Source: a virus | Lineage: Duplodnaviria > Caudoviricetes | IMG/VR virus record: IMGVR_UViG_3300013288_000001 | Location: 7,140 to 71,139 of that record | Reading direction: 5' to 3' (one strand) | Length of the DNA: 64,000 bases | In this document: piece after piece, positions 1 through 64,000 of the stretch | Layout of the letters: the number at the start of each line of letters is the position of its first letter | How positions within the stretch are numbered: the stretch's first letter is position 1 | Program-made: the position numbers and the translations under genes | Notes under the pieces: generated by a model | Seen by the model: only the letters and a program-made list of their open reading frames with translations | The model's database searches: none | What the model was told of the DNA's origin: nothing

Positions 1-143
1 TTCAATTTAGGCAATATCATTATGCCAAATTGGTTCCGTCTTTCACGTTGTATCGGCCTTGTTATGTCAGTCCCTTTAAAGAACTTGGTTACATGTAATT
101 GGGCTATCTCGTATTGAACGCTATGTCTGTTACCCATTTTCAT
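1..143 (-). CDS. partial hypothetical protein running off the left edge
   Basis: GGAG RBS then ATG at 143 (MKMGNRHSVQYEIAQLHV...), open to position 1; not in the ORF track. Confidence 0.35.
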   Translation of the reverse strand, partial: MKMGNRHSVQYEIAQLHVTKFFKGTDITRPIQRERRNQFGIMILPKL

Positions 144-148
144 CTCCT

Positions 149-382
149 TTAGAACACATATTCACCATCGTCGATGTCAGGTACAAATGGAGAAATACGA
201 TCAGCCACCGCTAGATACCACGCGGGGGGATCAACATTCTCCTCACAGCGAACTTCTCCGTCCGCTAAGTAGCAAAGCATTCGCGTTTCCGGGTCATAGC
301 TTTCAAGCATCCCATATTCGTTGTAGCCTGAAATCATTGTTCTTTCTCTCACCGCGTCCGCAGCACTGGAATAAGCCGCCAT
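149..382 (-). CDS. hypothetical protein
   Basis: 77-aa ORF in a tightly packed leftward gene string. Confidence 0.5.
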   Translation of the reverse strand: MAAYSSAADAVRERTMISGYNEYGMLESYDPETRMLCYLADGEVRCEENVDPPAWYLAVADRISPFVPDIDDGEYVF

Positions 383-648
383 TCCTCAACCCTGTACCGC
401 CTCACATCGTGAGGCACCGCCGCCAGATTGACATCCTCGACCACGCCCTGCCCGTCTAGGCGCTTGGTGATCCTGTAGATGTACAAGTTGCTGAAGCGGT
501 CAGGGTCGAAGATTTCCCCGATCAGGTTCCCCGGAACGGCAGACTCAAGCGCCGATTCCAACGTGACGTGCCATTCCGGTTGCATCTCGTAGACGCCCTC
601 AGAGAGGAAGTCGTAGATGGCATAGACCGTTCGGGGTTGGTTGTTCAT
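349..648 (-). CDS. hypothetical protein
   Basis: 99-aa ORF, part of the leftward string. Confidence 0.6.
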   Translation of the reverse strand: MNNQPRTVYAIYDFLSEGVYEMQPEWHVTLESALESAVPGNLIGEIFDPDRFSNLYIYRITKRLDGQGVVEDVNLAAVPHDVRRYRVEEWRLIPVLRTR

Positions 649-651
649 TGG

Positions 652-912
652 TTACTGACCTTCCTTTATATGCCACTTATCCCACGCCTGCTGCGCCATC
701 GCTCTTGGCACCAGCACACGGAAGCCGACAGTCTGACCATGACCTGCGATAGCTATCATGTCCGGTGGATCATTAGCGCGTTGGTCGTGTGCAATCTGAA
801 TGCCTTGGTAATACAGCCAATCGTTTAGAATTTCGTCGCTTTGATCGGGGTATTGCTCATGGCGGTAGCGGTCAATTTCTACCGTCCACTTAATGCGATC
901 TCCAGGCTTCAC
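652..912 (-). CDS. hypothetical protein
   Basis: 86-aa ORF with 4-nt overlap to the upstream gene. Confidence 0.6.
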   Translation of the reverse strand: MKPGDRIKWTVEIDRYRHEQYPDQSDEILNDWLYYQGIQIAHDQRANDPPDMIAIAGHGQTVGFRVLVPRAMAQQAWDKWHIKEGQ

Positions 913-1385
913 GACTTGAGTTCCGTTTCGGCAAGTGCGGCGCGGGCAATTTCGCCAGTAAAACCTAGTCCAGATAAGCGACCGACTACGAACGCCATGT
1001 TACTCCCATCGCTATTGTTTTGCTGATCTTGGGAGTAGTTCAACGCCGCGCTCTTGATCGCCTCCAGCGCCGACCGGTACCGCGCATTCGCCGCCCGCAG
1101 GCTGGCGAGTTCGTCGGTTGCGGGTGTGGCGTCGTCGGTAGGGTAAAGCCACTCTAGGTCAATAGGGCAATCGCCAGTTAAACCCCACCACACCTTGCTT
1201 GAAATTTCATCTGGATAAAACGCCTCTAATTCCCAATCGGGATCGTTACTTGCTCTTATTCTGGTGACACGCTCACCAGTTGTGCCCCTAGCTATTACAT
1301 CGCCCGCCGCAACCTTCGCCGCGTAACCGTCAGCGACGAACTCCGCCGCCGTGATGACGGCTGGATTCTTGGTTTCAGTTGTCAT
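909..1385 (-). CDS. hypothetical protein
   Basis: 158-aa ORF, ATGA overlaps; contains ELASLRA coiled-coil segment also found in the next gene. Confidence 0.65.
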   Translation of the reverse strand: MTTETKNPAVITAAEFVADGYAAKVAAGDVIARGTTGERVTRIRASNDPDWELEAFYPDEISSKVWWGLTGDCPIDLEWLYPTDDATPATDELASLRAANARYRSALEAIKSAALNYSQDQQNNSDGSNMAFVVGRLSGLGFTGEIARAALAETELKS

Positions 1386-1765
1386 GATTGTGCCTCCGTT
1401 CCTGCTTCATCGGTAGCAACTTTCCGCAGTATGTTCGCTGCGAGTGCCGCCATTTTCACCTGCCCGTCCAGTGAGCCTTTGTAGTATTCGTCTGTCTGAA
1501 TCTTCTCACGGTGGGCTGCTTCATACTGGTTTGCGATGTCCATGAAACCTGCCAGCGCAGACCGCAGATAGGCCACCTCCGCCCGCAAGCTGGCGAGTTC
1601 CTCCTCATCGGTCATCTCTCTGTTTTGTATTAAGTACTGCCTTATAGCGGTTAGGGTTCCTTTACACTCCTCCTTAAACCGAATGGAAATAAGGCGGGAT
1701 GCTTCGCTAGGCGCTGGTTTGACCCGCACGGTGTCACCTTGCTTGTACTGGTGGCGTTCGCTCAC
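1382..1765 (-). CDS. hypothetical protein (start revised to GTG 1765)
   Basis: GGAGG RBS before GTG at 1765 (MSERHQYKQGD...); this start removes the overlap with the 1792-2211 ORF. Confidence 0.6.
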   Translation of the reverse strand: MSERHQYKQGDTVRVKPAPSEASRLISIRFKEECKGTLTAIRQYLIQNREMTDEEELASLRAEVAYLRSALAGFMDIANQYEAAHREKIQTDEYYKGSLDGQVKMAALAANILRKVATDEAGTEAQS

Positions 1766-1791
1766 TTGCCTGCCTCCTGTATCAAATTTAT

Positions 1792-2211
1792 CTAAGCCAT
1801 CCAACCAGCGGGCAAAGCCAAGTTTGTATAGCCACCGTTCAAATCGCGCTGGTAAACAGAGCGGCAAACACTTCGGCTCACATACTGTTTTAGGCTGAAA
1901 ATTACCGTTGTATTTGACGAATGGGTTTCGATGATTTGATAACCCATGCTGACTATCAAATCGCGTAAACCTTCCAGATCGCCATCTTGCCATTCAGATT
2001 TCATGGCACGATCCAGCGCAAAACAAATCTCAATGCGCCAGCGGTACTTTTGCCAACCAGGAAGAATTTGCACATACTTAAATGGCGATTGAAGTGCCGA
2101 GTTGATACCGTAAGTAGACAGGGATTGATTCCGTGGCACAGCTGCGTGCTGAAACCATGACAAGCCTTGCTTAATCAACTGGGTATCGCGTTCGCTCAAT
2201 CTAATGCTCAC
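1792..2211 (-). CDS. hypothetical protein
   Basis: 139-aa ORF coupled to neighbours. Confidence 0.55.
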   Translation of the reverse strand: MSIRLSERDTQLIKQGLSWFQHAAVPRNQSLSTYGINSALQSPFKYVQILPGWQKYRWRIEICFALDRAMKSEWQDGDLEGLRDLIVSMGYQIIETHSSNTTVIFSLKQYVSRSVCRSVYQRDLNGGYTNLALPAGWMA

Positions 2212-2597
2212 TTGGAAGACTCCTTATCTAGCCACGCCTGACGCATACGAATGGCAAGATCAAGCGGGATGCTCACAGGCCCCTCCTTGGTTTTAACCAG
2301 AATACTTTCAGTGTCATAGATCCAAAAAATCACCCCTTCAGTGTTCGCTGGCGATCCCCATGTACCACGCTTTTGCATGAGATGGTTAAACTCATCCGTA
2401 ACCAAGATTTTATCGTCAACCGCAATCCTCTTTTCAGGAAAGAGGTTAAAATATGCTTCCATATTTGCGGCACGTAGCTGACTCTGTAAGCCATCAAGCT
2501 GCTTGTGTTTAGGGTTTATCACCCGTTTCACATCAGCGTTGATCTCCGCTTGCAAAGCTTTAATCTGGCGCTGTATTTCTTCTAGGCTTGCGCTCAT
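2208..2597 (-). CDS. hypothetical protein with N-terminal coiled coil
   Basis: 129-aa ORF, ATGA overlap. Confidence 0.6.
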   Translation of the reverse strand: MSASLEEIQRQIKALQAEINADVKRVINPKHKQLDGLQSQLRAANMEAYFNLFPEKRIAVDDKILVTDEFNHLMQKRGTWGSPANTEGVIFWIYDTESILVKTKEGPVSIPLDLAIRMRQAWLDKESSK

Positions 2598-2863
2598 TCG
2601 GTCTTACCCAGGTAGGCCATCAGCGCCTTAATCATGGCTTCCAGAGAGGACAGACCCAACTTGCGGTGAATCTGGAAGATCTGTTGCACGCTGATGTCTT
2701 GCGGCATGTAGTCCATCAGTTGCTCATCCGTGAGCTTCCCCAGGTCAATATAGTCGTACTGACCTGTTTTGTAGTTGAAAGAACCGCCGCGTACATCGGG
2801 GGTCTGATCGTGCCAATTGGTCATAACAAACGGGAGATTGTTAAGGTCGTTAGTGTCTGACAT
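2594..2863 (-). CDS. hypothetical protein (start revised to ATG 2863)
   Basis: GGAG RBS before MSDTNDLNN; a longer start would overlap dUTPase. Confidence 0.55.
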   Translation of the reverse strand: MSDTNDLNNLPFVMTNWHDQTPDVRGGSFNYKTGQYDYIDLGKLTDEQLMDYMPQDISVQQIFQIHRKLGLSSLEAMIKALMAYLGKTE

Positions 2864-2867
2864 GCTT

Positions 2868-3410
2868 TTACTCCTTGTTAACCTTATCACTCGAACCAAA
2901 CCCACCTGCCCCGCGCTCAGTCTCATCCAGCGACTCCACTTGCACCAGCGGGTTAATCGCACACGGGACAATGACCAGTTGAGCGCAAGCCTTGTGCTGG
3001 AACACGATGTACTGCACATCCACGCTTCGGTTTAACAAGTTGGTCAGCAGCACCTTGATCGTCCCTCGATACCCACAGTCTACTACCCCGCCGATGACAT
3101 GCAGTCCCGACTTGGCAACCGACGACCGATCTTTCACCAGCCCTACCCACCCCTTCGGAATGACGAGAGCAAGGCCGGTTTCAATCGTGAGCATCTTGCC
3201 GGGTTCCAGGTACACCGGCGCTTTGCTGCGATCGCCAGCTATGCGCCCCGCGTCCGAGTCAATCGTATCGCCATCGTAGCGCACACACCATAGGTCAATG
3301 CCCGCGTCGTAGTGATGAGCGCGTGTCGGCTCCGCTGGTAGCCGACCTGCGATGGCAAGTGCGTGGTACTCTGGCGAGAGCGTGTAGGCAATTGGTGGAA
3401 GGTGGTTCAT
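2868..3410 (-). CDS. dut: trimeric dUTPase
   Basis: Motifs DAGIDL, DRSS, GGVVDCGYRG, AQLV, RGAGGFGSS. Confidence 0.95.
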   Translation of the reverse strand: MNHLPPIAYTLSPEYHALAIAGRLPAEPTRAHHYDAGIDLWCVRYDGDTIDSDAGRIAGDRSKAPVYLEPGKMLTIETGLALVIPKGWVGLVKDRSSVAKSGLHVIGGVVDCGYRGTIKVLLTNLLNRSVDVQYIVFQHKACAQLVIVPCAINPLVQVESLDETERGAGGFGSSDKVNKE

Positions 3411-3976
3411 TCAGCGGTTTCATCCTTGTCATCGTCAGACGGCTTGAACGGCGGGTCAATAACCCCATCTGCCCAACTGCGAGGAACTTGGATTGGAGTT
3501 CCCACAATTGCCTCAGAAATCCACTTTTCACCTTCAAGGCTGACCGAGGCTACACCGGCAGCTTTGTTCGCAGCGCGGGCTTGCTCAATACTGGCATCCA
3601 GATCGGATGTGACTTCGAGCGTGATTTCAGCCTCCGTATCGAACGGCGGCCAATTCAAAAGACGAGCAATGTCCCGCTCGATAGCACCAAGACATGTGGC
3701 ATAGGTCGCTTCCTTCTCAGTGGCGTGTTCAGTCCCCGGCGGCGGTAGGTTCAGCTTCTTGATTGTCTTTGCAATCTTGCCTAGACCTTCTCCGTAATTC
3801 CAAGATGAATCCGCATACACATCACGTACACGCGATAGATCCCTAACGCCCTGCTCAAGTCGCTGGATGTACTCCGCAACTTCTGCCGATACGGTGGATA
3901 GGTCGGGCGCTGCGTATTGCTGGCGAAGTGCTGCTTGCTGATCTGCGTTCATGAGTCGTCCTCGTAAAGTAATCAA
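3407..3976 (-). CDS. hypothetical protein
   Basis: 189-aa ORF coupled to dUTPase. Confidence 0.55.
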   Translation of the reverse strand: MITLRGRLMNADQQAALRQQYAAPDLSTVSAEVAEYIQRLEQGVRDLSRVRDVYADSSWNYGEGLGKIAKTIKKLNLPPPGTEHATEKEATYATCLGAIERDIARLLNWPPFDTEAEITLEVTSDLDASIEQARAANKAAGVASVSLEGEKWISEAIVGTPIQVPRSWADGVIDPPFKPSDDDKDETAE

Positions 3977-3993
3977 AACGTGACTGGAGCCGA

Positions 3994-4098
3994 CTAGCGG
4001 CGCTGCGACTTGCCCGACTTCTTCCCGGTAAATTTCTTGTTGCGTGGGCGACGGTCATTCTTGCCCGACTGAGTACGCCACTCATTATAACTGGACAT
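3994..4098 (-). CDS. small Arg/Lys-rich peptide (34 aa)
   Basis: Translated by hand: MSSYNEWRTQSGKNDRRPRNKKFTGKKSGKSQRR*; AAAGGGGG RBS inside a CGAAA/TTTCG hairpin. Confidence 0.5.
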   Translation of the reverse strand: MSSYNEWRTQSGKNDRRPRNKKFTGKKSGKSQRR

Positions 4099-4099
4099 C

Positions 4100-4312
4100 G
4101 AAACCCCCCTTTCGTATATGTTGATTGATCCTGCCGAGGTTGCCCATGAATGTCACACTTCAGGGGGAGATCGGGGGACTGTCGCCACAGGTTTCATGGG
4201 CAACCTTCACAAGATCAAGTTGTTAAAAGGCAGAGCCGGACGCTTACTACGCCGGGTTCACCCCGCCCTGCCAGCGGGGATGGAAAACTTACGAGCGGAT
4301 TAATCCTCCGCT
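4100..4312 (-). ncRNA. candidate structured RNA or leader
   Basis: Perfect 14-bp inverted repeat 4137-4150/4193-4206 extended by flanking pairs, plus further hairpins at about 4259-4282 and 4294-4312. Confidence 0.4.
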
Positions 4313-4536
4313 AGGTGATGGTTGAACACTCCCCAGACTGAACGGGCAAGCTGTTCGTTGCCACGCTCACGAGCGCGATCAGCAGCGCGGGCAAAATCGC
4401 CAGCGTTAATCTTGCCATCCCGGTAATACCGACGCATCAGGTTTGCCGACAGGTTCCCTCCCTTAAGCCAGTTCGCTCTAGGAACGCAGTTCAAAATGGT
4501 TTCAATCGCTTCCTGCGTGTCCATGTGGTTGCTCAT
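4300..4536 (-). CDS. hypothetical protein
   Basis: 78-aa ORF directly downstream of leftward promoters. Confidence 0.6.
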   Translation of the reverse strand: MSNHMDTQEAIETILNCVPRANWLKGGNLSANLMRRYYRDGKINAGDFARAADRARERGNEQLARSVWGVFNHHLAED

Positions 4537-4551
4537 TGCTGTCTGGCTTTC

Positions 4552-4573
4552 TCTATACTATATCTCATCACTT
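4552..4573 (-). promoter_or_regulatory. AAGTGAT-N8-GTATAnn promoter motif, copy 1
   Basis: Minus strand AAGTGAT GAGATATA GTATAGA. Confidence 0.6.
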
Positions 4574-4579
4574 ATAACT

Positions 4580-4607
4580 ATTGTATCCATAACTGAATAG
4601 TTGTCAA
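4580..4607 (-). promoter_or_regulatory. sigma70-type promoter
   Basis: TTGACA-16-TACAAT on minus strand. Confidence 0.6.
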
Positions 4608-4651
4608 TGCCCCAAAATTGATTAAATACGTAGGAAAACACAAAGAGTTCA

Positions 4652-4679
4652 TTGAGCGATAGAATATTTGTGCTATAGT
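4652..4679 (+). promoter_or_regulatory. lysis cassette promoter
   Basis: TTGAGC-16-TATAGT with extended TGn; shares GAAnATTTGTGCTA with promoters at 54431 and 61831. Confidence 0.6.
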
Positions 4680-4703
4680 CGTTAATTATTGAGGGAGTGC
4701 AAT

Positions 4704-5504
4704 ATGCGAGTTCACTACATCACGACTATTCTACTGATCCTGCTGTTAGCACTGCTGTCAATTTCCCCAGCGGCAGCGGCACAGATCAGTGACGACGTAG
4801 CCTACGGACTTCCTCAGACGTGGGAAAACCTTCTTATCTTCATCGCTGGCTCTATCGCATTAACGGTCTTAGGCGTAGGAGGTAAAGGGTTGTTCTCCAA
4901 GTGGGTCGAGTCCAAGATTGATAGCCATCGCAAGGAAGTTGACACACAAGCTGAGGTCGATCTGACCGACGCTAAACGCGAGCTTGAGCAGGTCAAGACG
5001 CAACTGGAACTCCTCAAAGGTCAGCAGCAACTCAACCAATCGCTCCTCGAACAGAACGCCGAACAAGGAAAGCATCTAGGCAAGGCAGTAGACGCGCTTT
5101 CTACGATTTCAGATACTCTCGGCCAGCTATCCGGGGCGCTCAAGACGCAAGGTGGCACCCTTACCACCATGCAGACCGCTGTGACTTCGCTAGATACCAA
5201 AACCGACACGGTGCATAACCTGGTTGAAGCAGTCGTCAAGGACATTAAGCGACTGCCAGATACTCAGGCACAGCAGCAACTTATCGAAACCATCCTCTCC
5301 GAGATTCGGAACCCAACCGGGAAGCGCAACGAACTCTTTGAGGAAGTCCTGCGGGAACTGAGGATTATCCGTAACCGCCTACCTCCTAGCGGCGATACTG
5401 GCCCGCTCAGTGACCCGCTGGTAGACCCGCCGACTGGCCCGATGCCAGTGCTACCCCGCTCCATTGATGATGTGATTGCATTGGGCGCACCTTCGCTCAA
5501 TTAG
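4704..5504 (+). CDS. membrane protein with signal peptide, TM helix and long coiled coil (lysis cassette)
   Basis: GAGGGA RBS; hydrophobic N-terminus ending AAAAQ; TM LLIFIAGSIALTVLGVGG; heptad-rich C-terminus. Confidence 0.7.
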   Translation: MRVHYITTILLILLLALLSISPAAAAQISDDVAYGLPQTWENLLIFIAGSIALTVLGVGGKGLFSKWVESKIDSHRKEVDTQAEVDLTDAKRELEQVKTQLELLKGQQQLNQSLLEQNAEQGKHLGKAVDALSTISDTLGQLSGALKTQGGTLTTMQTAVTSLDTKTDTVHNLVEAVVKDIKRLPDTQAQQQLIETILSEIRNPTGKRNELFEEVLRELRIIRNRLPPSGDTGPLSDPLVDPPTGPMPVLPRSIDDVIALGAPSLN

Positions 5505-5517
5505 AAAGGAGTCTCCC

Positions 5518-6012
5518 GTGAAACGTTTGTTATTGGCGGCCTTGCTGGTGATCCTGTTTGCTGTGCCGTTCCTGGCGCTGGCGCAGTCACAGGACGCGCC
5601 TGTGGAACCGGTGGCTGTATTCACCCCGCCTACCCCGGAAACGGTGGCTGATGGGCTGATTGCGCTGCTGCTGTCCGTGTTCGCCGGTGCTATCGCCAGC
5701 CCTGTGACCATGCCCATTGTGAGTGTTGTGAAGCGGCTTCCATTCCTGGACGGCTTCAGTGGCGACCAATTAAACCTTGCGGTTGCGATGCTCTTGAGTG
5801 TGCTGACCTGGCTGGCTGGTGTCTTCGGACTGGCTCCGCAGCTGGATACCTTGTTCCAAGTAATCGTGGCATTGTCTCCGGTCTTTGCTGGCCTTTATGT
5901 TAGCTACGCCAGCAATCAAGGTCTTTACCGGTGGGCAAACAGTAAGAACATGCCTATTGTCGGTTTTGCCCGCACACCACAACGCGTCCAGCGGTCTACG
6001 GTCGTCGGTTAG
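5518..6012 (+). CDS. holin-like multi-pass membrane protein with signal peptide
   Basis: AAGGAG RBS, GTG start; signal peptide (ALA-Q) and three hydrophobic segments; immediately upstream of the hydrolase. Confidence 0.6.
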   Translation: MKRLLLAALLVILFAVPFLALAQSQDAPVEPVAVFTPPTPETVADGLIALLLSVFAGAIASPVTMPIVSVVKRLPFLDGFSGDQLNLAVAMLLSVLTWLAGVFGLAPQLDTLFQVIVALSPVFAGLYVSYASNQGLYRWANSKNMPIVGFARTPQRVQRSTVVG

Positions 6013-6027
6013 TCTAACGAGGCATCC

Positions 6028-7623
6028 ATGACTCGAAGCGTCGTCGGGGGCAACATCGAAGTTGCACTGCTCCAGAACAAAGAGCCCGTAAAGCAGCTCT
6101 ACAAGGACATGCAAAGCGCGGCGCATACGTTCGTGGTTCACAACCCTAACGATCTGTCTGTGATCCACGACTGGCGGCGGGAGCTTGCCCCTGACTACGC
6201 GGTAGCGCGGGTCTACCTCAAAGACCGCAACGAAGGCCAGATGCACATGCCGCCGCTGTCCCCTGCGGACGTGGCGGCTAAGAAACGCTGGATTGTCTCG
6301 CCAGAGGACTTCCTCAATGCCTTTGGCGAGTTCGGTCGTAACGGCCTGATCCTGAACGTCCACAACGAACCGGCACCTCCTAACGACGACAATGACCGCT
6401 GGCAGGAAGAGCGTCTGATCGAGTGGACGCTCAAGTACCTCGATCTGATTGCCCCGCTGGCGACCACCCCTAAAAAGACGGCAAGTGTTCTTTTTAACTT
6501 TGGTTTTCACCAGCCCGCGAAAGGGCGCTGGAAGTTTTACCATGAGGCGCTGCGACGGGCGAATGAACTGCCCGACGTGTATATTGGCCTGCACCTCTAC
6601 GTACACCCCACACTGCCTTACGAAGACGGGGACACGCTCAAGGAACTGGATGAGTATTGCCGCGCCAATGGCTTCAACAATATCAAGGTCATCGTCACGG
6701 AATGGGGCTTTGATAAAGGCGGTGGCAGAGGCGATGGCTACAAGTCCCCGCTCTATGGATTCAAGGATAGCCGGGACGCGGTACGGCGGCTGTACACCAG
6801 CTTCCAGACCTACCTGAAGCCCTACGTTGCCAGCGGGCGGGTCGTCGGAGTGTGCTACTTCGGTCATGGTCATGCCGACTTCCCTGGCATGGATTCCTCT
6901 AACGATCCTGACTTCCTCGATCAGATGACCTTCACTGCTAAAAACGGCGGCTTTGCGGCGTTGCTCCCCGTGCCACCGAAGCCTCCTGAAACCAAGCCCG
7001 GAACCGCACCACTGCCCTACCCCTCACCTGTACCCCTTGGAGATTCAATGGGGGTTATCAACAAGGCGGCTCGAACGCTGCGAAACGGCCCGTCTATCTC
7101 TTACCGGGTACTCGAAGAAATCCCAGTCAGCACCGAGGTCAACCTCTACACGCAGCAGGTCGTCACGGATAGTTCTAAACAGGCGTGGGTATGGTGTGAT
7201 TACGTCACGGACAAAGGTCAGCGGGCGGGTTGGGTGTGCATCAGTGGATGGTCATACCGCTACAAGCCTGTAGACAAGCCTAGCGGCACGCCAGTACGTC
7301 GCAGCTTGACCTTTGCAGGCGTTCGGCGGCCTGTACGTCAGGGGCCGGGTGAAAAGTGGGACACCGTTGGCTCACTGGTCAAAGGCACGCCGGTGGATGT
7401 CTGGCTGAAGCCAGTGCAGGGCTGGATGTACGTGGAAAATGGACAGGTCAAGGGCTGGATTGACGTGGATGGGATCAGTTTCAATCTGGTTGCGGACAAC
7501 ACGCCGGATACGATTGTGCTGCCCGCGCCGTCCAAGGGTTGCGTCTACGTGCAGGTGCCAGCCGCGTTGCTGGATACCCTGGCGCAGTGGGTAGGCTCGA
7601 TTGAGCGCTATCCGGCGGGGTAA
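6028..7623 (+). CDS. putative endolysin: clan GH-A glycoside hydrolase plus two SH3b domains
   Basis: HNEP (acid/base) and VTEWG (nucleophile) motifs; Pro-rich linker; two LRxGP...GW SH3_3-like repeats. Confidence 0.75.
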   Translation: MTRSVVGGNIEVALLQNKEPVKQLYKDMQSAAHTFVVHNPNDLSVIHDWRRELAPDYAVARVYLKDRNEGQMHMPPLSPADVAAKKRWIVSPEDFLNAFGEFGRNGLILNVHNEPAPPNDDNDRWQEERLIEWTLKYLDLIAPLATTPKKTASVLFNFGFHQPAKGRWKFYHEALRRANELPDVYIGLHLYVHPTLPYEDGDTLKELDEYCRANGFNNIKVIVTEWGFDKGGGRGDGYKSPLYGFKDSRDAVRRLYTSFQTYLKPYVASGRVVGVCYFGHGHADFPGMDSSNDPDFLDQMTFTAKNGGFAALLPVPPKPPETKPGTAPLPYPSPVPLGDSMGVINKAARTLRNGPSISYRVLEEIPVSTEVNLYTQQVVTDSSKQAWVWCDYVTDKGQRAGWVCISGWSYRYKPVDKPSGTPVRRSLTFAGVRRPVRQGPGEKWDTVGSLVKGTPVDVWLKPVQGWMYVENGQVKGWIDVDGISFNLVADNTPDTIVLPAPSKGCVYVQVPAALLDTLAQWVGSIERYPAG

Positions 7624-7675
7624 AGACAATCAGCAATACATTCAGTAAGCAAATCAATCAAATAGTAAAATATTG

Positions 7676-8041
7676 CTACCACCCCTCATCATGTTCATCT
7701 CCGTCAGGGTAAAATGGGGGCATGTCTCCCCACTTTTCGTCCCAAAAATCATCTTCGTCCATAAATTCTGCTCCGCATAACCAAACAGGTGTACCAGGAA
7801 TAAAAACCTGAGTAATGAGCGGCCTGAATAATTCAATCATTTCAGTCTCTGACATTGGCACATCAACCCAGCAGTGAACACCTTGTGAGTATTCGTCTTT
7901 GACGTAGGCAAACACGCGGTGTGTCCATTTGGGATCACCCCAATCTTGCGGTCGGCGCATTTCTGACCAAAGCGTGCCATCTGGCAAAGGCTTTGATGCA
8001 ACGATTGTCCAAACCTGCGTAATAAGCTTGGTTTCCATCAT
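7676..8041 (-). CDS. hypothetical protein
   Basis: 121-aa ORF with AAGGAG RBS. Confidence 0.6.
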   Translation of the reverse strand: MMETKLITQVWTIVASKPLPDGTLWSEMRRPQDWGDPKWTHRVFAYVKDEYSQGVHCWVDVPMSETEMIELFRPLITQVFIPGTPVWLCGAEFMDEDDFWDEKWGDMPPFYPDGDEHDEGW

Positions 8042-8062
8042 TAACTCCTTTAGAAAAACCGA

Positions 8063-8197
8063 TCAGCGAACAAGCCAGATTCGAGTATGCCGCAACCCGT
8101 CATAGACAGGCCGCAAAAACGAGAGGCCGCCCAGGTAGATCAAGGCGACTAGCAACAGCAGGACAGCGGTCAAGGGAATAGCAACGCAGCGTTTCAT
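8063..8197 (-). CDS. small membrane peptide (44 aa)
   Basis: MKRCVAIPLTAVLLLLVALIYLGGLSFLRPVYDGLRHTRIWLVR*; ATGA overlap with the methyltransferase stop. Confidence 0.5.
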   Translation of the reverse strand: MKRCVAIPLTAVLLLLVALIYLGGLSFLRPVYDGLRHTRIWLVR

Positions 8198-9729
8198 TGA
8201 AGACTCTCCATTACTTGCCGACCAAGCCATTTAGCAACTTCCGGTGTTACAGCGTTGCCAATTTGCTTGACCTGCTCGGACTTGTTCCCAGTGATGATGT
8301 AACTTTGAGGAAAGCTCATAGCCAGCTTAAGTTCCTGCGGTACCAGCATCCGGAAGCCGCAATCCGGTAGCATTTCCTCAGGGGTAATCAGCGCGTGACG
8401 ATCCACCGTCGTCAGAGTCGGCAATGGTTCACTGGTACGGGCGTAGGTGGGCTGATTGCCATAATAGGCCATAATCAGCGCATGATGCGCCCCGGTTGAC
8501 GTAATTGTAGATAGAGGCTCATCCACGTTGCGAACCGTCGAATTCTGCCGTAATTCCGCCAGGAATGGAGGCATCACCAGTCCATGCTGGCTGGCGCTGG
8601 CAACCACCGTAGTCAGTGGTTCATCAACGCCAATACTCGGCTGGTTGTAACCGTCTTTGGCACTGTTTTTCATAACCGTCATAAACGGCGGCACACAAAG
8701 TTGCTGTTCATTGTTCATGCTGGTGACACACCACAGCGGGTCATCAACCGTCCTCAAAGGATTGCGCCCATCGTGCTGGGAAGTCAGGAACGGTGGCACC
8801 AAGGCCAGCGTTTGCTGACTGGTGATGGTGTGCAGAACCCCGTCCAGCGATGAGACCTTGCCGGGGTGTTCGGCGTGCAGGTGTCCTAGATCGAGCACAT
8901 GACCGCCGAATTTTTTCAGACCGGCCAGAACGCGTTCCATCGTGCGAGGCTTCAGTGGTTTTTCACGGTCTCCAATGCGCGGGCATTCCAGTGACCAGTC
9001 AATGATGCTGGCTGCCGCGGTATGACCGGGCTTAATTTCTTCGCCGCACTGCGGGCAACGATAGACATACTGCCGCCGGGTGCCATAACGTCCCCAGGGG
9101 AAATCTGATTTCTTAAAGCTTTGAATAGCTTTAACAGTCCCATGCTTGGAGCAATTCGCCAGCGGGCGAAAGTCCAGATCGGGCGCTTTGTTGCCACGCT
9201 TCCAGAACACCGCGTAGAAACGATCCCGACTCTGCGGAACGCCAAAAAACTGGCTATTGAAATAGCAAATGCGGTGCTCATAGCCAAGATTTCGCATGGC
9301 CGTTAGCCACTGGTCATAGTATTCCCAATAGCGAATGTCTACTACATTCTCAACAATGACCGCTTCGTATTGATGATAGGCGGTAAACTCGACCACTTCT
9401 CGCATAGTGGCACGACTGCGGATTTCATCGGGGGTAAGCACGCTTTCTCCCCACAAGTCCAGCTGCGAAGCGCCTTTGCGCTTGCGCCCCTTTGCCAGAC
9501 TATGAGAGGTGCAGCTGGGCGAAAACCATGCCACATCAGTACGCGGATACCAGGACGGATGCGCCTCCTGAAGATCGTCAATGCTGTGTTCTGTTTGCGG
9601 ATGGTTGGTCTGGTGTGTTTCGATGGCACGCGCCCAGTGATTTGCGGCATGACGCACTTCAAAACCAGCCTCTACCAAGCCGGTGCTACTCCCCCCTGCC
9701 CCGCAAAAGAAATCGGTGGCAGTAATCAC
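8194..9729 (-). CDS. C5-cytosine DNA methyltransferase
   Basis: DFFCGAGG (motif I), FSPSC (IV), ENV (VI), QSRDR (VIII), KQIGNAV (X); repeated EPLxTxT segments in the variable region. Confidence 0.9.
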   Translation of the reverse strand: MITATDFFCGAGGSSTGLVEAGFEVRHAANHWARAIETHQTNHPQTEHSIDDLQEAHPSWYPRTDVAWFSPSCTSHSLAKGRKRKGASQLDLWGESVLTPDEIRSRATMREVVEFTAYHQYEAVIVENVVDIRYWEYYDQWLTAMRNLGYEHRICYFNSQFFGVPQSRDRFYAVFWKRGNKAPDLDFRPLANCSKHGTVKAIQSFKKSDFPWGRYGTRRQYVYRCPQCGEEIKPGHTAAASIIDWSLECPRIGDREKPLKPRTMERVLAGLKKFGGHVLDLGHLHAEHPGKVSSLDGVLHTITSQQTLALVPPFLTSQHDGRNPLRTVDDPLWCVTSMNNEQQLCVPPFMTVMKNSAKDGYNQPSIGVDEPLTTVVASASQHGLVMPPFLAELRQNSTVRNVDEPLSTITSTGAHHALIMAYYGNQPTYARTSEPLPTLTTVDRHALITPEEMLPDCGFRMLVPQELKLAMSFPQSYIITGNKSEQVKQIGNAVTPEVAKWLGRQVMESLQ

Positions 9730-10073
9730 AGCCCTGCCCCGATCAACTCGTTATGGCGGGCGATGCGTTCCGCGTCATAGTCCCAGTTTAGTTCGATAAA
9801 CCGCGCCAGAGTCAGGCGAGTGGCCTTGCCGCTGTAGGCTGGCTTAATCGTCACGGTCTTTGCGGTGATGCTGGTGATTTCACCCACGTAGATGAGGTTC
9901 CAGCTTCCATGTACCGCCTTGTCCCCGACAACAAATACCAGGTCAAACGGCACGGGTTCAGACACAGTATGCTTGCCAAAGATACGGACACTCTGGCGCG
10001 GCATGACATTGGCATGATGCTCATCTAGCAGCTTGTCGGTTTCCAAGTGCCGGTGTTCGATGATGTTAGGCAT
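9726..10073 (-). CDS. hypothetical protein
   Basis: 115-aa ORF coupled to neighbours. Confidence 0.6.
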   Translation of the reverse strand: MPNIIEHRHLETDKLLDEHHANVMPRQSVRIFGKHTVSEPVPFDLVFVVGDKAVHGSWNLIYVGEITSITAKTVTIKPAYSGKATRLTLARFIELNWDYDAERIARHNELIGAGL

Positions 10074-10548
10074 AGGTCACACTTCCCTTCTCCCATTCAG
10101 GCTGCCAGATCGATTCAGGTACCACCCAGTTCCATAGCCCCTGTTGCCCGCTAACCGGAATAGGCGTTTCAAATCGATGTACCATCTCAATCTTCCAGGC
10201 AAAGCGACCGAGCTGGAAGTTGCCGAACATGTATTCCCGACTGGAATACAGCATGGTTTCCATGACGCGCTCAGTCGGGATGCAATCCACCAGCCGCCCG
10301 ACACACAACATGGCCCGCTGTGGCAACAAACGCGGATCATCGGGTAAACCGTGTTCTTCCAGCGTGGCACCTAGCACGTTTTGCATGTGCCAAAAATCGT
10401 TACTGGTCGGCTTCCGGGCCGCCGCATGGATAGCGATCAGACCGCGATAGGAAGTCTTCCAATCGCGTGTTTCATATTGCTTCTCGCCTAACGCCACCAG
10501 AGAAGCCCACGGTTGCCAGATAGTTAACGCCTTTATTTTGCGGCTCAT
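10066..10548 (-). CDS. ASCH domain protein
   Basis: KALTIWQPWASLV...GEKQYETR.W...YRGLIAIHA and GQQGLW signature. Confidence 0.85.
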   Translation of the reverse strand: MSRKIKALTIWQPWASLVALGEKQYETRDWKTSYRGLIAIHAAARKPTSNDFWHMQNVLGATLEEHGLPDDPRLLPQRAMLCVGRLVDCIPTERVMETMLYSSREYMFGNFQLGRFAWKIEMVHRFETPIPVSGQQGLWNWVVPESIWQPEWEKGSVTYA

Positions 10549-10564
10549 GGTTCACCCCTTTCTG

Positions 10565-10586
10565 ACTATACTATATAGTATAACTT
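10565..10586 (-). promoter_or_regulatory. AAGTGAT-family promoter, copy 2
   Basis: AAGTTAT ACTATATA GTATAGT. Confidence 0.6.
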
Positions 10587-10601
10587 TTAATTCGTCGCAG
10601 G

Positions 10602-10625
10602 AAAAGGCAGAGTTTTACCCCTGCC
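10602..10625 (-). terminator. intrinsic terminator
   Basis: Minus strand GGCAGGGG-taaaa-CTCTGCC followed by TTTT. Confidence 0.6.
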
Positions 10626-10629
10626 CCGC

Positions 10630-11136
10630 TTACGCTTCCTGAATGCGCTCCCAAACGTGCTGGATAGCGATGCTGATTATCATGCGGTACTTGGGAGCCT
10701 TGCGGTTGCGCCTGCTGTACCACTCGACATCCGGGAGCAGGCGCTGGAACTCTTGCACCAGCACCCCTATCGCGTCCGCTGTCGCTTCCGTGATATAGAC
10801 ACACACGTCCGCTGTAGAGTCATAGTCAGGCGCTTCGACCACCAGATGGTAATCCGACAAATAGCGTTCCAGCTGCGCCTTGGTGATGCGATCCTTGCCC
10901 ACATCGCGGGCCGTGCTCAAGATAATCTGACTGACCACGTTGGAGCGCTCCGGCTTGCCCGTCACTTTGTCTCGCAGCGCCGGGAACCAGTAGCCCGCCG
11001 CCATGTTTTCGGTCATGGCGGCATACCGCTCCATTTGCTGTTCCAGCCAAGTGGTCACAGCCTCGATACGCTCCATGATGAGCGGCGTATCCGCCATGTA
11101 AAAGCGGCTGTTTGCTGGTTTGACAGTTGAGGTCAC
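10630..11136 (-). CDS. hypothetical protein
   Basis: 168-aa ORF. Confidence 0.6.
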   Translation of the reverse strand: MTSTVKPANSRFYMADTPLIMERIEAVTTWLEQQMERYAAMTENMAAGYWFPALRDKVTGKPERSNVVSQIILSTARDVGKDRITKAQLERYLSDYHLVVEAPDYDSTADVCVYITEATADAIGVLVQEFQRLLPDVEWYSRRNRKAPKYRMIISIAIQHVWERIQEA

Positions 11137-11831
11137 ACTTTTTCCTTCATCGCGTCCAGGACTTCATCGAAGTTGAAATCGTAGACCGCGCAATAGCGGG
11201 CGATTAACTTCATAATCCCCGCGCCGATTAGTTCAGCATCCAGCTTATCCGGGATGCTCTCGGTTTCGACCAGTAGAATGGCCTCGAACAAGTCCAGGTC
11301 AGGCTGGCGCTGGTTGCCCTTGGCATAGACGACTGGTAGCAGAGTCGCAGCACCATCCACGCTCACACGATGCGGGCGGGCGTGTTTGTCCTGGTTCGCC
11401 AGGGAGATAGCTGCGTCAATCGCGTCCTCATAGTCTATCAGGTTTTCGCTATCTGGCACTATCCGCCATTCCCCCGGCTTGACCTGCACTTCAACGTGGT
11501 AGCGGTAGGTCTGATCGACTTCGTTGGGATCATCGGGCGCATAGCGAACCAGCCGCACGGGACTACCCTGCCCGCCGTCTGACCAGAGTTGACCGTAGAG
11601 GTAGTGGTATGCCTGTGCCGGCTCATTTGGCTTGTCAGTTTTGGCACTGCTGCGCCAGCGGAACGGTGTGTTAACCTGATCCCGCTGCAAACTCAGCAGC
11701 CGCGCCGCGTCCTGAGCTTCCTTCTCAGTCGGGTAAGCCATGCCCGCGATTGCGTCCCAACGGTGCTGTTCCAGACCGTCAGTGTCTTCATAGGTCACAC
11801 GGCGTTCAACCAACCAGGTTACAGGTGCCAT
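11133..11831 (-). CDS. hypothetical protein
   Basis: 232-aa ORF with GGAGG RBS. Confidence 0.6.
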   Translation of the reverse strand: MAPVTWLVERRVTYEDTDGLEQHRWDAIAGMAYPTEKEAQDAARLLSLQRDQVNTPFRWRSSAKTDKPNEPAQAYHYLYGQLWSDGGQGSPVRLVRYAPDDPNEVDQTYRYHVEVQVKPGEWRIVPDSENLIDYEDAIDAAISLANQDKHARPHRVSVDGAATLLPVVYAKGNQRQPDLDLFEAILLVETESIPDKLDAELIGAGIMKLIARYCAVYDFNFDEVLDAMKEKV

Positions 11832-11845
11832 ACCATACCTCCTTG

Positions 11846-12106
11846 CTAAACCGGGGTGCCGCTATCAAAATTGCCTGAAATCAGGTCTTCGTGAATGATG
11901 TAGCCCGCGTCTACGACCACCCGCACGTCCAGCCCATTGATCGACACTTCCACGTAAGGACTGTCATACCAACAGTTTTCGGCAATCGTGGCGTAGTATC
12001 CGCGAACTTCCGGTCTGGTTTCGATCTCTGGAAAGAGCCGATGGAATTCATTTGCATCCAGAATGACCCGCTGCCCCTCACGGTACAGCACCTCTTCCCA
12101 TTTCAC
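11846..12106 (-). CDS. hypothetical protein
   Basis: 86-aa ORF. Confidence 0.55.
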   Translation of the reverse strand: MKWEEVLYREGQRVILDANEFHRLFPEIETRPEVRGYYATIAENCWYDSPYVEVSINGLDVRVVVDAGYIIHEDLISGNFDSGTPV

Positions 12107-12132
12107 GTTGACCCCTACCCTTCTCTATACGC

Positions 12133-12339
12133 TTACTCCGACTGACCACGACGCCGAATCTGACCAAGCTGTGCCAGCATCGCAGCGAAGCCCAGTGCAC
12201 TGCCCCGGTTCTGGTTACGCAGATGTGCAGGTACAGTCTTCTTCCCCGCACGGCGTTCCTTGTGGAAGGCCCGCCGCGCTGCGGCCTTACGCTCGACCCG
12301 CGCTTTATGTCGGTTGATTTTGCTGGAACGGGATTTCAT
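12133..12339 (-). CDS. small Arg/Lys-rich protein (68 aa)
   Basis: AAGGTGG RBS; first gene after the promoter and LexA box at 12354-12391. Confidence 0.6.
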   Translation of the reverse strand: MKSRSSKINRHKARVERKAAARRAFHKERRAGKKTVPAHLRNQNRGSALGFAAMLAQLGQIRRRGQSE

Positions 12340-12353
12340 CTACCACCTTTCCC

Positions 12354-12367
12354 AGAACTGGCGTTCT
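12354..12367. promoter_or_regulatory. LexA (SOS) box
   Basis: AGAAC-TGGC-GTTCT, perfect match, overlapping the predicted start site of promoter copy 3. Confidence 0.7.
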
Positions 12368-12369
12368 GT

Positions 12370-12391
12370 GACATACAGTATAGCATCACTT
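12370..12391 (-). promoter_or_regulatory. AAGTGAT-family promoter, copy 3
   Basis: AAGTGAT GCTATACT GTATGTC. Confidence 0.5.
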
Positions 12392-12420
12392 CTCACTAAT
12401 CAAAACAGCAAACCTGCTAA

Positions 12421-12669
12421 TTACAGATCGCACTCCCGCCTAGCCAGAAAATCACCGATACAGGCTGAAGCACTACGCCCCCGGCGAAACCGTGCCAGTT
12501 CTGGATAGGCGTAGTTATAGTCCACCTCAATCTGAGCAATAAGGCGTAAGCGGGCTAAGTGCAAATCCTGCCGTTGGGCTTGCAAGAATTTGCGAAGCCG
12601 CGTTGCATCTTTTGCCATCTGATCGGCTATAGATTCGGATTGCAACTCTAGGCTGAATTCCTTTTGCAT
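12421..12669 (-). CDS. hypothetical protein
   Basis: 82-aa ORF. Confidence 0.4.
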   Translation of the reverse strand: MQKEFSLELQSESIADQMAKDATRLRKFLQAQRQDLHLARLRLIAQIEVDYNYAYPELARFRRGRSASACIGDFLARRECDL

Positions 12670-13004
12670 AAAAACACTCCTTTCAAAGCGGGTGCTGACT
12701 GCGCGATGCGATAGGACTTCAGGAACAACACCCCGCTCCGGCAGTGTTGGCCCGTAATAAACCGAATGCGGGCATTGATTCGCCCGTGGGCGTAACTGGC
12801 GGGGACGTAGCCAACCTGCCGACGACCTGCCCGCAAGTAGCGCACTACGTCATCAATGACGGACATGGATTGGTTCAGACTGGAGATCATGACCGACCGC
12901 GCTTGATCTTCGGTGATCTGCCCCGCTGCAACCGCCTTGGCTAGAAGCTGGAAGGGTTGCAAGCGGGCGCTGATGTCTGCTGCAAATTGGGCGATGGGTT
13001 CCAT
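12648..13004 (-). CDS. hypothetical protein
   Basis: 118-aa ORF coupled to the methyltransferase stop. Confidence 0.5.
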   Translation of the reverse strand: MEPIAQFAADISARLQPFQLLAKAVAAGQITEDQARSVMISSLNQSMSVIDDVVRYLRAGRRQVGYVPASYAHGRINARIRFITGQHCRSGVLFLKSYRIAQSAPALKGVFLCKRNSA

Positions 13005-13840
13005 TAAACCGCCATTTCCTTTTGTTCCAACTGTGTTATGAAATTGAGCGTGTACGGTTCTGCCAGTCGTCGCTGGGCAATGGCAACATAATCAGAGGAC
13101 AGATCGCAACCGATGAAACGGCGACCGAGATTGCGGGCGGCGACTATGGTGGTACCGGAACCCATGAATGGGTCAAGGATGAGCCAACCCGGTCGAGTGT
13201 ATGTTTCGATCAATCGTTCCAGTAATAGAAGCGGTTTTTGAGTAGGGTGCAGCGTTTCTGTGTTCTGAAACGCGGTATTCCGTTGCGCGAAAGTCCACAC
13301 CGAACGCGGAAAACGCGCCCCGGTATCCTGATAAGAACCCTTGCGTTCGTGTTTGCCGTAGTGATCTGCCTTTCCTGAGGGTATAGACCCGGAACGAATA
13401 ACATTGCTAGTTTCCATTTGCGGGAAGTATTCCGGCTCATTGTCGGCAAATATTTCAATCAATTCATGACATTCCAGTGGACGGCGGTTAGCATTGAGGA
13501 ACCCGACTGGCATAGTTTTATGCCACACGATTTCATCCCGCCATCCTTTTCGATTACTGACAATCAAGTCAGTGGTGAACGGCTGCATACTGAATAGAAT
13601 CGCGGGACTGCGTGTTGACTTGGAAACGCGGCGCACCTGCAGCCAAAACTCTTTCCAGTCGATAGCCTGCTCAAAAACTAGGTTTGTCATGTTGTACGGC
13701 GGGTCAGTAATAATTGCGTCTACACTGCCAGCGGGCAGGCCGCGCAGCAGATTGAGCGCGTCGCAGCACTGGACGGAGTCAAGCGGCCACGCGCCAATCA
13801 TCGGCGGTGCATTGGAAATTGCGGCGGGGAGTAGGTGCAT
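13004..13840 (-). CDS. N6-adenine/N4-cytosine DNA methyltransferase (beta class)
   Basis: ITDPPY before HPTQKP and LDPFMGSGTT. Confidence 0.92.
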   Translation of the reverse strand: MHLLPAAISNAPPMIGAWPLDSVQCCDALNLLRGLPAGSVDAIITDPPYNMTNLVFEQAIDWKEFWLQVRRVSKSTRSPAILFSMQPFTTDLIVSNRKGWRDEIVWHKTMPVGFLNANRRPLECHELIEIFADNEPEYFPQMETSNVIRSGSIPSGKADHYGKHERKGSYQDTGARFPRSVWTFAQRNTAFQNTETLHPTQKPLLLLERLIETYTRPGWLILDPFMGSGTTIVAARNLGRRFIGCDLSSDYVAIAQRRLAEPYTLNFITQLEQKEMAV

Positions 13841-13878
13841 TACTTGCCCTTCATAGTTAAAGTTCTATCGTCCTGTTT

Positions 13879-13900
13879 ATAATACATTACAATATCACTT
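13879..13900 (-). promoter_or_regulatory. AAGTGAT-family promoter, copy 4
   Basis: AAGTGAT ATTGTAAT GTATTAT. Confidence 0.6.
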
Positions 13901-13997
13901 TTAGCAAGCATAAAGAGAAGCTCTAGCCCAACAAAGTTTGCGGTTCGGTGACTAGAGCTTCACTCCCACTTCAGGCGTTGGAGGCCGCCTACACAAG

Positions 13998-14019
13998 ATT
14001 ATACTACATACTCACACTT
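13998..14019 (-). promoter_or_regulatory. AAGTGAT-family promoter, copy 5
   Basis: AAGTGTG AGTATGTA GTATAAT. Confidence 0.6.
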
Positions 14020-14023
14020 ACGG

Positions 14024-15712
14024 CTAGGACGCAATGCGCTGCATGTACTCTTGCAGGATCGCCTTGAGCTTAAGCCGCGCCATGCCTTGATCCAGATCGT
14101 CCAGCGCCAGCAGGCTATCCACTTCGCTGGTAAGGCGATTGAGGCGCAGCTGACAAACCTGTGACACCAGCGGGCGCTTTTCCAGTAACAGACCGTAGCG
14201 TTCCAGCATCTCCCACCCTTCGACCTCCCCTACCCGCAATTGCCCTGTGAGTACCGTTTCAGCCAGCCGCCCGGATTGCGGGAAGTCGGTTGGTGTGAGT
14301 GGCAAGAGCGTCATGGAAGCCAAGACCTGGTTCACAAAATTGAGCAGCGCCGGGGCTTCGATCAGCGTCCGCAGGATGTTGAGTTCAATGCCGGATTTCG
14401 GTAGCGTCTCCGGCTTTTTCACCAGCCTAATTTCCGGTGCGGGGGACATCTCTGGCATCTCCAAAACCTGAGCAACCGGCAGGGATAGACGCATGGCGAG
14501 AGTCTGCACCGCGTCATGGCGGATCACGTCACTCTCGGCTTTCAGGAGTACCGGGATGAGCGATTTCGCCACGTCCAAGCGCTGGTGCGGACTGGCATTG
14601 GCGGGTAAACTCTCAACCGCACGGGCAATCAGCCAGTTTGTCACCGGTTCGGCCTGGTCGATCAACCCCGTCCACTGCCCTTCCCGAATGGCGTCATCGG
14701 GGTCTACGCCCTCCGGCAAGGTCATCACCCGAATATCGCGGTTGACCTGCACCATGATCTCCAGACTACGCCGAGTCGCGGTTTGACCCGCTGCATCACC
14801 ATCCAGGGCAATGATGATCTGCCCCGCGCCGCGAAGCTGATGGGCTTGCTCAGGTGTCAGGGCCGTCCCCATTTGAGCGACCACGTTGCGATGGCCCGCC
14901 TGATGCGCCTGGATAACATCCATGTAGCCCTCGACGATGACCGCGCTATTGCTGCTGCGAATAGCTTCCCGTGCCGCGTGCAGACCAAAGAGCAGCTTCG
15001 ACTTGGCAAAGAGAATGCCCTCAGGCGAGTTCAGGTACTTCGGTTCGTCTGCCGGGTCGAGTGACCGCGCTCCGAAGCCCACCACCCTGCCCCGTTCGTC
15101 CTGGATTGGGATCATGAGGCGATGGCGGAAGCGGTCATAGTGGCGCGTTTCGTTCTTACTAACCAGTCCAGCCGCCATCAGATCTTCCCGGCTGTAGCCT
15201 AGTTTTGTCGCCTCATCCAGCCAGTTCGACCACCCCGGCAAGGCATAACCGAGTTGCCACGCGGTGATGGTTTCCAGGGACAGGCCGCGCTCATCGGTCA
15301 GGTAGCGTCGGGTTTCCTGCGCCAGCGGATGCTCGCTCAGAAGCTGGGCGTGGTACCATGTCGCTGCTTCCGACAAAATGCCCCGCAGTTTATCCAGCTG
15401 CGCTTCAGCGGCCTTCTGGCGCGGACTCTGGCTACGTACATCTACGCCCGCCTCTTTGCCTAAGGCTTCCAGCGCTTCAGGGAAACTCCAACCGTGTTGC
15501 TTCATGGCAAAGCTGAACACATCGCCGCCGGTGTTGCAGGCTCCGAAGCAGTGCCAGGTGCCGCGTTCCGGGTCTACGGTGAAGCTGGGGGTTTTCTCGG
15601 CATGGAACGGGCAACACGCCTTGTACAGCCGCCCTGCCTTTTTGAGACTGACACCCTTTTGAATATACGAAACGATGTCGATCCGTGCCTTGATTTCATC
15701 GACCGGGGTCAT
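14024..15712 (-). CDS. dnaG: DNA primase
   Basis: CHC2 zinc finger (CPFH...WHCFGAC), RFRHRLMIPI, KYLNSPE, TOPRIM VEGYMD and ALDGDAAG. Confidence 0.95.
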   Translation of the reverse strand: MTPVDEIKARIDIVSYIQKGVSLKKAGRLYKACCPFHAEKTPSFTVDPERGTWHCFGACNTGGDVFSFAMKQHGWSFPEALEALGKEAGVDVRSQSPRQKAAEAQLDKLRGILSEAATWYHAQLLSEHPLAQETRRYLTDERGLSLETITAWQLGYALPGWSNWLDEATKLGYSREDLMAAGLVSKNETRHYDRFRHRLMIPIQDERGRVVGFGARSLDPADEPKYLNSPEGILFAKSKLLFGLHAAREAIRSSNSAVIVEGYMDVIQAHQAGHRNVVAQMGTALTPEQAHQLRGAGQIIIALDGDAAGQTATRRSLEIMVQVNRDIRVMTLPEGVDPDDAIREGQWTGLIDQAEPVTNWLIARAVESLPANASPHQRLDVAKSLIPVLLKAESDVIRHDAVQTLAMRLSLPVAQVLEMPEMSPAPEIRLVKKPETLPKSGIELNILRTLIEAPALLNFVNQVLASMTLLPLTPTDFPQSGRLAETVLTGQLRVGEVEGWEMLERYGLLLEKRPLVSQVCQLRLNRLTSEVDSLLALDDLDQGMARLKLKAILQEYMQRIAS

Positions 15713-17229
15713 TGAATACCTCCAAGCTGATAGCCGCCTGGAGCGCCTGGTACGGCATTCGACATGGCATCGCTGAATAGCTGGAACTCTGGTTGCCAGT
15801 CCAGTTCAATGGTTGTGCTACGGTCAATCGGGCCGGAACGATTCTTGCGAAGGATAATCTCTGCATTCATGTTGTCCGGTTCGCTGGTGACATAGCGTTC
15901 CTGGTACAAAAAGGCGATCACATCAGCAGCCATCTTGCCGATGCTACCGAAGTACAGATCTTCCATCTCTGGCTTACGTCCCTTGCGGGTAGCCCACCCC
16001 TTATTCATCTGCGTTGCGGCCCAAATCGGCACGTCATAGTCTTTCTTAAGGCGATCCAGCGTGCTGTAAACATGCTGCATATGCAGGCGTTCGTTATCCC
16101 GAAAACGCCCGCCGTCGGAGATGGTCGAAGTCATCACGTAGTCAATAAACACCACGTCATAACCGGGCGAAAGCTGATGCTGTACCAGCTTGGCTTCAAT
16201 CTGCTCGATGGTTGGCTGGCTCATGCTTTCGATGATAAAGCGGTTGCCATCGGTCAGGCGCTGCAATTCGTGCATACCCCGGCGAATAGCGGCTAGATCG
16301 CGCTCATTCTGCTTGCCGCCGGTCTGGTAAGTCGTGCCATCGATCATGCCTAACTGACAGATCAGGCGATCCATCATCTCATCCGCGCTCATTTCGAGGG
16401 AGATAAACAGCACCCGCCCGCCGCGCCGTAGGATGTTCGTGACCAGATTGAGCATAAGCGCCGTCTTTCCCCACCCCGGCGGCGCTCCAAACAAGTACAG
16501 CTTGCGCTTACGCAGTCCCAGCAACGACTTATCCAACCCAGCAAAGCCTGTGCTTAAACCCGGCTTGTAGTCGGCATTAAACCGCGCTTCCACGCTGGCA
16601 ATGTACTTGTCCAGATTGGCACTCACGTCATAGGTTTGACGGTCACTGAGCGCCATGAGTTTGACCTGCGACTCGCGAATGGATTGTGTCAGCGCGGTCG
16701 TGCATTCATCCACGGTCAGGTTGCCTACCCTGCCCGATAATTCAGCCAGCTTCATGGACGCTACCAGCATCTCCCGACCGACTGAGAAGCGCTGCAACGT
16801 GCGGGCATAGCTTTCCAGGTTCGGCCCGCTATGGTTTGCTAGTTCTACCAGCAGCGGATCGCCGCCGATTTCTTGGAGCAGCGTGCGGTTGTTTGGCGTG
16901 GTGTGGTTTCGCAGTTGTGCCGCTACGGTCTTGGCGTCTATCTGATCGCCCTGTTCGATGACCTCTTCCATCGCCCGCCAGATGTAACCGTGCTTCAGAC
17001 TGAAAAAGTCGGTGTGGTTTAACTGGCTGCTGACCCGGCGGAAATACTCATTCCCCTTGCCGATGATACCTGCTGCCAGGATGCTACCTAGTACCAGCCG
17101 TTCGTCGGCTTCCGAGTTGGGGAGCGACTTGCTGATCGCCAGCGTTTTTGACCCGATCTGAACGCCCCGCTTTGCGGTGTTCTCATTCAGCCAGACCTGT
17201 GCAGCGGGTTTAGTTGCCAAAGCATTCAC
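15709..17229 (-). CDS. dnaB: replicative DNA helicase
   Basis: Walker A GAPPGWGKT, FISLEM, FIDY, ATQMN, ILRKNRSG. Confidence 0.92.
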   Translation of the reverse strand: MNALATKPAAQVWLNENTAKRGVQIGSKTLAISKSLPNSEADERLVLGSILAAGIIGKGNEYFRRVSSQLNHTDFFSLKHGYIWRAMEEVIEQGDQIDAKTVAAQLRNHTTPNNRTLLQEIGGDPLLVELANHSGPNLESYARTLQRFSVGREMLVASMKLAELSGRVGNLTVDECTTALTQSIRESQVKLMALSDRQTYDVSANLDKYIASVEARFNADYKPGLSTGFAGLDKSLLGLRKRKLYLFGAPPGWGKTALMLNLVTNILRRGGRVLFISLEMSADEMMDRLICQLGMIDGTTYQTGGKQNERDLAAIRRGMHELQRLTDGNRFIIESMSQPTIEQIEAKLVQHQLSPGYDVVFIDYVMTSTISDGGRFRDNERLHMQHVYSTLDRLKKDYDVPIWAATQMNKGWATRKGRKPEMEDLYFGSIGKMAADVIAFLYQERYVTSEPDNMNAEIILRKNRSGPIDRSTTIELDWQPEFQLFSDAMSNAVPGAPGGYQLGGIQ

Positions 17230-18560
17230 GCTGAAACTCCTCTCACATTAGCCAAAAGACGGGGGAACAGTCGGGCGCGATACTCGGCAAGGGTTTCACC
17301 GGGCAGGAAATCGAACTCTGGCGAGATGTGATCGTCCTCGACCGGCGGCGCAGTCGGTGTGGTATGGCTCAGGACGGGTTCCGGTTCGACGACGGCGGGT
17401 TGCATAGCCTTTCGCATCTCTAGCAGGCGCTTGGCTCCTGTATCGCAGCAGCGGCGGTAATTCTCAGCCATTCGGAATTGTGGAATGTAATCCGCCAGAG
17501 TGGAAGGCTTTTGCGGTAAAGTGGCATCCTCGAACTTGCCCTTGAACCAAATCCGCAAGCCGACAATCTCATAGGCTGCCAGCGGGTCTTCGCTTTGCTG
17601 GTGCGTAGACCACTCATCCCCCTTGCCCTTGATCTTCACCTTGCCAGTGAAAAAGTTCACCAGTTTCTGAATGTGGCTAAACTCACTCGGTCGTTTCGGT
17701 TCCTGCAAACCGAAGTAGTAGCGCACGGCCAATTGGCACATCTCCCGACCAGTCCAATCTGGCTCAGTCGGCTTCGGCGGTTCTGGCGCGGGGGTTTCCT
17801 GGACGGGTGTTGGTTCTGACTCGGTGACAGGCTGTACTGGCAAGTCATTCGCTAACCAGTCATCAATTTCGCCCATTGGCGAAAAGTCGTCCGCCGCTGC
17901 CGAAGGCGCGGCAATAGGTTTTTCTCTATGAGTAGTCTCTGAGGTAGTCTCTGTTGTAGTCTCTGTATTAGAAATGACGTTTCCCGTCAGGGGTATGACG
18001 GCAGATGTCAGGGGGGTATGACGGGAAATGTCAGGGGGTATGACGGGAAATGTCAGGGGGGTATCGGCTTTAAGGATGGTGTCATTTGTGATTTTGACAC
18101 GCTTTAGCCAGAGATTTTGGTAGTCTTTTTCAGTCAAACTGACCACCCCTACCTCCATCCAAAGCTTCATGCGTTTCTCAAATTCAGACCAGTTCACCCT
18201 GATCCAGGGAGCGCATAGGCCGCGCTCTCCATGCACTTCGTAGACGATCAGATTGCGCTTTTGCAGACGCTCCAGGCAGTCTCGTATGGTGCGCTTGTTA
18301 ATCCGAGTCTCTGACCACCATTCAGCGTGGTTTTTGACCAACCATAAATGACCATCGCGCTGGCGGGTCAACCGTGGCTGGTTCGTTTCGGCATTGGGTT
18401 CATGCCAGAACATAATCTGGGCAAAGACATCAGCGTCAAAACGGTTGCCCTCATTGATGTCAATGTAAGACAGTGGAGTGAACACACCCCGGCGGGATTC
18501 ATGCCGACTGGCAATCCAGTTGCGGGCAAATTCGTTGTCGATATAGCTGTACTGGGTCAT
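17226..18560 (-). CDS. phage replication initiator (start revised to ATG 18560)
   Basis: CAGGAG RBS before MTQYSY; winged-HTH-like N-terminus, TETTTETT linker, internal iterons, upstream of dnaB and dnaG. Confidence 0.75.
   Translation of the reverse strand: MTQYSYIDNEFARNWIASRHESRRGVFTPLSYIDINEGNRFDADVFAQIMFWHEPNAETNQPRLTRQRDGHLWLVKNHAEWWSETRINKRTIRDCLERLQKRNLIVYEVHGERGLCAPWIRVNWSEFEKRMKLWMEVGVVSLTEKDYQNLWLKRVKITNDTILKADTPLTFPVIPPDISRHTPLTSAVIPLTGNVISNTETTTETTSETTHREKPIAAPSAAADDFSPMGEIDDWLANDLPVQPVTESEPTPVQETPAPEPPKPTEPDWTGREMCQLAVRYYFGLQEPKRPSEFSHIQKLVNFFTGKVKIKGKGDEWSTHQQSEDPLAAYEIVGLRIWFKGKFEDATLPQKPSTLADYIPQFRMAENYRRCCDTGAKRLLEMRKAMQPAVVEPEPVLSHTTPTAPPVEDDHISPEFDFLPGETLAEYRARLFPRLLANVRGVSA
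17932..17967. repeat. 3 x 12-nt tandem repeat GTAGTCTCTGnn
   Basis: Encodes the TETTTETTSETT linker of the initiator. Confidence 0.8.
17986..18064. repeat. four iterons GTCA(G)4-6TATGACG(GGAAAT), probable replication origin
   Basis: 21-23 nt direct repeats inside the initiator gene, as in lambdoid origins. Confidence 0.75.
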
Positions 18561-18630
18561 GATAAGCTCCTGATGGAACTTGTGTTCTGTTGTGTTGCCA
18601 AAAATAAGTGGTCTGTTGACCACCTTTAAC

Positions 18631-18659
18631 TTGCGCTGAGAGAAAAGCTATGCTATCTT
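18631..18659 (+). promoter_or_regulatory. antisense promoter facing away from the initiator gene
   Basis: TTGCGC-17-TATCTT with extended TGn. Confidence 0.6.
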
Positions 18660-18664
18660 CATGC

Positions 18665-18818
18665 AAGTAAGGTGTTCAAAGCAAACGAGAGGTACTACCC
18701 CCGGTAGTCCTTCTCCCGACAATCAATCGGTTGCACGCCGATTGATCCATGATGTTGGTGACTTGTGTTTGAACGCCTCGCGCCCGCCGCAAGCCCGCTG
18801 AAAAGCGGGTTTTGTTTT
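18665..18818 (+). ncRNA. candidate antisense RNA over the initiator leader
   Basis: Promoter, closing stem GTTCAAA/TTTGAAC, two internal hairpins, then a terminator. Confidence 0.55.
18791..18818 (+). terminator. intrinsic terminator
   Basis: AAGCCCGCT-GAAA-AGCGGGTTT followed by TGTTTT. Confidence 0.75.
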
Positions 18819-18945
18819 ACATCAATGCCATGTGTGCTACTCCAGTGTGTCACAAATATCACTTCAGAGAACCTCATGTTAGCACTTTTTTTGGAAGTCT
18901 CCAACTGAAAGTTAGAGACTCCAACAAGTTTGGGTAAATGACGGG

Positions 18946-19560
18946 CTAGAACGGGATTGGGTCTTCGGCCTTGTCCGGCTGTTTGGCTGGTTCTACTACC
19001 ATAGGGACGGTCAGCAGTGCTTCCAGCTTGTCGGTCAGCACCTTGCCCGTGTAGGAACGCATTCCCATGACCGGTGGCACCTTGCAGCCTTCATACGCCT
19101 TGATCGTGCCGCCGTCCTCAATGCGAGCGCGAAACAACTTATCCACGGCGCGGGTGTTGAGTGTGACCAGTTCCCGCCGGACGTTCCCCGGTGCTTCCGT
19201 GAGCGCCCAATCGAGCATGATCTGATCGTCAAATTGCAGCGTCCAGCCTTCAGCGCACTGGAAAGCGGCCCAGGTCTTTTCCCCGGTCAGCTTGAACAAT
19301 TCAACAGACTTCTCCTGAAGAGTCTGTTTTGCGTTTGCCGCTGCTTTCTTGCTGGTTTCCAGGCTTCTGATTAAGCCCTCATGCTTGCTTATAAACTCTG
19401 AATATGCCGCGTCGTATTCGGCCTGAAGTTTGGCGGTTTTATCGTCCACTTCTTTCCAGGCACGAACGCCAATCTTGAGGCTTTCCCGGATGGCATCAGC
19501 CTCTTGCATCGCCTCAAGTTCTTCAGGCCCGTCTATCAGCATGTCTTTTGTCTCCGTCAT
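18946..19560 (-). CDS. coiled-coil recombination-region protein (Gam/Gp157-like guess) with SSB-like tail
   Basis: Long N-terminal coiled coil; next to the annealase; ends AEDPIPF. Confidence 0.55.
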   Translation of the reverse strand: MTETKDMLIDGPEELEAMQEADAIRESLKIGVRAWKEVDDKTAKLQAEYDAAYSEFISKHEGLIRSLETSKKAAANAKQTLQEKSVELFKLTGEKTWAAFQCAEGWTLQFDDQIMLDWALTEAPGNVRRELVTLNTRAVDKLFRARIEDGGTIKAYEGCKVPPVMGMRSYTGKVLTDKLEALLTVPMVVEPAKQPDKAEDPIPF

Positions 19561-19613
19561 CTGGCACTCCTTTCCAAGAGGGACGAGCGTTACCCCGCCC
19601 CTCCCCTACTCGA

Positions 19614-21185
19614 CTAGAACGGCATGTCGCTCTCAGGTGCCAGGGACATCAGTCCATCGGTGGCAACCTGCATGTACTTCTGGTTGTCCTTGCCCGCCCA
19701 TTCCCAGTCAATGCCGAGCGGCGCAAGGTTGGCTTCAGAGAACAGGTATTCCTTACCCTTCTCCCAGGTCTCGGCAAAGGCGGCGTAGTCCTCGCCCAGC
19801 GCCCGCAACTGATCCCGGCCCCACAGCTTGATTGCCCCTACTGCGGTCACAAACTCAGTGTACTGACCCTGATAGCGGGCCTTGTAGCAGACGACCTGGG
19901 TCTTGTTATTGCGTGCCTTAGCCGACAGCATGGCGCGGGCTTCGGCTAAACTGCTGTAGTGCTTATCCACGGTGCTGCCGGCGTATTCCAGCCAAATAGC
20001 GACTGTGGCTTCATCCAGGCCGATGTAGTCCTGGTTAATGACTTCCTGCCACGCCTTCAGCTGCGAGTCTGTCCAGCCTGCCGTGTTCAAGGTGTCTAAT
20101 GCTGACTTCGGCGCGGCGGGTGGCTGCTGTGCCAGTTTCTTCTGGATAGCGACGATCACCCCGGACGGCGCTCCAAAGGGCTTCCAGCTATCCTTGACGG
20201 TGTGGTTCTGGACGTTCAGCATCGCGGCGGCTTCATCCAGCGTCATGTTCAACTGCGACTGGAGCAGATCGCGCAGGGCTTGCAGTGGATCACCGGCGGG
20301 TTGTGTTGTACCACTCGCTACAGGCGGCTCCGACATCGGTTGGGGTGCAGGTGCAGCTTCCGGCGCGGGTTGTGGATGAGCGGCGGCATGAGCAGCTTTA
20401 ATCGCCTGCCCTGCTGCGTTGGCACCGGCGTACTTGCTCCATGCTGCTAAGTCATCAACGTTGTCTACACCGGCGTAGCGGGCGACTTCTTCCCGGCTGA
20501 TACCCAGTGAAGCCATCGCTCTATTCACCAACTCAGTCACCAGCGCGGCGGTCGGCCATTCGACCTTGGTGGCACTGCCAGAGACGATGAGCGATCCGTC
20601 TACCGGGTCAATCTCGGCATCGGGATTCATCTCCTCAATCATGTACAAGCCCGCGGTAGCATCGCCGCCTTCCATGCGGCATCCCGTCGCAGCAGCCCGC
20701 CAGATGAGCATTTCGGCGGGATACTTACGCCAGTTGTCTTTGCCTGTCAGACCGGCTTTAGAAGCCATATCCAGTGTGTAGGTGTATGTCCGCCATTCCC
20801 CGCCCGGACGACGCACTTTGACGGTAGCTGAGTCTTTAACGGTGCCAGGGTCAGGCAGTTCGACGGAAAAGCCGTGCCGTCGTAACAGGGAAACCATACC
20901 CTGAGCCGATAGCGTGGGTTTGCCATCGACCGCGTAGATCAACTGAAGCGCGGTCATGGGAGGGAAACCCAACTCGTAACCGTACATGCTGATAAAGAAG
21001 GCATCGGCCTCTTTTTGAGCGATGTTAGACGCCTTGCTCTTAACCAGTCCAGACGCAGCGGCGGCCTTGCACATCGCCTGAATGGTCAGCACATCGTTCA
21101 TGGATGGCACCGTGGCGCGGCGCAGGTCTACGCCGCTGGTAGGAACAATGCTGAGTTCGCTGGTATTTGATGACAGATCGGACAT
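19614..21185 (-). CDS. recT: RecT-like single-strand annealing protein with long C-terminal extension
   Basis: GYELGFPPMTALQLIYAVDGKPTLSA and NWRKYPAEML.WRA motifs; ends ESDMPF. Confidence 0.7.
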   Translation of the reverse strand: MSDLSSNTSELSIVPTSGVDLRRATVPSMNDVLTIQAMCKAAAASGLVKSKASNIAQKEADAFFISMYGYELGFPPMTALQLIYAVDGKPTLSAQGMVSLLRRHGFSVELPDPGTVKDSATVKVRRPGGEWRTYTYTLDMASKAGLTGKDNWRKYPAEMLIWRAAATGCRMEGGDATAGLYMIEEMNPDAEIDPVDGSLIVSGSATKVEWPTAALVTELVNRAMASLGISREEVARYAGVDNVDDLAAWSKYAGANAAGQAIKAAHAAAHPQPAPEAAPAPQPMSEPPVASGTTQPAGDPLQALRDLLQSQLNMTLDEAAAMLNVQNHTVKDSWKPFGAPSGVIVAIQKKLAQQPPAAPKSALDTLNTAGWTDSQLKAWQEVINQDYIGLDEATVAIWLEYAGSTVDKHYSSLAEARAMLSAKARNNKTQVVCYKARYQGQYTEFVTAVGAIKLWGRDQLRALGEDYAAFAETWEKGKEYLFSEANLAPLGIDWEWAGKDNQKYMQVATDGLMSLAPESDMPF

Positions 21186-21249
21186 GTGGTATGCTCTTTC
21201 CTGGGACGCATTAACCCCTTAAGTTGTAGCGTCCCAAACGATGGGCCTG

Positions 21250-21570
21250 CTAAACAGCAGGCTTTTCAATTACCAAAAGTGACTGCGGCGGGCAGATCAT
21301 GAGCGCCCGCACTGGCTGAACATCGGTTGCCTTGACGTACTGGAAGCCGTACCAGCCGTCCGGCTGGAACCCGACCCACCATCCGTCCCGTGCATTCAGA
21401 ATGCGCTCCATCACTACCCCACGCACAGGCTTATCATGGATAACCGCGATGGCGGGGCCTGCGACCAACCCTTCCGGCAGGAAGTGCCGTACCGGACGCT
21501 GAGGCGGTGGCAACGGCTTGCGACTGCTGAAAGTCGGTGTACGCCGATAAGCGAAAGAGGTCTCGCTCAT
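21250..21570 (-). CDS. hypothetical protein
   Basis: 106-aa ORF. Confidence 0.5.
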   Translation of the reverse strand: MSETSFAYRRTPTFSSRKPLPPPQRPVRHFLPEGLVAGPAIAVIHDKPVRGVVMERILNARDGWWVGFQPDGWYGFQYVKATDVQPVRALMICPPQSLLVIEKPAV

Positions 21571-21872
21571 TTTTCGACGCTCACAATGGCATCGCCGCGC
21601 AGCAGGACGGTCAGGAAACGATCCTTATGCGACATGCTTTGCTGGTCGAACTGGCTGTGCCAAACGGTAGCCCGGTAGTAGCGCACACCATAGCGCGTCT
21701 TGTAGGCTTCCTGGAGTGAGATCACCTCACTGTTGCGGTGGTAAACGTAGACCATGCCCAGCGGTTCACCGGAGTCGCCGCCGTCCACCAGCCCATTCAG
21801 GTACACCTCTTCCACGGTGTGCGGGGTAGCCTCAATGGGCGATAGGATTTGATCGAGGGTTGGAGGGAACAT
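21567..21872 (-). CDS. hypothetical protein
   Basis: 101-aa ORF. Confidence 0.55.
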   Translation of the reverse strand: MFPPTLDQILSPIEATPHTVEEVYLNGLVDGGDSGEPLGMVYVYHRNSEVISLQEAYKTRYGVRYYRATVWHSQFDQQSMSHKDRFLTVLLRGDAIVSVEK

Positions 21873-22327
21873 TATCGCAACTCCAATTCCATCTGGCGTT
21901 CGTCGTAGGCGGGGAACGGCGCGGCGTTCGGGTAAAGTGGTTGCAGGCGGGAACCGGGCTTCTCAGCCGTGATGTTCAGTTGAGACGCCGCGTAGCTACG
22001 GGCCATCTCAATGCCCTCTCTGACACTGCCCACCTTCTGAGTCCAGACGATCCACGCCCCCATCCAGACGATGACGCGATAGCCACTGTAAGCCGGACGC
22101 GCTGGCACCTTGTAGTTGCACTCGGTGGCATACCAACGCATGATCCCGTCATCACCTTCCTTCTGGTAGCGCAGGATGCTCATGTGCGTGCCACCCTGCC
22201 CCGACATGGTTTCCACCGTTGCGGAGACCTTCAGACCGTAGTCCTTGTTCTCCAGGTTGTAGCCTAACTCTGTCTCCCCCACTTGCCGGGAGCCGGGAGG
22301 CGGGCTGCTGCGTCGTTTCGGTTGCAT
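21872..22327 (-). CDS. hypothetical protein, first gene of the leftward early operon
   Basis: GGAGG RBS; LexA box 40 nt upstream. Confidence 0.6.
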   Translation of the reverse strand: MQPKRRSSPPPGSRQVGETELGYNLENKDYGLKVSATVETMSGQGGTHMSILRYQKEGDDGIMRWYATECNYKVPARPAYSGYRVIVWMGAWIVWTQKVGSVREGIEMARSYAASQLNITAEKPGSRLQPLYPNAAPFPAYDERQMELELR

Positions 22328-22367
22328 TCTGTCCTCCTGTCAATCCATCTATGGTCACAAAATCGAG

Positions 22368-22381
22368 CGAACAAACGTTCT
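22368..22381. promoter_or_regulatory. LexA (SOS) box
   Basis: CGAAC-AAAC-GTTCT in an intergenic control region. Confidence 0.7.
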
Positions 22382-22475
22382 TAAAACAGAGACAAAAAGC
22401 CCTACGGATACTCGCTTTTATGCGACTATGCGCTTATTCGATATTCGCTATAGGCTTTAAGTGATTTACAATTCC

Positions 22476-22514
22476 AACATGATATTTATACCATGTTTTT
22501 GATGAAAACATCAA
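22476..22514. promoter_or_regulatory. two adjacent palindromes, candidate operators
   Basis: AACATG-N10-CATGTT and TTGATG-N4-CATCAA in an AT-rich divergent region. Confidence 0.45.
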
Positions 22515-22596
22515 GTTAATGTTTAATTGAGAAAAATTAATTGATGCTATTGATTTTTCCATTAGTGTTGAGATACAATTCAGAAAGGGAACGAAA

Positions 22597-22821
22597 ATGG
22601 AGAAAGAGCGCGATTTGGTTACAACCCAGATAGATCGTGATGTCCACACCGCCATGACGCTGATGAAGAAAATGTACAAGAAGCGTCGGCACTCGGATGC
22701 TTTGCGAGCATTCATCGCCCAGCATGACCCGGCTTTAATCGCAGCGGTACGCCAGATTGAGAATCTGAACCGCTCCGCTGAAGACGGCACGTTATCGGAA
22801 GACCATGACAGCGACACATGA
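22597..22821 (+). CDS. small regulator, ribbon-helix-helix-like
   Basis: VTTQID strand followed by two helices; located in the control region. Confidence 0.5.
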   Translation: MEKERDLVTTQIDRDVHTAMTLMKKMYKKRRHSDALRAFIAQHDPALIAAVRQIENLNRSAEDGTLSEDHDSDT

Positions 22822-22883
22822 CCAGGGTTAAGGTTGCGTTGTACTTCAACTAAAGGGGATTTCGTAAAGGAGATGTGCTTTTC

Positions 22884-23099
22884 ATGTCCGATGAGCAGAG
22901 CAGTCGTCTTACAAGTCGAATCCCTGTTTCGCCAGAGGTACATCAGCGGTTGCGCGATTTCGCCAGCGGTCTGGATGCAACCTACGATGAAGCGCTGGAC
23001 TACATACTGGACATCCTGACCGAAGGCAGTAATCCCATGCTGAAAGGTCTGGAGCATCGCCCGAAGTTCCAGGGCTGGATGGGAGTGGATGAAACCTAA
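22884..23099 (+). CDS. ribbon-helix-helix DNA-binding protein
   Basis: SRIPVSPEVHQRLRDFA...TYDEALDYIL pattern. Confidence 0.65.
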   Translation: MSDEQSSRLTSRIPVSPEVHQRLRDFASGLDATYDEALDYILDILTEGSNPMLKGLEHRPKFQGWMGVDET

Positions 23100-23370
23100 G
23101 CCAACCATAACGGGTCACTTTCACAGGGGGCGGGCTTCTGCCGCCCTTGGATGTTATGTTTCGTTATCTTCTCTTAACTGAATTGTAAACGTTGTCAGCG
23201 TTGTAAATAAAAAAGTAAGCTATTCAGTTTGTGGTGATAGTATATCTGAAATTGGTATAGAATTGAGGAACCTGTTTGGTACGAGTTTTTTAACAATTCA
23301 GACCGCAGGTTCACGGAAAATTGGGGAAAAATTCATAAGTGGCGTTTTGGTGAGGGAGAACGAGGGCAAT

Positions 23371-24327
23371 ATGAGCGAGGCAGACACAACCATCCGCATT
23401 ATCGAACCGCTATCCGAGAGCGCGGCCCGTGAGCAAATCGGGACGATCCGGGATGGTTGGCACCTGATTCAAACCGTTGGACAGGATTTGCGGGCCTCTA
23501 TCATTGATTTTGACGAAAGATTAGGTTGGAAAGCGCTAGGTTACTCAAGTCTTGCTCAATGCTTTGAGAAGGAACTGGGCAAGAGTTTCCAGACGGGCTA
23601 CCGGCAGTTGAAGGTGGCATTGGTCGAGCGCAACATCCGGACTCACTCTGACCTGCCCTCCCCTATCCCGGAACGTCACGTCCGTGGCACGGGATTGGCC
23701 CAGCTTCAGCCGGTCGAACAGGCGGAGGCTTATCAGAACGCACGGCAGATGGCGGCAGCTGAGGGCAAGCCTAGCCCGACAGCGGAGCATGTGAAGCGCA
23801 GTGTGCAGATCATTACATCCCGGTTAGAGGTCTACACCACGCCTTACCATGTGGTCAGTCATATGGTGACACGCGGTGAGATCACGGTGACAGCGGCTAA
23901 GGCCATGACGGAGGCGCTGGATAAGCTGGCACCGAAGATCCGGGGCATGGTGGTACAACTCATCGCCCGCTACGGTCTGACCTGCCCCGACCTGGTTTCG
24001 CCCTTGGGTGAAATGTTCAGTCGGGAAGGTACGCCAAAAGCGTCCAAGGTACTGGCGACGGTGCTGGCGACGGGGTATCTCGGCAGTACGGCGCTGAAGA
24101 GTGCCAACCTGACTGACTTGGCAGAGGCCAAAGAGGAAGCGCGGTTAGAACATATCGCAGAGGCCGTATCCCAAAAATCACATTTGGGATACACGGTGCA
24201 AGCGGTGATCGTGACGGTGTACCGGGGCAATGCCAAGCGGACGCTGAAGGCGCTGAAAGAGGCGCTGAGTCTGGATGATCTGGCGGCGCTGGCGGGTTTA
24301 CTGGAGGAAGAGCGGGAACGTGTGTAG
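23371..24327 (+). CDS. hypothetical protein with WKALGYSS...ELG helical domain
   Basis: 318-aa ORF with GAGG RBS; this domain type is common in phage DNA-binding proteins. Confidence 0.6.
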   Translation: MSEADTTIRIIEPLSESAAREQIGTIRDGWHLIQTVGQDLRASIIDFDERLGWKALGYSSLAQCFEKELGKSFQTGYRQLKVALVERNIRTHSDLPSPIPERHVRGTGLAQLQPVEQAEAYQNARQMAAAEGKPSPTAEHVKRSVQIITSRLEVYTTPYHVVSHMVTRGEITVTAAKAMTEALDKLAPKIRGMVVQLIARYGLTCPDLVSPLGEMFSREGTPKASKVLATVLATGYLGSTALKSANLTDLAEAKEEARLEHIAEAVSQKSHLGYTVQAVIVTVYRGNAKRTLKALKEALSLDDLAALAGLLEEERERV

Positions 24328-24336
24328 CCTGGAAAC

Positions 24337-24367
24337 GAAATGACCTGCGTAGTCAGCAGGCCATTTC
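24337..24367. terminator. hairpin between convergent genes
   Basis: GAAATGACCTGC/GCAGGCCATTTC, 11 of 12 pairs. Confidence 0.5.
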
Positions 24368-24420
24368 AGGGAGACTTGTGTGTGTTACACGCTACTAGGA
24401 TAACAAATTTGTTCTACACG

Positions 24421-24912
24421 TCAATCGTTATCCGTCCGCCCCTGTAGCCTCCCCTTCTCGATCAGCAGCCGTTCGTAGTCTGATCGCACCTGTGCCAGTT
24501 CCTTTTCCGCCCGTTCCCGCAGTGCCTTATCGACCGCGCTGGCCGTTTCAAAAGGTTTGAGGCGTTCGAGTTCGGCGGTCAGGCGTTCGTTCTCATCTTC
24601 CAGTTCACTCACGCGCTGGCGATACAAGGCCAGTTGCCCGCCGGGTGAAGTGGAGATGACCGCCAGCGCACTTTCCGGCGGCGCGGCCCTGCTCCCGGCA
24701 GCCAGTGAAGCGGCGATACTCTCCAGTGTTTTGCCTTCCCGCTTCATGGTAGCAACCAGAGTCAGGACGGTCAGGTCATCTTCGGTGATCCGCCGATGAC
24801 CGGAACCGGGGTTGGCATGAGGGCTAAGGTAGGCCGCAAACTCCTGGCACCAGTTGGTAATGGTCTGGCGATGCACCTGGAACATGCTGGCGATCTGGTT
24901 GGTGGTGAACAT
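24421..24912 (-). CDS. MerR-type HTH plus coiled-coil protein (RacA/TubY-like architecture)
   Basis: FTTNQIASMFQVHRQTITNW...RRITEDDL; C-terminal heptads; divergent from parM. Confidence 0.8.
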   Translation of the reverse strand: MFTTNQIASMFQVHRQTITNWCQEFAAYLSPHANPGSGHRRITEDDLTVLTLVATMKREGKTLESIAASLAAGSRAAPPESALAVISTSPGGQLALYRQRVSELEDENERLTAELERLKPFETASAVDKALRERAEKELAQVRSDYERLLIEKGRLQGRTDND

Positions 24913-24960
24913 AGCATCACTTTAACAGTTGGATACGAAGTCGCGCTACTTTGGATTTGG

Positions 24961-25153
24961 TTCGCGTTTTGAAAATGAGAAACGCAAAACAGAACGCGAG
25001 TTCCATTGAAAAAACACAAACCATTCGTCATAGTTTGTGAAAATTCGCAAAGTAGTGCGAAACGCGAAACGAAAACGCAAAGTACGTCGAAGTGGTCAAT
25101 TTTGAAGGTTGGCCTTGATTTGCAGGATTATTTATATAAAGTCTTTATATAAA
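24961..25153. repeat. dispersed AAACGC(A/G)AA repeats and tandem TTTATATAAA palindromes, candidate parC/operator
   Basis: About five AAACGC(A/G)A-type units between 24961 and 25081; TTTATATAAA at 25131-25140 and 25144-25153. Confidence 0.5.
24991..25004. promoter_or_regulatory. LexA (SOS) box
   Basis: AGAAC-GCGA-GTTCC in the merR/parM divergent spacer. Confidence 0.5.
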
Positions 25154-25187
25154 TGGCAAGACTTATTGTTCTAACAAGGAGGATTGA

Positions 25188-26483
25188 ATGACGACAAAAA
25201 CCCCGAAAGCACGAAAGGTGAAAGCCAAGGACATCCCGATTTACTGGGCCGCCAGCAAGATCAAGCTGGAACCGGAACGCCTGGAGCGATTGGATAAGGT
25301 GTTGGGCTTCGAGGGCGGGAACGGGAAATGCGCCCTGGTCTACCTGAATGACGACTCGGAGATTGTGCGCTCGATCATGCCGAATGCCCGCATGATGATT
25401 TCCGGGCAGCAGACGGAACGGGCGGCAGGTGCAGTCATGCGCGTCCCTTTTGCCGAGTTCCAGGGAACCCGCTGGGCATACAGCGATGCCATCTTCAACA
25501 TCCCTGGCGGACGAGTGGATGCTTTCCAGGGCAGCGAGGAACGCTACGGCAGTGCCGAACACATCTTCTCCCTGCTGGTGATGATGGCTGAGAATGACCT
25601 GCCAGACGGGGCGTATCGCTTGCTGGTGACAGTGCCGCCGGGGTTCTACTCACAGGTGGAAAGCCGCGTCATCCAGCGCTTCATGGCGGGCGATCCGCTC
25701 AAGGTCAACAAGCGCGATGAACCCAGCGGGGTATGGCAGATTACGCTGTCCAAGGACAACATCCGCCGTACCTACAGCTTCTCGAACGTCAAGGTCATCA
25801 TGGAAGCAGCGGACGCGGGCTATGCGGCGTTCTGCTATGACCTAAACGGGAACATCGTGCGGGTGAACGGCCCGGACGGTCAAGACTTGCTGAGTGGCAT
25901 GGTTCGGCTCTTAGACGCGGGTTTTGGCACGTTCGACTCGCCGACGCTCTTTGACGGGCAGTTGATCGAAGATCGCCTGCAATCTGCCAGCGACTCGCGG
26001 GGCGGGATTATGCACAATCTGGCGCGGCCTCTCATTGACAAGATCATTGAGACACAGCCGCAAGTGGGCAGCTGGCTTACCCCGGCACATGTGGACTACT
26101 GGTTGCGGCGCTATGCCACCGGTTACACCGATGCCAATGGGAATGCAGTTACCGGCTGGACGGAAGCCTCCGGCACGGTCAGCATTGGCGGGAAGGCTAT
26201 TGGGCTGAAGGCCATGATTGACCATCTGAGCCAGGAATACGCCCGCACCTACATTTGGCCTAAGATCGTGGGTACGCCGGGGGACGCGGTCGATGCGCTG
26301 ATTGCCATCGGCGGGGGCTGGCTTTACACTCATAGCACCATTCAACAGTGGCACCGGGAATATCATGTTCCGACACGGTTTATCAGCTATCTGGACTTCC
26401 CACATCTCAAAAAGTTTAGCTGGGTGGACATCAACCTGGTTGGCATTATGCAGGTCGCTGCGCTTATCGACTGGTCTAAATAG
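25188..26483 (+). CDS. parM: actin-like segregation ATPase (ParM/StbA family)
   Basis: Phosphate-1 GFEGGNGK, connect IMEA, phosphate-2 LLDAGFGTFD, adenosine IAIGGG. Confidence 0.8.
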   Translation: MTTKTPKARKVKAKDIPIYWAASKIKLEPERLERLDKVLGFEGGNGKCALVYLNDDSEIVRSIMPNARMMISGQQTERAAGAVMRVPFAEFQGTRWAYSDAIFNIPGGRVDAFQGSEERYGSAEHIFSLLVMMAENDLPDGAYRLLVTVPPGFYSQVESRVIQRFMAGDPLKVNKRDEPSGVWQITLSKDNIRRTYSFSNVKVIMEAADAGYAAFCYDLNGNIVRVNGPDGQDLLSGMVRLLDAGFGTFDSPTLFDGQLIEDRLQSASDSRGGIMHNLARPLIDKIIETQPQVGSWLTPAHVDYWLRRYATGYTDANGNAVTGWTEASGTVSIGGKAIGLKAMIDHLSQEYARTYIWPKIVGTPGDAVDALIAIGGGWLYTHSTIQQWHREYHVPTRFISYLDFPHLKKFSWVDINLVGIMQVAALIDWSK

Positions 26484-26493
26484 GCAGGGATGT

Positions 26494-26877
26494 ATGGCAC
26501 GCTTCAAGCCCGGTAATGGAGAAGGCAACTCGCAAGGCATTTCGCTGGCGTTTGATGTGAACGATCCGGCAGAAAAGCGGGCGCTGGATATGGCGCTACG
26601 CCTCGCCAGACCGCACGGACGGCGCAAGGAGTTGTTTGTCCTGTTCCTGAACGCGCTGGCCGATTATGAGCGGGATACCGGGCGGGAAGTGGATGCCAAG
26701 AGCATCGGCGGGAGTCTGATCGCTCATGCCTTAGCAGGGAAGGGCGGCGTGGTGGCACAAACGCCTCAGCAGACCATCACCCCGCCGCTTTCGAGTGAGC
26801 CTCAGATTGTGGTGACGACACAGGTTAAGGCCAGTGCCGAGGAACGGGCCAATCGTTTTTCAGCGCGGTTCAAGTAG
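26494..26877 (+). CDS. ParR-like adaptor
   Basis: Small gene directly after parM; N-terminal strand-helix-helix, flexible linker, short basic C-terminal helix. Confidence 0.55.
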   Translation: MARFKPGNGEGNSQGISLAFDVNDPAEKRALDMALRLARPHGRRKELFVLFLNALADYERDTGREVDAKSIGGSLIAHALAGKGGVVAQTPQQTITPPLSSEPQIVVTTQVKASAEERANRFSARFK

Positions 26878-26884
26878 AGGAGGG

Positions 26885-27271
26885 ATGATGAGCGAATTAC
26901 AGTCGATGCAATCCGACTTGGACAAGTGGCGTGCTGCCTTAAATGTTGCTGCTATTGAAGCGCTGGCGGCTCACGGAATAGCTATGAGCGAAATAAGCAA
27001 AGCTATAACTGACTGGGCAGAATACATGGCTCCCAAAGTATTCGATCTGGTCAATGAAATGAACGCAATCATGGCCCCATATGCCTTGAAATTACCAGAC
27101 CCACAAGCCCGTTTTGAAGGTGAGCATCCAGTGGACTGGGTGCTGCGTGTTGGCAGGGAAACTAGCGGCCACAACATTTACGAGGGCGAGGCATGGCGCT
27201 TCCGAGTCTTGCGCGATTGGTGGCAAGGCGATGACGTGGATGATGAGTACGGGAAAGGATGGAATCGATGA
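26885..27271 (+). CDS. hypothetical protein
   Basis: GAGG RBS, coupled. Confidence 0.55.
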   Translation: MMSELQSMQSDLDKWRAALNVAAIEALAAHGIAMSEISKAITDWAEYMAPKVFDLVNEMNAIMAPYALKLPDPQARFEGEHPVDWVLRVGRETSGHNIYEGEAWRFRVLRDWWQGDDVDDEYGKGWNR

Positions 27272-27963
27272 ACAGCGAATGGCCCTATGATGAGCTTCCA
27301 CCTGATTTCTTAGACTGGCTTAAGGATATGCAGGGTGAATCCACTTACGCCCATGCAATGACCGGCGTACCCCAAAAACCATTCCAGCGTGGGCAGATTA
27401 TTTATTCTGATGATCTGCACAACATCCAAAATGTTAAGTTCGGACGAATAGACAAAGATGGTAAGTTCGTCGAGCTTCCTGCGCCTATACCGACGCGGAT
27501 AAATCATTGGGATTTTGGCACGGGTGAGGAAGCGCGGCTGGATAGCGGCCTGTACCGGTTGCAGGACATTGTCAATCAATCCAACGTGGGGTTCACCGCT
27601 TCCGCGCCGATAAATGCGGAGCTGATGGAAGTCCTCACTAACGAAGTGAGGCGCATTCAGGAATGGCGAGAGCAAAGCATGGAAGCTATTCGCCAATGGG
27701 TGAAAGACGCACGCGGCGGCGATCCTGCGCCACTGGATACCGTGATGGAATTTGCGGCCCAGTACCTGACACCTGAGCAATTGACGTGGGAGTCGCTCAA
27801 CATGGAGTTTATCAGCACCGACCACGCCTGGTTAGAAATGGAGATAGCAATTCAATCTGGCATAACTATTGGCAAAGAGGACACCGCAAAGGCGTGCGAG
27901 TGCATCCTGTACCTGATGATGCGAGAAGGGGAGGATAATGGCTCACTTTCTCCTGACGTTTAG
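27259..27963 (+). CDS. hypothetical protein
   Basis: 234-aa ORF. Confidence 0.6.
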   Translation: MESMNSEWPYDELPPDFLDWLKDMQGESTYAHAMTGVPQKPFQRGQIIYSDDLHNIQNVKFGRIDKDGKFVELPAPIPTRINHWDFGTGEEARLDSGLYRLQDIVNQSNVGFTASAPINAELMEVLTNEVRRIQEWREQSMEAIRQWVKDARGGDPAPLDTVMEFAAQYLTPEQLTWESLNMEFISTDHAWLEMEIAIQSGITIGKEDTAKACECILYLMMREGEDNGSLSPDV

Positions 27964-28438
27964 CTGGAAGACTGCCGAGCCAATTGACTGGCTGGAGCGC
28001 ATTCGTAGCGCCTTCCCGGATGCCACGATCTACGACGTGAATGCAGTCAACCGCGCTCATCCACCGGAGCGGCAGGACGCTTTCGATTGCTCGATTGCCA
28101 CTGAAGCGGGTGAAGATGCGATCCGGTCATGGTTGAACACCCAGCGCGTTAAGGATCAGGTGTTTTGCTGGGTTCAGACGCGCCTAGACCCGGAACGCCT
28201 GAGCGAACTGGAAGCGCTGGGCTACAAGGTGGTACGTGGGTTTTCAGGGTACGTGTTCATTGACCCGGTAGCGGGCTATCCTGACTTATTCCGGGGAATT
28301 GCCGCTACGGAACAGCAGGCGTGGCTGTACGCCAGTGAACACCAGCGCAACCCGCAACCGATGCAGACTCCGCCGGACATCTACTCGCGTATTGTTTTGG
28401 CGTTGGCAAATGGGAAGCCTGAAAGCCTGAAAGGGTAG
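27938..28438 (+). CDS. hypothetical protein
   Basis: 166-aa ORF with GGAGG RBS. Confidence 0.6.
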   Translation: MAHFLLTFSWKTAEPIDWLERIRSAFPDATIYDVNAVNRAHPPERQDAFDCSIATEAGEDAIRSWLNTQRVKDQVFCWVQTRLDPERLSELEALGYKVVRGFSGYVFIDPVAGYPDLFRGIAATEQQAWLYASEHQRNPQPMQTPPDIYSRIVLALANGKPESLKG

Positions 28439-28442
28439 GGGT

Positions 28443-28700
28443 ATGGCAACTCAGTATTTCCTCTGGCAGGGCAGAGACGGGGAAGCTATCGACTACCGGC
28501 CAGAAGCCAGCTTTGAGACTTTAGAAGCGGCTGAAGCGGCGATCCACAGCCAGCACGCACTGGTTATGGAGTATGGGGATTACGTTTTGCTACAGGGCTT
28601 TAGGCAATACCCGATCTACGTGTATGAGTACGGCAATCAGACTGACGTGCTACGCAATCATGAGGACTGGGCAATGTGGATGAAAAAGGGTGTCAGCTGA
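28443..28700 (+). CDS. hypothetical protein
   Basis: 85-aa ORF. Confidence 0.6.
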   Translation: MATQYFLWQGRDGEAIDYRPEASFETLEAAEAAIHSQHALVMEYGDYVLLQGFRQYPIYVYEYGNQTDVLRNHEDWAMWMKKGVS

Positions 28701-28709
28701 CACCCTTTT
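28684..28709. terminator. perfect 26-bp palindrome, probable bidirectional terminator
   Basis: AAAAGGGTGTCAGCTGACACCCTTTT between convergent genes. Confidence 0.65.
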
Positions 28710-28711
28710 GA

Positions 28712-28933
28712 TTACCGCTGTTCTTTGGACAGTAGCAGCTTCTCGCCTTCTTTCAGCACGTCTACGCTGTTTTCTTCGAGCCACTGCAAAAGCCGCTTGC
28801 CTTCTTCGTGCGTTACCCACAGCGATTCCTGGTCGTCAGTGAAGTGGATTTTCACCGAACTGATTGTGCCGAACATGTGTTCAATTGACTTAATCCGGCT
28901 CCAGGGGATGTACTGGTTATTTAACTTGAGCAT
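28712..28933 (-). CDS. hypothetical protein
   Basis: 73-aa ORF with GGAGG RBS. Confidence 0.6.
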   Translation of the reverse strand: MLKLNNQYIPWSRIKSIEHMFGTISSVKIHFTDDQESLWVTHEEGKRLLQWLEENSVDVLKEGEKLLLSKEQR

Positions 28934-28950
28934 CGGGCAAACCTCCTAGT

Positions 28951-29241
28951 TTAGCGTGGTGGCGGGGCTATCGGGCGATCTGGAAACAACCAGCTTGAAT
29001 ACGGGCTTTCGGTAGCCTTCCTGACGATTTCCACCACGTTCACAGCGGTGTAGTCTAGCATCAGCAGCAAAGCGTCCGCTTCCTCGTCAATGAAATCCAG
29101 ATAGTCTGGCGTACCGTTCTGATCGTTCCCGCGCAAGTGAACCCGTACAAAGCGATCAGTTAGCACTTCATAGCGCCGGATTTCATCAGGTAGGATGAAG
29201 TGGCGGCCTATGTTGATGGTTGCGGGTAGTTGACGGGACAC
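28951..29241 (-). CDS. hypothetical protein
   Basis: 96-aa ORF. Confidence 0.55.
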   Translation of the reverse strand: MSRQLPATINIGRHFILPDEIRRYEVLTDRFVRVHLRGNDQNGTPDYLDFIDEEADALLLMLDYTAVNVVEIVRKATESPYSSWLFPDRPIAPPPR

Positions 29242-29732
29242 AATTCCTCCTTGAGTACAGGTTGCAGTTGCCCGACGTAAGCCGGGTCATCCAGCGAGCG
29301 CAGGATGGCCTCTTTCCCTAAGTCCTTCGCATATTCATACAGGTACATGACCCCGGCATCTCTTGCCCGATTATGCCGCGCCTTGACTGGATCGCCAGTC
29401 TCAGCACCCACCAGACAGACCACGCGGTCAGCCGACTCGACCAGGTAGCGATCCCGCGCCATGCGTTTCTCAGACCGCGTACCGGTCGCCAGCAAGCGCA
29501 GGTAGTGACCTTTCGCGCCGTTGGTCGGGGAGATGGTCACTCCCACTACCTGATACTCGATATGGTAGGTCTGGCAGCAGCGCACAATCTCCGCGTCGGG
29601 GCCGTGCCGGTCTGCCACCAGTACCGACCAGTTCCGACACACGACGCGCATGGTTCGCATCGCTTGCCCCCACGCGGCGTAGTTCATCCACAGCGGGGCG
29701 TTGTCGGGGGTGAGGATCACCAGCCGGCGCAT
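29208..29732 (-). CDS. SLOG superfamily (YspA/DprA-like) protein
   Basis: VLVADRHGPDAEI and ARDRYLVESADRVV patterns. Confidence 0.55.
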   Translation of the reverse strand: MRRLVILTPDNAPLWMNYAAWGQAMRTMRVVCRNWSVLVADRHGPDAEIVRCCQTYHIEYQVVGVTISPTNGAKGHYLRLLATGTRSEKRMARDRYLVESADRVVCLVGAETGDPVKARHNRARDAGVMYLYEYAKDLGKEAILRSLDDPAYVGQLQPVLKEELCPVNYPQPST

Positions 29733-29733
29733 G

Positions 29734-30024
29734 TTAGCCTTCACCCCGTAGCGTGCCAACCATGAGCGAAATCTGGCGCAGGATAATCAGGGAACCTTCC
29801 TTGATTTCGTTTTCATTGCAGACGAAGCGCGGGTCTACTGGGAAGCTGGTATCCATGTCAAAGCCCTGCACAAAGCGCACTTGCAAGAGGCAGGTATCCG
29901 GGGCATAGCCTTGATCGGGGCCTTGCTCAATCCAACACCAGCTTTCGACCGGATAGGCGGCATGTACCCGTTGCATGGTCGCTTCCAGGAACGCAACCAG
30001 TTCGGCGCGCAGGGCGGGTTTCAC
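29734..30024 (-). CDS. hypothetical protein
   Basis: 96-aa ORF. Confidence 0.55.
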   Translation of the reverse strand: MKPALRAELVAFLEATMQRVHAAYPVESWCWIEQGPDQGYAPDTCLLQVRFVQGFDMDTSFPVDPRFVCNENEIKEGSLIILRQISLMVGTLRGEG

Positions 30025-30341
30025 GCTGCACCTGCGCGGGTCAGGGTGGCGACGTGGATGGCGATCTGGTCTTCCATCTGATCAACCAGTTCGTGATTGA
30101 CGCTGCTCAGAATTTCGATGTCGGCAATGTAGCCAGGGAGGTGGCTATTCACCTTGCAAAAGGCGCGGAAAAAGCTCACCTGGTCAACATGCGACACGCG
30201 CTGGCAACTCTGGAGCAACTGACCGTGGTCAGCGATGACCATGACCGCTTCCGGGGAGGCAATCTCGATCAACTTGCGGGCATAGCCCTTAGCGCGTTCG
30301 TCAATCCCACTCAGCATTTGTTGATAACGGTACACATTCAT
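30021..30341 (-). CDS. hypothetical protein
   Basis: 106-aa ORF with AAGGAG RBS. Confidence 0.6.
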   Translation of the reverse strand: MNVYRYQQMLSGIDERAKGYARKLIEIASPEAVMVIADHGQLLQSCQRVSHVDQVSFFRAFCKVNSHLPGYIADIEILSSVNHELVDQMEDQIAIHVATLTRAGAA

Positions 30342-30445
30342 GGTTAAATCTCCTTGTGGCTAGTGCGGGCCTCGGTAAAGGGTGGCTCCGCATGGGTTCA
30401 CAGACAGGGGCGCACGGGCTGTTTGGGCAACCTGTGCGCTTCTCG

Positions 30446-31555
30446 TTAGACCGCTTCTCTGGCGGCCTCTTCCAGCAAGATCTTCTTGTACACCGTCAAG
30501 ACCTTAATCATGGCGTCAATCTGGCTCAAGCTCATGTCATCCAGTACCTTCGTGAGGCGCTCGACCTGCGGCGGCAGCTTCGGTTCCGGCGCAGGCGCTT
30601 CTTCCAGCATGACCATTAAGTCCATGTCCTTGAGGGCGTCCAGCGCGGCGCGTCCACCGTCGGCATATTCAACCGTGGGCGAAACTTCCGACTCCGCAGG
30701 ACGTACCACGCTCAGGTCAAAGCTGTCCGAGTCCGCGCCAGCGAAGCTGTAGATCGCCTGGTTTTTGTCGCCTACGACGAAGATCCGCCCGTTGGGTGCA
30801 AGGCACTTCTCAACCAACCGCCGCTGCATGGGGGAGAGGTCTTGCGCTTCGTCGGTGAAGACGTACTGGTACTGATCGACCGGCAGGTTCCACTTGACCG
30901 CCCAGTACACCATGTCCGTGAAGTCGATATGCTTCTGGCGGGTTTCCGCTTCGGCCTTCTCCATGAGCGCCGGGACTGCCGACACGATGACGCCGGTAAT
31001 TCCCTGATCGTTCATGACATCTTCGTCTAGCCGGTACTGGCTAATCATCTCGATCAAACCTGCTTCGTCTTTCCAGTCCACCAGCTTGTAACGCAACCAG
31101 TCCAGGACATCGACCGTCATCTTCTTGCTTTCGCGGCGCAGGTCTTTGGCGAAGGCTTCCGCTTCCTCAGATGGCGCGTTCAGGATGGCCGTTTCCACCG
31201 CGTCGGCCAGTTCAGCCGAGTTATCCGCCCAGTCAGTGACCAGAGCGCGGTACTTGTTGCTGTCGGGCTGGATTGACGCCGCGGCTAAGTGCTTCCGCAG
31301 ACCGGCAAAGCCAATCCCGTGGAAGGTCTTGGTGAGGACGCCGGTTCCCTGTAAGCGCCGTTCCAACTCGGACACGATGTCCCGGTTGAAGGCGCAGAAC
31401 AAGCGACGACCACCCGGCGGCAAGCGGCGGGCAATCTCCAGTAGCATGGTGGTCTTGCCCGTACCCGCCAGCGCCTCAATCGCAAGGTTCTGCCGGGACT
31501 GCTGGACAAAATCGAGAATAGCCTGCTGCTCAGGCGACGGCTGGAAGTTGGACAT
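30446..31555 (-). CDS. UvrD/Rep-family helicase N-terminal half (motifs IV-VI not seen)
   Basis: ALAGTGKTT, FCAFNRD, DEAQD, GDKNQAIYSFAGA, then an unrelated tail. Confidence 0.75.
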   Translation of the reverse strand: MSNFQPSPEQQAILDFVQQSRQNLAIEALAGTGKTTMLLEIARRLPPGGRRLFCAFNRDIVSELERRLQGTGVLTKTFHGIGFAGLRKHLAAASIQPDSNKYRALVTDWADNSAELADAVETAILNAPSEEAEAFAKDLRRESKKMTVDVLDWLRYKLVDWKDEAGLIEMISQYRLDEDVMNDQGITGVIVSAVPALMEKAEAETRQKHIDFTDMVYWAVKWNLPVDQYQYVFTDEAQDLSPMQRRLVEKCLAPNGRIFVVGDKNQAIYSFAGADSDSFDLSVVRPAESEVSPTVEYADGGRAALDALKDMDLMVMLEEAPAPEPKLPPQVERLTKVLDDMSLSQIDAMIKVLTVYKKILLEEAAREAV

Positions 31556-31596
31556 CGAACACCCCTTCGACAAAGGAACGGACAACCCGTCCCTTA

Positions 31597-31618
31597 ATTA
31601 TACAATATACTATCACTT
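31597..31618 (-). promoter_or_regulatory. AAGTGAT-family promoter, copy 6
   Basis: AAGTGAT AGTATATT GTATAAT. Confidence 0.7.
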
Positions 31619-31690
31619 TTCTACGACCAGTTTTTAGAACGCCTGTGCGAAATCTGACTTAATTCCGAGTCAATCAGGCGTTCTAGCGGG

Positions 31691-32176
31691 CTATTCGGCT
31701 TCGTTCAGTACCCAGTTGGGGTTGCCAGCGGGCTTGCGGGCTTCGTTCCACTCATCCAGGGAAGCCTTAGTGAAAATGAGATCGCGGCTTCGGCTCCGCT
31801 GGAAGTCGGGCTTGCCGGTGCGCTCAATGGATTTCTTGAGCGAGATACGGGCAACATGCAGGTAGGCTGCTGCCTGATAGATGGTGTAGTAGTCCTGCGA
31901 CAACGGCGGGTCTACCAAGAGGTAGTAGGCATCTAGCGCGGTGATGACCCCATTGATGAACTCCATGTCATCAACACCCGACTTGCGGCTCACGGTGCCA
32001 TCATCGGCTACGGTGAACGGCGCGGCGGGGAGTACCTGGTTCATACGCTCCATGTCCAGATAGGGCAGGTGCTCGAAGGTGGTAATCGCTCGCAGTCCAG
32101 CGCGGCGGGCGTACTTGGACACGTCGCAAGCGTCTACCAGCGACTTGATCTGATCCGCTAACAGTTGAGTGTTCAT
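31691..32176 (-). CDS. protein with C-terminal excisionase-like HTH
   Basis: YYTIYQAAAYLHVARISL...IFTKASLDEW. Confidence 0.6.
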   Translation of the reverse strand: MNTQLLADQIKSLVDACDVSKYARRAGLRAITTFEHLPYLDMERMNQVLPAAPFTVADDGTVSRKSGVDDMEFINGVITALDAYYLLVDPPLSQDYYTIYQAAAYLHVARISLKKSIERTGKPDFQRSRSRDLIFTKASLDEWNEARKPAGNPNWVLNEAE

Positions 32177-32301
32177 TGAACCTCGCTTTCGTGTGTATCA
32201 ACGCTTGTATACAGACTAGCATACTATTGTATCCACTGTCAACTACAAAATAATTGAGGCGGGTTTATACCCCCAATTTCTAGGGGGATAAGGTTTAATG
32301 C

Positions 32302-32330
32302 TTGACAAGATAGTTAACTTGAATTATAGT
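32302..32330 (+). promoter_or_regulatory. near-consensus sigma70 promoter
   Basis: TTGACA-17-TATAGT. Confidence 0.8.
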
Positions 32331-32369
32331 AAGTGTATGGTCAAGTAAGCAAGCAAACAGGAGTACATT

Positions 32370-32639
32370 ATGAACATCAACAGCAAAACCACCCTCAAGA
32401 GCATTATCAGCGAATTCGATACCCGTTTCGGTCTGGTCATCACCCAAAAACAAGCCCGCGAAATCAAGGACACCCGCAAGAGCTGCTATTTTATGGGCAG
32501 CAAGTTCGTCAACACGACACTAGGCTTTAGCGTGGACATAGCAGAAGCCAGCGAGCGCGGCGTGAAATACAGCACCTATGGCACTTGGTATCCTCGCAAC
32601 GAATGGAACAAGGCCGTCCGCGCAGGCGAGTTCAACTAA
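32370..32639 (+). CDS. hypothetical protein
   Basis: CAGGAG RBS, first gene after a strong promoter. Confidence 0.7.
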   Translation: MNINSKTTLKSIISEFDTRFGLVITQKQAREIKDTRKSCYFMGSKFVNTTLGFSVDIAEASERGVKYSTYGTWYPRNEWNKAVRAGEFN

Positions 32640-32932
32640 TGGAATTAATTCTCAAGAACCTGCGTTACCAGCTTTGGTACGCAGGTTCAGAAACCAACGA
32701 AGGACGCACACTGGCCTGGTTAACCAGGGAAGCAGCGGTTAAAAGAGGCGTGGCTCATCAATGGGCGACTGCCTATATCGAAGCGGGCGAGATTGATTTC
32801 GATATTTCATTCGCAGTCAGTCCAGCCTTGAACGACGATGAAGTGAGGCAGCGTATTAAATCAAGCGCACGACAACTTGCGTTTGAATACGCATCGGCGA
32901 CCGGGCGCTTCATTAAAGGATTAAGCAAATGA
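32639..32932 (+). CDS. hypothetical protein
   Basis: TAATG coupling, MELILKNLRY start. Confidence 0.55.
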   Translation: MELILKNLRYQLWYAGSETNEGRTLAWLTREAAVKRGVAHQWATAYIEAGEIDFDISFAVSPALNDDEVRQRIKSSARQLAFEYASATGRFIKGLSK

Positions 32933-33255
32933 GCAAACATCTTCGCGTACCCATTAACACTGAGGGGGTTATCCCCCTCTTGCTCCAGGATTACATGGAG
33001 CGTCACGGCTTCAAGTCGCAGGCCGAGGCTATCCGATACCTGATAATTGAAGGCACCTGTGCAGATCGACATCGGTCAAACCTCGATCAACTGCCCGTAC
33101 TGAATGACCATTACGCAGAGTATCAGGCAGCGCGGGCGGGCGCGGATCTGTCAGAGATTGGCCCACGTGAGGGACTGAATCGGTTCTCGCTCTTTATCGA
33201 AGAGCGAGAGATGGGCAAATGGGGCGGTAATCGTCGCTCCCTGACTGACGAGTAA
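32929..33255 (+). CDS. CopG/ribbon-helix-helix regulator
   Basis: LRVPIN...LQDYMERHGFKSQAEAIRYLI. Confidence 0.65.
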   Translation: MSKHLRVPINTEGVIPLLLQDYMERHGFKSQAEAIRYLIIEGTCADRHRSNLDQLPVLNDHYAEYQAARAGADLSEIGPREGLNRFSLFIEEREMGKWGGNRRSLTDE

Positions 33256-33301
33256 GCCAAATCAATCAATAGCCGTAAACGCAAAAAAAGGGAGGTTTGT
33301 C

Positions 33302-34054
33302 ATGATTAACATCAGCTTCGATCAGATGGTTGTAAATCCTGAAAATGTGCTTACTTTGGCACGAATCACTACTATCAAGGCATTGACCAAAGCAGGTCAG
33401 GACTGGCGTATAACGCCGGAGTTTGATGATATGCAAGCTCAGGCAGCATGGAAAATTTATAACGCCATGCAAGTCTATCCTGGCAAACACATCCTTTATT
33501 ACTACGCCGTCGGCTCAAATGCCGCCATGTCTTGGCGGCAGACGTGGCGGCTGGGGGTGAAGGGTGTGCGCGATCCGCAAAAATCATCGGTGGATTTTGC
33601 GGACGTTTTTCACAAGGGAAGCGATTTTGAAGAGATGGACGAAGATCGCTTTTCGGAGTTGGCGTATGTTCAACACTACTTTGACACTGACACGCTATAC
33701 GACACTTTGGTGTCGTGGTTTCTGCAAGATCGGGACAAAAAAGGCGAGCGCGGTCTAACCGCAGCCCGCCGCGATGCCGACATCTGCCTGTGGGCCGCGC
33801 AGGGCCTCACAAATTTGGAGATCAGCGAGGTTACGGGGATTAAGGTCAGCACAGTCAAGGAATACCGAAAAAGAATTCGGGCATTGCTCCAAATGCGTCT
33901 TGAAGGGGAACCCAAGCAGCCAGTAGCAGCACCCGTGACTATTTTGCCTCAGGAAGAGCCTGCCGAAGAAAATCAGATGGAGTTGTTCTTTGGAGCAGCT
34001 TTACAAAGACTTCGCGACGCTAATCTATTCGCCGACGATGAGGAGGATGATTAA
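33302..34054 (+). CDS. transcription regulator with LuxR/GerE-type HTH
   Basis: RRDADICLWAAQGLTNLEISEVTGIKVSTVKEYRKRI. Confidence 0.7.
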   Translation: MINISFDQMVVNPENVLTLARITTIKALTKAGQDWRITPEFDDMQAQAAWKIYNAMQVYPGKHILYYYAVGSNAAMSWRQTWRLGVKGVRDPQKSSVDFADVFHKGSDFEEMDEDRFSELAYVQHYFDTDTLYDTLVSWFLQDRDKKGERGLTAARRDADICLWAAQGLTNLEISEVTGIKVSTVKEYRKRIRALLQMRLEGEPKQPVAAPVTILPQEEPAEENQMELFFGAALQRLRDANLFADDEEDD

Positions 34055-34082
34055 CAGACACTTTTCAATTTGACCCCTTTAC

Positions 34083-34104
34083 AAGTGATACAGTATGGTA
34101 TAAT
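34083..34104 (+). promoter_or_regulatory. AAGTGAT-family promoter, copy 7 (drives the large ncRNA)
   Basis: AAGTGAT ACAGTATG GTATAAT; also forms the inverted repeat AAGTGAT-N13-ATCACTT. Confidence 0.7.
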
Positions 34105-34354
34105 CACTTTTGTACGGCGCGATAGCACACAAGGCTACTGATAGAATGAAGCGGTATCAGGTGCGGGCGGTTCGCACTCGCGTCACTAGCAGGGTCAAGG
34201 GTATAACGCACAACTTGACCCTGTGAACGTCAGAATAGGAGTAGCAGATGTCATGGGCTGCTGCTTCTGGCTCTCTAGAATCCCGTTTCGACATCCGCGT
34301 TACCCCTTCGTGGATGAGCGATAAGCCGGGGCAGGGCTGGCAAACGGGAGTAGG

Positions 34355-34428
34355 GCGTGCAGGGAAGTCTCGGAGACTTCGCACTGGCAAAGCTGGTGAG
34401 ACGGGAGGTTCGATCCCTCCGGCACGCA
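34355..34428 (+). other. tRNA-like cloverleaf embedded in the ncRNA (not a canonical tRNA)
   Basis: Canonical 74-nt geometry and GGAGG-TTCGATC-CCTCC T-arm, but no U8 or U33, AAA at the anticodon position and no encoded CCA. Confidence 0.55.
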
Positions 34429-34665
34429 CTGCCCTTAGGGGTGCGCGGCGGCACACGGTGGTAGTAGGGATGCCAAGAAACGCGGGGTGAACCTGTGCCG
34501 GGGTTTACTCCACATTAAAAGGATGTGCAGACCTTGCGGGTAATTCCGCGTAGCGTGAAAACGCACTGCAACGGACGCAACCGCGTAGATACCTCGAAGG
34601 ACATCCTCAATCATCCCCCTACCAGGGAGCCGCCAGAATTCCCACCGCTGGCTAACCCCAATGAG

Positions 34666-34695
34666 AACGCCCCTTTGACGGGGCGTTTTGATTTT
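34666..34695 (+). terminator. intrinsic terminator
   Basis: AACGCCCC-tttgac-GGGGCGTT followed by TTGATTTT. Confidence 0.8.
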
Positions 34696-34990
34696 ATGCG
34701 TCTTGCTGGAATGGCTTTTCCTCTGGACAGAATACCTCTGCGATCACGGACAGTTCGGCCCCGGTTTCCGTGCGGTAGCGGCGGCCTGTCTCGCCACTGA
34801 TTGTCTTCACGGTTTCATAGGCGAATACGGTTTCACGGGGATCGTCTACGCAGATAATGAAGCGGACAGCCGCCATCTCATCATCCCAAAATTCGACGAC
34901 CGGCCATTGCCCTAGATGCTCCGTGATGGCGTAGTAGTGCGGGTTGGAGCGAAGCCACTTGAGACAGGCGGCAAATGCGGGGGAGGTCAC
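34694..34990 (-). CDS. hypothetical protein
   Basis: 98-aa ORF converging on the ncRNA terminator. Confidence 0.55.
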   Translation of the reverse strand: MTSPAFAACLKWLRSNPHYYAITEHLGQWPVVEFWDDEMAAVRFIICVDDPRETVFAYETVKTISGETGRRYRTETGAELSVIAEVFCPEEKPFQQDA

Positions 34991-35322
34991 TTAGGCGGTT
35001 CCTTCTCAATCAATACGCTGTCGGGATCGAAGTTCTCAACCCAACCATCCAGCGCCGTGTGATAGGTCAGGGTGATCGTTTCGCCGTTCTCAATCCGACC
35101 TAGCATTTCATCAGGGATAGGAATGCTGATCCCTTTCGCGGGTACCTGGTCGATTTCATGCCTCAGCATGGCGTACAGCAAGCCCGTTGAACTGCCGCGT
35201 TGAATATACTCCGCCCGTTCGCAGGAAGGGCAAAGGCTAATCATGTCGGCTACCAGTTCATCCGGGATAGGGTACTCGGACTCGTAGGGCTGTTTACAAA
35301 ATGAGCAATGCAGGGTGGTCAT
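34987..35322 (-). CDS. hypothetical protein with CxxC...CxxC zinc ribbon
   Basis: CSFC and CPSC; GGAG RBS. Confidence 0.6.
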   Translation of the reverse strand: MTTLHCSFCKQPYESEYPIPDELVADMISLCPSCERAEYIQRGSSTGLLYAMLRHEIDQVPAKGISIPIPDEMLGRIENGETITLTYHTALDGWVENFDPDSVLIEKEPPK

Positions 35323-35324
35323 AC

Positions 35325-35579
35325 TCACTCCTTCCATACCAGCTGCATCAAATGGCTAACGCTGCGACTGTGCGGTTTCCCGTCCTTGCACCTGAGGATC
35401 ACATGCCCTTTGCGACTGACCGGATGAGACTTGACGATGACCCCGCGCTGCTCATCCTTGACACGCCCATACTGGCTGATGACGTAGCGCGGGAAGTCTG
35501 GCACCGGCTTCCACTGCTCTTTTTGAGACAGCGGAGCCGGGTCAAGGAAGCGGCGTTGGAGGTCTTTCGATGTAGACAA
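35325..35579 (-). CDS. stand-alone NUMOD4 motif protein
   Basis: EQWKPVPDFPRYVISQYGRVK; ends before any HNH core. Confidence 0.65.
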   Translation of the reverse strand: MSTSKDLQRRFLDPAPLSQKEQWKPVPDFPRYVISQYGRVKDEQRGVIVKSHPVSRKGHVILRCKDGKPHSRSVSHLMQLVWKE

Positions 35580-35602
35580 TTATACTCTCAATACCAGCGG
35601 GC

Positions 35603-36151
35603 TTAGAGTTGCCCGCCTCTCTCTGCCTCGAAGATCTGAGCGCCGATCAACTCCAGGTCGAGCGGATCACCGTTGTACCACCACGCAGTACGGGGTAGCT
35701 CTCGCGTGACATCTACGATGGTCTGATAGTGCGTCTTGTAGCGGTAGTAGCGCCGCGCTGCACCTGCCGGGTCTACTTTCGCCAGTCGGGGCAGGTTGGA
35801 AAGGTTGTCCTCCATGTCGGCACGTTTGACCAATGCGGCGATAGGGTAGTCCACTAGCAGGGCGATGTAATCCGCGTAGGTAGACCCTGCTCGATTGAGA
35901 GCTTCCAGCGCGTCCAGTTGGTCATGGTTCAAGCCCAGCGTCGGCAGTAGCTGGTCAGCCAGTTCCGGCGCGTCTTCGAGGACATCATGGAGCAACGCCA
36001 CTTCCTGCAATAACAAGGTGTCCAGCCGATGCGCGACTCTGACCGGGTGGCAGATGTAGGGTTCATCCGGCGCGTAGATCTGACCTTGATGGCACCGGGC
36101 AGCGACCTCGAAAGCGCGGATGTAGCGACCGTTGATCGGGGTAATGGGCAT
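35603..36151 (-). CDS. HD-domain hydrolase of the RelA/SpoT hydrolase type
   Basis: AARCHQGQ...PYICHPVRVA...ALLHDVLED...VKRADMEDN. Confidence 0.75.
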   Translation of the reverse strand: MPITPINGRYIRAFEVAARCHQGQIYAPDEPYICHPVRVAHRLDTLLLQEVALLHDVLEDAPELADQLLPTLGLNHDQLDALEALNRAGSTYADYIALLVDYPIAALVKRADMEDNLSNLPRLAKVDPAGAARRYYRYKTHYQTIVDVTRELPRTAWWYNGDPLDLELIGAQIFEAERGGQL

Positions 36152-36162
36152 AGGTAAACCTC

Positions 36163-37029
36163 TTACAGCAAGCTCAGTTGAGCAGGTTCGGGTAACGGCG
36201 CGGGTTCTGGCTCAGGCGTAGCGACAACCGGAAACTCTTCCCGCCAGTTCTGAGCCGCCCATTCCAGCGATTTGAGGTTGCCCTTGAAGAACACCTTTAC
36301 GCCCTGAGCGTCCAGTTCTTCGACCAGATTGCGGACATGCTTCTCATCTGGCGGATAGAGCGTCTTACCATTCGAGGCCGCGCCGATGACGGCCCATTGC
36401 AGCACACCGGCATAGCGACGAATGAGCCACGCATAGTCATTTGACAGCGGTTCAAAGGACATCCACCGAACAGGCGTCTTGACCTCAGCCAGAGTCTTGA
36501 GGCTACGATCTAGCAGGCTAATCTTCTGATTGCTGTTAAGCGCCTTATTCCACATGAAGTCCGGCGGGGAACTGGCACCAATCCAGGCATTCGGCGGCAG
36601 GTCGAATTGCAGCGTCCGCAGTGGGTTCTTGGTAAGAAACTGAAAGCTGTGCTGCGGGCAATCCCGTGCAACCTGAATGACTTGCTCAATCTGATCGGCT
36701 GGCACCCAGTGACCGAACACATCCGCCATGCTGCCGACAAAGATGCGTGATGGCTGATGCACACGACCCGGCTTAACCAATAGCTCAGGCTTCCAGTAGT
36801 GATGCTCGAAGCCATGCGGGTAAGCGACCTGCGCTAGATTGTGAGCCACATCTTCGGCGTAGCAGTTGGCAATGGCACCGTCGGGCATCTGCCACTGACA
36901 GGCGTGCATGCACCCGCTGATAGGGTTCCAGGTATAGCCGCGCCGCTCTGTCCCATCGGGATCTACAAATTTCGTCCATTCGATCCCACCAACAACCTTG
37001 CCATTGATGATTTTGCCTTGAACGTTCAC
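36163..37029 (-). CDS. DUF5131 (phage Gp37/Gp68) family protein
   Basis: IEWT...TWNPISGC...NCYAE, RIFVGSMADVF, FQFLTKNP, WMSFEPL. Confidence 0.85.
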   Translation of the reverse strand: MNVQGKIINGKVVGGIEWTKFVDPDGTERRGYTWNPISGCMHACQWQMPDGAIANCYAEDVAHNLAQVAYPHGFEHHYWKPELLVKPGRVHQPSRIFVGSMADVFGHWVPADQIEQVIQVARDCPQHSFQFLTKNPLRTLQFDLPPNAWIGASSPPDFMWNKALNSNQKISLLDRSLKTLAEVKTPVRWMSFEPLSNDYAWLIRRYAGVLQWAVIGAASNGKTLYPPDEKHVRNLVEELDAQGVKVFFKGNLKSLEWAAQNWREEFPVVATPEPEPAPLPEPAQLSLL

Positions 37030-37382
37030 CCCTTCACCTCCAGAATCTCATAACCCTGCTTTTCCCACAGGCGCATGAACCGCGCCCGCTTCTGAGCCGT
37101 CTTAAATTGGCTCAACTTGTCAATCTCGATGACCTGCTGAATCGTGACTAGCCCGGTCTTGTGGTCGATGGTGAAGGTCTTGCGCGTTTCGTAGGGTGAA
37201 GCACCCGGTAGCGGCTTGCCTTCTTTCCGCGCTTTCGCCCGCGCATTCTTGTTGCGAGAGTGACACTTGATGCACTCAGACCGCAGGTAGTCGTACTTGC
37301 CCGCCACTTTTGGGAAATACTCAACCGTGTTGGGCATTTCCTTTCCACAGCACTTGCAGATCTTAAGTTCAACTTTTGCCAT
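37026..37382 (-). CDS. hypothetical protein with Cys-rich N-terminus
   Basis: CKCC and CIKC pairs. Confidence 0.6.
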   Translation of the reverse strand: MAKVELKICKCCGKEMPNTVEYFPKVAGKYDYLRSECIKCHSRNKNARAKARKEGKPLPGASPYETRKTFTIDHKTGLVTIQQVIEIDKLSQFKTAQKRARFMRLWEKQGYEILEVKG

Positions 37383-37396
37383 AAAACCCCCTTTGG

Positions 37397-37843
37397 TTAA
37401 AACAGGCTCAACTGTTCGGCAACGGGTACCGGCTTCAGAATGGCCTCAATCGAAGCACGATCAAGATGGATAGCCTCAATGCCGTACCGCGCTTTCATCT
37501 CCCGTGCGACGACGGCGCGATGGCAGGTCGTCACATCCAGACAGGCGCACATCAGGATCACAGGCCGCCGTTCCAGCGCTCCCTTGACCACATACGTGCC
37601 GGAAATCACATCCAGAAGGTGAATACCCCGGTCAGGCCATGCGTAGTTGACGTTGCCTAGCCACTGGACATGTTCGTAGTACCGAACACCCCACGCCTTT
37701 TTCAGGTTGTCGAAGTTCCAGAGTTCGTTTTTCGACCAGGGCGAATACCTGATGTCCATGACACGAGCATCCAGCTTGACAGCCAATTCGAGGATGAGCG
37801 ACGGCGTTAGTCCGGTATAGCCAGCGGTGTACAACTGCTCCAT
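37397..37843 (-). CDS. DUF488 family protein (start revised to ATG 37843)
   Basis: GGAGG RBS; LYTAGY...MDIRYSPWS...LGN...LMCAC.D...CHR. Confidence 0.75.
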   Translation of the reverse strand: MEQLYTAGYTGLTPSLILELAVKLDARVMDIRYSPWSKNELWNFDNLKKAWGVRYYEHVQWLGNVNYAWPDRGIHLLDVISGTYVVKGALERRPVILMCACLDVTTCHRAVVAREMKARYGIEAIHLDRASIEAILKPVPVAEQLSLF

Positions 37844-37873
37844 CAATGGCACCTCCTGTCTCTTGGATGCTTC

Positions 37874-37895
37874 ATTATACCATACACTATAACTT
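37874..37895 (-). promoter_or_regulatory. AAGTGAT-family promoter, copy 8
   Basis: AAGTTAT AGTGTATG GTATAAT. Confidence 0.7.
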
Positions 37896-37941
37896 TTAAG
37901 TCTACCCAACTTTATATAAACTTCGCTCAATGCGTTGTACT

Positions 37942-37955
37942 AGAACAAGTTTTCG
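37942..37955. promoter_or_regulatory. LexA box-like site (one mismatch) upstream of terS
   Basis: AGAAC-AAGT-TTTCG. Confidence 0.4.
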
Positions 37956-37989
37956 ACTATGCTATCTCAATACTTGAGGTGAAAAGACG

Positions 37990-38493
37990 ATGGCAGCACC
38001 GAAACAGAAGCGAACACGATGGTCAAAAGCAGGGAAGTCTACGATCCCGTGGCCTAAAGACCCGAATATCATGGCGAGGATCGAGGCGGTCAACCGAATG
38101 CGGCTGGAAGGCATTTGGATTAGTGACATCGCCCAGCGCCTGGAATGCTCCGAGCAGACCGTTCGACGGGACATCCGGCGTATGCAGGACATCCTCATTG
38201 AAGAGCGTAAGGGCGATATGCGCCTCATCCAGGACGAAGCCATTGACCGCTACCGGGAAGTGCAACGGCGGGCGATGGAACTCTACAACCAACACAGCGA
38301 TAGCCGCACAAAGCTGGGGGCGCTCAAGGAGTACCGGGAAGCGCAGGCCCGCATTGACCAACTGACAGGAGCCGCAGCGCCGATCAAGGTGGATCACACG
38401 ACGGGCGGTAAAGCGCTGGACATGAAGATGATGACTGAAAGTCAACTGGAAGCCATCGCCGCTGGCAGGTTGCCCGATGACTCTAGCGACTAG
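37990..38493 (+). CDS. terS: terminase small subunit
   Basis: HTH (ISDIAQRLECSEQTVRRDI), DHTTGGK tail, directly upstream of terL. Confidence 0.75.
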   Translation: MAAPKQKRTRWSKAGKSTIPWPKDPNIMARIEAVNRMRLEGIWISDIAQRLECSEQTVRRDIRRMQDILIEERKGDMRLIQDEAIDRYREVQRRAMELYNQHSDSRTKLGALKEYREAQARIDQLTGAAAPIKVDHTTGGKALDMKMMTESQLEAIAAGRLPDDSSD

Positions 38494-39997
38494 GGGAAAG
38501 GTCACTGCTGAACAGCAGGCAGCAGCCGCCGAACTGCTGAAGCGACGGCGGGCACGTTCCCGGTTCCTTGACTTTTGCTACTACGTCCGCAGTGACTTCG
38601 TGGCTGATCCCTTTCACGTCAAAATGGCGGATACGCTTGACCGGGTACTGGAAGGGGAGATTAAAAAGCTCATCATCCTGGCACCGCCTCAGCATGGCAA
38701 GTCCTCAATGGTGTCCGAGTTGTTCCCGGCTTACTGGTTAGGCCGTCGCCCCAATGACCCGGTCATTGAAACCAGCTACACCATCTCCATTGCGCGGCGC
38801 AACTCGTTTGCATCCCGCGATTACGTCAAGAGCAATGAGTTTCGCGCTGTCTTTGGCGACCTGGGCATTCAGGACGTAGACCCGGTTGGCATTCGAGAGG
38901 ATAAGCAGGAAGTCACGGAATGGACGCTGCGTAAGCCTTATCGCGGTGGCTTGCGGGCAGCAGGTATCGGCGGCTCTCTCACGGGTTATCCGGGCAAGCT
39001 GGGCATTATTGATGACCCGTTCAAGGACGACAAAGAAGCCTCTTCGTTTCTGAAGCGGGAAACGGCGTGGTCATGGTTCCTGAACGTCTTTCGTACCCGT
39101 ATTGCGGAAGACGGCGCGATGGTGGTGGTCATGACCCGCTGGCATGAGGATGATCTGGTAGGGCGCATTCTGACCTTAGATGAAGACTGGACACTCATGC
39201 GCTTCCCGGCGCTGTCTGAAACCCAAAGCGACCGCGATTACAACAATCGCAAGTTGGGTTTGCCCGATGGTCTGCCGGACATCCTCGGCAGGGAGCCGGA
39301 GGAACCGCTGGCCGTCAGCCGCCGCTCTAAAACCTTCCTACTCAATGAACGCAGCGTCAACCCGGCGGGCTGGCCTGCACTGTTTCAAGGCGTCCCGCGT
39401 CCGGCAGATGGTACACGCTTCAAGCGGGCATGGCTTCGAGGGGAAGAGGGGGAGTACATCGTGGATGTAACGCCTCAGTTTGCGGATCGTGTGCGCTATT
39501 GGGACAAGGCGGGTACGGAAGGCGACGGCGCGTATACCGCTGGCGTGCTGATCGCTGTCAAGGATGGCATCTACTACGTCGAAGATGTGGTGAGAGGTCA
39601 ATGGTCAGCCTACAACCGGGAACAGATGATTAAAGAGACTGCCGAGAGGGATGAACGGCGGCATGGCGGGGTAGCCATCTGGATTGAGCAAGAGCCGGGT
39701 AGCGGTGGCAAGGAAAGCGCCGAGTCCACTATTCGCAATCTGGCTGGTTTTGACATCCGGGCCGAGTCGCCAGTCGGCAATAAGGATGCACGTATCAACC
39801 CCTTTGCATCGCAAGCCGAAGCGGGCAACGTGCGCTTACTGCGAGGCGACTGGAACGATGAATACATTGAGGAATTGATCGCTATTTCCAAAGGCAAATA
39901 TCGTGACCAAGCCGACGCCACAGCGGGGGCATTCAACAAATTGACCAAGCCGGAAGGCACCGTGAGAAGAACAAAAGTTCGTCGCTCCAACTGGTGA
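38477..39997 (+). CDS. terL: terminase large subunit
   Basis: APPQHGKS Walker A, IIDDP Walker B, MTRWHEDD, nuclease WDKA and DQADA. Confidence 0.93.
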   Translation: MTLATRGKVTAEQQAAAAELLKRRRARSRFLDFCYYVRSDFVADPFHVKMADTLDRVLEGEIKKLIILAPPQHGKSSMVSELFPAYWLGRRPNDPVIETSYTISIARRNSFASRDYVKSNEFRAVFGDLGIQDVDPVGIREDKQEVTEWTLRKPYRGGLRAAGIGGSLTGYPGKLGIIDDPFKDDKEASSFLKRETAWSWFLNVFRTRIAEDGAMVVVMTRWHEDDLVGRILTLDEDWTLMRFPALSETQSDRDYNNRKLGLPDGLPDILGREPEEPLAVSRRSKTFLLNERSVNPAGWPALFQGVPRPADGTRFKRAWLRGEEGEYIVDVTPQFADRVRYWDKAGTEGDGAYTAGVLIAVKDGIYYVEDVVRGQWSAYNREQMIKETAERDERRHGGVAIWIEQEPGSGGKESAESTIRNLAGFDIRAESPVGNKDARINPFASQAEAGNVRLLRGDWNDEYIEELIAISKGKYRDQADATAGAFNKLTKPEGTVRRTKVRRSNW

Positions 39998-40026
39998 TAG
40001 TTGTGGTACAGTAGAACAAGTGTTCA
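39968..40026. promoter_or_regulatory. tandem LexA boxes
   Basis: AGAAC-AAAA-GTTCG (39968-39981) and AGAAC-AAGT-GTTCA (40013-40026). Confidence 0.6.
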
Positions 40027-40035
40027 GAGAGGATT

Positions 40036-40299
40036 GTGATGAGTGACCGTCTTAACTTTCATGAATACATGCTGGCGATTGCGGATGAGTTCAAGTTATC
40101 TCACGCGCAAATGATCGTCATTCGTCGCAAACTCACCGCTACTTATCACGGGCAATCTACAGTGTCCCTCGAAGCGCTGGCGCAGGTTATCTGGAACGGC
40201 CTGAGCGACGGTCAGGAAGTGGTACCGCTGCTTAATGCCGATCTGATCGGTTTAGCGCAGCAAGTCGAACAGCAGTGGTCACAGGAGCAAGCGCAATGA
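40036..40299 (+). CDS. hypothetical protein
   Basis: GAGG RBS, 87 aa. Confidence 0.6.
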   Translation: MMSDRLNFHEYMLAIADEFKLSHAQMIVIRRKLTATYHGQSTVSLEALAQVIWNGLSDGQEVVPLLNADLIGLAQQVEQQWSQEQAQ

Positions 40300-41285
40300 A
40301 GCCGGTCATGGTCTGGAATCAGGATTTGTATAGCGGCCCGCTATATTACGGCGCTCACATCGGCACGGCCTGCATTCACAACCTGCCGGGTGTCGAACTG
40401 GACATGATCTACTGGGCGGAGGACAGCGAACCCACTACCTCCATGCTGGCACCCTATGACACGTTCTTTGTGAACGTCTTCATCGGTTCCCGACAGGTCG
40501 AACAAATTCGCGCCTTGCGACCCGACGCGGTTATTGTGGCAATTGCTGAGGCGGCGATGGATGAGGTCTTCCTCAATCGCAACCGGGGGCAGGAACTGCG
40601 CTACCTCGATCAGTTGGCAGCCGCCGACTTCATTGGCGTGGTGTCCAAGTCCAATCGGGAGTTTTACAGCGCCTTTGGCAAGCCGATTGTGAGCATTCCG
40701 GTTCCGGTTGGCACGGAGGACTTTTTCGCCCATGTGCGAAACCAGGAGAAGCAAGACTTCATTCTGGTAGCCGATCACGGCCCGCGCAACGTTGACTCGA
40801 CTATCCCCAACATGGCGGCCTTGCGGCTAATCCTGAACCGACACCCTGAACTCAAGATTGTCTACTTCAACCCATCGCCTTTTGCAGCCGATTACGCCCG
40901 CGCTTTTGGGTTGGATGTCGTGTTCCTGACCAAGATGTCGCCTCAGGTTCTAGCACAGGCGGCAGGGAAAGCCCGCATAGGTGTTGACCTGTACACGCGG
41001 CATGGGGCAGGGCGGCACGGGATGCTCATGGCTTACGCGGGAACGCCAGTCGTCGGGAGTAGCTGGACGGGCGGAGTTCCTTTCGTCAAGGAAGATCCCT
41101 GGCACGTCAACCGCGTGGCTCAAGAGGCTCATTCGCTGCTGACTGACACGGCACTGTACGCGAGCATCCAGCGCCAGCAACTGGAATGGGTGCAAACACA
41201 CAACAGCTTTGCAGCGTGTGCCGAACAGTGGCAGGACACGCTTTTTGAAGTGGAACGGTATTCCGCTGGCAAAGTGCCAGCTTAG
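40296..41285 (+). CDS. GT-B fold glycosyltransferase-like protein
   Basis: FIGVVSKSNREFY and GRHGMLMAYAGTPVVGS resemble the GT4 C-terminal domain. Confidence 0.55.
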   Translation: MKPVMVWNQDLYSGPLYYGAHIGTACIHNLPGVELDMIYWAEDSEPTTSMLAPYDTFFVNVFIGSRQVEQIRALRPDAVIVAIAEAAMDEVFLNRNRGQELRYLDQLAAADFIGVVSKSNREFYSAFGKPIVSIPVPVGTEDFFAHVRNQEKQDFILVADHGPRNVDSTIPNMAALRLILNRHPELKIVYFNPSPFAADYARAFGLDVVFLTKMSPQVLAQAAGKARIGVDLYTRHGAGRHGMLMAYAGTPVVGSSWTGGVPFVKEDPWHVNRVAQEAHSLLTDTALYASIQRQQLEWVQTHNSFAACAEQWQDTLFEVERYSAGKVPA

Positions 41286-41295
41286 GAGCGCAACT

Positions 41296-41724
41296 ATGTC
41301 ACGACCAGCGAATAACTCAGACGCGGTAATGCGTCAACCCTGCACGATTGCCAACGGTGCATCCAAGAGTAGCAAGATCAACCTGACTGGCATTGGCCCG
41401 CGTGGGTTGGCTGTCCTGCTCCCCTGCACGTCTAGTTCATGGACATCGGCAGACCTCACGTTCGAGGTGAGTGCCACCGGTAGCGACCTGGATGGCGATT
41501 GGTTCCCGGTGGAAGACGCGACGGGCAATCCTGTTCGTATCACGGGCATTGTGACCACGCCGCCGCGTACGGGTGTCACGAACCTGCTGTATGTGGCACC
41601 GGCGGGAGCATGGGCTATCGGCGCATATCCCTGGTTGCGGCTGGTGTCCATTGGTACCGGCACATCACAGGCAGCAGTCAACCAGGGCGGTGATCGCACG
41701 TTGCAAGTGGTGATGTTGGGATAA
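41296..41724 (+). CDS. putative virion accessory protein
   Basis: beta-rich ORF with AGGAG RBS. Confidence 0.55.
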   Translation: MSRPANNSDAVMRQPCTIANGASKSSKINLTGIGPRGLAVLLPCTSSSWTSADLTFEVSATGSDLDGDWFPVEDATGNPVRITGIVTTPPRTGVTNLLYVAPAGAWAIGAYPWLRLVSIGTGTSQAAVNQGGDRTLQVVMLG

Positions 41725-41728
41725 CCGC

Positions 41729-42634
41729 ATGTCTCTAGCGCTGCAACTACTTATCCCCAACTACCCCGACAACCGCTTCATTCAGGCGCTTGGTTCGGAG
41801 TTATTGCTTAATCCCGACATGAACTGGGCGGCTAGTGCGCTCACGTCCTGGACGGTGCAAAACAATGGGTCTAGCTCAGTTACGGAAGTGGCACCAGACG
41901 GCGGGGCAGGGACAGGTGCAGCGCGGCTACTGCTGACCTCTGGCGGTGGGGTTTACCCGCGTATCAGCCAAATCCTTGCCAGCCTGAGCGCCGGGGACTG
42001 GGTGGAAGTGGAAGCGGTTTGCAGCGCCTTTACCAGCGGACAGGTGGACTGGTATTCGACGGTCAGCAATTGGGGCTGGCAAATCTCAGTCACGGCGGCA
42101 GGAACCTATCGCTCAGTCGGCCCCGTTTCGCAGACGCCTGCGTATCTCTATGGCATCAGCGCGGCGCTGGATATGGTGTTTGATCGCCTGTCGGTCAAGA
42201 AGTTGGCCTTGAATGACGTGACGACGGTCACAGCCAACAGTGACAACCGCTTCTATTTCAGCTTGCCGACTTCCCCGGTGCGTGCCGAGTCGATCAGCCT
42301 GCTCAGTCGTCGCATTGACGCTTCCAACTATCTGGAGCTACGCCTGATCCGCAATGCCGCGAATACCAACTGGGACTTGCGGGCGCATCGCGTAGTGGCT
42401 GGCGTTCAAACCAGCAACTTTATCACGGCGGTGACTTCGGTGGGGGATGTGAATGGTCTGCGAATGGAATGCAATGGCAACGCAGTGACCATCTACACCA
42501 CAGCCGACGGTGGGCAAAACTGGACATCCAGAGGCACCAACACCAACGCGGCTAACCATCCAACCGGGACGGGTTTGCTACCGGTCTATGTCAGCACGGC
42601 AACGCCGCAACGCCTGGAGGTTATCCCGCTGTGA
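41729..42634 (+). CDS. putative fibre/decoration protein with carbohydrate-binding-like domains
   Basis: LLLNPDMNW...SWT CBM-like N-terminus; beta-sandwich C-terminus. Confidence 0.5.
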   Translation: MSLALQLLIPNYPDNRFIQALGSELLLNPDMNWAASALTSWTVQNNGSSSVTEVAPDGGAGTGAARLLLTSGGGVYPRISQILASLSAGDWVEVEAVCSAFTSGQVDWYSTVSNWGWQISVTAAGTYRSVGPVSQTPAYLYGISAALDMVFDRLSVKKLALNDVTTVTANSDNRFYFSLPTSPVRAESISLLSRRIDASNYLELRLIRNAANTNWDLRAHRVVAGVQTSNFITAVTSVGDVNGLRMECNGNAVTIYTTADGGQNWTSRGTNTNAANHPTGTGLLPVYVSTATPQRLEVIPL

Positions 42635-43023
42635 TGCTGGTACTTGCTTCCGTCTTGCTGGCTTCGACCTGCACCCTCAATGCCGATGGCATTCCGGTAT
42701 GCAGGCGAGAGCGTCCGGTGGTCGAAACGGTGACCGTCCCTGAATGGATTACCGACGCCATGCACGCGGGGACGGCTTGCAGCCTCGGAGTAGACATTTA
42801 CTCAACCGCGACAGGGGAAGCCTGGTACCAGTGGCGTGAGAACAACCCGGATGCTCAGATGGTCGAACGGGTGCAAGTTGCAGACAGCACCATTCCCGAC
42901 GCATGGCTATTCCATGCCGATGGCGAGTACGTGGTGTTCGTGTTCAATCAGAAACTAGCTGAGGTAGACGCGGGTGGGGTGGTCGAAGTGCATGGTGAGT
43001 GTATCAGGCTCATTCATGGATAG
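42631..43023 (+). CDS. secreted or membrane-anchored hypothetical protein
   Basis: Hydrophobic N-terminus. Confidence 0.5.
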   Translation: MMLVLASVLLASTCTLNADGIPVCRRERPVVETVTVPEWITDAMHAGTACSLGVDIYSTATGEAWYQWRENNPDAQMVERVQVADSTIPDAWLFHADGEYVVFVFNQKLAEVDAGGVVEVHGECIRLIHG

Positions 43024-43131
43024 CGGCCTGATCTGTGTAGGCGTACTGGCTTTATTCGCGCTGATGGCTCTCATCATGGTCATCCGCGTTATCACAACCG
43101 ATGAAATCACACGAAAGCGAGAGTTGGGAAA

Positions 43132-43323
43132 ATGGGCAAAGCGTATGAAGAAATGACTCTTGAAGAGTTGGTAGCGGAGCAGTCCCGACTGGATGAGGCC
43201 ATTGGTGTCCTCAAGGAACAGCGCCGGGGACTAATCCCCTTTTTGGACGCGGCGTGGGAAGCGAAGACGGCTGAAGAGGCTGCTAAGGCTGATCCGCGCC
43301 TCACACAGGGTATTCGCAGCTAA
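43132..43323 (+). CDS. small coiled-coil protein
   Basis: 63-aa ORF. Confidence 0.55.
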   Translation: MGKAYEEMTLEELVAEQSRLDEAIGVLKEQRRGLIPFLDAAWEAKTAEEAAKADPRLTQGIRS

Positions 43324-43348
43324 TCGAACGATCTGAGGAGAGAGCAAC

Positions 43349-43753
43349 ATGCCTAACGGACTCTACGCGGCAGGACGCCAGCGTTTTCTAAGCGCAGACC
43401 TGGACTGGGATGGTCAGGACGTGCGCGTCATCTTGGTAGACAGCGCGGACTACACGCAAAACCTGTCTACCCACGACTTCCTTGACGATGTGGCCGCCGG
43501 TGGTCGAGTGGCCGTGTCTGGCGCTTTGACCTCCAAGACGGTCACGGGCGGGACGGCGGACGCGGCGGATGTCACTTGGACATCGGTCACAGGCGATCAG
43601 TCGGAGCAGGTGGTTTGCTACCAGCATACCGGCACGGACAGCACATCGGCGCTGGTGTTCGGTATGGACACCTTCGCATCGGGTATGCCGGTGACACCGA
43701 ACGGCGGCAATATCAACCTGACCTGGAATGCCAGTGGGATCTTCGTGCTGTGA
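43349..43753 (+). CDS. conserved phage virion protein
   Basis: GGAG RBS; VTPNGGNINLTWNASGIF C-terminus recalled from phage structural regions. Confidence 0.6.
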   Translation: MPNGLYAAGRQRFLSADLDWDGQDVRVILVDSADYTQNLSTHDFLDDVAAGGRVAVSGALTSKTVTGGTADAADVTWTSVTGDQSEQVVCYQHTGTDSTSALVFGMDTFASGMPVTPNGGNINLTWNASGIFVL

Positions 43754-44154
43754 CACCCACTATTCTGGTACCGAAGACTCAGCACGCATCTGTCCAGCAG
43801 GACGGGGAGCGCGTCAAGCTCATCATTGATGGCAAGCTGGTGGCTGACCTGCCACCAGAAGCCGCGATTGCGTTGGGCCGTGCGCTCATCACCAAGGGGC
43901 GGCTGGCTGAGGAAATCGTCTACCGTGAGCGCGTAGTAGCCGATCAGGCGTTGCTGTTTCGCTCAGGGGTTGGTATCCCGCTGGCGGTGAACCCGGCTTT
44001 ACGCGCTGAAGCGGCTAAGGAAGCGACGTGGAACAGTGAACTTCGCCGCGCCTTGCCGAACAAAACCGACGCGGTGAACAAGGTAGCGGGGCAGGTGTAC
44101 ATGCCAGCGGTCTGGCAGGAACCACCTCAAAAGGATGAAGGCGAAAGCTCATGA
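43750..44154 (+). CDS. hypothetical protein
   Basis: GTGA coupling. Confidence 0.55.
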   Translation: MTPTILVPKTQHASVQQDGERVKLIIDGKLVADLPPEAAIALGRALITKGRLAEEIVYRERVVADQALLFRSGVGIPLAVNPALRAEAAKEATWNSELRRALPNKTDAVNKVAGQVYMPAVWQEPPQKDEGESS

Positions 44155-44744
44155 TCCGGTATTACCTCGTCAATGTGGTGCCAGTTGTACGCGGCGGTGT
44201 GGAAGTGCCGAACTCCCAAACTGCCGAGTATTTTGGTGTACCACAAGCCGGGGTTGAAGCCGCCTACATGAGCTTTGGCAATGAAGGCACGATGCTGGTT
44301 TGTGCGGATACCGACGCGGCTACTCATGCCATCTTTGCAGCATTGCCCCGCGTGATCCAGTTGCCTGCTGACTTGGATCAGAACTTGAGCGCCGGGGCTG
44401 TCAACACCGTCGAAGCGGCACTGGAAGCCCGGAACATCCCGGCGCACTGGGTATCCACCAGCCTGACCTATCGGCAGGTGCTGCGGGTGGTAGCAGGCAT
44501 GTTCCAGTTTGCTCAGGTCTACCACGCACAGCACACACTCAACCTGTTTCGGGGTGGGGTGAACCTCAATACGCGGGTGAACCAAATCCCACAGGCAGAA
44601 CGAAATCGCCTGAGCAGCGCCGCGCAAACCGCTGGGCTGGATACCAGTGGCATCACGGGGACGACTACCGTCCGTCAAATCCTGCGTTCACTGGGTGAAC
44701 AGTGGCTAGAGCGTCCGGTGTACCTCGGAAGCGGGGTTATCTGA
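44151..44744 (+). CDS. hypothetical protein
   Basis: 197-aa ORF, ATGA coupling. Confidence 0.6.
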   Translation: MIRYYLVNVVPVVRGGVEVPNSQTAEYFGVPQAGVEAAYMSFGNEGTMLVCADTDAATHAIFAALPRVIQLPADLDQNLSAGAVNTVEAALEARNIPAHWVSTSLTYRQVLRVVAGMFQFAQVYHAQHTLNLFRGGVNLNTRVNQIPQAERNRLSSAAQTAGLDTSGITGTTTVRQILRSLGEQWLERPVYLGSGVI

Positions 44745-44745
44745 C

Positions 44746-45735
44746 ATGACGCTGCGTGATAACTTCAACCGTGCGGATGGTGCGTTGGGGTCTAATTGGA
44801 CGATCTTAGTTGGCACCAACCCCTATAGCATCATCTCCAACGTCGCAGCAACCAATGGCGCGTCGGCTGAAAACTGCACGATCTACAACGCCTTTACACC
44901 AGCCGATAACCAGTGGGCGGAAGTGACCATCACACAGACAGGCGCAGATGCCTACGTGGGGCCTGCTGTGCGGGGGAGTGGCACCAGCTGGTACGTCTTT
45001 TATGGTGACACGGGCAACCGGGCGCTGTACCGCATTGTCAGTGGCACACCGACGAGTCTTGCCAGTTCTGCGACGGGCTTTGCGGTCAATGATGTCATTC
45101 GCCTGGAAGTGGAAGGCACCACGCTTAGAGCCTACGTGAATGGCGTGTTGTGGACTTCCGTCACGGATAGCTCACTCGCCAGTGGCAACACCGGCATGGC
45201 AACGTGGTCTACCAGTACATCCGGTCGGGTGGACAACTTCACAGCGGACAATGTAGCGGCTGACCAGTCCGTAACGGCCAACCTCATCGCCAGTGGGGAA
45301 ACCTTCTACAGCGCAGCGGTCTACCTGCTGACCGACGCTCGACCGCTCAGCACCGTGAGCGCAGGGGCATGGACAGATCAGGCGAGTGGTACGACCGACA
45401 TGCACTCGCCCTTAGCGGATGAAACCAACGCCACCTACATCCAGAGTGAACTGGATCCCAGTTCCAGCGTGTGTGAGGTGTTGCTCGAAACTCTGAGCGA
45501 TCCGGGGACAAACGCGGCGCATCAAGTGATTTACCGCTATGCCAAAGATGGCACGCCGCAGATCAACCTGACGGTGCAGCTGAGGCAAGGTGCATCCACC
45601 GTCATCGCTGCACAAACCATTACCAACGTGTCCAGCTCTATCACCGATGGAACGCTGGCACTTTCCGAAGCTGAGGCGGGCAATATCACCGATTACAGCG
45701 ACCTGCGCCTTCGCTTCATAGCCACACAGGTGTAA
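44746..45735 (+). CDS. fibre/decoration protein with lectin (SPRY/LamG-like) domain
   Basis: LRDNFNRADGALGSNW...DVIRLEVEGTTLRAYVNG; carries one copy of the 23-aa repeat. Confidence 0.6.
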   Translation: MTLRDNFNRADGALGSNWTILVGTNPYSIISNVAATNGASAENCTIYNAFTPADNQWAEVTITQTGADAYVGPAVRGSGTSWYVFYGDTGNRALYRIVSGTPTSLASSATGFAVNDVIRLEVEGTTLRAYVNGVLWTSVTDSSLASGNTGMATWSTSTSGRVDNFTADNVAADQSVTANLIASGETFYSAAVYLLTDARPLSTVSAGAWTDQASGTTDMHSPLADETNATYIQSELDPSSSVCEVLLETLSDPGTNAAHQVIYRYAKDGTPQINLTVQLRQGASTVIAAQTITNVSSSITDGTLALSEAEAGNITDYSDLRLRFIATQV

Positions 45736-45739
45736 CACC

Positions 45740-46624
45740 ATGACGGTCAGACACGCCTTTTCCAATACGACCCCTGATTTCACGGGGACGATTACCGGGT
45801 TTAACTCACAGGGTAGCACGGTCACACTGGCTGCTAGCAATCTGGTGCGTCCAAGTGACTGGAACAGCGTTCACAACATCATCATGACCCTGACGGGTAA
45901 TACCTCAGGCGATAGCACGGTGAGCGGTTCTAATATCATCCTGTCAGGCGGGGACAATGTGACCTTGCGCGGCAACGGTTCGGTCATTGAGATCATCGGC
46001 CCCGCTGAAATCACCCGCAATGGGTATGACCCGTTCGGCTACGGCGCGGAAAGCGTAGCAGGCGCTCAGGGGGCAGGGACGCTGTACATTGCCCCGATGA
46101 CCAACACGCCGAACTTCGCTTTCGACCGCGTGATTATGCCGATTCAGCTTTCCAACGCGAGCAACAGCAGCTTTAGTGCCACCTTCAGCTTCAGCTTTGC
46201 CATCTTCACCCGGAACGAGAGCAACCTATCGCTTCTGACTTCGGTCAGCACCAGCCACAACTTCAGCGCGTCAGGTACGGTCGGGTCTTACAGCTTGTGG
46301 GGTGGTATCCGAAACCTGACCATCCCTTTGACGACCACGCTTACACGCGGCGATTACTGGGTAGGTATCTGGAGCCGAACCACCACGGGCGGCGGCGCGG
46401 GTATGACCATTAACCAGATGCTCGCTTCACAGCCGAACTCGTCTTACAGCGGCATTTACGGGCAAGCCAGCAACGCAACCGATCAGATCATTTTAGGGCA
46501 AGGGCGCTACAGTGTGAGCTTCAGTACCGCCATGCCCAACAGCGTGCCTTTCAGCCAGATTCAGGGCAATAGCTCTATCCTCTTACGTCCGCCTATGTTT
46601 AGCTTTGAGCAAGGAACGGTATGA
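45740..46624 (+). CDS. Ser/Thr/Gly-rich virion protein
   Basis: 294-aa beta-rich ORF. Confidence 0.55.
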   Translation: MTVRHAFSNTTPDFTGTITGFNSQGSTVTLAASNLVRPSDWNSVHNIIMTLTGNTSGDSTVSGSNIILSGGDNVTLRGNGSVIEIIGPAEITRNGYDPFGYGAESVAGAQGAGTLYIAPMTNTPNFAFDRVIMPIQLSNASNSSFSATFSFSFAIFTRNESNLSLLTSVSTSHNFSASGTVGSYSLWGGIRNLTIPLTTTLTRGDYWVGIWSRTTTGGGAGMTINQMLASQPNSSYSGIYGQASNATDQIILGQGRYSVSFSTAMPNSVPFSQIQGNSSILLRPPMFSFEQGTV

Positions 46625-47337
46625 CGCAGATCGTTGGGTATGACTACGGCGCTCACAACGCGGCGCTGGAAACAGCGACCTCTCGCATCATTGAGGGCGC
46701 AACCTGGAAACAGCAGCGGGTGATCGTACTCCTGCCCGCTGGTGCCACCATTTCGACGCGAGTGGCGCTCTCGCACTGGAACCTGATCTTCCCGCCGAAC
46801 CAAGCGGTCTATCGGCTGCTGTGTCAGGGCATGGAAGTGGGGGAGGCGTACAACCAGGGAATTGAGGCGGTACTCGCTCATCCTGAGTTGTCCAAGTGGG
46901 AATACCTGCTGACCATTGAGCATGACAACGTGCCACCGCCGGACGGGGTGCTCAAGCTCATCCGGGCAATGGATGAACACCCGGAATATAGCTGTATTGG
47001 CGGTCTGTATTGGACGAAGGGTGAGGGCGGTGTACCTCAAATCTGGGGGGACATCAAAGACCCGGTGGTGAACTTCCGTCCACAACCGCCGCGTGCCGGG
47101 GAAGTGGTCGAGTGCTACGGGACGGGCATGGGATTCAACCTGTGGAGACTGTCCATGTTTAAGGATGAGAAAATCGAAAAGCCGTGGTTCAAAACCTTGA
47201 ACGGGCTGGATGGGCAAGGACTAGGCACGCAGGATCTTGCGTTCTGGTCGAAAGCACGCAAGTACGGTTATCGCTGTGCGGTGGATTGCCGCATTCCAGT
47301 TGGACATTTTGACGTATCTACAGGAATGACTTGGTGA
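46621..47337 (+). CDS. GT-A fold glycosyltransferase
   Basis: YLLTIEHDN (DxD-like), GTGMGFNL, QDLAFW...RCAVDCRIPVGH. Confidence 0.75.
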   Translation: MTQIVGYDYGAHNAALETATSRIIEGATWKQQRVIVLLPAGATISTRVALSHWNLIFPPNQAVYRLLCQGMEVGEAYNQGIEAVLAHPELSKWEYLLTIEHDNVPPPDGVLKLIRAMDEHPEYSCIGGLYWTKGEGGVPQIWGDIKDPVVNFRPQPPRAGEVVECYGTGMGFNLWRLSMFKDEKIEKPWFKTLNGLDGQGLGTQDLAFWSKARKYGYRCAVDCRIPVGHFDVSTGMTW

Positions 47338-47567
47338 ACACAAGTAAACGACTTTATTGGGCGTATCGCAAAGCACCAGCCAATCAGGACGGTGGGGATT
47401 ATGCCTTACTGCCGGATGATTTTCGGTGGCTCTACGAATGGCATGACGACGGTTCTGTGTGGCGAGCATTGCAAGCGCAGTACGTATCCGAAGGTACGTT
47501 CTTAGCACCTGAGCCGCTTGAGTGGAACGATGTGGAATTTGAAGAAAGGGTTTACCCAACAATATGA
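47331..47567 (+). CDS. hypothetical protein
   Basis: 78-aa ORF. Confidence 0.45.
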   Translation: MVNTSKRLYWAYRKAPANQDGGDYALLPDDFRWLYEWHDDGSVWRALQAQYVSEGTFLAPEPLEWNDVEFEERVYPTI

Positions 47568-48088
47568 AACTGGACATCGGTTGCGGCACTCGCAAACAGG
47601 ACGGCTTTACCGGGGTAGACAGCATCGCTTTTCCCGGTGTGGACGTGGTAGCTGATCTCAAGGAACGCTGGCCGTTTGAAGATGGCAGTGTGGATGAGGT
47701 CTACGCTTCGCACATCCTCGAACATTTCACGGGCAAAGAGCGCGTGCATATCGTCAATGAGTTGTACCGCGTGATGAAACCGGGGGCGAAAGCCACCCTG
47801 ATTATCCCGCACTGGTCATCGTGCCGCGCTTATGGCGATCCGACGCACTGCTGGCCGCCTGTCTCGGAGTTCTGGTTTTACTACTTGTCGAAGGAATGGC
47901 GGGCAACTCAGGCCCCGCATACCGACGCGGCAAACTGGACTGAAGGGTTTGCCTGTGACTTTGAAGCGACGTGGGGCTATGGCACTCACCCGGAAGTGGC
48001 CTTGCGCTCACAAGAGTTCCAGTCGTTTGCCGTGCAGTTCTACAAGGAAGCGGTGCAAGACCTGCACGCGACTCTGACCAAACGGTAA
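47564..48088 (+). CDS. class I SAM-dependent methyltransferase
   Basis: KLDIGCG, SVDEVYASHILEH, YRVMKPG. Confidence 0.9.
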   Translation: MKLDIGCGTRKQDGFTGVDSIAFPGVDVVADLKERWPFEDGSVDEVYASHILEHFTGKERVHIVNELYRVMKPGAKATLIIPHWSSCRAYGDPTHCWPPVSEFWFYYLSKEWRATQAPHTDAANWTEGFACDFEATWGYGTHPEVALRSQEFQSFAVQFYKEAVQDLHATLTKR

Positions 48089-48097
48089 AGGTCAATC

Positions 48098-49651
48098 ATG
48101 TTTCAGAGCGATGGATTTCAGCATAATGCAGTTCAGATAGGCGGCGAGAGCGCGGTTGTCGATGCTCGCGTCCGGATCTATCGTGCTGAATTCCTCGCTC
48201 CGGCTTCAGCGTCAGGCCCGCAAACGGTTACAGCCAACCTCATTCCGAGTGGTGAAACCTTCTATCAAGCGACGGTGACACCCGGTGCGGTGTCGGTTGC
48301 GGCCAACCTGATTGCATCGGCGGAAACGGTCTACAGTGCCAGCGTAACCCCCGGCGCGGTGACAGTTTCAGCGAACCTCATCCCCTCTGCCGAGACGTTC
48401 TACAACGCCTCTGTGACCGTAGGCGATGTCACGGTTTCCGCGCAACTGATCGCCAGTGGGGAAGTGTTTTATCAGGCGACAGTCACTCCCGGCGCAGTAA
48501 CGGTCACAGCGAATATTATCCCGTCGGGCGAAACATTCTATCAGGCATCGGTTGCCCCTGGTGCTGCGACAGTCAGTGCCAACCTGATTGCCAGCGCCGA
48601 ACAGTTCTATCAAGCCTCAGTGACACCCGGCGCTGTGACCATCAGTGCCAACCTGATCGCATCGGCTGAAACCTTCTATCAGGCCAGCGTAGGCGCAGCT
48701 GCGACCACGATTACAGCCAACCTGATTGCATCTGGAGAGGTGTTCTACCAGGCCAGTGTGAGCGTTGGGGCAGTGACCGTCAGTGCGAACCTGATTGCCA
48801 GTGCGGAGACGTTCTATCAGGCAACCGTAACACCGGGTGCTGTGAGTATCGCGGCTCAGGTCATTGCGTCGGCTGAAACCTTCTACAACGCAAGTGTCAG
48901 CCCCGGCGCAGTTTCCATCGGCGCAAATCTCATCGCCAGTGCGGAGCAGATCTATCAGGCCAGTGTGACGACCGGACCGGTCACAATCGCAGCGCAGTTG
49001 ATCGCCTCTGCCGAACAGTTCTACCAGGCGACTGTGACCACCGGCAATGCGCCGGTGGAAGCCCAACTCATCGCCAGCGCGGAAACCTTCTACCAGGCCA
49101 CCGTGACACCGGGGCCGGTCACTGTCACGGCTAACTTGATCGCCTCCGCTGAAACGTTCTATCAGGCGACGGTGCAGGTCGGTGCTCTATCCATCGCGGC
49201 CAACCTGATCCCCTCCGCAGAACAGTTCTACAACGCAAGTGTGACGACTGGCGCGGTCACAGTCACGGCGAACCTGATCCCATCGGGTGAAAGCTTCTAC
49301 CTTGCCAGCGTTTCAGCCGGTGCGCTTACGGTCACAGCCAACCTGATCGCCAGTGCCGAGAGCTTCTACCAGGCGTCGGTGAGTGTTGGCCCGGTCACAA
49401 TTACTGCCAACCTTATTCCTTCCAGCGAAGTCTTTTACAACGCCAGCGTACAACTCATGCTGGCGATTATTCAAGCCAACCTTATCCCCACTGCCGAGGC
49501 GTTTTATCTGGCCTCGATTGGCTCACAGGCGTTCTCAGGACGCGGTTCGATCAGCATTCTCAGCAGCGGAAACAGTATCGAGGTCTTGCGCCAGAGCAAC
49601 ACATTGAGCATCCGGCAAGGCGCAGTCTCATTGGAGGTCTTGCCCACATGA
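48098..49651 (+). CDS. repeat fibre-like protein with 19 x 23-aa repeats
   Basis: Consensus AVTVTANLIASAETFYQASVTPG, repeats counted by hand. Confidence 0.75.
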   Translation: MFQSDGFQHNAVQIGGESAVVDARVRIYRAEFLAPASASGPQTVTANLIPSGETFYQATVTPGAVSVAANLIASAETVYSASVTPGAVTVSANLIPSAETFYNASVTVGDVTVSAQLIASGEVFYQATVTPGAVTVTANIIPSGETFYQASVAPGAATVSANLIASAEQFYQASVTPGAVTISANLIASAETFYQASVGAAATTITANLIASGEVFYQASVSVGAVTVSANLIASAETFYQATVTPGAVSIAAQVIASAETFYNASVSPGAVSIGANLIASAEQIYQASVTTGPVTIAAQLIASAEQFYQATVTTGNAPVEAQLIASAETFYQATVTPGPVTVTANLIASAETFYQATVQVGALSIAANLIPSAEQFYNASVTTGAVTVTANLIPSGESFYLASVSAGALTVTANLIASAESFYQASVSVGPVTITANLIPSSEVFYNASVQLMLAIIQANLIPTAEAFYLASIGSQAFSGRGSISILSSGNSIEVLRQSNTLSIRQGAVSLEVLPT

Positions 49652-49980
49652 CAACCGCTTTCACGCAACGCTTCATTGGCGAAACAAGCACTCTGGAATT
49701 TAAGTTCGTGAATTCCAGCGGGGTAGCAGCCAACCCGTCCGGTATCACGCTCAAGATTGGCGTCTGGAATAAGGCGGCAGGGGTGGTCAATCAACTGACT
49801 GACCCGGCTGTGACCCAATCCGCCATGAGCAACCCGGCAACCGGCACATGGCGCTACGACTACACCTGGGAGCAAGCAGGACTGCATATCATCGAAGTAG
49901 AAACGACTGGCACACCGACGACCGTCATTCGCACTGAGGTCATTGTGGTTGCGCCGGACTTGACCTGGAGCACATCATGA
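49648..49980 (+). CDS. small Ig-like/BppU-like virion protein
   Basis: beta-rich; GTWRYDYTWEQAG. Confidence 0.5.
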   Translation: MTTAFTQRFIGETSTLEFKFVNSSGVAANPSGITLKIGVWNKAAGVVNQLTDPAVTQSAMSNPATGTWRYDYTWEQAGLHIIEVETTGTPTTVIRTEVIVVAPDLTWSTS

Positions 49981-52115
49981 CCAAACCTTTAACCCCCGCC
50001 ATGAAGCGGGCGATGGAAGCCTATCAGACGAACGGCGTAACGGCGCTTTCCGGCGTTGATCCCCGGACGCGGCGGGCGCTGGAAGCCCGTGCGCTCATTC
50101 CCCGCGAGTCGGTGGGGGAGATTGTCGGACGCCCGCGGACCAACCGCATGACGGTCAACTGGCGCGATGCAGGTTTCAGCATTACGCCTACCCGCGATCC
50201 GGGGCAGAGTGACTATCAGTTCTGGGACATGATGTGGCGCGGGCAAGCCAGAGGCTACGAGCTGGCGGGGCTGCTGCTGAAGCCGCTGGCCTCCAAGATC
50301 GCCGCCTGGACGATGGGAACGCCGCCGCGCTTTCGCTCCAAGAAGCCCCGTACCCAGTCGTTATTCAATGAATGGTGGGCTAAGAACCTGCCGAACATCA
50401 TCCGGGGCGTAGAACACGCAGTCATCAAGGGCGATGCCTATCTGGTGGTCAATCCGCCCAACGCGAGAGGCGAACTGACCTTAACCCTACTCCCCCCGGA
50501 AGTCGTGACTGCCGTGGTGGATGAAAATGACTACAGCCGGCGCATCGGCTGGCGGATCGTCGAAGTGCATCCTCACCCGACGCGCATTGCCGATAGCATG
50601 ACGGTGGAAGACATCTACACCACGACGGAACGCATTCGGCGCGTCTGGCGGAGTGGGATGCCCGTTAAAGAAGAACGCTTCCCCAACCTGACCGGACTGG
50701 TACCCGTCATCAAGATCAGCAATGATCGGGGTGCAGATGAAGAGTTCGGACGGTCGGGGGCTGAGGCGCTATTGACACTCTTCAAGATGTACCACGATGT
50801 GCTGAAGGCCGGTCTGGAAGGCAACCTGAAGCAGGGGAGGCCAACCCCGGTACTCGAAAAGATGGGTACTCAGAAACAGATTGACGACTGGTGGGAAGCC
50901 TTCGGTTCCAAGCAAACGCGGGAACTCGACGATGGCACGACGGAAACTTACTACGTGCTGGATCTATCCAGTGACGACGCCATAACCTTAGGCGGCGATG
51001 CCACCTTCCGTTACGCGCAACCCATGAGCTTTAGCGCCGATACAATGAACCTGCTGGGACTACTGTTCTACCTGTACATCCAGCATACAGAAATCCCTGA
51101 GTTCATCATGGGCAACGCTATTGCGTCCTCTAAGGCCAGCGCCGAAACGCAGATGCCCGCTTTTGCCAAGTTCATCGAAAAGAAACAGGGTGAATGTCTG
51201 CACTGGATGAACGATCTGGCACAGGTGGTCATCGCCTTTTTCAGCCTGTATGAACGCGGGGTGAATGCCAATGACGACCTGCAAACCACCTTCGTGCCGC
51301 TCACGTCACAGGACGGACGGTTGACACTGGACGCCATTAAGATGGGGCTGGACTTCGGTCTACTCGACGACGAAACCGCGCTCCAGTTCATGCCACTGGA
51401 CATTGAGAACCCGGAACAGGTCATCCTCAAGGCGCGGCAGGAAGCGGAGGAAAAACGACTGGCGGCACGGCAAGCCCGGATGCAAGATGACATCGAAGTC
51501 TCGCCCGTTGTCGAACCGCGCAACCCCAATCCCGCCGAGTCTGCACCAGTCCAGCGGACGCTCTCAGAAGCCAAGCATACCGGCGCGATGTTGGCCTTTA
51601 TGCTGGATGGCACAGCAGCCTCAGCACTCGCCAGCGCGGTTGAAATGGCGGGTATCCCGGCGGCTGATCGCCTCCCTACCGATGAGCTGCACCTGACGCT
51701 GGCCTACTTAGGCGATACGTCGGAGTTGGACTTTGAGGAAAGCGATGTCATGCAGGTGTTAGGGGACTTCGCTGGCACCGAGTTCAACGTGAGAGGCAAA
51801 CTGAGTGGCATCGGACGCTTTACCAATGTGGAAGGGCCAGAGGCGACCGTGGTCTATGCGTCGGTCGATGCACCTGCCTTGCCCGCTTTCCGGCAAGCTC
51901 TGGTCGAAGCGCTAGGCGACAACGGCATTGACCATGCCCGTAACCACGGCTTTACCCCGCACATTTCGCTGATGTACCTGAAGCCGGATGTCCCCACGCC
52001 CAACATCGAACTGCCTGATCTGGAGATGGTCTTTGACCGTATCACATTGATGTGGGGAGATAATCGGACGGATTTCAACTTGAAAGGATCGCCACTGGAG
52101 ATGATCCCGGCGTGA
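49977..52115 (+). CDS. portal protein with C-terminal 2H phosphoesterase domain
   Basis: Position before head genes, portal-like N-terminal ~480 aa; C-terminal HLTL and HISL 2H motifs. Confidence 0.8.
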   Translation: MTKPLTPAMKRAMEAYQTNGVTALSGVDPRTRRALEARALIPRESVGEIVGRPRTNRMTVNWRDAGFSITPTRDPGQSDYQFWDMMWRGQARGYELAGLLLKPLASKIAAWTMGTPPRFRSKKPRTQSLFNEWWAKNLPNIIRGVEHAVIKGDAYLVVNPPNARGELTLTLLPPEVVTAVVDENDYSRRIGWRIVEVHPHPTRIADSMTVEDIYTTTERIRRVWRSGMPVKEERFPNLTGLVPVIKISNDRGADEEFGRSGAEALLTLFKMYHDVLKAGLEGNLKQGRPTPVLEKMGTQKQIDDWWEAFGSKQTRELDDGTTETYYVLDLSSDDAITLGGDATFRYAQPMSFSADTMNLLGLLFYLYIQHTEIPEFIMGNAIASSKASAETQMPAFAKFIEKKQGECLHWMNDLAQVVIAFFSLYERGVNANDDLQTTFVPLTSQDGRLTLDAIKMGLDFGLLDDETALQFMPLDIENPEQVILKARQEAEEKRLAARQARMQDDIEVSPVVEPRNPNPAESAPVQRTLSEAKHTGAMLAFMLDGTAASALASAVEMAGIPAADRLPTDELHLTLAYLGDTSELDFEESDVMQVLGDFAGTEFNVRGKLSGIGRFTNVEGPEATVVYASVDAPALPAFRQALVEALGDNGIDHARNHGFTPHISLMYLKPDVPTPNIELPDLEMVFDRITLMWGDNRTDFNLKGSPLEMIPA

Positions 52116-54388
52116 TTACCTATACCCGCTTCTCCATTGAGGCGATTGAACGGGACTTTGCTGACGCTTTTGAGCCGGGGGTAGACCGGATTACGCGCCT
52201 CATCCAGCAACGCGCCAGCGCCGATGGTTCACTCAACCTGAGCGGGGGTGCAAAAGACCTATTCATCGATGCCATCGGCGATGAAGTCTCCGCACTCTTC
52301 ACCCCACGCGGTAGCCGCAACGCATTCGGGCGCGATGGGGTGACGGCTCAAGCGCCGTTCCCGGTGACACTCAACCGCTGGTATGCCAACGCGGTTTATA
52401 GAGCGGTGAAACCTCATGCCGACTGGATGACCAAGCGCGTGCCACTGGACATTCAGCGGGCGCTCAAAAGCCGCGTGCAGGTGCGACGGGAGAGTTATTC
52501 ACCCATAGGCGAAACGACCAACCCGATTAAGGGATTGTTCGTGCCAAACCCGCTGGCGCAGTATGACCCGATGCACACCTGGGTAGACCCCAATGGCTAT
52601 GTCCTCTCCCAACGTATCTGGCGGGCAGGGGAGGCCACGCGCTCCAAGATTGACCGCTTGTTAGCGGACTTGATTGCGCGGGGTACAGGTTCTCTGGAGA
52701 TGTCCCGTATCCTCGAACAGTTCCTGCTTCCCGGACGCGAGTTACTCCGTACTCGTAGACCCTACGGCACCGATGCCAGCTATGACGCCATGCGACTGGC
52801 ACGGACGGAGATCGCCCATGCAGCGAACCAGGCAGCAGCCATCGCCGCCTACAGCAACCCTTATGTGGAAACCATTGACGTAGCGCGTTCCCGGTGGGGC
52901 GATCCCAATTGCAAGATTTGCCCGCAACATGCGACCATCGGCATTAACGGGGAACGTATCCGGCCAGCGTATCCAAAAGGCAGCTTTCGCATTCCACCTT
53001 TTCATCCACATTGTGTTACACCGGGTCAATTGGTGAACACTATGCGGGGCATAATCCCGATTGAAAATGTCGTGGAAGGTGATTACGTGCTTACGCACAA
53101 GGGGCGTTATCGGAAGGTGCTGGCAGCATGGAGCAAGCAGTATGACGGCTTAGTCCATGCTATCCAGACACCTTCAGGGGTTTTCGAATTAACCAGCGAG
53201 CATCCCGTTTTAACGTCTGAACGGTGGCTTGATGCCCAATTTATCCAACCGGGTCAACAAATCCTCTACGCAGCTATCTACGCTCCGCTCAATAGCATCT
53301 TGAGTGTACCGGAAAGTCATCCAGCCGAACCCCTCCAAAGCAGCATCTCGACGGGCGTCTTTGTCCGGTTTATGCCAGCCGCGCCCGTCACATTCAATCG
53401 CTACTCGGCAAGGAACAAGAGCAAAATCAAGCGAATAACGCCATACCCGATATTCCCGATGGAAGATGAGCTTGTTTCGGGTAAGGGCTTCAGCCATTGC
53501 ACGTTCAATCGACGTTGGCTCCCCATTACGCCGCATTTCAAAAACGCGCTCCAGCATGGCAGCAAGGCCGGGGTTGTATCGCTTTTTGGCAGCAGACATC
53601 TTTTTGCGAACTTCTGGTCTGCTCATGGGATTGTTTTCGCCACTCCGAACCAAAGCGGCACTGATAGATTTATACATCGCACTGGTCATGGCAGATCGGG
53701 TTCCATCATCGTGCGACCAAGTAGCAGCAACGGCTTGACTTCTGGTTTTAAGCTCCAATCCGGCGCGCTTCATCAGACTGCGAAACATACGGAAAGTTAT
53801 CCCCAACTCAGTTCGGATGGCGGGATGATTAAGCCTTTGAGTGTAGTAGAGGTCGGCAAGGACTTCGGAGTAGGGGCGATTGAATTGCCCTTCAATTCTG
53901 GCGATATGCTTGAGTTGGGCGTGGGAAGATCTGCAACTAGGGGCTTTGCAAATTTTGCCAGTACAGGGGGAATCACAAACCAAACAGCGGTTGAGCTTTG
54001 TCACGATAACCTCTCGTCGTTATCTCTCGATGTTGAAGTGGGCGCTGCGTCGAGAAACGCAGTTGTCAGCAGGGTAGCTATCCCTACTCAAGCCCATCTC
54101 TATTATAGCACGGTCGAAGGCGTAACAACCCGGCATTATTCAGGACTGGTCTACAACATGCACGTTGAAGAAGATAATTCCTATACGGTGAACAGTGCCG
54201 CTGTTCATAATTGTATGTGTAGAATTCAGGCCAACGTCGGGGACTTCGAGGAAGTGAACCGCCGACTCCGCGAATGGAGCGACATGGAAAACCCGCCGCC
54301 GCTGGATTTTCCAACGCCTTTAGACTGGTCATCGCTGCTGCTTTTGCTCCTGGGAGCCTATTTGTACAGCCAAATCGAGTTTAATTGA
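52112..54388 (+). CDS. head morphogenesis protein (SPP1 gp7/Mu gpF family) with intein
   Basis: RLARTEIA and C..C motifs; the spliced junction restores FHPH-CMCR. Confidence 0.85.
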   Translation: MITYTRFSIEAIERDFADAFEPGVDRITRLIQQRASADGSLNLSGGAKDLFIDAIGDEVSALFTPRGSRNAFGRDGVTAQAPFPVTLNRWYANAVYRAVKPHADWMTKRVPLDIQRALKSRVQVRRESYSPIGETTNPIKGLFVPNPLAQYDPMHTWVDPNGYVLSQRIWRAGEATRSKIDRLLADLIARGTGSLEMSRILEQFLLPGRELLRTRRPYGTDASYDAMRLARTEIAHAANQAAAIAAYSNPYVETIDVARSRWGDPNCKICPQHATIGINGERIRPAYPKGSFRIPPFHPHCVTPGQLVNTMRGIIPIENVVEGDYVLTHKGRYRKVLAAWSKQYDGLVHAIQTPSGVFELTSEHPVLTSERWLDAQFIQPGQQILYAAIYAPLNSILSVPESHPAEPLQSSISTGVFVRFMPAAPVTFNRYSARNKSKIKRITPYPIFPMEDELVSGKGFSHCTFNRRWLPITPHFKNALQHGSKAGVVSLFGSRHLFANFWSAHGIVFATPNQSGTDRFIHRTGHGRSGSIIVRPSSSNGLTSGFKLQSGALHQTAKHTESYPQLSSDGGMIKPLSVVEVGKDFGVGAIELPFNSGDMLELGVGRSATRGFANFASTGGITNQTAVELCHDNLSSLSLDVEVGAASRNAVVSRVAIPTQAHLYYSTVEGVTTRHYSGLVYNMHVEEDNSYTVNSAAVHNCMCRIQANVGDFEEVNRRLREWSDMENPPPLDFPTPLDWSSLLLLLLGAYLYSQIEFN
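53210..54004 (-). CDS. DUF559/Vsr-like (EDxHD-type) endonuclease encoded antisense inside the intein
   Basis: LDFALVPCRVAIECDGRGWH...DARRD.ALE..GW..FRY; NUMOD3-like GENNPMSRPEVRKKMS; Cys-rich N-terminus; GAGAGG RBS and GTG start. Confidence 0.85.
   Translation of the reverse strand: MTKLNRCLVCDSPCTGKICKAPSCRSSHAQLKHIARIEGQFNRPYSEVLADLYYTQRLNHPAIRTELGITFRMFRSLMKRAGLELKTRSQAVAATWSHDDGTRSAMTSAMYKSISAALVRSGENNPMSRPEVRKKMSAAKKRYNPGLAAMLERVFEMRRNGEPTSIERAMAEALTRNKLIFHREYRVWRYSLDFALVPCRVAIECDGRGWHKPDKDARRDAALEGFGWMTFRYTQDAIERSVDSCVEDLLTRLDKLGIKPPFRR
54102..54110 (-). promoter_or_regulatory. extended -10 promoter for the antisense endonuclease
   Basis: TGCTATAAT on the minus strand, about 100 nt upstream of GTG 54004. 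Confidence 0.65.
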
Positions 54389-54419
54389 GGCAAAGTTGAG
54401 AAGTTTGCAAAGATAGTAG

Positions 54420-54531
54420 TTGCATCAATCGAACAGTTGTGCTACTTTTAAGGTTGTGAAACTGTACCGCGAGGCGGTACGGGCTAGGGGTATTCCCTTG
54501 TCCGTACTGCCTCTTTTCGTTAGAGGCGCGT
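54420..54531 (+). promoter_or_regulatory. promoter plus attenuator-like leader, copy 1
   Basis: TTGCAT-17-TACTTT; TACCGC-GAG-GCGGTA hairpin overlapping a long terminator 54471-54517. Confidence 0.7.
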
Positions 54532-55665
54532 ATGGCAGCGACAAAATACACCGGGCGACTCATGGAAATGAGCACTCGCTTCCAGGGGAAGTACCCTGAA
54601 GTGCCGTTGGCACCCGACATCAGCATTGACGAATTGACCGAAGGGGATGCATCGCCCTTCTTCGTTACGCTCCCGGTCGGCAGGGTAGGCGCTCAGTCCA
54701 GGAATGACCGGAAGTATCCCCGCGAGGCGGTGGAAGCGATCCAGAACGCGATTGTCAACGATAAAGTTGGTGGCATCCTCGGACACATGCGGGATGAAGA
54801 CCTGCCGTATCGCTTTGACCTGCCTGTGATGCACTGGGTAGGCGCTACGCTGGAAGGCGATACGCTGTATGGCAAGGCATATATCCCGCCGAGTCAGCAG
54901 GAACTCCGTGAGTACCTCAAGATCCAAATGAAAAAAGGTGCCAAGACCGGTACGTCCATCTTTGGGACAGCCTACATCGAGGATGACGGCACGGTGCGAG
55001 ACTTGGAAATCCAAACGATTGACCTTGCTCACGCCAGCCGGGTTGGTGTCCCAATGACCGCCGCTTTACCAATGATTACCTCCGAGACTGAAAAGTCGGA
55101 GGTTGAAATATCCGATCAGCCTATAGAGGAGTCTGAAACAATGGACGCAGAGAAGAAACTCAATGCGGAAGCTGCTCCGGTGGAACCCGCCGTCATCATT
55201 GAGATGAAGCGGAGCCACGCTGAAGCAGTTCGTGAACTGAATGCCAAGCTGCTGGAAGCCCAGGCCGAAGCTTCTGACCTGAATAAGGTTCGTGAGATGC
55301 TGGGCAAGCCCACCGACGTGATCCTGGCGCTGCAAACCCTTCAGCGCGATAAGGCCAGCCTCGCCAAAGAGAACCTGGAACTGCTCCAGGGCGCAATCAA
55401 GCTGTCGGTTGAGGAAGCTGTGAAGGTTCCCGCCGCCCGCCCAATCGTCGAAGCGGCTGTGAAGGCTGAGAAGCCTACCCGCGCCAGCGAAGTCAAGCAA
55501 GTTCTGGAAGCGGTTCTGGGCCGTACCGAGATGGTCGAACTGCTGAAGCTGGAAGTTCGTGAGGCGATGGGGCCGGAACAGACCCGCCCGCAGACCCCGG
55601 TCAAGCCGGAAGACAAGCGGGACGCCAATCCAGACTTCGTTATTCACATTCCCGGCATGGACTAA
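54532..55665 (+). CDS. prohead protease/scaffold protein
   Basis: NDRKYPREAV, GILGH, TSIFG protease-like N-terminus; coiled-coil scaffold C-terminus. Confidence 0.7.
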   Translation: MAATKYTGRLMEMSTRFQGKYPEVPLAPDISIDELTEGDASPFFVTLPVGRVGAQSRNDRKYPREAVEAIQNAIVNDKVGGILGHMRDEDLPYRFDLPVMHWVGATLEGDTLYGKAYIPPSQQELREYLKIQMKKGAKTGTSIFGTAYIEDDGTVRDLEIQTIDLAHASRVGVPMTAALPMITSETEKSEVEISDQPIEESETMDAEKKLNAEAAPVEPAVIIEMKRSHAEAVRELNAKLLEAQAEASDLNKVREMLGKPTDVILALQTLQRDKASLAKENLELLQGAIKLSVEEAVKVPAARPIVEAAVKAEKPTRASEVKQVLEAVLGRTEMVELLKLEVREAMGPEQTRPQTPVKPEDKRDANPDFVIHIPGMD

Positions 55666-55736
55666 CCCTGCCGGGTTCCTGCGGTTTGCAGAGTTATCCC
55701 TTGCAGTAAGCCAATCGAGAGTCGAGGAGGACTTCA

Positions 55737-56114
55737 ATGGCCGTTAGCACTGAAATTTACAAGGAAAGCGATGGGCAGGCGCTCAATGTCACGTTGAGCT
55801 ATCCCACGCAGGGCAAAGCCGTGGCCTACGTCAATGGCTGGCTGGGTATCACCGAACGCTCTGGTAACAGTGGCGAACAGGTGGGACTGTCCATCGGGCG
55901 TGTCGAATATCAGTTCGAAGTGCCGTCCGGTTTGGCCGTCGCTATCGGGGAAGTGGTTCGCATTGACCTGACCGCTTTGGGCAGTGCTCACACCCCGCCG
56001 TCGGCTGCGTACAACAAGAGCGCGGCTTCCGCCACCAACATCGACCTTTTTAAGGCCACCGCCGCAAAAGACGCCAATAACGTCGTCACCGGCGTCCTGA
56101 TCGCCAACGCCTAA
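55737..56114 (+). CDS. capsid decoration/cement protein
   Basis: Small beta protein between scaffold and capsid genes, GGAGG RBS. Confidence 0.6.
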   Translation: MAVSTEIYKESDGQALNVTLSYPTQGKAVAYVNGWLGITERSGNSGEQVGLSIGRVEYQFEVPSGLAVAIGEVVRIDLTALGSAHTPPSAAYNKSAASATNIDLFKATAAKDANNVVTGVLIANA

Positions 56115-56154
56115 CGGCCTGCGGCGACTAGCACACACTAACGAGGTAAACGCT

Positions 56155-57273
56155 ATGAGCACGACAGGCCCCCGTATCATCAGCCGCGAATCGCTGCGCT
56201 TGGAGAACATCCAGCGCCGCGTCCGTGCGGTTGAAGCCATGTCCAGCAAGAATCCAATGAAGTCTCAGTGGTTGGATATGCTGGCTGAAGGCACCATCCC
56301 CAACGCTTCCTTTGGTGAGAACTACGACCTGAAGAAGGCCGTCAAGCTGACCAAAGAAGGCGACCGTACCATTGCCGAGTTCATCGGCGCGGGTTCCATC
56401 TCGCAGGACTTCTTCGTCCGCCAGCGTTACGAAGTAGAAGCAGGCCGCGATCTGGAGCCACTTCTGTTCCCGGCGATCTACAACGTGATTAACGATGCTT
56501 CCTTGCCGGAAACCATCGAAATCAACACCCTGGGGCCGGAAGGCGTGGTCTTCGACAAAATCCTGGAAGGCGGCGAAGTCAAGTTCGCTTCCCTCGGTCA
56601 GTCGGAAAAGACCGTGCGCCTGAACCAGTACGCGGCAGGTATTGAATACTCGGAACGTCTGTTCCGCTTCAATAGCCTGTTCCGCTTCCCGTTCATCGAA
56701 CGGCAGTTCGGTGTAGCGGCGAATGCGCTCCAGAACTACATCCACATGCAGCCGATCCTAGACTACAGCTATGCCGCGTCGAATCAGACGGCAGCCAGCG
56801 CCGTCGGCAGCACCCTGGAAGAGAAGTACCACAACACGATTGACGCGGCGATCACCCACAGCCGCGCCGATACGACCTACCCGCGTCGTGGCCCGTATGT
56901 CCTGCTGGTGTCCACCTCGAACCTGAGCATGGCCCGCAAAGCCGTGACTCGCGTTCCGCAGCAGACCTTCGAGCGCCAGTCGCCTGAGGTCTTTGACAAC
57001 GTGCAGGCGGTTGTTGCCTACGACGGCTGGACGGGTACCCGTGGCAAGAAAGCCACCACCTACGCCGGTGTCACAAACAACAAAGCCTATCTCATTTCGC
57101 TGGCCTACCGCGAAATGGACTTCCAGAGCTATTACCAGCAGGCGCTTCGCCAGCAGCGTGGCGACGGTGATCTGAGCCGCTTCATCGTGGAACAGGTCAT
57201 CTATGACATGTGGTTTGGTGCCTATGCCAACCCCCGTGCGGCCGTGGAAGAGATTTCTTGGCCTACGAGCTGA
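56155..57273 (+). CDS. major capsid protein (HK97 fold)
   Basis: Position and size; GGEVKFASL, YAAGIEYS and LLVSTS patterns. Confidence 0.8.
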   Translation: MSTTGPRIISRESLRLENIQRRVRAVEAMSSKNPMKSQWLDMLAEGTIPNASFGENYDLKKAVKLTKEGDRTIAEFIGAGSISQDFFVRQRYEVEAGRDLEPLLFPAIYNVINDASLPETIEINTLGPEGVVFDKILEGGEVKFASLGQSEKTVRLNQYAAGIEYSERLFRFNSLFRFPFIERQFGVAANALQNYIHMQPILDYSYAASNQTAASAVGSTLEEKYHNTIDAAITHSRADTTYPRRGPYVLLVSTSNLSMARKAVTRVPQQTFERQSPEVFDNVQAVVAYDGWTGTRGKKATTYAGVTNNKAYLISLAYREMDFQSYYQQALRQQRGDGDLSRFIVEQVIYDMWFGAYANPRAAVEEISWPTS

Positions 57274-57282
57274 GGTAGCTGA

Positions 57283-58347
57283 ATGAACATTATCAACGTT
57301 GCCTGTCCTACCTTCAAAACTGCCGAGTCGTATGGACGCTTGGCGGGGGAGATTGCCACCTACCTTGCGGGTATGGGCTATCACGTCAACCGTATCGGTG
57401 GGGCAGGTCTCGTTGATGGTGCCCGGTTCATGCCTGTGACTGGCGGTCTGGTCATGGGGTATCCCACGCTGTTTCCGGGGTTTGGCGGGCTGGTGAATGC
57501 TGGGCCAAAACTGGCGCTCACGATGTTTGAAAGCACCCAAATCCCGTCCGAGTGGATTGAACCGTTGAATGCGTGTAACCGGATTGTCGTTCCGGCACGA
57601 TGGCTGGTCGAAGTATTCCGGCAGTCTGGCGTGGAGTCGCCGGTTGAAGTAGCCCCGTTAGGCATCAGCAACACCTTCATGGTGCCTAAGCTCCGCCGCT
57701 TCACGACCCCCTTCACGTTCCTTGTTATTGGAGATCGTGGCTACCGCAAGGGCTGGTGGCACGCGCTCCGCGCCTTCACCAACGCCTTTGGGAAAGACAC
57801 CCGCTACCGGCTCATCATCAAAGCGCGGGGTGGTCATGCCGACGCGCTGGCCGGGATCAGCAACCCCAACATCGAAGTGATTACGGATGAGTACACCGAC
57901 GCGCAAATGCTCGACCTGTACCACCGCAGTCACGTCATGGTCTTCCCAACCTGCGCTGAAGGCTTTGGTTTCCCGCCGCGTGAGTTTGCTGCGACCGGCG
58001 GTGTAGCACTGGCAACCGACTTCGGTGGCACGGCAGACGACATCGAACGGTGGGGTATCCCTATCCCTTACACGCTGTCTGAAGCGTGGGTCAATCATCA
58101 TGACTGGGATGAGAAAAAGGGACAACTCGGCCTATGGGCAGAACCGGACGTAGATGCACTGGCTGACCTGATGTATCACGTCGCCAGCCACTATGACGAA
58201 GCTTACGCGCCGTTTGGCTTAAGAGCCGCCGGGTACTGCCTGAGTCACTACACCTGGAAGCGCACCACGCAGATCATCGACCGCGCATGGAAGAAGGTAC
58301 TGGACGATGCCAGCCACACCCGACGAGAGACTGCGGTTCCGGCGTAA
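57283..58347 (+). CDS. GT4-family glycosyltransferase
   Basis: ESYG, MFEST, RKG, AEGFGFPPRE. Confidence 0.88.
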   Translation: MNIINVACPTFKTAESYGRLAGEIATYLAGMGYHVNRIGGAGLVDGARFMPVTGGLVMGYPTLFPGFGGLVNAGPKLALTMFESTQIPSEWIEPLNACNRIVVPARWLVEVFRQSGVESPVEVAPLGISNTFMVPKLRRFTTPFTFLVIGDRGYRKGWWHALRAFTNAFGKDTRYRLIIKARGGHADALAGISNPNIEVITDEYTDAQMLDLYHRSHVMVFPTCAEGFGFPPREFAATGGVALATDFGGTADDIERWGIPIPYTLSEAWVNHHDWDEKKGQLGLWAEPDVDALADLMYHVASHYDEAYAPFGLRAAGYCLSHYTWKRTTQIIDRAWKKVLDDASHTRRETAVPA

Positions 58348-58693
58348 GCTGGGTGGCGACGAAACCACCATGCCCATCGCTTACATTGATGACATTTTCA
58401 ATGAAGCGGAGGAACAGTACGCCAGCGCCAGCTACCCGCGCAAAGTCCAGCAGGCCGCCGCCTACCATCTGGGGGCGCTCGACCTGTACACCGCCGCCAG
58501 TAAGCTGGTCGATTACCGCGCCAATGAGAGCGAAGTGAAGCACTCACAACGGGTCAAGGCGCTGAATGATCTAGTCGGTCGGTTCAAAAAGGAACTGGAC
58601 GAAGCGGTAGACGACGTGGAAAACAGGTTGCCCGCGTTCCGTTCCGGGCGCGTGTTCGTGCGGGAAGTAGACCGGGATGAGCCTTATGCTTGA
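58307..58693 (+). CDS. head-tail adaptor
   Basis: Helical protein in the neck position. Confidence 0.55.
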   Translation: MPATPDERLRFRRKLGGDETTMPIAYIDDIFNEAEEQYASASYPRKVQQAAAYHLGALDLYTAASKLVDYRANESEVKHSQRVKALNDLVGRFKKELDEAVDDVENRLPAFRSGRVFVREVDRDEPYA

Positions 58694-59063
58694 CTTTGAC
58701 GCCTGGCTGGGCCTGAACGAACTGGATAACGCCGGGGAAATTCGCCTCCGGGCGAATGATGCCTGGGTACGTATCCAGCAGCGTCCATCCAGCGTGGTAC
58801 TGCTCCGGGGCAATCCAGCCACCGCACAGGCCGCGCAAACCATGCGGGTCGAACATGACAGCACCCTGACCGAAAGTGAAGGTGGGGGCGGCAAGTCCTC
58901 TAGCCAGCGCGTGTATCTGTTTGGCGTCAAGGGACACCGGACAGTCGCAGACACCAACATCCAGCGTGGTGATCGCTTTGCACTAGGCGCAACCCAGTAC
59001 CGCGTAGTCACAGTCATGGATCAGATCGGTGAGGTGCAGGCGATTGCGGAGGCGCAAACCTGA
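58686..59063 (+). CDS. head closure protein
   Basis: IQRGDRFALGATQYRVVTV. Confidence 0.6.
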   Translation: MLDFDAWLGLNELDNAGEIRLRANDAWVRIQQRPSSVVLLRGNPATAQAAQTMRVEHDSTLTESEGGGGKSSSQRVYLFGVKGHRTVADTNIQRGDRFALGATQYRVVTVMDQIGEVQAIAEAQT

Positions 59064-59416
59064 TGGAAGTCTCGTTCCACTGGGAAGGCCAGCAAGGGCT
59101 GATTACCAACCTTGGTCTGTACGGGGAACAGGTGAAACGTATCCCGCACACGGTGTTGGAATACTACCAGCCGGTGCTGGAAACCTACATGAAAGAGAAC
59201 GCGGTGTGGACAGATCGAACCGGGAACGCCCGCCAGAGTCTCTACACCCAACTGGAAGATCTAGCGCAGGACGTGGCGATTTTGTATCTGGCGCATGGCA
59301 TGGAATACGGTCTCTGGCTGGAAGTCCGTTGGGCGGGCAAGTTTGCCATCATCTGGCCGACGATTGCGGCGCACCTGGATGAGATCGCTATCCGGATTCA
59401 AAGGCTGCTGTCCTAA
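59063..59416 (+). CDS. HK97 gp10-like tail component
   Basis: WTDRTGNARQSL...YGLWLE...FAIIWPT. Confidence 0.7.
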   Translation: MEVSFHWEGQQGLITNLGLYGEQVKRIPHTVLEYYQPVLETYMKENAVWTDRTGNARQSLYTQLEDLAQDVAILYLAHGMEYGLWLEVRWAGKFAIIWPTIAAHLDEIAIRIQRLLS

Positions 59417-59865
59417 TGGCGTCTTTTCGTGACACGCTCCAGACACAACTGACCGGCGATGCCATCCTAATGGCACTCTTGACCGGCGGCGTGCTTGACC
59501 CGGCAGACCTGCCACAAGACGGCGGTGGGGCAGGAAGTGTGCCGCGTAATACGGACGGTGTGACGATCAAGCCTTTTGCGATTTTGCGGGGCGGGCCGGA
59601 TGGAAGCTATCAGGGTGAAGATCGGATCTTAAGCGCCGGGGCGGAATTTTGGGAAGTGTACCTGTATCAGGATGTGGGCTACGGCACGATTGACCAGGCG
59701 GTAGGGCGTATCAAAACCTTACTCCATGACACCTATATCACTGCCGATGATCGCGCCATAGCCCATGTCCTGTATACCTTCACCTCTGCTGATTTAGTGG
59801 CAGATGAACTGGGCGGTTGCCCAATGAAGCTATGTCGGTATCAAGTCATTCACATTCGGAAGTGA
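59416..59865 (+). CDS. tail terminator
   Basis: Position before the major tail protein. Confidence 0.55.
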   Translation: MASFRDTLQTQLTGDAILMALLTGGVLDPADLPQDGGGAGSVPRNTDGVTIKPFAILRGGPDGSYQGEDRILSAGAEFWEVYLYQDVGYGTIDQAVGRIKTLLHDTYITADDRAIAHVLYTFTSADLVADELGGCPMKLCRYQVIHIRK

Positions 59866-59875
59866 GGAGTCTATC

Positions 59876-60469
59876 ATGCCCAGTTATGGCGATGTCATTT
59901 ACAACCCCACCGGCGCGGTGATCGCCCGCTACAACCTGAACAACACCTATGGAACCCCCGGTCTGGTGGACTACATGGGTAAGTTCATGTTCAACTACGA
60001 GTCTGACACCGACGAATTGAAGGTGTCCGGCGCGATTGTCGAAACCCTGAGCATCCCCACGAAAGCCGTCGGTGAGATGGAACAACTCTCGCTCGACTTC
60101 GTCACATGGGGCCTGCTGACCGGGTACGCGGCGGATGAGTACGGTTCGACCCCCAACCGCTACTACCAGACCGATGTGCGCTTCGGCGGTGAAGGCGTCC
60201 CGTACTGCGGGATTATCATCGCCTATCAAGCCACCAATGGAGCCAATGCGCTGGTTGGCTTCCCTAAGTTCAAGATCGACACGCCAATGGGCTTTGATGT
60301 CGATCAGAACAAATTCCGCAAGGCCAGCGTGTCCCTCACGGCAGTCGGTGTTGGCCCGCGATATCGCGGTGTGCGGGTTCGGAAGCATGAAACGGCGGCG
60401 GCACTGCCAACAACCGCGTCGGCTTTCCTGCAATTCTTCACCGTCCCTGGCGATATGTTTGCGGGGTAG
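59876..60469 (+). CDS. major tail tube protein
   Basis: GAGGAG RBS; size and position. Confidence 0.65.
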   Translation: MPSYGDVIYNPTGAVIARYNLNNTYGTPGLVDYMGKFMFNYESDTDELKVSGAIVETLSIPTKAVGEMEQLSLDFVTWGLLTGYAADEYGSTPNRYYQTDVRFGGEGVPYCGIIIAYQATNGANALVGFPKFKIDTPMGFDVDQNKFRKASVSLTAVGVGPRYRGVRVRKHETAAALPTTASAFLQFFTVPGDMFAG

Positions 60470-60472
60470 TGC

Positions 60473-60901
60473 ATGAGCATCATTGAAATTCCAGCCGGGG
60501 TCACTCCGGCAAGCGAATGGCGTAAGGCGCGGGAAACCCAACTGCAACTGCCATCGGGTAAGACCATCCTGGCAAAGCGCCCTGATCCAATTGACCTCGT
60601 CCTGCAGGACGGGGTTATTCCGGATTCGCTGGCGCAGCTGATTGTCGAACAGATTGGCGGTTCACCCAACACCCAGTGGAAGCCTACCCGTCAGGAAGTC
60701 GGCAAGATCGGTCACATGATGAACACGGTAGCAAAGGCCGTGTTCCTGTACCCTCAGATTGTGGACAGCAATCCGGGGGAAGGGCAGATCCTCATTGAGG
60801 ACGTGTCGGCTGATGACAAGATGTTCCTCTTGAACTGGGCGTTAGGAGTAGGCGGGGCTACGGCTTCGGCTGCCCGATTTCCTAAGAAACCGACGCGCTA
60901 G
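60473..60901 (+). CDS. tail assembly chaperone G
   Basis: Follows the major tail protein; overlapping open +1 frame begins at 60852. Confidence 0.65.
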   Translation: MSIIEIPAGVTPASEWRKARETQLQLPSGKTILAKRPDPIDLVLQDGVIPDSLAQLIVEQIGGSPNTQWKPTRQEVGKIGHMMNTVAKAVFLYPQIVDSNPGEGQILIEDVSADDKMFLLNWALGVGGATASAARFPKKPTR

Positions 60902-61163
60902 TTACAGCATCTACGCCATGAGCAAGCAGTTCGCCAGCAGGCCGAGTACGCTATTAGGCGCTCACGATAGCCTGCTGGCGTGGTTGATCGACCAGGCCGT
61001 ATTCCGCTTTGGTTCCTACATTGATGCCAAGCTCTCGGAGCGAACCGACAAGGGCAAACCGAAGTGGAACCTCGATATGCTGCTGGCCGACGCGGAACGC
61101 CCGTATCAGGGCGGAATTCTCTCTATGATGATGACGCAACCGGGGGACGTGGTAGACGTGTGA
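60879..61163 (+). CDS. tail chaperone T segment, probably reached by +1 frameshift
   Basis: Frame open from 60852; FLRNRRASYSIYAMSKQFASRPS; no strong RBS before ATG 60918. Confidence 0.5.
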   Translation, partial: FLRNRRASYSIYAMSKQFASRPSTLLGAHDSLLAWLIDQAVFRFGSYIDAKLSERTDKGKPKWNLDMLLADAERPYQGGILSMMMTQPGDVVDV

Positions 61164-61205
61164 CCGCGTTTTGGGCTATCCTTGAGGCATTCAAAGGAGT
61201 AGCCC

Positions 61206-61415
61206 ATGTCCCGTCCCAAAGCCCCTCGCGTGAAACTCATCCGCATCAATCACGGTCTGCTCGGCTACCCCGATACGCGGCGCATTGAGAACACCATGCG
61301 AAAGTGGATGGGCAAGGGTTACACCCTCAAAGCGCAGCAGGACGAACCGCGCCGGGGGTGTTGGTCATGGGGCTACACCTTACTCACATTTGTGGAAGAG
61401 ATGAAACAGACATGA
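61206..61415 (+). CDS. hypothetical protein
   Basis: AAGGAG RBS. Confidence 0.55.
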   Translation: MSRPKAPRVKLIRINHGLLGYPDTRRIENTMRKWMGKGYTLKAQQDEPRRGCWSWGYTLLTFVEEMKQT

Positions 61416-61759
61416 GAAGCGCAAAAGTAATACGGTTAGGTGAATGCAATTGTTCGTCTACTGGTCATCATACGGTTGTGGGCAAGGTGGAAACGGATAG
61501 CGGCGGGATTGTCGGCTTTCACTACCTGATAGATGATGATGCAATCATCGGGGCGCGGGGGTGGGATGTTAAACCCTATGCCCGCTATATCATGAATGCC
61601 ATCCGGGAAGGCATAGCGCAAGCCATTGAGGATGGTTCACTAGAAGTTTTTGAGTATGACCGGGATGGCAATAAGCGCTACACCGATCTGCGCTATCACC
61701 CTGACGACTGGAAAACGGTAACGGTCAAACGCTTGCGTCGGTGGATTGAAGATAGTTAA
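61412..61759 (+). CDS. hypothetical protein
   Basis: ATGA coupling. Confidence 0.55.
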   Translation: MRSAKVIRLGECNCSSTGHHTVVGKVETDSGGIVGFHYLIDDDAIIGARGWDVKPYARYIMNAIREGIAQAIEDGSLEVFEYDRDGNKRYTDLRYHPDDWKTVTVKRLRRWIEDS

Positions 61760-61828
61760 GCTATACATCCCACAAACCAAAGTCTAACCACAGGCTTGCC
61801 AAAGCCATAAGTTTCCATTGCTCTAAAG

Positions 61829-61931
61829 TAGAAAATTTGTGCTAAACTAAGGCTGTCGAATAACCGCGAGGCGGTGTATCAGGCGTATTGTCGCTTTGGT
61901 ACACCGCCTCTTTGTTTTGAAACAGTAGGCG
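61829..61931 (+). promoter_or_regulatory. promoter plus attenuator-like leader, copy 2
   Basis: TGCTAAACT; ACCGC-GAG-GCGGT hairpin overlapping terminator 61868-61918. Confidence 0.7.
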
Positions 61932-64000
61932 ATGGCACCAGGACGCGATCCAGTCACAGGGCGATTTACATCTGGCGGAGGCTCTAGCATAGGGTCTACC
62001 GGCGGCGCGTCTTTAGGCGGTGCGACCGGCTATATTCGCATTGATGCGTCCTCAGTCGGCACGGCCATCTCTGGTGCTACCCAATCCCTCAATAACTTCT
62101 TCACTTCCACCGGCTCCCGGATGCAAGCCTTCGGTCAACAAATGGCCGGGGCTGGTTTGGGCTTGCTGGGTATCACCGCGCCAATCGTCGCAGTCGGCAG
62201 GGTAGGCTTAGACACTGCCGCTGATTTTGACGTACTGCTGAAACAGATTGAGTTGTTCGGCGGGGTAGCGCCTGAGCAAATGGAGACTGTTCGCCAATTT
62301 GCGATGCAAATGGGACAGGACACGAAGTTCTCCAACAACGAAGCCGCCGCCGCGATGCTGGACTTGCTCAAGTCAGGTATGTCACTCGAAGAGGCGATGG
62401 CAGCGCTCAGGCCGGTCTTGGACGCTGCGACGGTTGGCAACCTGGGGCTGGCTGAAGCGGCGGGGTTTGTCTCATCCGGGCTGGCGCAATTTAACCTGGA
62501 TGCTACTGAAGCGGCGCGGGTATCGAATGCAATGGCAGCAGCCGCCAATGTGAGCCGCGCTGAAATTCGGGACATCGGGCAGGCCATGCAGAACGTTGGC
62601 CCGGTAGCGGCGCAGTATGGCCTTGAGGTCGAAGATGTAGCGGGGATCCTCGCTGTCTTTGCTGACAATGGCATCATGGGCGCTGAAGCCGGTACGCAGC
62701 TCAAGTCCATGCTGCTCAATTTGAGCCGTCCTACAGACAGCGTCAAGGGCGCTTTTGAGCGTCTTGGCGTGTCCATGTACAACTCGGATGGCAGTCTCCG
62801 CAACTTCAACACGGTACTCTTGGAACTGGACGCCGCGCTCGACCGCCTGCCGATGGAAGAGCAAAACGAACTTGCTCAGACCTTAGCCGGTTCGTATGGC
62901 ATCATGGGCTTTCAGGCGCTACGGGCCGCCGGTGGGATTGACGCCACCCTTACGGCTATGCAGGACGCGCCTGCTGCTGCAAGCCTTGCCGAACAGTTCA
63001 TGAACACCTTTAGAGGGTCAATGGAATCGCTCACTGGTTCCGGCGAAACCTTCCTGACTGAGTTCCTGACCCCGTTCATGAACGATGTAGCAGGCCCGTT
63101 CGTGCGTCGGCTCACAGAAATCATCAACGGCCTGACTGACTGGGCTAGAGCCAACCCGCAACTGACCAAGACCATTGCTACAGTCGTCTTGGCAGTCGCA
63201 GGACTAGGCGCGGGCATGGCGGCTATCGGCGGCGTGCTATCCGGGGCGGGGACGGTCATCGGCTTCATTGGCACGGCACTGGGTGCGCTGATGAGTCCGA
63301 TTGGCTTAGTCGTCGCTGCAATCGCCGGGTTAGGGCTGGCTTTCAGCACCAACTTCCTCGGTATTCGGGACTTATTTGAACCCATTATCCAGAACATCAT
63401 TGACGGGTTTACCTTTGCGGTTGAAGCGGTCAGCATCTTCATAGACGACATTCAGTCTATCGGGATTGTAGATGCCATTCGCAAAGCCTTTGGGATAGAC
63501 GGTAGCGAGTCGTGGGTTGAAGGTGTGATTGCCAGCTTCTTAGGTGCAGGCGGGCAAGCAACGGGCGCTATGCGGGAACTGGCGATCAACATCACCAGCT
63601 TCTTAGGTTCAGCGGTTGAGTTCGTCCTGAACACCGTTATTCCAGGTATGCAAGCCTTTGGCACGCTGCTAGGTGACATCTGGACGGCGGTACAACCCGG
63701 CCTCTCGCAGATGGCCGATTGGTTCCTCAATACCGCGCTACCCGGCATTGCGAACTTCATCCAGACCATCGTCATTCCGGGCGTACAGGCGTTCATTAAC
63801 CTGCTGATTGGTATCTGGAACGCGGTTGCGCCGGGACTGGGTGAATTGATTACCTGGTTCACTGAAACGCTGGCGGTCGGCGTGGTCAACCTGGTCAATA
63901 ACGTCATCATCCCCGGCGTGCAAGGCTTCATTGACTTACTGGCTGGTATCTGGACAACGGTACAGCCGGTACTGGAAGACCTCTACAACTGGTTTATGAC
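61932..64000 (+). CDS. tail tape measure protein (partial, TP901-like core)
   Basis: Translated by hand from ATG 61932: MAPGRDPVTGRFT...MGQDTKFSNNEAAAAMLDLLKSG...; Ala/Gly-rich; runs off the window. Confidence 0.9.
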   Translation, partial: MAPGRDPVTGRFTSGGGSSIGSTGGASLGGATGYIRIDASSVGTAISGATQSLNNFFTSTGSRMQAFGQQMAGAGLGLLGITAPIVAVGRVGLDTAADFDVLLKQIELFGGVAPEQMETVRQFAMQMGQDTKFSNNEAAAAMLDLLKSGMSLEEAMAALRPVLDAATVGNLGLAEAAGFVSSGLAQFNLDATEAARVSNAMAAAANVSRAEIRDIGQAMQNVGPVAAQYGLEVEDVAGILAVFADNGIMGAEAGTQLKSMLLNLSRPTDSVKGAFERLGVSMYNSDGSLRNFNTVLLELDAALDRLPMEEQNELAQTLAGSYGIMGFQALRAAGGIDATLTAMQDAPAAASLAEQFMNTFRGSMESLTGSGETFLTEFLTPFMNDVAGPFVRRLTEIINGLTDWARANPQLTKTIATVVLAVAGLGAGMAAIGGVLSGAGTVIGFIGTALGALMSPIGLVVAAIAGLGLAFSTNFLGIRDLFEPIIQNIIDGFTFAVEAVSIFIDDIQSIGIVDAIRKAFGIDGSESWVEGVIASFLGAGGQATGAMRELAINITSFLGSAVEFVLNTVIPGMQAFGTLLGDIWTAVQPGLSQMADWFLNTALPGIANFIQTIVIPGVQAFINLLIGIWNAVAPGLGELITWFTETLAVGVVNLVNNVIIPGVQGFIDLLAGIWTTVQPVLEDLYNWFM

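Follow-up and report, generated by a model that had tools for sequence, protein, structure and literature searches.

The locus and its copies in related phages

The window analyzed here is 64 kb long and spans bases 7140-71139 of an IMG/VR virus record of 71,139 bp that has direct terminal repeats. The same phage recurs in many assemblies: the RNA region described below was 100% identical in both copies that were fetched, and a gene neighbouring it in the window phage is indexed in 67 collection blocks, of which 46 contain contigs of 50-200 kb. The large terminase is encoded at 38477-39997, and its nearest relatives (45-54% identity) are found in contigs of Anaerolineae/Chloroflexota MAGs, so the host probably belongs to this group. 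Some of the contigs with terminase relatives are 0.46-1.46 Mb long, which suggests that they carry prophages. The gene at 48098-49651 encodes a tail-like protein and not a terminase.

The RNA cassette lies at a divergent/convergent gene junction, directly downstream of a gene for a LuxR/sigma region 4-like protein. Four diverged copies (L093, L099, L110 and L195) were found in related phage contigs, together with a near-identical 5' fragment (L113). Variant L093, reached via a 99%-identical terminase, begins with 1,033 bases that represent a diverged, 5'-truncated copy of the RNA. L099 was found in metagenome contigs with a pattern derived from the blocks that are conserved between the window copy and L093, the partial variants L110 and L113 came from look-ups of neighbouring genes, and L195 was found in IMG/VR with a pattern from the three-way junction; its flanking genes are about 74% identical to those of the window. 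The location of the cassette is stable while the adjacent genes differ. A four-gene rightward block (32370-34054) lies upstream of the cassette in the window and is missing from L099, and L195 has no gene directly upstream other than the homologue of the divergent gene. Homology between the window copy and L099 extends from just 5' of the -35 element to past the terminator.

A promoter and a strong terminator had been proposed to bracket about 585 nt without a credible gene, and both elements are indeed present on the plus strand (Table 1). The extended -10 element matches the consensus and is one of three TGnTATAAT sites in the 64 kb, where 0.69 are expected. The promoter sequence is kept in L099, L113 and L195, and the homology between copies begins just 5' of it. 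The inverted repeat around the -10 element is intact in the window copy, L099 and L195 and broken in L113; it is a possible operator. In four variants every pair of the terminator stem is formed (100%), and the three one-sided changes seen in it all retain pairing. A promoter and terminator that are co-oriented and conserved together with the RNA, as found here, are one mark of an independent sRNA or ncRNA gene.

The longest ORFs in the interval encode 80 aa (plus strand) and 99 aa (minus strand). The 80-aa ORF found no homologue but itself among 5.8 billion proteins, no inner ORF matched Pfam, and in L099 the 80-aa ORF is broken up by a 265-nt insert. Furthermore, the gene caller of the collection left about 1.6 kb across the RNA region of L099 without any gene. 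A conserved protein in one of the short ORFs was looked for across the variants and is absent, in agreement with the view that the interval holds no credible gene.

Table 1. Features of the RNA cassette in the window copy
Feature	Position	Strand	Description
Promoter	34070..34104	+	TTGACC at 34070-34075, then TATGGT overlapping the extended -10 element TGGTATAAT (34096-34104)
Inverted repeat TACAAGTGAT / ATCACTTTTGTA	34080..34114	.	Flanks the -10 element on both sides; RNAalifold columns 21-30 with 44-55 of alignment A3
D1, linker-free four-way junction	34116..34184	+	7-bp closing stem around hairpins UAGC/GCUA, CUGAUA/UAUCAG and GUGCGG/UCGCAC
H2, 11-bp hairpin with 14-nt loop	34189..34224	+	Contains the 10-bp perfect stem of the sequence-only reading
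H3, 11-bp hairpin AGGAGUAGCAG/CUGCUGCUUCU	34237..34268	+	From fold and alignment
Three-way junction	34282..34348	+	Closing helix CCCGUU/AACGGG; hairpins CAUCCGCG/CGUGGAUG and GCCGG/CUGGC
T1, tRNA-shaped module	34355..34429	+	Called by ARAGORN as 'Phe(aaa)'
Small hairpin GCCC-UUAG-GGGU	34431..34442	+	Stem invariant; loop differs in L195 (GAAAAA)
Hb, 11-bp hairpin GGGGUGAACCU/GGGUUUACUCC	34484..34511	+	Pairing probability 0.85
54-nt segment found in the window copy only	34519..34572	+	At the site of the 649-nt insert I2 of L099; AGGATGT, GCGG/CCGC and GCGT-GAAA-ACGC stems
Conserved 3' block	34573..34663	+	Hairpin GAUA-CCUCGAAGG-ACAUC; GCCAG/CUGGC hairpin; strand CAUCCCCCUACCA
Intrinsic terminator	34664..34697	+	10-bp G+C-rich stem (34664-34689), 6-nt loop, U-run

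Predicted fold of the window copy

The minimum free energy (MFE) of the window copy is -241 kcal/mol, as compared to -217 kcal/mol for shuffled sequences (z = -3.5). After regression on GC content, the folding energy ranks 25th among 430 equal-sized windows of the same genome, so thermodynamics alone does not make this RNA distinctive. The region had been described as highly structured; the compensatory changes in the homologues back the folding as such, whereas the folding energy is unexceptional for this genome.

Stems that had been picked out by eye were compared with the computed folds. The stem CAGGGTCAAG/CTTGACCCTG (10 bp, perfect) is present in the MFE or centroid fold, and so are CTGATA/TATCAG, GTGCG/CGCAC, AGTAGCAG/CTGCTGCT, CATCCGCG/CGTGGATG, GGGATG/CATCCC and AGGATGT/ACATCCT. 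Both computed folds of the window copy lack the outer stem TCCCGTTT/AAACGGGA, but the fold of L099 contains it (CCCGUU/AACGGG, probability 0.90), and covariation supports it. The sequences GGCACA/TGTGCC do occur, but their pairing competes with a better-supported hairpin. The stems GCGG/CCGC and GCGT-GAAA-ACGC both sit in the 54-nt segment that is unique to the window copy; this segment has no counterpart in the relatives, hence no comparative support for its fold. The 3' part of the proposed nested multi-junction layout rests partly on the same segment and is not conserved. Two long-range helices of the MFE fold were dropped because the relatives do not keep them: GGCUCUCU/AGGGAGCC fails in L093, and GCGCGGCGGC/GCUGCCGCGU is mismatched in the window copy and in L195.

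Covariation among the variants

In the 5' half, for which the window copy, L099, L195 and L113 were aligned, the proposed structure contains 68 pairs with 98.3% of the cells paired, and 10 of these pairs are compensatory. When the 3' partners were slid by 1-3 columns as a control, pairing dropped to 32-43% with 0-1 compensatory pairs, and none of 500 column shuffles reached the observed values. Taken together with the T1 cloverleaf, 13 pairs carry substitutions on both sides without loss of pairing, as compared to 0-1 in the slid controls. RNAalifold recovered the same helices without the proposed structure as input. The proposed pairs include 26 G.U cells and 2 A.C cells, which identifies the plus strand as the RNA strand; this ratio does not fit the opposite strand or a constraint on DNA. 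The proposed search for related phages and for covariation thus gave homologues with compensatory pairs, about five variants in all, a number too small for significance values of the R-scape type. Because only about five variants exist, several of them mosaics of one another, the compensatory changes trace to few independent events.

The modules differ in how they vary. Domain D1 is found in the MFE, centroid and RNAalifold folds, and all of its 23 pairs are identical between the window copy and L195, changes being restricted to the loops, in spite of flanking genes that are only about 74% identical. Hairpin H2 has a pairing probability of 0.98 and is paired in 100% of the cells, with three pairs changed on both sides that remain paired. 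The changes in H3 are one-sided (G.U/A-U) only, with one mismatch in L093. The three-way junction shows seven compensatory pairs when the window copy and L099 are compared with L093 and L195 (at most one in slid controls), and its stems covary around loops, UU(A/G)CCCCUU and GGCAGGG, that do not change among four variants.

Further downstream, Hb has two compensatory pairs in L195 and two broken pairs in L099. The 3' block is 96% identical to those of L093 and L099 and about 80% identical to that of L195, in which the basal stem of the GAUA-CCUCGAAGG-ACAUC hairpin has changed from GAUG/CAUC to GUCU/AGAC. The strand CAUCCCCCUACCA (34609-34621) pairs with UGGUAG..GGGAUG (34459-34472) in the MFE fold, with a probability of 0.82-0.85; in the long forms of the RNA, either of two 5' strands could be its partner.

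A tRNA-shaped module

A cloverleaf of the T1 type was called by ARAGORN in the window copy, L093, L099 and L195, and 3.84 Mb of dinucleotide-shuffled sequence gave no cloverleaf matches. The Rfam tRNA model did not match T1 on the plus strand at E <= 10. The T arm of the module is canonical (GGAGG-UUCGAUC-CCUCC), the D loop contains GG, and the acceptor stem consists of 6 bp and an A.G pair. On the other hand, the module carries G at position 8 and C at position 33 and lacks CCA, its loop GC-AAA-GC can close into a 7-bp stem, and the 'anticodon' is AAA in the window copy and AAU in L093, L110 and L195. With a closed and variable anticodon loop, G8, C33 and no CCA, T1 cannot decode.

All 22 pairs of T1 are 100% paired in four variants. 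Three of its stems show compensatory changes (slid controls, 0): C-G to A-U in the acceptor stem, A-U, C-G and U.G in the anticodon stem, and G-C to U-A in the T stem. The stems of the window copy and L093 are fully paired despite 13 differences in 76 aligned bases. The properties of a bona fide tRNA, i.e., a score above the Rfam cut-off, U8, U33, an open 7-nt loop and a stable anticodon, were not found, and those of a tRNA-like shape mimic were, i.e., the T loop, the D-loop GG and the acceptor stem, kept by selection. As judged from its sequence, T1 is a shape mimic and not a decoder, in which the elbow and the acceptor stem are under selection.

Gain and loss of modules

Members of the family range from 0.59 to about 1.45 kb, and the window copy (~585 nt) is the shortest; the RNA of L099 is about 1,445 nt and that of L195 about 1,190 nt long. 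Two inserts distinguish L099. Insert I1 (265 nt) lies between the three-way junction and the cloverleaf, and L099, L093 and L195 share its 3' two-thirds with about 95% conservation. Insert I2 (649 nt), which replaces the 54-nt segment of the window copy, contains two further tRNA-shaped elements with canonical T arms and anticodon arms that are aberrant or missing. Overall, the extra domains add two or three tRNA mimics to the RNAs of the relatives; L093 and L099 gave weak tRNA-like matches in which the T arm is canonical.

The RNA of L195 contains a tRNA-Tyr (Tyr-GTA by ARAGORN) that scores 42.5 bits as compared to an Rfam gathering cut-off of 29. The equivalent position in L099 and L093 is occupied by a shrunken element whose acceptor sequence, GGGTAG...CTACCC, is the same. 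In L110, the junction is without I1 and the cloverleaf sequence is different. Modules are thus gained and lost among close strains. A non-coding unit of ~585 nt from promoter to terminator, as first proposed, does exist, but its size is that of a reduced variant in a family that reaches 1.45 kb. The window copy has lost the inserts and keeps the conserved core. It could be a crippled derivative, since it is without I1, which three relatives conserve.

Searches for known families and further members

A cmscan search of the whole window against Rfam 15 at gathering thresholds gave no match. With E <= 10 and permissive filters, the window copy (a 1-kb region), L093, L099 and L195 did not match ROOL, GOLLD, OLE, tmRNA, RNase P or an intron, and by that test the RNA is none of these. 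Infernal was the check that the sequence-only reading had suggested for deciding between a member of ROOL, GOLLD or OLE and a new phage-encoded large RNA. The first option finds no model match in four variants, and the second is favoured by the compensatory changes together with the absent Rfam match. By sequence and by model, the family is independent of GOLLD, ROOL and OLE as these are represented in Rfam 15. ARAGORN reported no tmRNA. A permuted tmRNA was rejected as the cloverleaf is contiguous and ARAGORN gave no tmRNA, and an attP site or tRNA fragment was rejected because no identity to host tRNAs was found in the sampled genomes.

Distant-mode blastn of the RNA against the INPHARED phages (50,697 records, T5-like phages included) and the PLSDB plasmids found nothing. 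The LuxR-like upstream gene had one homologue (67% identity), located on a contig that is otherwise unrelated and has no copy of the RNA after the gene. No similarity was detected by blastn, nhmmer or BLAST in 80 IMG/VR loci with terminase relatives and 25 whole viral records, and ARAGORN found no analogous tRNA-like element in 54 of the terminase-relative loci. The 80 GTDB terminase loci examined, the closest from Chloroflexota, contained no copy of the RNA. A DNA search of 401 Anaerolineae genomes gave a single chance match within a coding region, and covariance model R2 found none in 151 Anaerolineae genomes. Models R1 and R2 (5' modules) retrieved only their training sequences from 98 related loci, and pattern scans of viral contigs with the D arm of T1 and with the 3' block gave no hits. 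As far as these searches went, only one small phage lineage appears to carry the family.

Functional RNA or remnant

From the promoter, terminator, pairing and lack of coding capacity, the interval 34105-34697 on the plus strand is very likely a gene in its own right, encoding a structured non-coding RNA that belongs to an uncatalogued family of large, modular phage RNAs. That this is a real and functional RNA of a new family, acting as the plus strand, is the reading that we consider probable.

The main rival explanation is that the cassette is a decaying phage tRNA operon with its own promoter and terminator, of which the window copy is a functionless remnant and the other tRNAs are now pseudo-tRNAs. 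The genuine tRNA-Tyr of L195, the shrunken element with the same acceptor in L099 and L093, and the lack of decoding features in each of T1, T2 and T3 would all fit such decay. So would the large indels between close strains and the absence of both inserts from the window copy. Neutral decay, however, would not leave T1 fully paired through its 13 differences in 76 positions, including compensation in the anticodon stem. Helices that are not part of any tRNA (H2, the three-way junction and Hb) covary as well, D1 and I1 are far better conserved than the neighbouring genes, and the window-type phage occurs unchanged in many samples. We therefore regard decay of this kind as unlikely, though it deserves more weight than the other rivals.

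A second rival, proposed by analogy, is that the RNA could be the precursor of an immunity or regulatory RNA of a plasmid-like prophage, from which RNase P, acting at the tRNA-like module, would release a small antisense regulator, in the way of the c4 RNA of P1/P7 and the CI RNA of P4. The cassette is located at a divergent/convergent junction beside regulatory genes, with the LuxR/sigma region 4-like gene upstream; the inverted repeat around the -10 element suggests a repressible promoter, and RNase P is known to recognize the tRNA shape as a signal. However, no meaningful antisense target was found in the 64-kb window, where the longest complement is 13 nt (E 0.46), and the RNA exceeds known immunity RNAs by an order of magnitude in size. 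Moreover, its conserved mass consists mostly of compact junctions and not of accessible seeds. These properties make a precursor of this type improbable.

Conservation could also act on the DNA, as in an operator cluster, a Chi/KOPS-like element or a hot spot of replication or recombination, or the region could be a degraded protein gene, the folds being incidental in each case. D1 is invariant and does not covary, a loop of the three-way junction holds CGGGGCAGGG, which has 7 strand-polar copies in the genome, the locus is a rearrangement hot spot, and the folding energy is unexceptional. Constraints on the DNA could indeed lie behind the invariance of D1 and the GGGCAGGG motif in the loop of the three-way junction. 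As an explanation for the entire locus, however, this is very unlikely: the 13 compensatory pairs and the 26:2 excess of G.U over A.C fit only a plus-strand RNA, promoter and terminator are co-oriented and conserved, and no ORF is kept across the variants. Finally, a divergent member of GOLLD, ROOL or OLE would fit in size, in being phage-borne and in having a tRNA or mimic between 5' and 3' domains as in GOLLD (PMC12990946), but with no match to any of these Rfam 15 models at E <= 10 in four variants, the 1.2-1.45 kb forms included, and no blastn match in INPHARED, we find it barely credible.

Proposed mode of action

For the preferred reading, a functional structured RNA, the plus-strand transcript would run from D1 through H2, H3, the three-way junction and T1 to a 3' domain that ends in the terminator. 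By analogy with GOLLD and its embedded tRNAs, the RNA may work as a stable folded particle, in which the tRNA-shaped modules would serve as handles for machinery that recognizes the shape of a tRNA. The transcript might be cut by RNase P and RNase Z at these modules, which would free a genuine tRNA in those variants that have one; alternatively, the modules might bind and hold a host factor that recognizes tRNA. A role of the modules as handles for RNase P/Z processing or factor binding is a tentative proposal.

More doubtful is the idea of a multivalent tRNA decoy or scaffold, in which non-decoding mimics are strung on the conserved core of a giant, ornate RNA. A decoy would soak up a host defence nuclease that targets tRNA or a tRNA-processing enzyme, and a scaffold would form a multimeric particle that stores or presents tRNAs. 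If either were true, the fast turnover of modules between strains would reflect an arms race.

Relation to other RNAs and significance

Elements with the shape of a tRNA act as signals for processing or protein binding in several shorter RNAs of 80-200 nt, such as c4 of phages P1/P7, CI of P4, the stable RNAs that are cotranscribed with tRNAs in T4, and the bacterial Y RNA YrlA with its tRNA-like domain. The new family shares with these a tRNA-shaped element within a non-tRNA transcript, but it is far longer, has no Rfam match and lacks an antisense target, and no Ro/Rsr or RtcB gene was seen near the cassette. To our knowledge, only a few large structured RNAs are known from bacteria and phages (GOLLD, ROOL, OLE, raiA), and a function has been established for none of them. 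Why they are associated with tRNAs is a standing puzzle.

The closest known parallel is GOLLD, whose linker between the 5' and 3' domains sometimes contains tRNAs (10.1101/2024.12.08.627333; PMC12990946). Like GOLLD, the new RNA is large, borne by phages or prophages, and in part variable and in part conserved, and it has a tRNA mimic (a real tRNA-Tyr in L195) between a conserved 5' domain and a 3' domain. The location in a phage with a tRNA adjacent or embedded, which is typical of GOLLD, was thus found here in the form of T1 and the tRNA-Tyr of L195. Differences are that four variants give no match to the GOLLD covariance model of Rfam, that the conserved domain is the 3' one in GOLLD and the 5' one in the new family, where the middle and 3' parts vary, and that the embedded elements are mostly non-decoding mimics. 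Assembly into homo-oligomeric nanocages is a further trait by which GOLLD and ROOL are recognized.

ROOL RNAs are about 580 nt long, phage-associated and often near tRNA genes, with multi-junction folds (PMC5737381; 10.1101/2024.12.08.627333). The window copy is similar in size, phage-borne and multi-junction, but unlike ROOL the new family has no match to that covariance model and varies 2.5-fold in length by gain and loss of modules. The host range differs as well, the phage carrying the new RNA being probably from Chloroflexota. ROOL occurs mainly in Firmicutes and their phages.

In the new family, the link between large structured RNAs and tRNAs would become explicit, leading from a real embedded tRNA via shrunken copies to selected mimics of shape only, all on a core that is not a tRNA. 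The short (0.59 kb) and long (1.45 kb) natural forms offer a ready deletion series for questions about structure and modules, in phages of a poorly studied host group.

Strand-polar motifs in the window

All 13 copies of the octamer GGGCAGGG found in the window lie on the transcribed strand of the respective genome arm, and none occurs on the opposite strand. The octamer fits KOPS as it occurs in E. coli, GGGNAGGG. Its orientation would also be compatible with Chi-like sites that point towards the two ends of the DNA. Another motif, GCCAACCTGA(T), is polar as well, with a 7:0 split between the strands. The 10-mer CGGGGCAGGG, also polar, occurs seven times vs an expected 0.23, and one of its copies forms the invariant loop of the three-way junction of the predicted structured RNA.

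Coordinates of features discussed in this section (window positions unless a contig is named)
Feature	Position	Strand	Remark
Octamer GGGCAGGG	446, 9694, 9732, 10619, 11566, 15085, 16728, 22194	-	
Octamer GGGCAGGG	34329, 41005, 41904, 46071, 52623	+	
Rightward four-gene block	32370-34054	+	89, 97, 108 and 250 aa
84-aa ORF	35325-35579	-	NUMOD4 motif only
Portal protein gene	49977-52115	+	C-terminal ~180 aa match PHROG 'RNA ligase' families
Class II tRNA-Tyr (GTA)	L195 4827-4909		inside the L195 version of the RNA

Features outside the RNA locus

The PHROG matches of the portal protein C-terminus, together with a match of the portal copy in a relative to the Pfam 2',5' RNA ligase family, are consistent with the portal-2H phosphoesterase fusion proposed in the sequence-only reading. 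The top folding-energy outlier of the whole window, at -3.4 sd after GC regression, was 18291-18880 (+). This segment falls on a gap in which a possible antisense sRNA had been noted earlier.

Promoter and embedded tRNA

The extended -10 element of the RNA promoter is flanked by an inverted repeat, TACAAGTGAT / ATCACTTTTGTA (34080-34114), which is retained in the related phage contigs L099 and L195 and disrupted in L113, a near-identical 5' fragment. The repeat may be regarded as a candidate operator. Elsewhere in the window, TGnTATAAT occurs only at 37874-37882 (-) and 54102-54110 (-), the latter being the promoter previously proposed for an antisense endonuclease inside an intein.

The tRNA-Tyr embedded in the diverged RNA of L195 has a single-stranded 5' leader and is probably functional. 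At the equivalent site, L099 (~3028-3084) and the related contig L093 (~470-527) carry a miniaturised element with an acceptor sequence identical to that of the tRNA.

Mosaicism around the RNA

The RNA locus is a recombination hot spot. The four-gene block is present in the window and missing from L099, and in L195 the RNA is immediately preceded only by the homologue of the divergent gene. The last gene of the block encodes a 250-aa LuxR/sigma region 4-like product, for which the sole homologue found was on a wastewater contig that is unrelated in other respects. The 84-aa ORF looks like a homing endonuclease fragment, and in L099 a DUF559 (Vsr-like) gene adjoins a 161-aa gene. Elements of the NUMOD4 or DUF559 (Vsr-like) type may be drivers of the mosaicism around the RNA.

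Follow-up and report, generated by a model that had tools for sequence, protein, structure and literature searches.

We found that the portal gene of an uncultured phage encodes, beyond a tether, a domain of the 2H phosphoesterase superfamily (Pfam clan 2H) in which both catalytic motifs are intact, as profile matches and a predicted structure confirm. We consider it probable that this portal-tethered, catalytically intact enzyme of the LigT/ThpR type is an optional cargo loaded into the capsid, most likely for counter-defence. The window analysed here, a stretch of 64,000 nucleotides, covers bases 7140-71139 of a phage genome that is complete at 71,139 bp and carries direct terminal repeats. 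The first-pass annotation, made from the DNA alone, had read the gene as a portal followed by a coiled-coil/Pro linker and an Acb1/LigT-like 2H domain, which might degrade immune signals at the site of head assembly or from within the virion, with RNA repair as an alternative; it had proposed structure prediction with Foldseek against Acb1 and LigT, and a survey of how often the fusion occurs. The features that concern us, in window coordinates, are as follows.

49977-52115, plus strand: portal-2H phosphoesterase fusion gene, 712 residues, stop-free translation.
50154-51494, plus strand: portal body, residues about 60-506, from PHROG 64, the AlphaFold2 (AF2) model and Foldseek matches to solved portals.
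51495-51572, plus strand: tether, residues about 507-532, predicted to be disordered from pLDDT below 50 at residues 508-530 and from the linker alignment.
51573-52112, plus strand: 2H phosphoesterase domain, residues about 533-712, LigT/ThpR-like.
51690-51701, plus strand: first catalytic motif H-L-T-L, residues 572-575 (H572, T574), CAC CTG ACG CTG.
51960-51971, plus strand: second catalytic motif H-I-S-L, residues 662-665 (H662, S664), CAC ATT TCG CTG.
52112-54388, plus strand: gene for a MuF-type minor head protein, which contains an intein and is coupled in translation to the portal gene, from PHROG 1657 (head morphogenesis, 2.4e-19) and Hint/intein Pfam matches.
54532-55665, plus strand: scaffold/protease-like head-assembly gene between the MuF and capsid genes, whose orthologue at locus L005 carries a 2H-like domain.

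The ATG of the fusion gene overlaps the stop of the open reading frame directly upstream (49648-49980), and its own stop codon shares bases with the GTG, at 52112, from which the MuF gene starts. A protein identical over all 712 residues occurs in 62 blocks of public assemblies, mostly blocks with contigs of 50-200 kb; at four places among the matches listed, it lies on contigs of 71-73 kb. In a search of 5.8 billion proteins, we recovered a further 19 full-length portal-2H fusions at 39-97% identity, together with 33 portal-only relatives of 466-563 residues. We rejected an assembly or frameshift artefact and regard the fusion as genuine, because the same protein is found on many independent contigs and relatives as distant as 39% identity have the same architecture. 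The fusion protein, its 2H part included, is under purifying selection, with dN/dS values against an 85%-identical homologue (L013) of 0.068 in the portal body, 0.136 in the tether and 0.096 in the 2H domain. By inspection, no obvious Shine-Dalgarno-like sequence precedes Met538, so a separately translated, free 2H domain looks unlikely.

The N-terminal part has the fold of an SPP1 gp6-like tailed-phage portal, an assignment confirmed by structure prediction. PHROG 64 ('portal protein') matches this part at 4e-13, and its tblastn matches, at 2e-15, include proteins annotated as portals in phages of Bacillus and Clostridioides. The AF2 model of residues 1-530 (pLDDT 79.7) gave 203 Foldseek matches at E ≤ 1e-3, the best 40 of which are all portal entries, including those of phiCD508 (9gb3, E 2e-21), 80alpha (8v8b, 4e-16) and SPP1 gp6 (7z4w, 7e-14); the SaPI1, T7 and lambda portals are among the matches too. 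The window protein falls below the cut-off of Pfam SPP1_portal (PF05133; 20.8 versus 25.5 bits), and a relative, P0059, exceeds it with 50.3 bits. The gene sits in a head module with terL at 38477-39997, the MuF gene at 52112-54388 and the capsid gene at 56155-57273. In the model, a long crown-type C-terminal helix, residues 479-506, closes the portal body. The tether that follows is Pro-rich in the window phage, and acidic and variable in length among relatives. The portal identity first assigned to this gene was thus borne out, and the coiled-coil/Pro linker finds its counterpart in helix 479-506 and the Pro-rich residues 508-530.

In solved portals, the crown, formed by the C-terminus, points into the capsid interior. 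When the T4 portal is given a bulky C-terminal GFP, the fusions lie within the capsid, and function is retained as long as no more than about half of the subunits carry one (Rao & Black 2010, PMC3012670). Because the crown faces inwards and the T4 fusions lie within the capsid, the 2H domain presumably resides inside the head, a location that follows from portal topology and by analogy, and up to 12 copies would enter each procapsid. Given the T4 limit of about half GFP-carrying subunits, twelve native 2H copies may need the long tether or trimming.

Evidence for the C-terminal domain comes from profiles, a predicted structure and conservation. The last 181 residues score 51 bits on Pfam PF13563, whose cut-off is 27 (E 2.2e-13), and searching the whole genome with this model gave 50.8 bits; PHROG families annotated 'RNA ligase' match the domain at 3e-18. 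An AlphaFold2 model of residues 520-712, built on a 24-sequence alignment, has a mean pLDDT of 89.4 and a pTM of 0.83, and presents the bilobed alpha+beta fold of 2H proteins. Its best matches in the PDB by Foldseek are TT0787 of T. thermophilus (1iuh, 3e-10), CPDase of D. radiodurans (5h7e, 8e-10) and LigT of E. coli (5ldm, 1e-8). The two motifs, HLTL at 51690 and HISL at 51960, lie 90 residues apart, just as the first-pass annotation had them. The His and Thr of the first and the His of the second are invariant in the 24 aligned sequences, and in the 73 closest cluster representatives all four positions, H, T, H and T, are invariant; both HxT/S motifs are kept in 19 of 19 fused portal relatives, most of which have HITL as their second motif. 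Conserved catalytic residues and purifying selection both speak for an enzyme that is active, not for a role confined to structure.

Within the superfamily, the domain is LigT-like, and neither an Acb1 nor a ThpR orthologue, because its nearest folds are of the LigT type and both the Acb1 Pfam model (PF23474; 13.3 bits, cut-off 27, E 0.07) and the ThpR equivalog (TIGR02258; 39.1 bits, cut-off 65.7) score below their cut-offs. PF02834 gives 16.8 bits against a cut-off of 23.3 for the window domain, and 67 of 73 relatives pass it. Acb1 (7t26) ranks only 27th in Foldseek, with a TMq of 0.47, and 38th in VIA, where LigT, AKAP18, Usb1, ns2 and VP3 rank ahead of it. Structure prediction therefore upheld the LigT half of the original label and spoke against its Acb1 half.

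These comparisons bear directly on whether the domain is an Acb1-type anti-CBASS nuclease, cleaving 3'3'-cGAMP or other CBASS cyclic oligonucleotides and either concentrated where heads assemble or brought in with the virion. We think this unlikely. Acb1 shares the 2H fold and the HxT/S chemistry, and needs no metal, its catalysis relying on a pair of histidines (Hobbs et al. 2022, PMC9117128); moreover, the Acb1 Pfam model matches 7 of the 73 close relatives at E ≤ 1e-3, and the 2H-like domain of L005 scores best on Acb1, at 20.7 bits. For the window domain itself, however, the low PF23474 score stands beside 51 bits on PF13563, the structural ranks are poor, and the domain is about 30 residues larger than Acb1. 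What is retained from the initial interpretation is a 2H enzyme sited at the head, which is the best-supported reading; the specific link to Acb1 is weak.

A different substrate is implied by RNA end-healing, in which a ThpR/LigT-like 2',3'-cyclic phosphodiesterase would open the cyclic phosphates left on tRNAs or mRNAs after cleavage by host anticodon nucleases or toxin RNases. Of this alternative, already named in the first-pass annotation, the LigT-like fold is present, but the partner genes it would lead one to expect are missing: Rnl2- and Rnl1-type ligases (PF09414, PF09511), RtcB and Tpt1 are all absent from the complete 71-kb genome, so classical RNA repair lacks its partners. By profile search, this genome carries one 2H domain only. 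Besides the shortfall on the ThpR equivalog, the residue five positions after the second catalytic His is a Tyr (HISLMY), nearly invariant in the clade, in place of the Arg of 1iuh (HITLAR). According to Iyer et al. 2017 (PMC5512222), RNA ligases never accompany this 2H clade, and there is no obvious reason to tie a repair enzyme to head proteins. We accordingly rate end-healing as improbable.

The distribution of the domain is that of an optional, exchangeable cargo module. In a maximum-likelihood tree of the portal region only, fused and unfused portals interleave, and well-supported branches force at least 3 gains or losses of the 2H domain in this portal family; parsimony gives 7. P0006 (fused) and P0011 (unfused) are immediate sisters; P0011 ends in an unrelated tail. 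When we searched about 6-10 kb around the portals by tblastn with eight 2H domains, no split 2H gene was found downstream of the portals of L003, L004, L006, L007 and L008, nor a 2H domain downstream of the P0011 portal. The sole match among unfused loci was L005, and it lies in a gene other than the portal. There, the portal is bare and the 2H-like domain, with weak Pfam matches to Acb1 and LigT, forms the N-terminus of a 543-residue protein (L005:16216-17847), residues 177-521 of which are orthologous to the product of window gene 54532-55665 (BLASTP 3e-42, 30% identity).

A wider search, with the domain only and without a profile, returned 3069 matches at E ≤ 1e-3 among 1.84 billion cluster representatives. 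Of 145 top matches beyond the sequences already collected, 110 are longer than 400 residues. Pfam domains in the 73 nearest 2H clusters are PF04860 portal in 17, SPP1_portal in 2, Portal_Mu in 1, Peptidase_S78 (prohead protease) in 5, MuF in 3 and capsid in 3, and PHROGs agree on these partners. Since about 20 of the 73 nearest clusters are thus fused to one of three portal families, the portal-2H fusion arose repeatedly and is not rare; the survey proposed at the outset finds it common in metagenomes. Head-protein fusions of actinophages are the top BFVD matches, and in cultured actinophages the domain lies inside proteins annotated as 'capsid maturation protease and MuF-like fusion', one of them being gp12 of Streptomyces phage YDN12.

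The same comparisons count heavily against a purely structural appendage, a 2H fold with no enzymatic role that would serve as a portal plug, a DNA-retention device or an element of the head core. Structural C-terminal extensions of portals do occur in other phages, and twelve copies around the channel could contact DNA. Yet the catalytic His pair and the Thr/Ser are invariant across all relatives, close relatives manage without the domain (P0011 versus P0006), and the same domain is found on proteins other than portals. We regard this reading as extremely unlikely.

If the enzyme is cargo, its covalent attachment matters: a domain that stays on the portal stays with the emptied capsid, so it could be injected only if cut off. 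A candidate cleavage site is suggested by the linker alignment, in which [LIVM]-x-E stands a few positions ahead of the domain's first strand in 19 of 19 fused portals; the window phage has L-S-E at residues 529-531. We take this motif to resemble the Glu-specific sites of T4-type prohead proteases, and it could be a site for such a protease. It may equally belong to the 2H fold, because a similar E-x-HTG motif is also seen where the 2H domain is N-terminal or stand-alone.

The scaffold/protease-like gene at 54532-55665 is a lead for the prohead protease. Its product has no Pfam match at E ≤ 10 and no NCBIfam match at E ≤ 0.01, and against PDB sequences, searched with the single sequence and with a 20-sequence profile, it matches nothing but coiled coils. 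Its Atlas neighbours fall in S77 and Mu-like protease clusters, and His85 and Asp164 are invariant and Ser142 near-invariant. As E-x-HTG occurs elsewhere too and the phage's protease is no more than a candidate, release of the domain is presumptive.

Release is also what an offensive RNase would require. Such a Usb1-like 2H enzyme, injected with the DNA, would trim or cleave host RNAs, in parallel with the PBECR RNase domains fused to MuF or portal proteins, and was proposed from such parallel architectures by Iyer et al. 2017 (PMC5512222). A portal-tethered domain without release cannot reach host RNA, however, the sequence shows no specific signal of the Usb1 family, and LigT-type matches are stronger. 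An offensive role of this kind seems to us very unlikely.

We return to the capsid-loaded counter-defence enzyme that we favour. The fusion gene encodes the phage's only portal, with its presumably inward C-terminus extended by the flexible tether and a 2H phosphoesterase that is probably metal-independent, so that the portal would act as a capsid-targeting handle. Related phages hang the same 2H clade on the scaffold/protease-like protein, a prohead protease, MuF or the capsid protein, and this constant attachment to procapsid-internal proteins points to capsid loading. The enzyme would then hydrolyse a host-derived nucleotide with a 2',3'-cyclic, 2'-5' or 3'-5' phosphodiester, candidate substrates being immune signalling oligonucleotides or the RNA ends left by defence RNases. 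It might act once a protease has freed it and it has been ejected with the DNA, or earlier, while heads are being assembled in the cell that produces them. Release, ejection, substrate and counter-defence role are what we infer from these observations. The relatives with solved structures that come closest are cyclic phosphodiesterases of RNA ends rather than enzymes that degrade signals, which counts against an anti-signalling role.

A more detailed version of this reading can be set out, and we hold it tentatively, as rather doubtful in its specifics. The prohead protease would cut at [LIVM]-x-E and free about 12 folded 2H enzymes per capsid; leaving the head together with the DNA, these would eliminate the host's alarm signals, whether cyclic oligonucleotides or 2'-5'-linked molecules, ahead of phage gene expression; or else the uncut, tethered enzyme would act at assembly sites, where head proteins trigger signalling defences.

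If head-attached 2H enzymes do travel with the genome, CBASS, type III CRISPR and similar or RNA-cutting defences would be disarmed at time zero. Such delivery before any gene expression would be a timing unlike that of known Acb1-type enzymes. Should release in the virion and ejection prove true, this would be the first demonstrated virion-delivered signal-degrading nuclease. The lineage offers a tidy natural experiment: its protein has two domains, close relatives either carry or lack the 2H domain, and in one relative that domain has been relocated to another head protein. As a discovery, the present case adds little, because architecture and hypothesis alike were published in 2017 and the fusion is frequent in metagenomes.

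Fusions of 2H domains to MuF or portal proteins were described by Iyer, Burroughs, Anand, de Souza and Aravind (2017, J Bacteriol, PMC5512222, section 'The 2H phosphoesterase domain', Fig. 5B), who proposed that they are packaged and injected, and act as RNases or degrade the nucleotides of nucleotide-activated defence systems. Iyer et al. (2022, Viruses, PMC9503650, section 3.4.5) again took the fusions to suggest head packaging and injection, directed against SMODS, cyclic-mononucleotide and CRISPR signalling. The portal-2H architecture and the idea of packaged counter-defence are thus already published, from sequence analysis. Our literature search found no paper reporting an experimental test of head-fused 2H domains, and none on the phosphodiesterase of phage BCSR5 (PDB 9q2g/9q2y).

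Among known enzymes, the nearest are the bacterial and archaeal RNA 2',3'-cyclic phosphodiesterases of the LigT/ThpR type, such as E. coli LigT (5ldi/5ldm), T. thermophilus TT0787 (1iuh) and D. radiodurans CPDase (5h7e). The window domain differs from these in falling below the ThpR equivalog cut-off, in having the Tyr for the 1iuh Arg after the second motif and in its fusion to a virion protein, whereas LigT and ThpR are free-standing and cellular. With Acb1 (T4 gene 57B; Erwinia phage FBB1, PDB 7t26/7t27; PMC9117128), it shares a phage-encoded 2H domain and two catalytic histidines; Acb1 is metal-independent and serves counter-defence. The internal proteins and Alt of T4 enter the head by means of a capsid-targeting sequence; the prohead protease processes them, and they leave with the DNA on ejection (Rao & Black 2010, PMC3012670). 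The logic, to pre-load the head with proteins that counter defences, would be the same here. T4, however, uses a short cleavable peptide on otherwise free proteins, whereas the window phage would rely on a covalent portal fusion with presumed release.

The closest parallel is with the fusions of Iyer et al. (2017, 2022), with which the window protein shares both its architecture and its proposed role, that of a packaged and injected enzyme acting on immune nucleotides or as an RNase. By gene architecture, the window phage belongs to the class of Iyer et al. 2017, having a portal-fused 2H domain, a terminase-portal genome and no RNA ligase. It differs from the published fusions in representing a distinct and previously unnamed lineage, with an SPP1/phiCD508-type portal in an uncultured 71-kb phage, and the gain, loss and re-attachment of the domain are documented here within one portal family.

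The linker of the 712-aa portal-2H protein contains, just before the 2H domain, a short motif that recurs in its relatives, and the genes downstream continue the head module:

51561-51569: L-S-E, residues 529-531 of the portal-2H protein, at a position whose equivalent is conserved among its relatives P0002-P0021
52112-54388, + strand: MuF-type minor head protein with a Hint/intein insert (residues ~298-700)
54532-55665, + strand: head-module protein, 377 aa, phrog_3219 (unknown function)
57283-58347, + strand: GT4 glycosyltransferase gene, immediately after the major capsid gene

All 19 portal-2H relatives carry [LIVM]-x-E, placed 3-8 residues N-terminal to the first 2H strand (HTG-x-M-h-A). 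This motif could be a Glu-specific prohead-protease site. Alternatively, it could be a cap that belongs to the domain itself, given that K/x-E-x-HTG is also present in proteins whose 2H domain lies at the N-terminus.

The 54532-55665 product, which was not recognised by Pfam, NCBIfam or PDB profile searches, has an N-terminal domain in which His85 and Asp164 are invariant and Ser142 nearly so across 20 homologues, followed by a C-terminal half that forms a coiled coil. Peptidase_S77 and Mu-like protease clusters are among its Atlas neighbours, and it may be an unclassified protease-scaffold.

The GTG start codon of the intein-bearing MuF gene overlaps the stop codon of the portal gene. Locus L003, from a portal-only relative, encodes at 6615-10004 a large terminase of 1129 aa in which precomputed Pfam matches place an intein with a LAGLIDADG endonuclease. 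Two distant relatives have head modules with glycosyltransferase genes as well (L003, 16846-17853; L004, 13628-14767), and sugar-nucleotide enzymes are present in addition at L004. Together with the GT4 gene of the window, these genes are consistent with virion glycosylation.

The phage with the portal-2H gene is widespread and often complete in assemblies. The exact 712-aa protein (window 49977-52115) is indexed in 62 public-assembly blocks, the majority of which contain 50-200 kb contigs; the four places shown (loci L009-L012) are contigs of 71-73 kb from JGI, Logan and ENA samples. In this phage, 10 kb separate the large terminase gene (38477-39997) from the portal start downstream at 49977. 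The interval holds ~11 genes, among them one for a methyltransferase, one for a repeat protein (48098-49651) and glycosyltransferase-like ones. Terminase directly adjoins portal in the relatives at L003, L004 and L008.

Follow-up and report, generated by a model that had tools for sequence, protein, structure and literature searches.

The window, by which we mean the whole stretch of 64,000 nucleotides analysed here, carries what is in our view a mobile composite element, consisting of a class-1 intein that sits in a MuF-like head gene and whose endonuclease slot is occupied by a complete antisense gene for an EDxHD/Vsr-like homing endonuclease in exact codon register with the host frame. We put the probability of this reading at roughly 80%. 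The anatomy of the element, the selection pattern, the recurrence in relatives and the presence/absence polymorphism were all directly observed. The source is a sludge phage of 71 kb from a bioreactor; it is uncultured and no PhagesDB actinophage.

The MuF-like host gene and its intein

The host gene is a single ORF of 758 codons on the plus strand (52112..54388), encoding a MuF-like head-morphogenesis (minor capsid) precursor of 758 aa that includes the intein. The precursor matches PHROG 1657 “head morphogenesis” (E 2.4e-19), and its match to Pfam Phage_Mu_F (PF04233) is sub-threshold at 16.8 bits (cutoff 29.6); the latter domain is carried by several intein-less homologs of the gene. The search for viral relatives of the entire precursor gave a single one, and its contig stops ahead of the intein.

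The intein comprises 400 aa from Cys301 to Asn700 (53012..54211, plus strand), and has the class-1 signature of Cys1, a terminal His-Asn and Cys+1. The motifs, namely Cys301, block B (T361-S-E-H364), H699-N700 and C701, are all invariant in eight related inteins. The insertion point, HPH|CMC, is a conserved motif of the MuF-like head protein. Alignment with the intein-less allele P0151 (358 aa, i.e. 758 minus 400) showed that exactly residues 301-700 are absent from it, and the intein-less allele P0152 (356 aa) gave a clean 400-residue gap at HPH|CMC. Because two intein-less alleles are without exactly this stretch, the boundaries of the intein are confirmed. The exteins are 97% identical to the 358-aa allele and 86% identical to the other, so that the intein is polymorphic for presence and absence between 97%-identical exteins. 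In the intein-less allele L050, 14 of the 24 nt surrounding the insertion site are changed, and judging from these differences it could be a resistant target. The preliminary description of this DNA had proposed a 400-aa intein with intact splicing blocks in the head gene. The key residues are present, the boundaries now follow from the intein-less alleles, and the coordinates it gave for the intein, the minus-strand ORF and the -10 element all held when checked against the ORF, the allele alignment and the sequence.

In the predicted structure the N-terminal splicing lobe (53012..53281, plus strand; intein residues 1-90) is all-beta with pLDDT 80-96, and it is conserved in the eight inteins. 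The C-terminal splicing lobe (54089..54211, plus strand; residues 360-400, ending VHN|C) was modelled with pLDDT 84-97, and its blocks F and G are conserved in the same inteins. Taken together, the modelled lobes have the HINT fold, and match the Mtu RecA mini-intein 2IN8 with a Z score of 20.4 and an rmsd of 1.6 Å over 129 residues. Between them lies the sense-frame centre (53282..54088, plus strand; residues 91-359), which is without stops and corresponds to the complement of the antisense gene plus leader. Here the predicted model has pLDDT 20-33 and secondary structure is absent; this part is predicted to be unstructured and, as far as sequence comparison can tell, encodes no conserved protein. 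Protein splicing of the 758-aa precursor is what we infer from this organization.

The antisense nuclease gene and its codon register

The antisense homing-endonuclease gene (53210..54004, minus strand) starts with GTG and encodes 264 aa, laid out as a Cys-rich N-terminus, a helical DNA-binding region, a NUMOD3-like segment and an EDxHD/Vsr-like catalytic domain. It is an EDxHD/Vsr-like (DUF559) nuclease: it matches DUF559 (PF04480) with E 4.7e-12 and 46.2 bits (cutoff 20.6), and its AlphaFold model (pLDDT 91) has I-Bth0305I (3R3P) as its best PDB match with a TM score of 0.79 and an rmsd of 2.2-2.5 Å, followed by 3HRL and 1VSR. As had been predicted beforehand, HINT lies in the plus frame and DUF559 in the minus frame. 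The predicted DUF559/Vsr-like domain is clearly present, but the NUMOD3 domain proposed along with it is sub-threshold (E 0.15); the NUMOD3-like segment is the most conserved motif of the family.

The catalytic domain (53240..53512, minus strand; residues 165-255) contains E167, D193, E204, D206, H211 and D220. In an alignment of 25 sequences the columns of E167, D193, H211 and D220 show no variation or at least 90% conservation, and E204 and D206 are also found among the invariant or near-invariant columns. The E/D/H/D spacing is 26/18/9, compared with 26/17/9 in I-Bth0305I (E170/D196/H213/D222). The catalytic motif originally pointed out was rightly called Vsr-like, but is better given as E167, D193, H211 and D220, plus E204 and D206. 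The nuclease has 2522 relatives at E<=1e-3. A word-index protein search with the nuclease returned the window's own truncated product alone, and single-protein scans of viral contigs with the nuclease or P0006 gave no match. The database copy of the nuclease is truncated to 192 aa.

The nuclease and host frames are codon-aligned, (53210-52112) mod 3 being 0, and neither of them has a stop, in agreement with the preliminary description. None of the 41 Leu and Ser codons of the nuclease is TTA, CTA or TCA (P ~0.003, given its amino-acid sequence and the codon usage of the phage), and it is because the nuclease is without any of these three codons that the host frame stays open. In the aligned register the price of an open host frame is thus synonymous choices only. 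True double coding is confined to 53210..53281 (both strands), where the end of the last helix, the tail and the stop of the nuclease (minus) lie opposite beta strands of the N lobe (plus). This overlap with the folded N lobe amounts to the last 24 codons of the nuclease, which bears out the approximately 70 nt first suggested, and the peptides of both strands are conserved here across relatives.

The antisense layout is shared by ten distinct embedded nucleases with identities of 38-79%, always in the same intein and inserted at the same MuF site, and in all embedded relatives the host gene is a single uninterrupted ORF. Antisense-stop codons are absent from all 369 Leu and Ser codons of these ten genes, with P ~0.002-0.009 for each of them given the codon usage of the window phage, and there are no stops in either frame among the intein-embedded homologs, including the minus-frame stops that would have argued against a functional nuclease. 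Where the relatives are free-standing or in-frame (26 loci), the antisense layout is absent throughout, and each locus has between 5 and 40 TTA, CTA or TCA codons.

Divergence at minus-frame codon positions 1, 2 and 3 is ~0.48, 0.38 and 0.65, and between lineages the minus frame retains 41-52% amino-acid identity and the plus frame 20-33%. As read from these alignments, the anticipated pattern of purifying selection on the nuclease (minus) frame only is what the comparison shows. The third-position divergence between lineages is 0.57-0.69, which means that the choice of codons has changed over and over, and still both frames are free of stops; we regard this as clean evidence that selection holds both frames open. 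A relative ~95% identical from 2025 wastewater retains the element, and among the contigs of two wastewater runs (labelled RNA-Seq, probably DNA) none joins across the intein. In relatives, gene annotation breaks the host gene up into several fragments.

Candidate promoter and leader of the nuclease gene

An extended -10 element, TGCTATAAT (the reverse complement of 54102-54110, minus strand), is located within the codons of the intein C lobe and is a candidate promoter for the nuclease gene. Its TATAAT-like hexamer is found in 10/10 embedded relatives as well as in the free-standing locus L010 (see below), at a fixed distance to the leader. There is no -35 box beside it, which is why the site went unreported in a consensus promoter scan. 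The use of TAT rather than TAC under the -10 was considered as promoter evidence and dropped, since this ORF prefers TAT for Tyr in any case.

The nuclease start is preceded by a structured 5' leader of 91 nt (54005..54095, minus strand) with three covarying hairpins. It consists of a closing stem (54092-54095/54040-54043), hairpin 1 (54068-54088), hairpin 2 (54045-54062) and hairpin 3 (54005-54024), all on the minus strand, the last of which holds the Shine-Dalgarno in its loop. Compensatory changes occur in 12 of the 23 leader pairs, and 95% of the cells are paired as compared with 36-50% when the partners are slid; the observed values were reached in none of 500 shuffles. With 13 G.U and no A.C among the pairing cells, the covariation is, in these alignments, specific to the minus strand. 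The single-sequence fold has a z score of -2.2, a covariance model of the leader matches L010, and a search of 52900-54400 against Rfam gave no match at E<=1. The claim that the nuclease has its own promoter is therefore supported at the sequence level by the conserved -10 and the strand-specific covarying leader, but not by a -35 box or by the consensus scan.

We propose that the element works in the following way. Late transcription would give rise to the 758-aa precursor, during the synthesis of which the ribosomes would pass 269 codons that are nothing but the opposite strand of the nuclease gene plus leader. The N lobe of 90 aa and the C lobe of 41 aa would then fold as a HINT domain and excise all 400 aa, leaving a 358-aa MuF protein that would match the intein-less alleles. 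The nuclease would be made from an antisense transcript of its own, with a 5' end just past the -10 in the C-lobe codons and with the 91-nt three-hairpin leader exposing the Shine-Dalgarno in a loop. The likely specificity of the nuclease is cleavage of intein-less MuF: in a co-infection it would presumably cut such alleles, and repair would copy the intein and the nuclease gene together.

Origin of the arrangement, alternative readings and known systems

Locus L010 contains a free-standing nuclease that is 38% identical to that of the window and has a promoter and leader as in the window. Its gene is antisense and tail-to-tail, just after the end of an intein-less MuF gene. Only 47 aa of this MuF end are present, and they were identified by a profile match with 87% probability; BLASTP did not align the fragment to P0151, and only profile comparison could place it. 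The earlier suggestion that a free-standing nuclease gene invaded the intein backwards appears to gain support from L010. We also consider, tentatively and as something short of an even chance, that the promoter, the three-hairpin leader and the nuclease ORF form a portable cassette whose merger with an intein we see at three stages: free-standing in L010, antisense in the MuF intein of the window and nine other lineages, and, for the same nuclease family, in-frame in other MuF inteins. The leader may then be an undescribed cis-regulatory RNA that would limit or time the synthesis of the nuclease. If this is true, comparison of these stages would directly support an origin of bifunctional inteins in which a free-standing endonuclease gene that targets the same site enters a mini-intein.

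The purifying selection on the nuclease shows function and not target, and the gene may be functional without being (or without any longer being) the homing enzyme of the intein, for example in competition of co-infecting phages or after domestication, with the intein simply tolerating it. A cassette able to live outside inteins, as in L010, agrees with this, and so does the strongly diverged target site of the nearest intein-less allele. We nevertheless consider it unlikely, since the ten close relatives without exception occupy this intein and this MuF site, the intein is present or absent between 97%-identical exteins, and the prototype of the family is a proven homing endonuclease. Considerably less probable still is a functionally “fractured” gene, in which MuF would be made as two polypeptides, split-intein halves would trans-splice, and the central sense frame would go untranslated. 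Split-intein halves with a Vsr-like endonuclease gene between them have been described (Dassa et al. 2009, PMC2677866), but the sense frame is open in all ten lineages, avoidance of the three codons would be pointless if the centre were untranslated, and there is no evident internal start with a ribosome-binding site ahead of the C lobe.

Finally, the minus-strand ORF could be a decaying remnant, and its double open frame a chance survivor of a single insertion; about 2% of the 264-codon windows in the genes of the phage are open by chance in the aligned antisense frame. The extent of third-position divergence without stops in either frame speaks strongly against this, as do the invariant catalytic residues and a leader with compensatory changes, and identities of 38-79% exclude that the ten loci are recent copies. 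We regard this reading, which is strongly disfavoured, as the least probable of all, and retain the composite homing element as the preferred one.

The antisense-endonuclease layout as such is not new, so the caution about novelty in the preliminary description was justified. Gosselin, Arsenault and Gogarten (bioRxiv 10.1101/2025.01.02.630785) described antisense VSR-like homing endonucleases in inteins of actinobacteriophage minor capsid and other genes, and proposed their origin from a free-standing endonuclease gene invading an intein. Their inteins share with ours the contiguous arrangement, an antisense VSR-like ORF in the endonuclease slot, an uninterrupted host frame, an unstructured sense-frame centre and a MuF minor capsid host protein. 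Their cases are PhagesDB actinophages, whereas the window is from an uncultured sludge phage and adds a non-PhagesDB lineage to this recently described group. Promoters, ribosome-binding sites, hairpins and codon usage do not come up in the text of the preprint; what we add to it are a conserved -10, a leader with covariation, the complete absence of three codons, and an intermediate that is free-standing. The expression module and a free-standing relative next to an intein-less gene bear on how inteins acquire endonucleases. Two proteins on opposite strands share ~800 bases of the element, and one or the other escapes gene callers. During annotation, the aligned antisense frame of large inteins without a recognisable endonuclease should be inspected.

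As cited in that preprint, Gorbalenya (1998) reported an antisense LAGLIDADG ORF in the Synechocystis DnaX intein. This intein and that of Gordonia phage Lennon gp16 likewise have the nuclease on the opposite strand and the host frame open, and Lennon gp16 even has the same MuF ...NC|...HN|CRC site and the same codon-aligned register as the window, but both nucleases are LAGLIDADG enzymes whereas that of the window has the PD-(D/E)xK-derived Vsr-like fold. I-Bth0305I, an EDxHD homing endonuclease on the sense strand of a recA group I intron (Taylor et al. 2011, PMC3239194), has the catalytic fold, the composite E/D/H/D residues and the bipartite build with an N-terminal DNA-binding region in common with our nuclease, which differs in being antisense within an intein and in its N-terminal region of a Cys-rich segment and helices. 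In the fractured genes of Dassa et al. (2009, PMC2677866), which are metagenomic genes of phage type, split inteins flank a free-standing Vsr-like endonuclease gene; the nuclease family and the intein association are shared, but those genes consist of two ORFs joined by trans splicing, whereas in the window one ORF runs through the antisense gene. P0015, P0034, P0035 and P0046 have in-frame DUF559/Vsr-like domains in MuF inteins, with 33-39% identity to the window nuclease over the catalytic half, and these domains are translated within the intein and are without the N-terminal ~110 residues.

An intein in a MuF-type head gene

The source record is complete (71,139 bp with direct terminal repeats, of which the window is 7140-71139), and the runs containing the window sequence are bioreactor sludge metagenomes. 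The host gene of the intein is a plus-strand ORF of 758 aa (52112-54388), whose product matched PHROG 1657 in a profile comparison (E 2.4e-19), with the N-terminal 300 residues corresponding to head-morphogenesis/minor-head (MuF-type) families; Pfam Phage_Mu_F scored below threshold. The portal gene (49977-52115) has a C-terminal domain noted earlier as a 2H phosphoesterase, and the precomputed Pfam 2_5_RNA_ligase2 (PF13563) match of its 712-aa homologue in L051, a locus with an intein-less MuF allele, fits that note.

The intein occupies 53012-54211 on the plus strand, from Cys301 to Asn700, between HPH and CMC. Among shorter relatives of the N-extein, a search recovered two intein-less alleles, P0151 (358 aa, precisely the 758 aa of the precursor less 400; 97% identical to the window exteins) and P0152 (356 aa, 86% identical). 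Since residues 301-700 appear as a clean gap when either is aligned to the 758-aa precursor, the boundaries proposed in the preliminary description are exact. An AlphaFold model with eight related inteins as alignment input is all-beta in intein residues 1-90 and 360-400 (pLDDT 80-97) and devoid of secondary structure in residues 91-359 (pLDDT 20-33). The two lobes jointly superimpose on the Mtu RecA mini-intein (Z 20.4, rmsd 1.6 Å over 129 residues), and all eight related inteins share Cys1, the TxxH of block B, the terminal His-Asn and Cys+1 without exception.

Presence of the intein varies between exteins with 97% identity as protein and 90% as DNA. Around the junction, 14 of 24 nt in the intein-less allele of L050 do not match the window, versus a background of approximately 10% in the rest of the gene (L050:1543-2619 against window 52985-53011 and 54212-54240); the more distant L051 is closer than L050 to the window's flanks there. 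The L050 divergence could reflect target-site immunity or a co-conversion tract, either of which fits. A relative approximately 95% identical, from 2025 wastewater assemblies, has retained the element.

The antisense nuclease and its codon register

The minus-strand ORF at 53210-54004 (264 aa) was expected to match DUF559, and does (E 4.7e-12; 46.2 bits, cutoff 20.6); the MTES_1575 profile also exceeded its own cutoff, and the Vsr and NUMOD3 matches were weak. An exhaustive profile-free search gave 2522 relatives at E<=1e-3, five of them full-length with 38-48% identity. Among solved structures, the one predicted from a 25-sequence alignment (pLDDT 91) is closest to the catalytic domain of I-Bth0305I (3R3P, TM 0.79, rmsd 2.2-2.5 Å), followed by the DUF559 protein 3HRL and then Vsr. 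In the same alignment every sequence has E167, D193, E204, D206 and D220, and H211 is conserved in at least 90%. The spacing of E167/D193/H211/D220 is 26/18/9, compared with 26/17/9 for E170/D196/H213/D222 of I-Bth0305I, which are the defining residues of the EDxHD family (Taylor et al. 2011, PMC3239194). The public-collection copy, P0001, has only 192 aa, starting from residue 73 (53210-53788), and in relatives the gene callers retain the nuclease and fragment the MuF gene; the double coding is behind both of these annotation artefacts.

The coordinates bear out that the nuclease and MuF frames are exactly codon-aligned. Judging from the genetic code, this register is the one where purely synonymous choices in the nuclease avoid stops in the host frame. 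TTA, CTA and TCA, the codons whose reverse complements are stops, are absent from the nuclease, which has 22 Leu and 19 Ser (P ~0.003, given this content and phage codon usage); among the phage's other genes, 2.3% of windows of 264 codons lack stops in the aligned antisense register. Gordonia phage Lennon gp16 has an unrelated, unannotated antisense ORF in the same register (L052:2214-2924, minus strand, 236 aa; LAGLIDADG-type motif), which also lies inside a MuF intein, at the same MuF site (...NC/...HN/CRC, with junctions as slashes). The overlap claimed with the N-terminal splicing domain comprises the last 24 nuclease codons (53210-53281), including the end of the final helix, which lie across from beta strands in the folded N lobe of the intein, and both peptides are conserved among relatives. 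The LGIxPP tail is absent from the free-standing relative in L010, which suggests that it is a run-on into intein sequence.

Recurrence and selection

The contigs of close relatives have the same layout, with the nuclease running antisense within an intein that occupies the same position in MuF (...H/CVTPGQ...VHN/C[MLI]C) and the host frame open; more distant nucleases in L020, L021 and L022 (24-28% identity) are likewise antisense in MuF inteins. Removal of duplicates left ten embedded lineages (pairwise identity 38-79%), in which none of 369 pooled Leu and Ser codons is TTA, CTA or TCA, against a chance expectation per lineage of 0.002-0.009 with this phage's codon usage. This includes L009 (42% GC3) and three members with an extra Cys-rich insertion of approximately 35 aa. 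Such an insertion (CxxC...CxxxC), ahead of the catalytic domain, occurs in P0002 (L004:3001-3885), P0005 (L009:1515-2408) and P0004; the host frame is stop-free through it in P0002 and P0005, the two read on their contigs, and P0004 has no contig on record. All 26 loci with free-standing or in-frame relatives contain 5-40 antisense stops each.

Divergence between lineages at nuclease codon positions 1, 2 and 3 is approximately 0.48, 0.38 and 0.65, and the proteins read from the nuclease frame share 41-52% of their residues, versus 20-33% for the host frame. These values agree with the proposal of purifying selection in the minus frame only, so selection preserves the amino acid sequence of the nuclease and, for the host frame, no more than the absence of stops. 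A single lucky insertion as the cause of ten open frames is ruled out, because third positions are near saturation; ongoing selection is needed.

The arrangement is already known as a kind, from recent descriptions. In actinobacteriophages, Gosselin, Arsenault and Gogarten (bioRxiv 10.1101/2025.01.02.630785) reported full inteins with LAGLIDADG or VSR-like endonucleases encoded antisense; they state that the inteins of minor capsid proteins are all of this non-canonical type, and propose that free-standing endonuclease genes invaded inteins. For an antisense LAGLIDADG ORF in the DnaX intein of Synechocystis they refer to Gorbalenya 1998 and Gogarten 2002. A 2026 preprint on the dnaX intein contains a frame-specific selection analysis. 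The text of the 2025 preprint does not mention a ribosome-binding site, hairpin or codon usage, and neither preprint text mentions a promoter. The complete three-codon avoidance over ten deep lineages is an addition to this. Overall, the preliminary description is confirmed in its observation and supported in its interpretation by every computational test; antisense transcription, splicing and cleavage are predicted activities of the element.

The putative cassette and its relatives

A TATAAT-like hexamer 5' of the nuclease start is kept in 10/10 lineages, preceded by TGn in seven, which upholds the candidate extended -10 described near the C-terminal splicing region (TGCTATAAT, reverse complement, 54102-54110); this box falls within codons for the first C-lobe strand of the intein. 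All ten lineages also have an invariant GGGC 6 nt past the hexamer, followed by approximately 91 nt ending in a Shine-Dalgarno sequence and start codon. Across this leader, a four-helix structure has 95% of cells paired, versus 36-50% when partners are slid, with compensatory double changes in 12 of 23 pairs, and none of 500 shuffles reached the observed values. The helices contain 13 G.U and no A.C cells, which assigns the fold to the nuclease-sense RNA and not to the MuF mRNA. The conserved putative -10 box and strand-specific covarying leader, which had no match in Rfam, are likewise additions. The window's own leader folds into three hairpins (z -2.2). Hairpin 3 (54005-54024, minus strand) carries the Shine-Dalgarno sequence in its loop and not its stem, so "sequestered" is the wrong word for it. 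Just 5' of this hairpin the loop sequence is repeated in another Shine-Dalgarno-like box, which reads CGAGAGA in the window and CAGGAGA in the majority of relatives (54020-54029 and 54008-54017, minus strand).

A covariance model for the leader, with L010 excluded from its construction, matched L010:396-508 (73 bits, E 1e-16) directly 5' of a nuclease that is 38% identical and has 17 stops in its antisense frame. On the other strand, an ORF entering from the contig end lies tail-to-tail with this nuclease and includes the residues ...PHPSCMCHIRF.... Compared with a profile of MuF proteins that lack the intein, these residues fall on the HPHCMC insertion motif (87% probability, E 3.9e-6); BLASTP alone found nothing. 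The cassette thus occurs outside an intein as well, antisense to the late genes and approximately 100 nt from the intein-site motif. This free-standing cassette, next to a MuF gene that has no intein, is a further addition, as are the near-identical intein-less alleles.

In-frame nucleases of the same family occur within the MuF inteins of P0015, P0034, P0035 and P0046; according to the 2025 preprint, split inteins were otherwise the only known source of VSR-like endonucleases. All four proteins have a Pfam intein-splicing match and an in-frame DUF559/Vsr-like domain, and P0034 also has a C-terminal ADP-ribosyltransferase exoenzyme domain; P0037 combines MuF and DUF559, with the intein match absent. 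Corynebacterium phage phi673 gp43 (L001:2184-4694), annotated as "putative helicase", gave HINT and Intein_splicing matches to an intein unannotated in its record, and an in-frame stretch is 31% identical to the catalytic half of the window nuclease.

Follow-up and report, generated by a model that had tools for sequence, protein, structure and literature searches.

What is the role of two leaders of common layout, each with a promoter-like sequence and then a long terminator-like hairpin, in front of the scaffold-like and tape-measure genes of this phage? The window, i.e. the whole 64,000-nt stretch analyzed here, comprises bases 7140-71139 of a complete metagenomic phage genome of 71,139 bp with direct terminal repeats. 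Because related loci are found in Anaerolineae/Anaerolineales MAGs, the host is probably a member of the Anaerolineae (Chloroflexota). The late genes lie on the + strand of the window from about 37990 onward, and the features of the two leaders and their neighborhood are collected in Table 1. Our preferred reading, to which we give a probability of roughly 0.45, is that the leaders are local cis-acting terminator/antiterminator gates at the heads of virion blocks, and that they need something to stabilize a small hairpin (hairpin A) that overlaps the terminator hairpin (hairpin B).

Table 1. Positions in the window of the two leaders, their parts, and the surrounding late genes
Feature	Position	Strand	Remarks
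Terminase gene		+	late region, upstream of leader 1
Portal gene	49977-52115	+	
Minor head protein gene with intein	52112-54388	+	directly precedes leader 1
Copy 1, putative promoter	54420-54448	+	-35 TTGCAT 54420-25; 17-nt spacer; extended -10 TGTGC-TACTTT 54438-48
Copy 1, spacer box GAAC-N4-GTGC	54431-42	+	overlaps promoter spacer
Copy 1, discriminator/start-site region AAGGTTGT... and short 5' tail of leader RNA	54450-54463	+	predicted transcription start
Copy 1, hairpin A (putative antiterminator)	54464-54480	+	GTACCGC/GAG/GCGGTAC
Copy 1, core CCGCGAGGCGG	54467-54477	+	
Copy 1, terminator hairpin B	54471-54513	+	54471-54482 pairs with 54502-54513; base of 5' arm common with hairpin A
Copy 1, U-run TTTTCGTT	54514-54521	+	TTTT at 54514-54517; read from sequence
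Copy 1, RBS and start codon	54522-54534	+	GAGG 54523-26, ATG 54532; start of scaffold-like gene
Scaffold-like gene	54532-55665	+	protein matches phrog_3219 (function unannotated); downstream of leader 1
Major capsid gene	56155-57273	+	PF25209; after scaffold-like gene
Connector and tail genes		+	between major capsid gene and leader 2
Copy 2, putative promoter	61818-61848	+	TTGCTC -35-like hexamer; 19-nt spacer; extended -10 TGTGC-TAAACT 61838-48
Copy 2, hairpin A	61863-61875	+	ACCGC/GAG/GCGGT
Copy 2, core	61864-61874	+	
Copy 2, terminator hairpin B	61868-61910	+	
Copy 2, U-run TTTGTTTT	61911-61918	+	read from sequence
Copy 2, weak RBS and start codon	61927-61934	+	AGG, ATG 61932; start of tape-measure gene
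Tape-measure gene	61932 to window end (runs off)	+	PF10145, E 1.4e-47; downstream of leader 2

Re-reading of the sequence shows that the leader coordinates given by the first-pass annotation are all correct in both copies, and that both leaders have the order of elements that it described: an extended -10 promoter, ACCGCGAGGCGGT, a long hairpin with a U-run, a ribosome-binding site (RBS), and ATG. The two leaders have in common TGTGCTA (TGTGCTAnnnT), AAGG, the identical 13-mer ACCGCGAGGCGGT, GCCTCTTT, the long hairpin, and the U-run, and both end 14-18 nt upstream of the ATG. The described overlap of hairpin A with the 5' arm of terminator B is present in both copies, the 3' strand of A being the base of the 5' arm of B. 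Other parts of that description do not hold. AAGGYTGT, which it listed among the shared leader elements, directly follows the -10 element in many related promoters (TAnAnT-TAAGG) and is thus promoter/start-site sequence rather than an RNA motif. The window has three exact matches to the 11-mer CCGCGAGGCGG, each of them on the + strand; the CCGC-GAG-GCGG at 54720-54730 in the scaffold-like gene, formerly counted as a further hairpin, is a coding coincidence, as it encodes a conserved peptide (YPREAV) that the relatives L125 and L126 write with other synonymous bases. A third pairing (pairing C), between the 3' arm of B and the RBS region, can form in both window copies (-11.0 and -9.1 kcal/mol; in copy 1, GCCTCT at 54509-14 with AGAGGC at 54522-27) and is strong in a few others, but it is weak or absent in many relatives and was rejected as a conserved feature of the family.

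The scaffold-like protein shows only weak coiled-coil matches against PDB profiles, and blastn of the leader region against public phage records gives no nucleotide match. The N-terminus of the tape-measure protein (MAPGRDPVTGRF) is kept in relatives. Two small ORFs, 61206-61415 (69 aa) and 61412-61759 (115 aa), lie between a tail-chaperone-like gene and leader 2.

Covariation, which the first-pass annotation had named as a way to check the leader fold, was tested on a 33-row alignment (A7), and the comparison supports terminator hairpin B strongly and hairpin A (CCGC-GNG-GCGG) moderately. For hairpin B, 93% of the cells pair and 69 cells carry double-sided changes, which 0 of 500 shuffles reach and slid registers fall far below; this alignment was fitted to B, contains many related rows, and was in large part assembled with the core as bait. 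In the relatives L002 and L003, G-U and compensatory changes maintain the stem of copy 2. As in intrinsic terminators, a GC-rich stem is directly followed by a U-run, and the stem is kept by compensatory changes. In the same alignment, with the same reservations, hairpin A has a covariation score of 0.183, compared to 0.089 in shuffles (0 of 500 reach it) and at most 0.12 in slid registers. Three of its core pairs are invariant, the fourth changes once (CG to UA in L161), and the fifth is UA in 20 copies, AU in 6, GC in 1, UG in 1, and unpaired in 4.

The results also show that three positions change together, the one preceding CCGC, the one following GCGG, and the partner of the latter in B (U/A/U in 20 copies, A/U/A in 7, G/C/G in 1, and U/G/U in 1), and the four exceptions to this three-way pattern break A, never B. 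Locus L161 alters three strands together, from CCGC/GCGG/CCGC to UCGC/GCGA/UCGC. Strand X (CCGC) lies outside B, yet it is invariant in 32 of the 33 copies, while the upper stem of B has diverged freely. Hairpins A and B are mutually exclusive, as X and the 3' arm of B are alternative partners of strand X' (GCGG plus 1-3 nt), and the three-way covariation is in agreement with this.

Energy calculations give hairpin B -35.6 kcal/mol in copy 1 and about -32 kcal/mol (-32.0 to -32.7) in copy 2, with z-scores against shuffles of -5.7 and -5.4, respectively, and 0 of 200 shuffles are as good. When the RNA is folded over the stretch between predicted start and U-run, the B state has -35.6 (copy 1) and -32.0 kcal/mol (copy 2), compared to -23.3 and -17.4 kcal/mol when A is enforced. 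Termination should thus be the thermodynamic default in this model, by 12-15 kcal/mol, and read-through would therefore need hairpin A to be stabilized or kinetically trapped. In the nascent RNA, before the 3' arm of B is made, hairpin A belongs to the minimum-energy fold (-9.4 to -14.5 kcal/mol in copy 1), and by itself it is weak, at about -6.5 kcal/mol. Enforcing A prevents the 7 lowest pairs of B from forming, and the residual upper hairpin ends about 16 nt before the U-run. Since the per-leader shuffle tests for hairpin A are weak (p 0.008 to 0.5), we base the case for A on covariation.

Pattern scans of IMG/VR, with the core fixed in the pattern, show that many other phage contigs contain the core together with a hairpin and U-run, frequently in multiple copies, and 33 distinct copies were collected from related phage contigs. 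The T-run follows the stem in all 33 family members, and the distance from the hairpin to the start codon is 17-24 nt across the family. A covariance model (R1) built from 22 copies (alignment A5) finds two full-length copies in this phage and 2, 3, 4, 3, and 4 copies in five related records; in these six phage records, every R1 copy is in the virion module and has the orientation of the coding strand, with none outside this module. The copies are located 60-65 nt upstream of the start codons of four recurring genes, namely the scaffold-like gene, a 149-aa tail gene (homologue of window 59416-59865), the tape-measure gene, and the Dit gene (phrog_33). These slots are filled or empty in different phages, and the tape-measure gene of G001 has no element. 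There are also promoter-less copies, which begin about 20 nt past the stop codon of the upstream gene, e.g., before the tape-measure gene in L012, L026, L067, and L004. Four Anaerolineae MAGs contain no strong copies in their chromosomes outside a prophage-like contig. At the gathering score, Rfam, named earlier as a further check, has 0 matches in the window, and the best sub-threshold match of the leader (E 0.18, to an unrelated plastid 3' UTR) is at chance level. The element family, with more than 30 members, is an RNA family uncatalogued in Rfam, and we found no description of such an element in a literature search.

Two features of the relatives stand beside these results. In some of them, a minus-strand gene for a secreted or membrane protein lies between the tape-measure and Dit genes (L004:5794-6357 (-) and G002:C1:54947-55762 (-)), where it interrupts the operon, and a promoter-bearing copy is found just downstream, before Dit. 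The copies L004:1344-1417 and L004:6465-6540 are identical over 49 nt, from the promoter through the 5' leader as far as the core, but differ entirely in their upper stems, which suggests homogenization of the 5' half or selection against long repeats.

We also retrieved loci independently of the RNA, via the scaffold-like protein alone (alignment A3), and then read the upstream sequence. This retrieval gives 33 distinct terminator-bearing leaders. The CCGC-GNG-GCGG core is present in 19 of them, including the loop variants GGG and GCG and one UCGC/GCGA variant, whereas the remaining leaders are of the types CAAC-(4 to 8 nt)-GTTG (4/33), GCGTT-loop-AACGC (4/33), GGCC/GGGC versions (GGCC..GGCC; 2/33), and plain terminators (4/33). 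In 29 of the 33 scaffold-retrieved leaders, a mini-hairpin is the minimum-energy fold of the shortened RNA, and its 3' strand enters the 5' arm of the terminator. The CAAC leaders have the same promoter type at the same position and no sequence in common with the CCGC core; because the layout is the same in leaders of unrelated sequence, the conserved feature is the architecture. The phages with CAAC leaders have one copy each, before the scaffold-like gene.

The promoter is always upstream of the terminator and never after it, and this order is kept in about 25 leaders. Such an order makes sense only if read-through is controlled, which argues for controlled read-through. The promoter of copy 1 matches the consensus TTGCaT..aa..GAACatTTGTGCTAnAnT built from 29 related leaders, from which we infer that the leader promoters have a host-type -35 element with an extended -10. 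GAANNNTTGTGCTA occurs three times in the window, compared to 0.02 expected, and TAAGG follows the -10 element in many relatives. The spacer of the TGTGCTA-type late promoters contains a conserved GAAC-N4-GTnC, which is found at 61831-61842 and 4662-4673 besides copy 1 in the window, and also in relatives. It is one base off the LexA-type box GAAC-N4-GTTC and overlaps the extended -10. Perfect GAAC-N4-GTTC boxes are nine-fold enriched in the window (9, compared to 1.1 expected). Because the spacer box is one base from this enriched box, the gates may sit behind a repressible promoter, which we offer as a lead only, and LexA or a LexA-like protein may act as a repressor of the late promoters.

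Two pairs of GAAC-N4-GTTC boxes have the same 45-bp spacing; the pair 39969-39980/40014-40025 lies at the end of terL and in the following intergenic stretch, and the pair 56653-56664/56698-56709 lies within the major capsid gene. The same promoter type also occurs at 4662-4688 before the lysis cassette (4689-7623) with no terminator gate; thus, not all late promoters are gated. A third TGTGCTA-type promoter, without the CCGC element, lies 1.9 kb before the window start (G000:C1:5180-5275). Its leader folds into an 8-bp long-range stem (UUUCUAUA/UAUAGAAA) that ends at the RBS of the next gene, with a total of -22 kcal/mol, and this predicted stem may exert translational control.

Based on these results, the leaders could work as follows. 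RNA polymerase would start at the host-type extended -10 promoter or, where relatives have a promoter-less copy, arrive by read-through from the upstream gene, and a short leader RNA would be made. This RNA would first form the small hairpin A (CCGC-GNG-GCGG plus 1-3 flanking pairs) and would then refold into the far stronger hairpin B, in which the 3' strand of A becomes the base of the 5' arm, with the U-run at the end, 17-24 nt before the start codon. Hairpin B is expected to be an efficient intrinsic terminator, so that the default product would be an RNA of about 65-70 nt, with the downstream genes off or low. If A were held closed, the bottom 7 pairs of B would be blocked, and the residual hairpin would be too far from the U-run to terminate, resulting in read-through. 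The holder of A would most likely be a sequence-specific RNA-binding factor, made or recruited in lytic growth and acting locally at every gate. What the comparison shows is a conserved fold in a recurring position, with A and B in competition and termination as the thermodynamic default; that transcription starts and terminates as described, that this is regulated, and that a binder exists are inferred from it.

We searched for such a trans-acting factor among the proteins of the element-bearing phages. The first-pass annotation had put forward the ORFs 3994-4098, 12133-12339, and 33302-34054 as candidate switch proteins, but none of them has a homologue in the other element-bearing phages G001, G002, and G005. 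The last of these ORFs encodes a 250-aa protein with a GerE/LuxR or sigma-70 region-4-like HTH that matches phrog_3282 ('sigma factor'), which is unrelated to phrog_3219. The four element-bearing phages G000 (this phage), G001, G002, and G005 have nothing in common apart from virion genes, a lysin, and one small family without annotation. This family of 87-134 aa (40036-40299 in the window) is the sole non-virion, non-lysis protein common to the four, and it is always in the head module. It is acidic in this phage and absent from G010, and we regard it as a candidate factor only.

Among the small ORFs before leader 2, 61206-61415 encodes a 69-aa protein that has 65% identity to the product of a correspondingly located ORF in G001, as well as similarity to the N-terminal cytoplasmic domain of a G010 membrane protein of 437 aa, whose C-terminus has a DRDNDG..C motif that we read as Excalibur-like. 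The 69-aa protein was rejected as a general factor: it is found only in this phage (G000), in G001, and as this N-terminus in G010, and has no family match.

Known antiterminator families were not detected in five phage records: the Q families PF06530 and PF03589, CAT_RBD (PF03123), ANTAR (PF03861), and the NusG-like family are all absent, with the positive controls detected. A third Q family (PF06323) also gives no match in these records, but its positive control gave none either. No N-like arginine-rich protein was identified among the proteins common to the element-bearing phages. As for an antisense partner, the window contains no complementary copy of the core or arm, including in the large ncRNA at 34083-34695. 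The earlier reading, in which a protein bound to hairpin A licenses late gene expression, is supported in part. The competing layout of A and B before late genes is real, conserved, and covarying; it also recurs with unrelated sequence at the same position, and default termination fits a switch. The ORFs proposed to encode the protein are not conserved, and no known antiterminator family is encoded.

The main rival to a regulated gate is a factor-independent attenuator, in which B is a constitutive partial terminator and A slows the folding of B, resulting in a fixed read-through that tunes the ratios of virion proteins and insulates the modules. The lack of a factor in the searches of element-bearing phages fits this explanation, as do the gain and loss of copies at single slots between related phages and the promoter-less copies between cistrons, such as those in L012, L026, and L067. 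The invariance of the core could likewise follow from the triple pairing constraint alone, without a sequence-specific binder. However, a promoter upstream of a strongly favored terminator before the most abundant virion proteins would be wasteful unless relieved, and the promoter-then-terminator order is maintained in about 25 leaders. We consider a factor-independent attenuator unlikely, at perhaps one chance in a few, and favor the regulated gate because the promoter lies directly upstream of a terminator favored by 12-15 kcal/mol, before the scaffold and capsid genes.

We next compare the regulated gate with known systems. Its logic appears closest to that of BglG/SacY-type RAT antitermination, and its layout closest to that of lambda PR'-tR'; membership in either system fails because the defining protein and RNA features are missing. 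As in BglG/SacY/LicT (RAT) and ANTAR systems, the 3' strand of the antiterminator hairpin is also part of the terminator 5' arm, the predicted default is termination, and local stabilization would give read-through. The leaders differ from RAT elements in having no RAT similarity, a 5-bp stem with a GNG triloop, and no encoded CAT_RBD protein, and from ANTAR targets, which are dual tandem hexaloops, in being a single triloop hairpin with no ANTAR protein. In addition, they are located in phage virion modules, with 2-4 gates per genome, rather than in sugar or nitrogen operons. The trp/his leader-peptide attenuators also have mutually exclusive antiterminator and terminator hairpins in the leader; the present leaders, in contrast, have no leader ORF, with only about 10-14 nt and no start codon before hairpin A, and no third (1:2) hairpin.

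The lambdoid systems raise a second alternative, processive antitermination of the type seen with lambda N/nut, Q, or put, in which loading would take place at A, as at boxB, or at the promoter, as with Q, and a terminator-resistant polymerase would carry the modification downstream. Like PR'-tR'-Q with its 6S RNA, the leaders combine a constitutive-looking promoter and a strong terminator within about 70 nt before late genes, with a short RNA as the predicted default product. The small hairpin near the RNA 5' end resembles boxB as a likely recognition element for an antitermination factor, and relatives have a conserved A/U-rich stretch (AATTCAAAATTT) upstream of it. A processive system, however, does not need what is observed here, namely that every terminator has and overlaps its own hairpin, and that the hairpin is kept in promoter-less copies. 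There are several gates per genome (2-4), some of them promoter-less, unlike in lambdoid phages with Q. Neither Q (PF06530, PF03589) nor NusG-like families are encoded, and there is no boxA-like consensus. No Q-binding or sigma-dependent pause element was recognized in the leader sequence. Unlike in lambda N/nut, the leader hairpin is fused to the terminator and repeated at each, and its loop is a GNG triloop rather than a GNRA-like pentaloop. We consider processive antitermination improbable.

A third explanation is that the element acts in RNA stability, processing, or translation, with the hairpin protecting the downstream 5' end or the upstream 3' end, and the U-run serving as a translational enhancer by the RBS. 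It would account for the fixed distance of 17-24 nt between hairpin and start codon, and in several copies the 3' arm of B can pair with the RBS. This RBS pairing is not conserved, however; every copy has the terminator signature of a GC-rich stem directly followed by a U-run; and stability requires neither the conservation of strand X nor the competition between A and B, which together make this explanation very unlikely. Least probable of all is a DNA-level site, either a small palindromic operator or roadblock (CCGC-N3-GCGG and CAACGCGCGTTG) or a mobile promoter/stem-loop unit like T4 PeSL, since the palindrome overlaps the 5' arm of the terminator in every sequence class (which a DNA site does not require), A includes a U-G pair, the half-sites are only 4-5 bp, and all copies precede start codons on the coding strand, even though the core is palindromic, the fifth-pair covariation also keeps DNA symmetry, individual slots may have or lack a cassette, and copies in one genome can have identical 5' halves.

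To our knowledge, little is known of late-gene timing in phages beyond the lambdoid Q/N paradigm and a few activators, and nothing for phages of Chloroflexota. A wider picture can also be drawn, which we put forward tentatively and consider doubtful as a whole: a late-gene control system new to description in Chloroflexota-associated siphophages, in which each virion module (head assembly, tail tube, tape measure, and baseplate) would have its own gate, one sequence-specific CCGC-GNG-GCGG binder, from a phage or host family not yet linked to antitermination, would open all gates together, and sister lineages would use a different hairpin/binder pair (CAAC..GTTG). The layout, a promoter locked by an overlapping terminator/antiterminator pair and repeated before virion modules, forms a compact, modellable RNA family by which the borders of late modules are marked in uncultured phages. 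A binder, should there be one, would be a new antiterminator and would provide a simple orthogonal RNA-protein switch; if there is none, the family would show that virion protein ratios are set via terminators tuned by a competing hairpin. Either way, the family could be proposed for Rfam and could aid the annotation of metagenomic phages.
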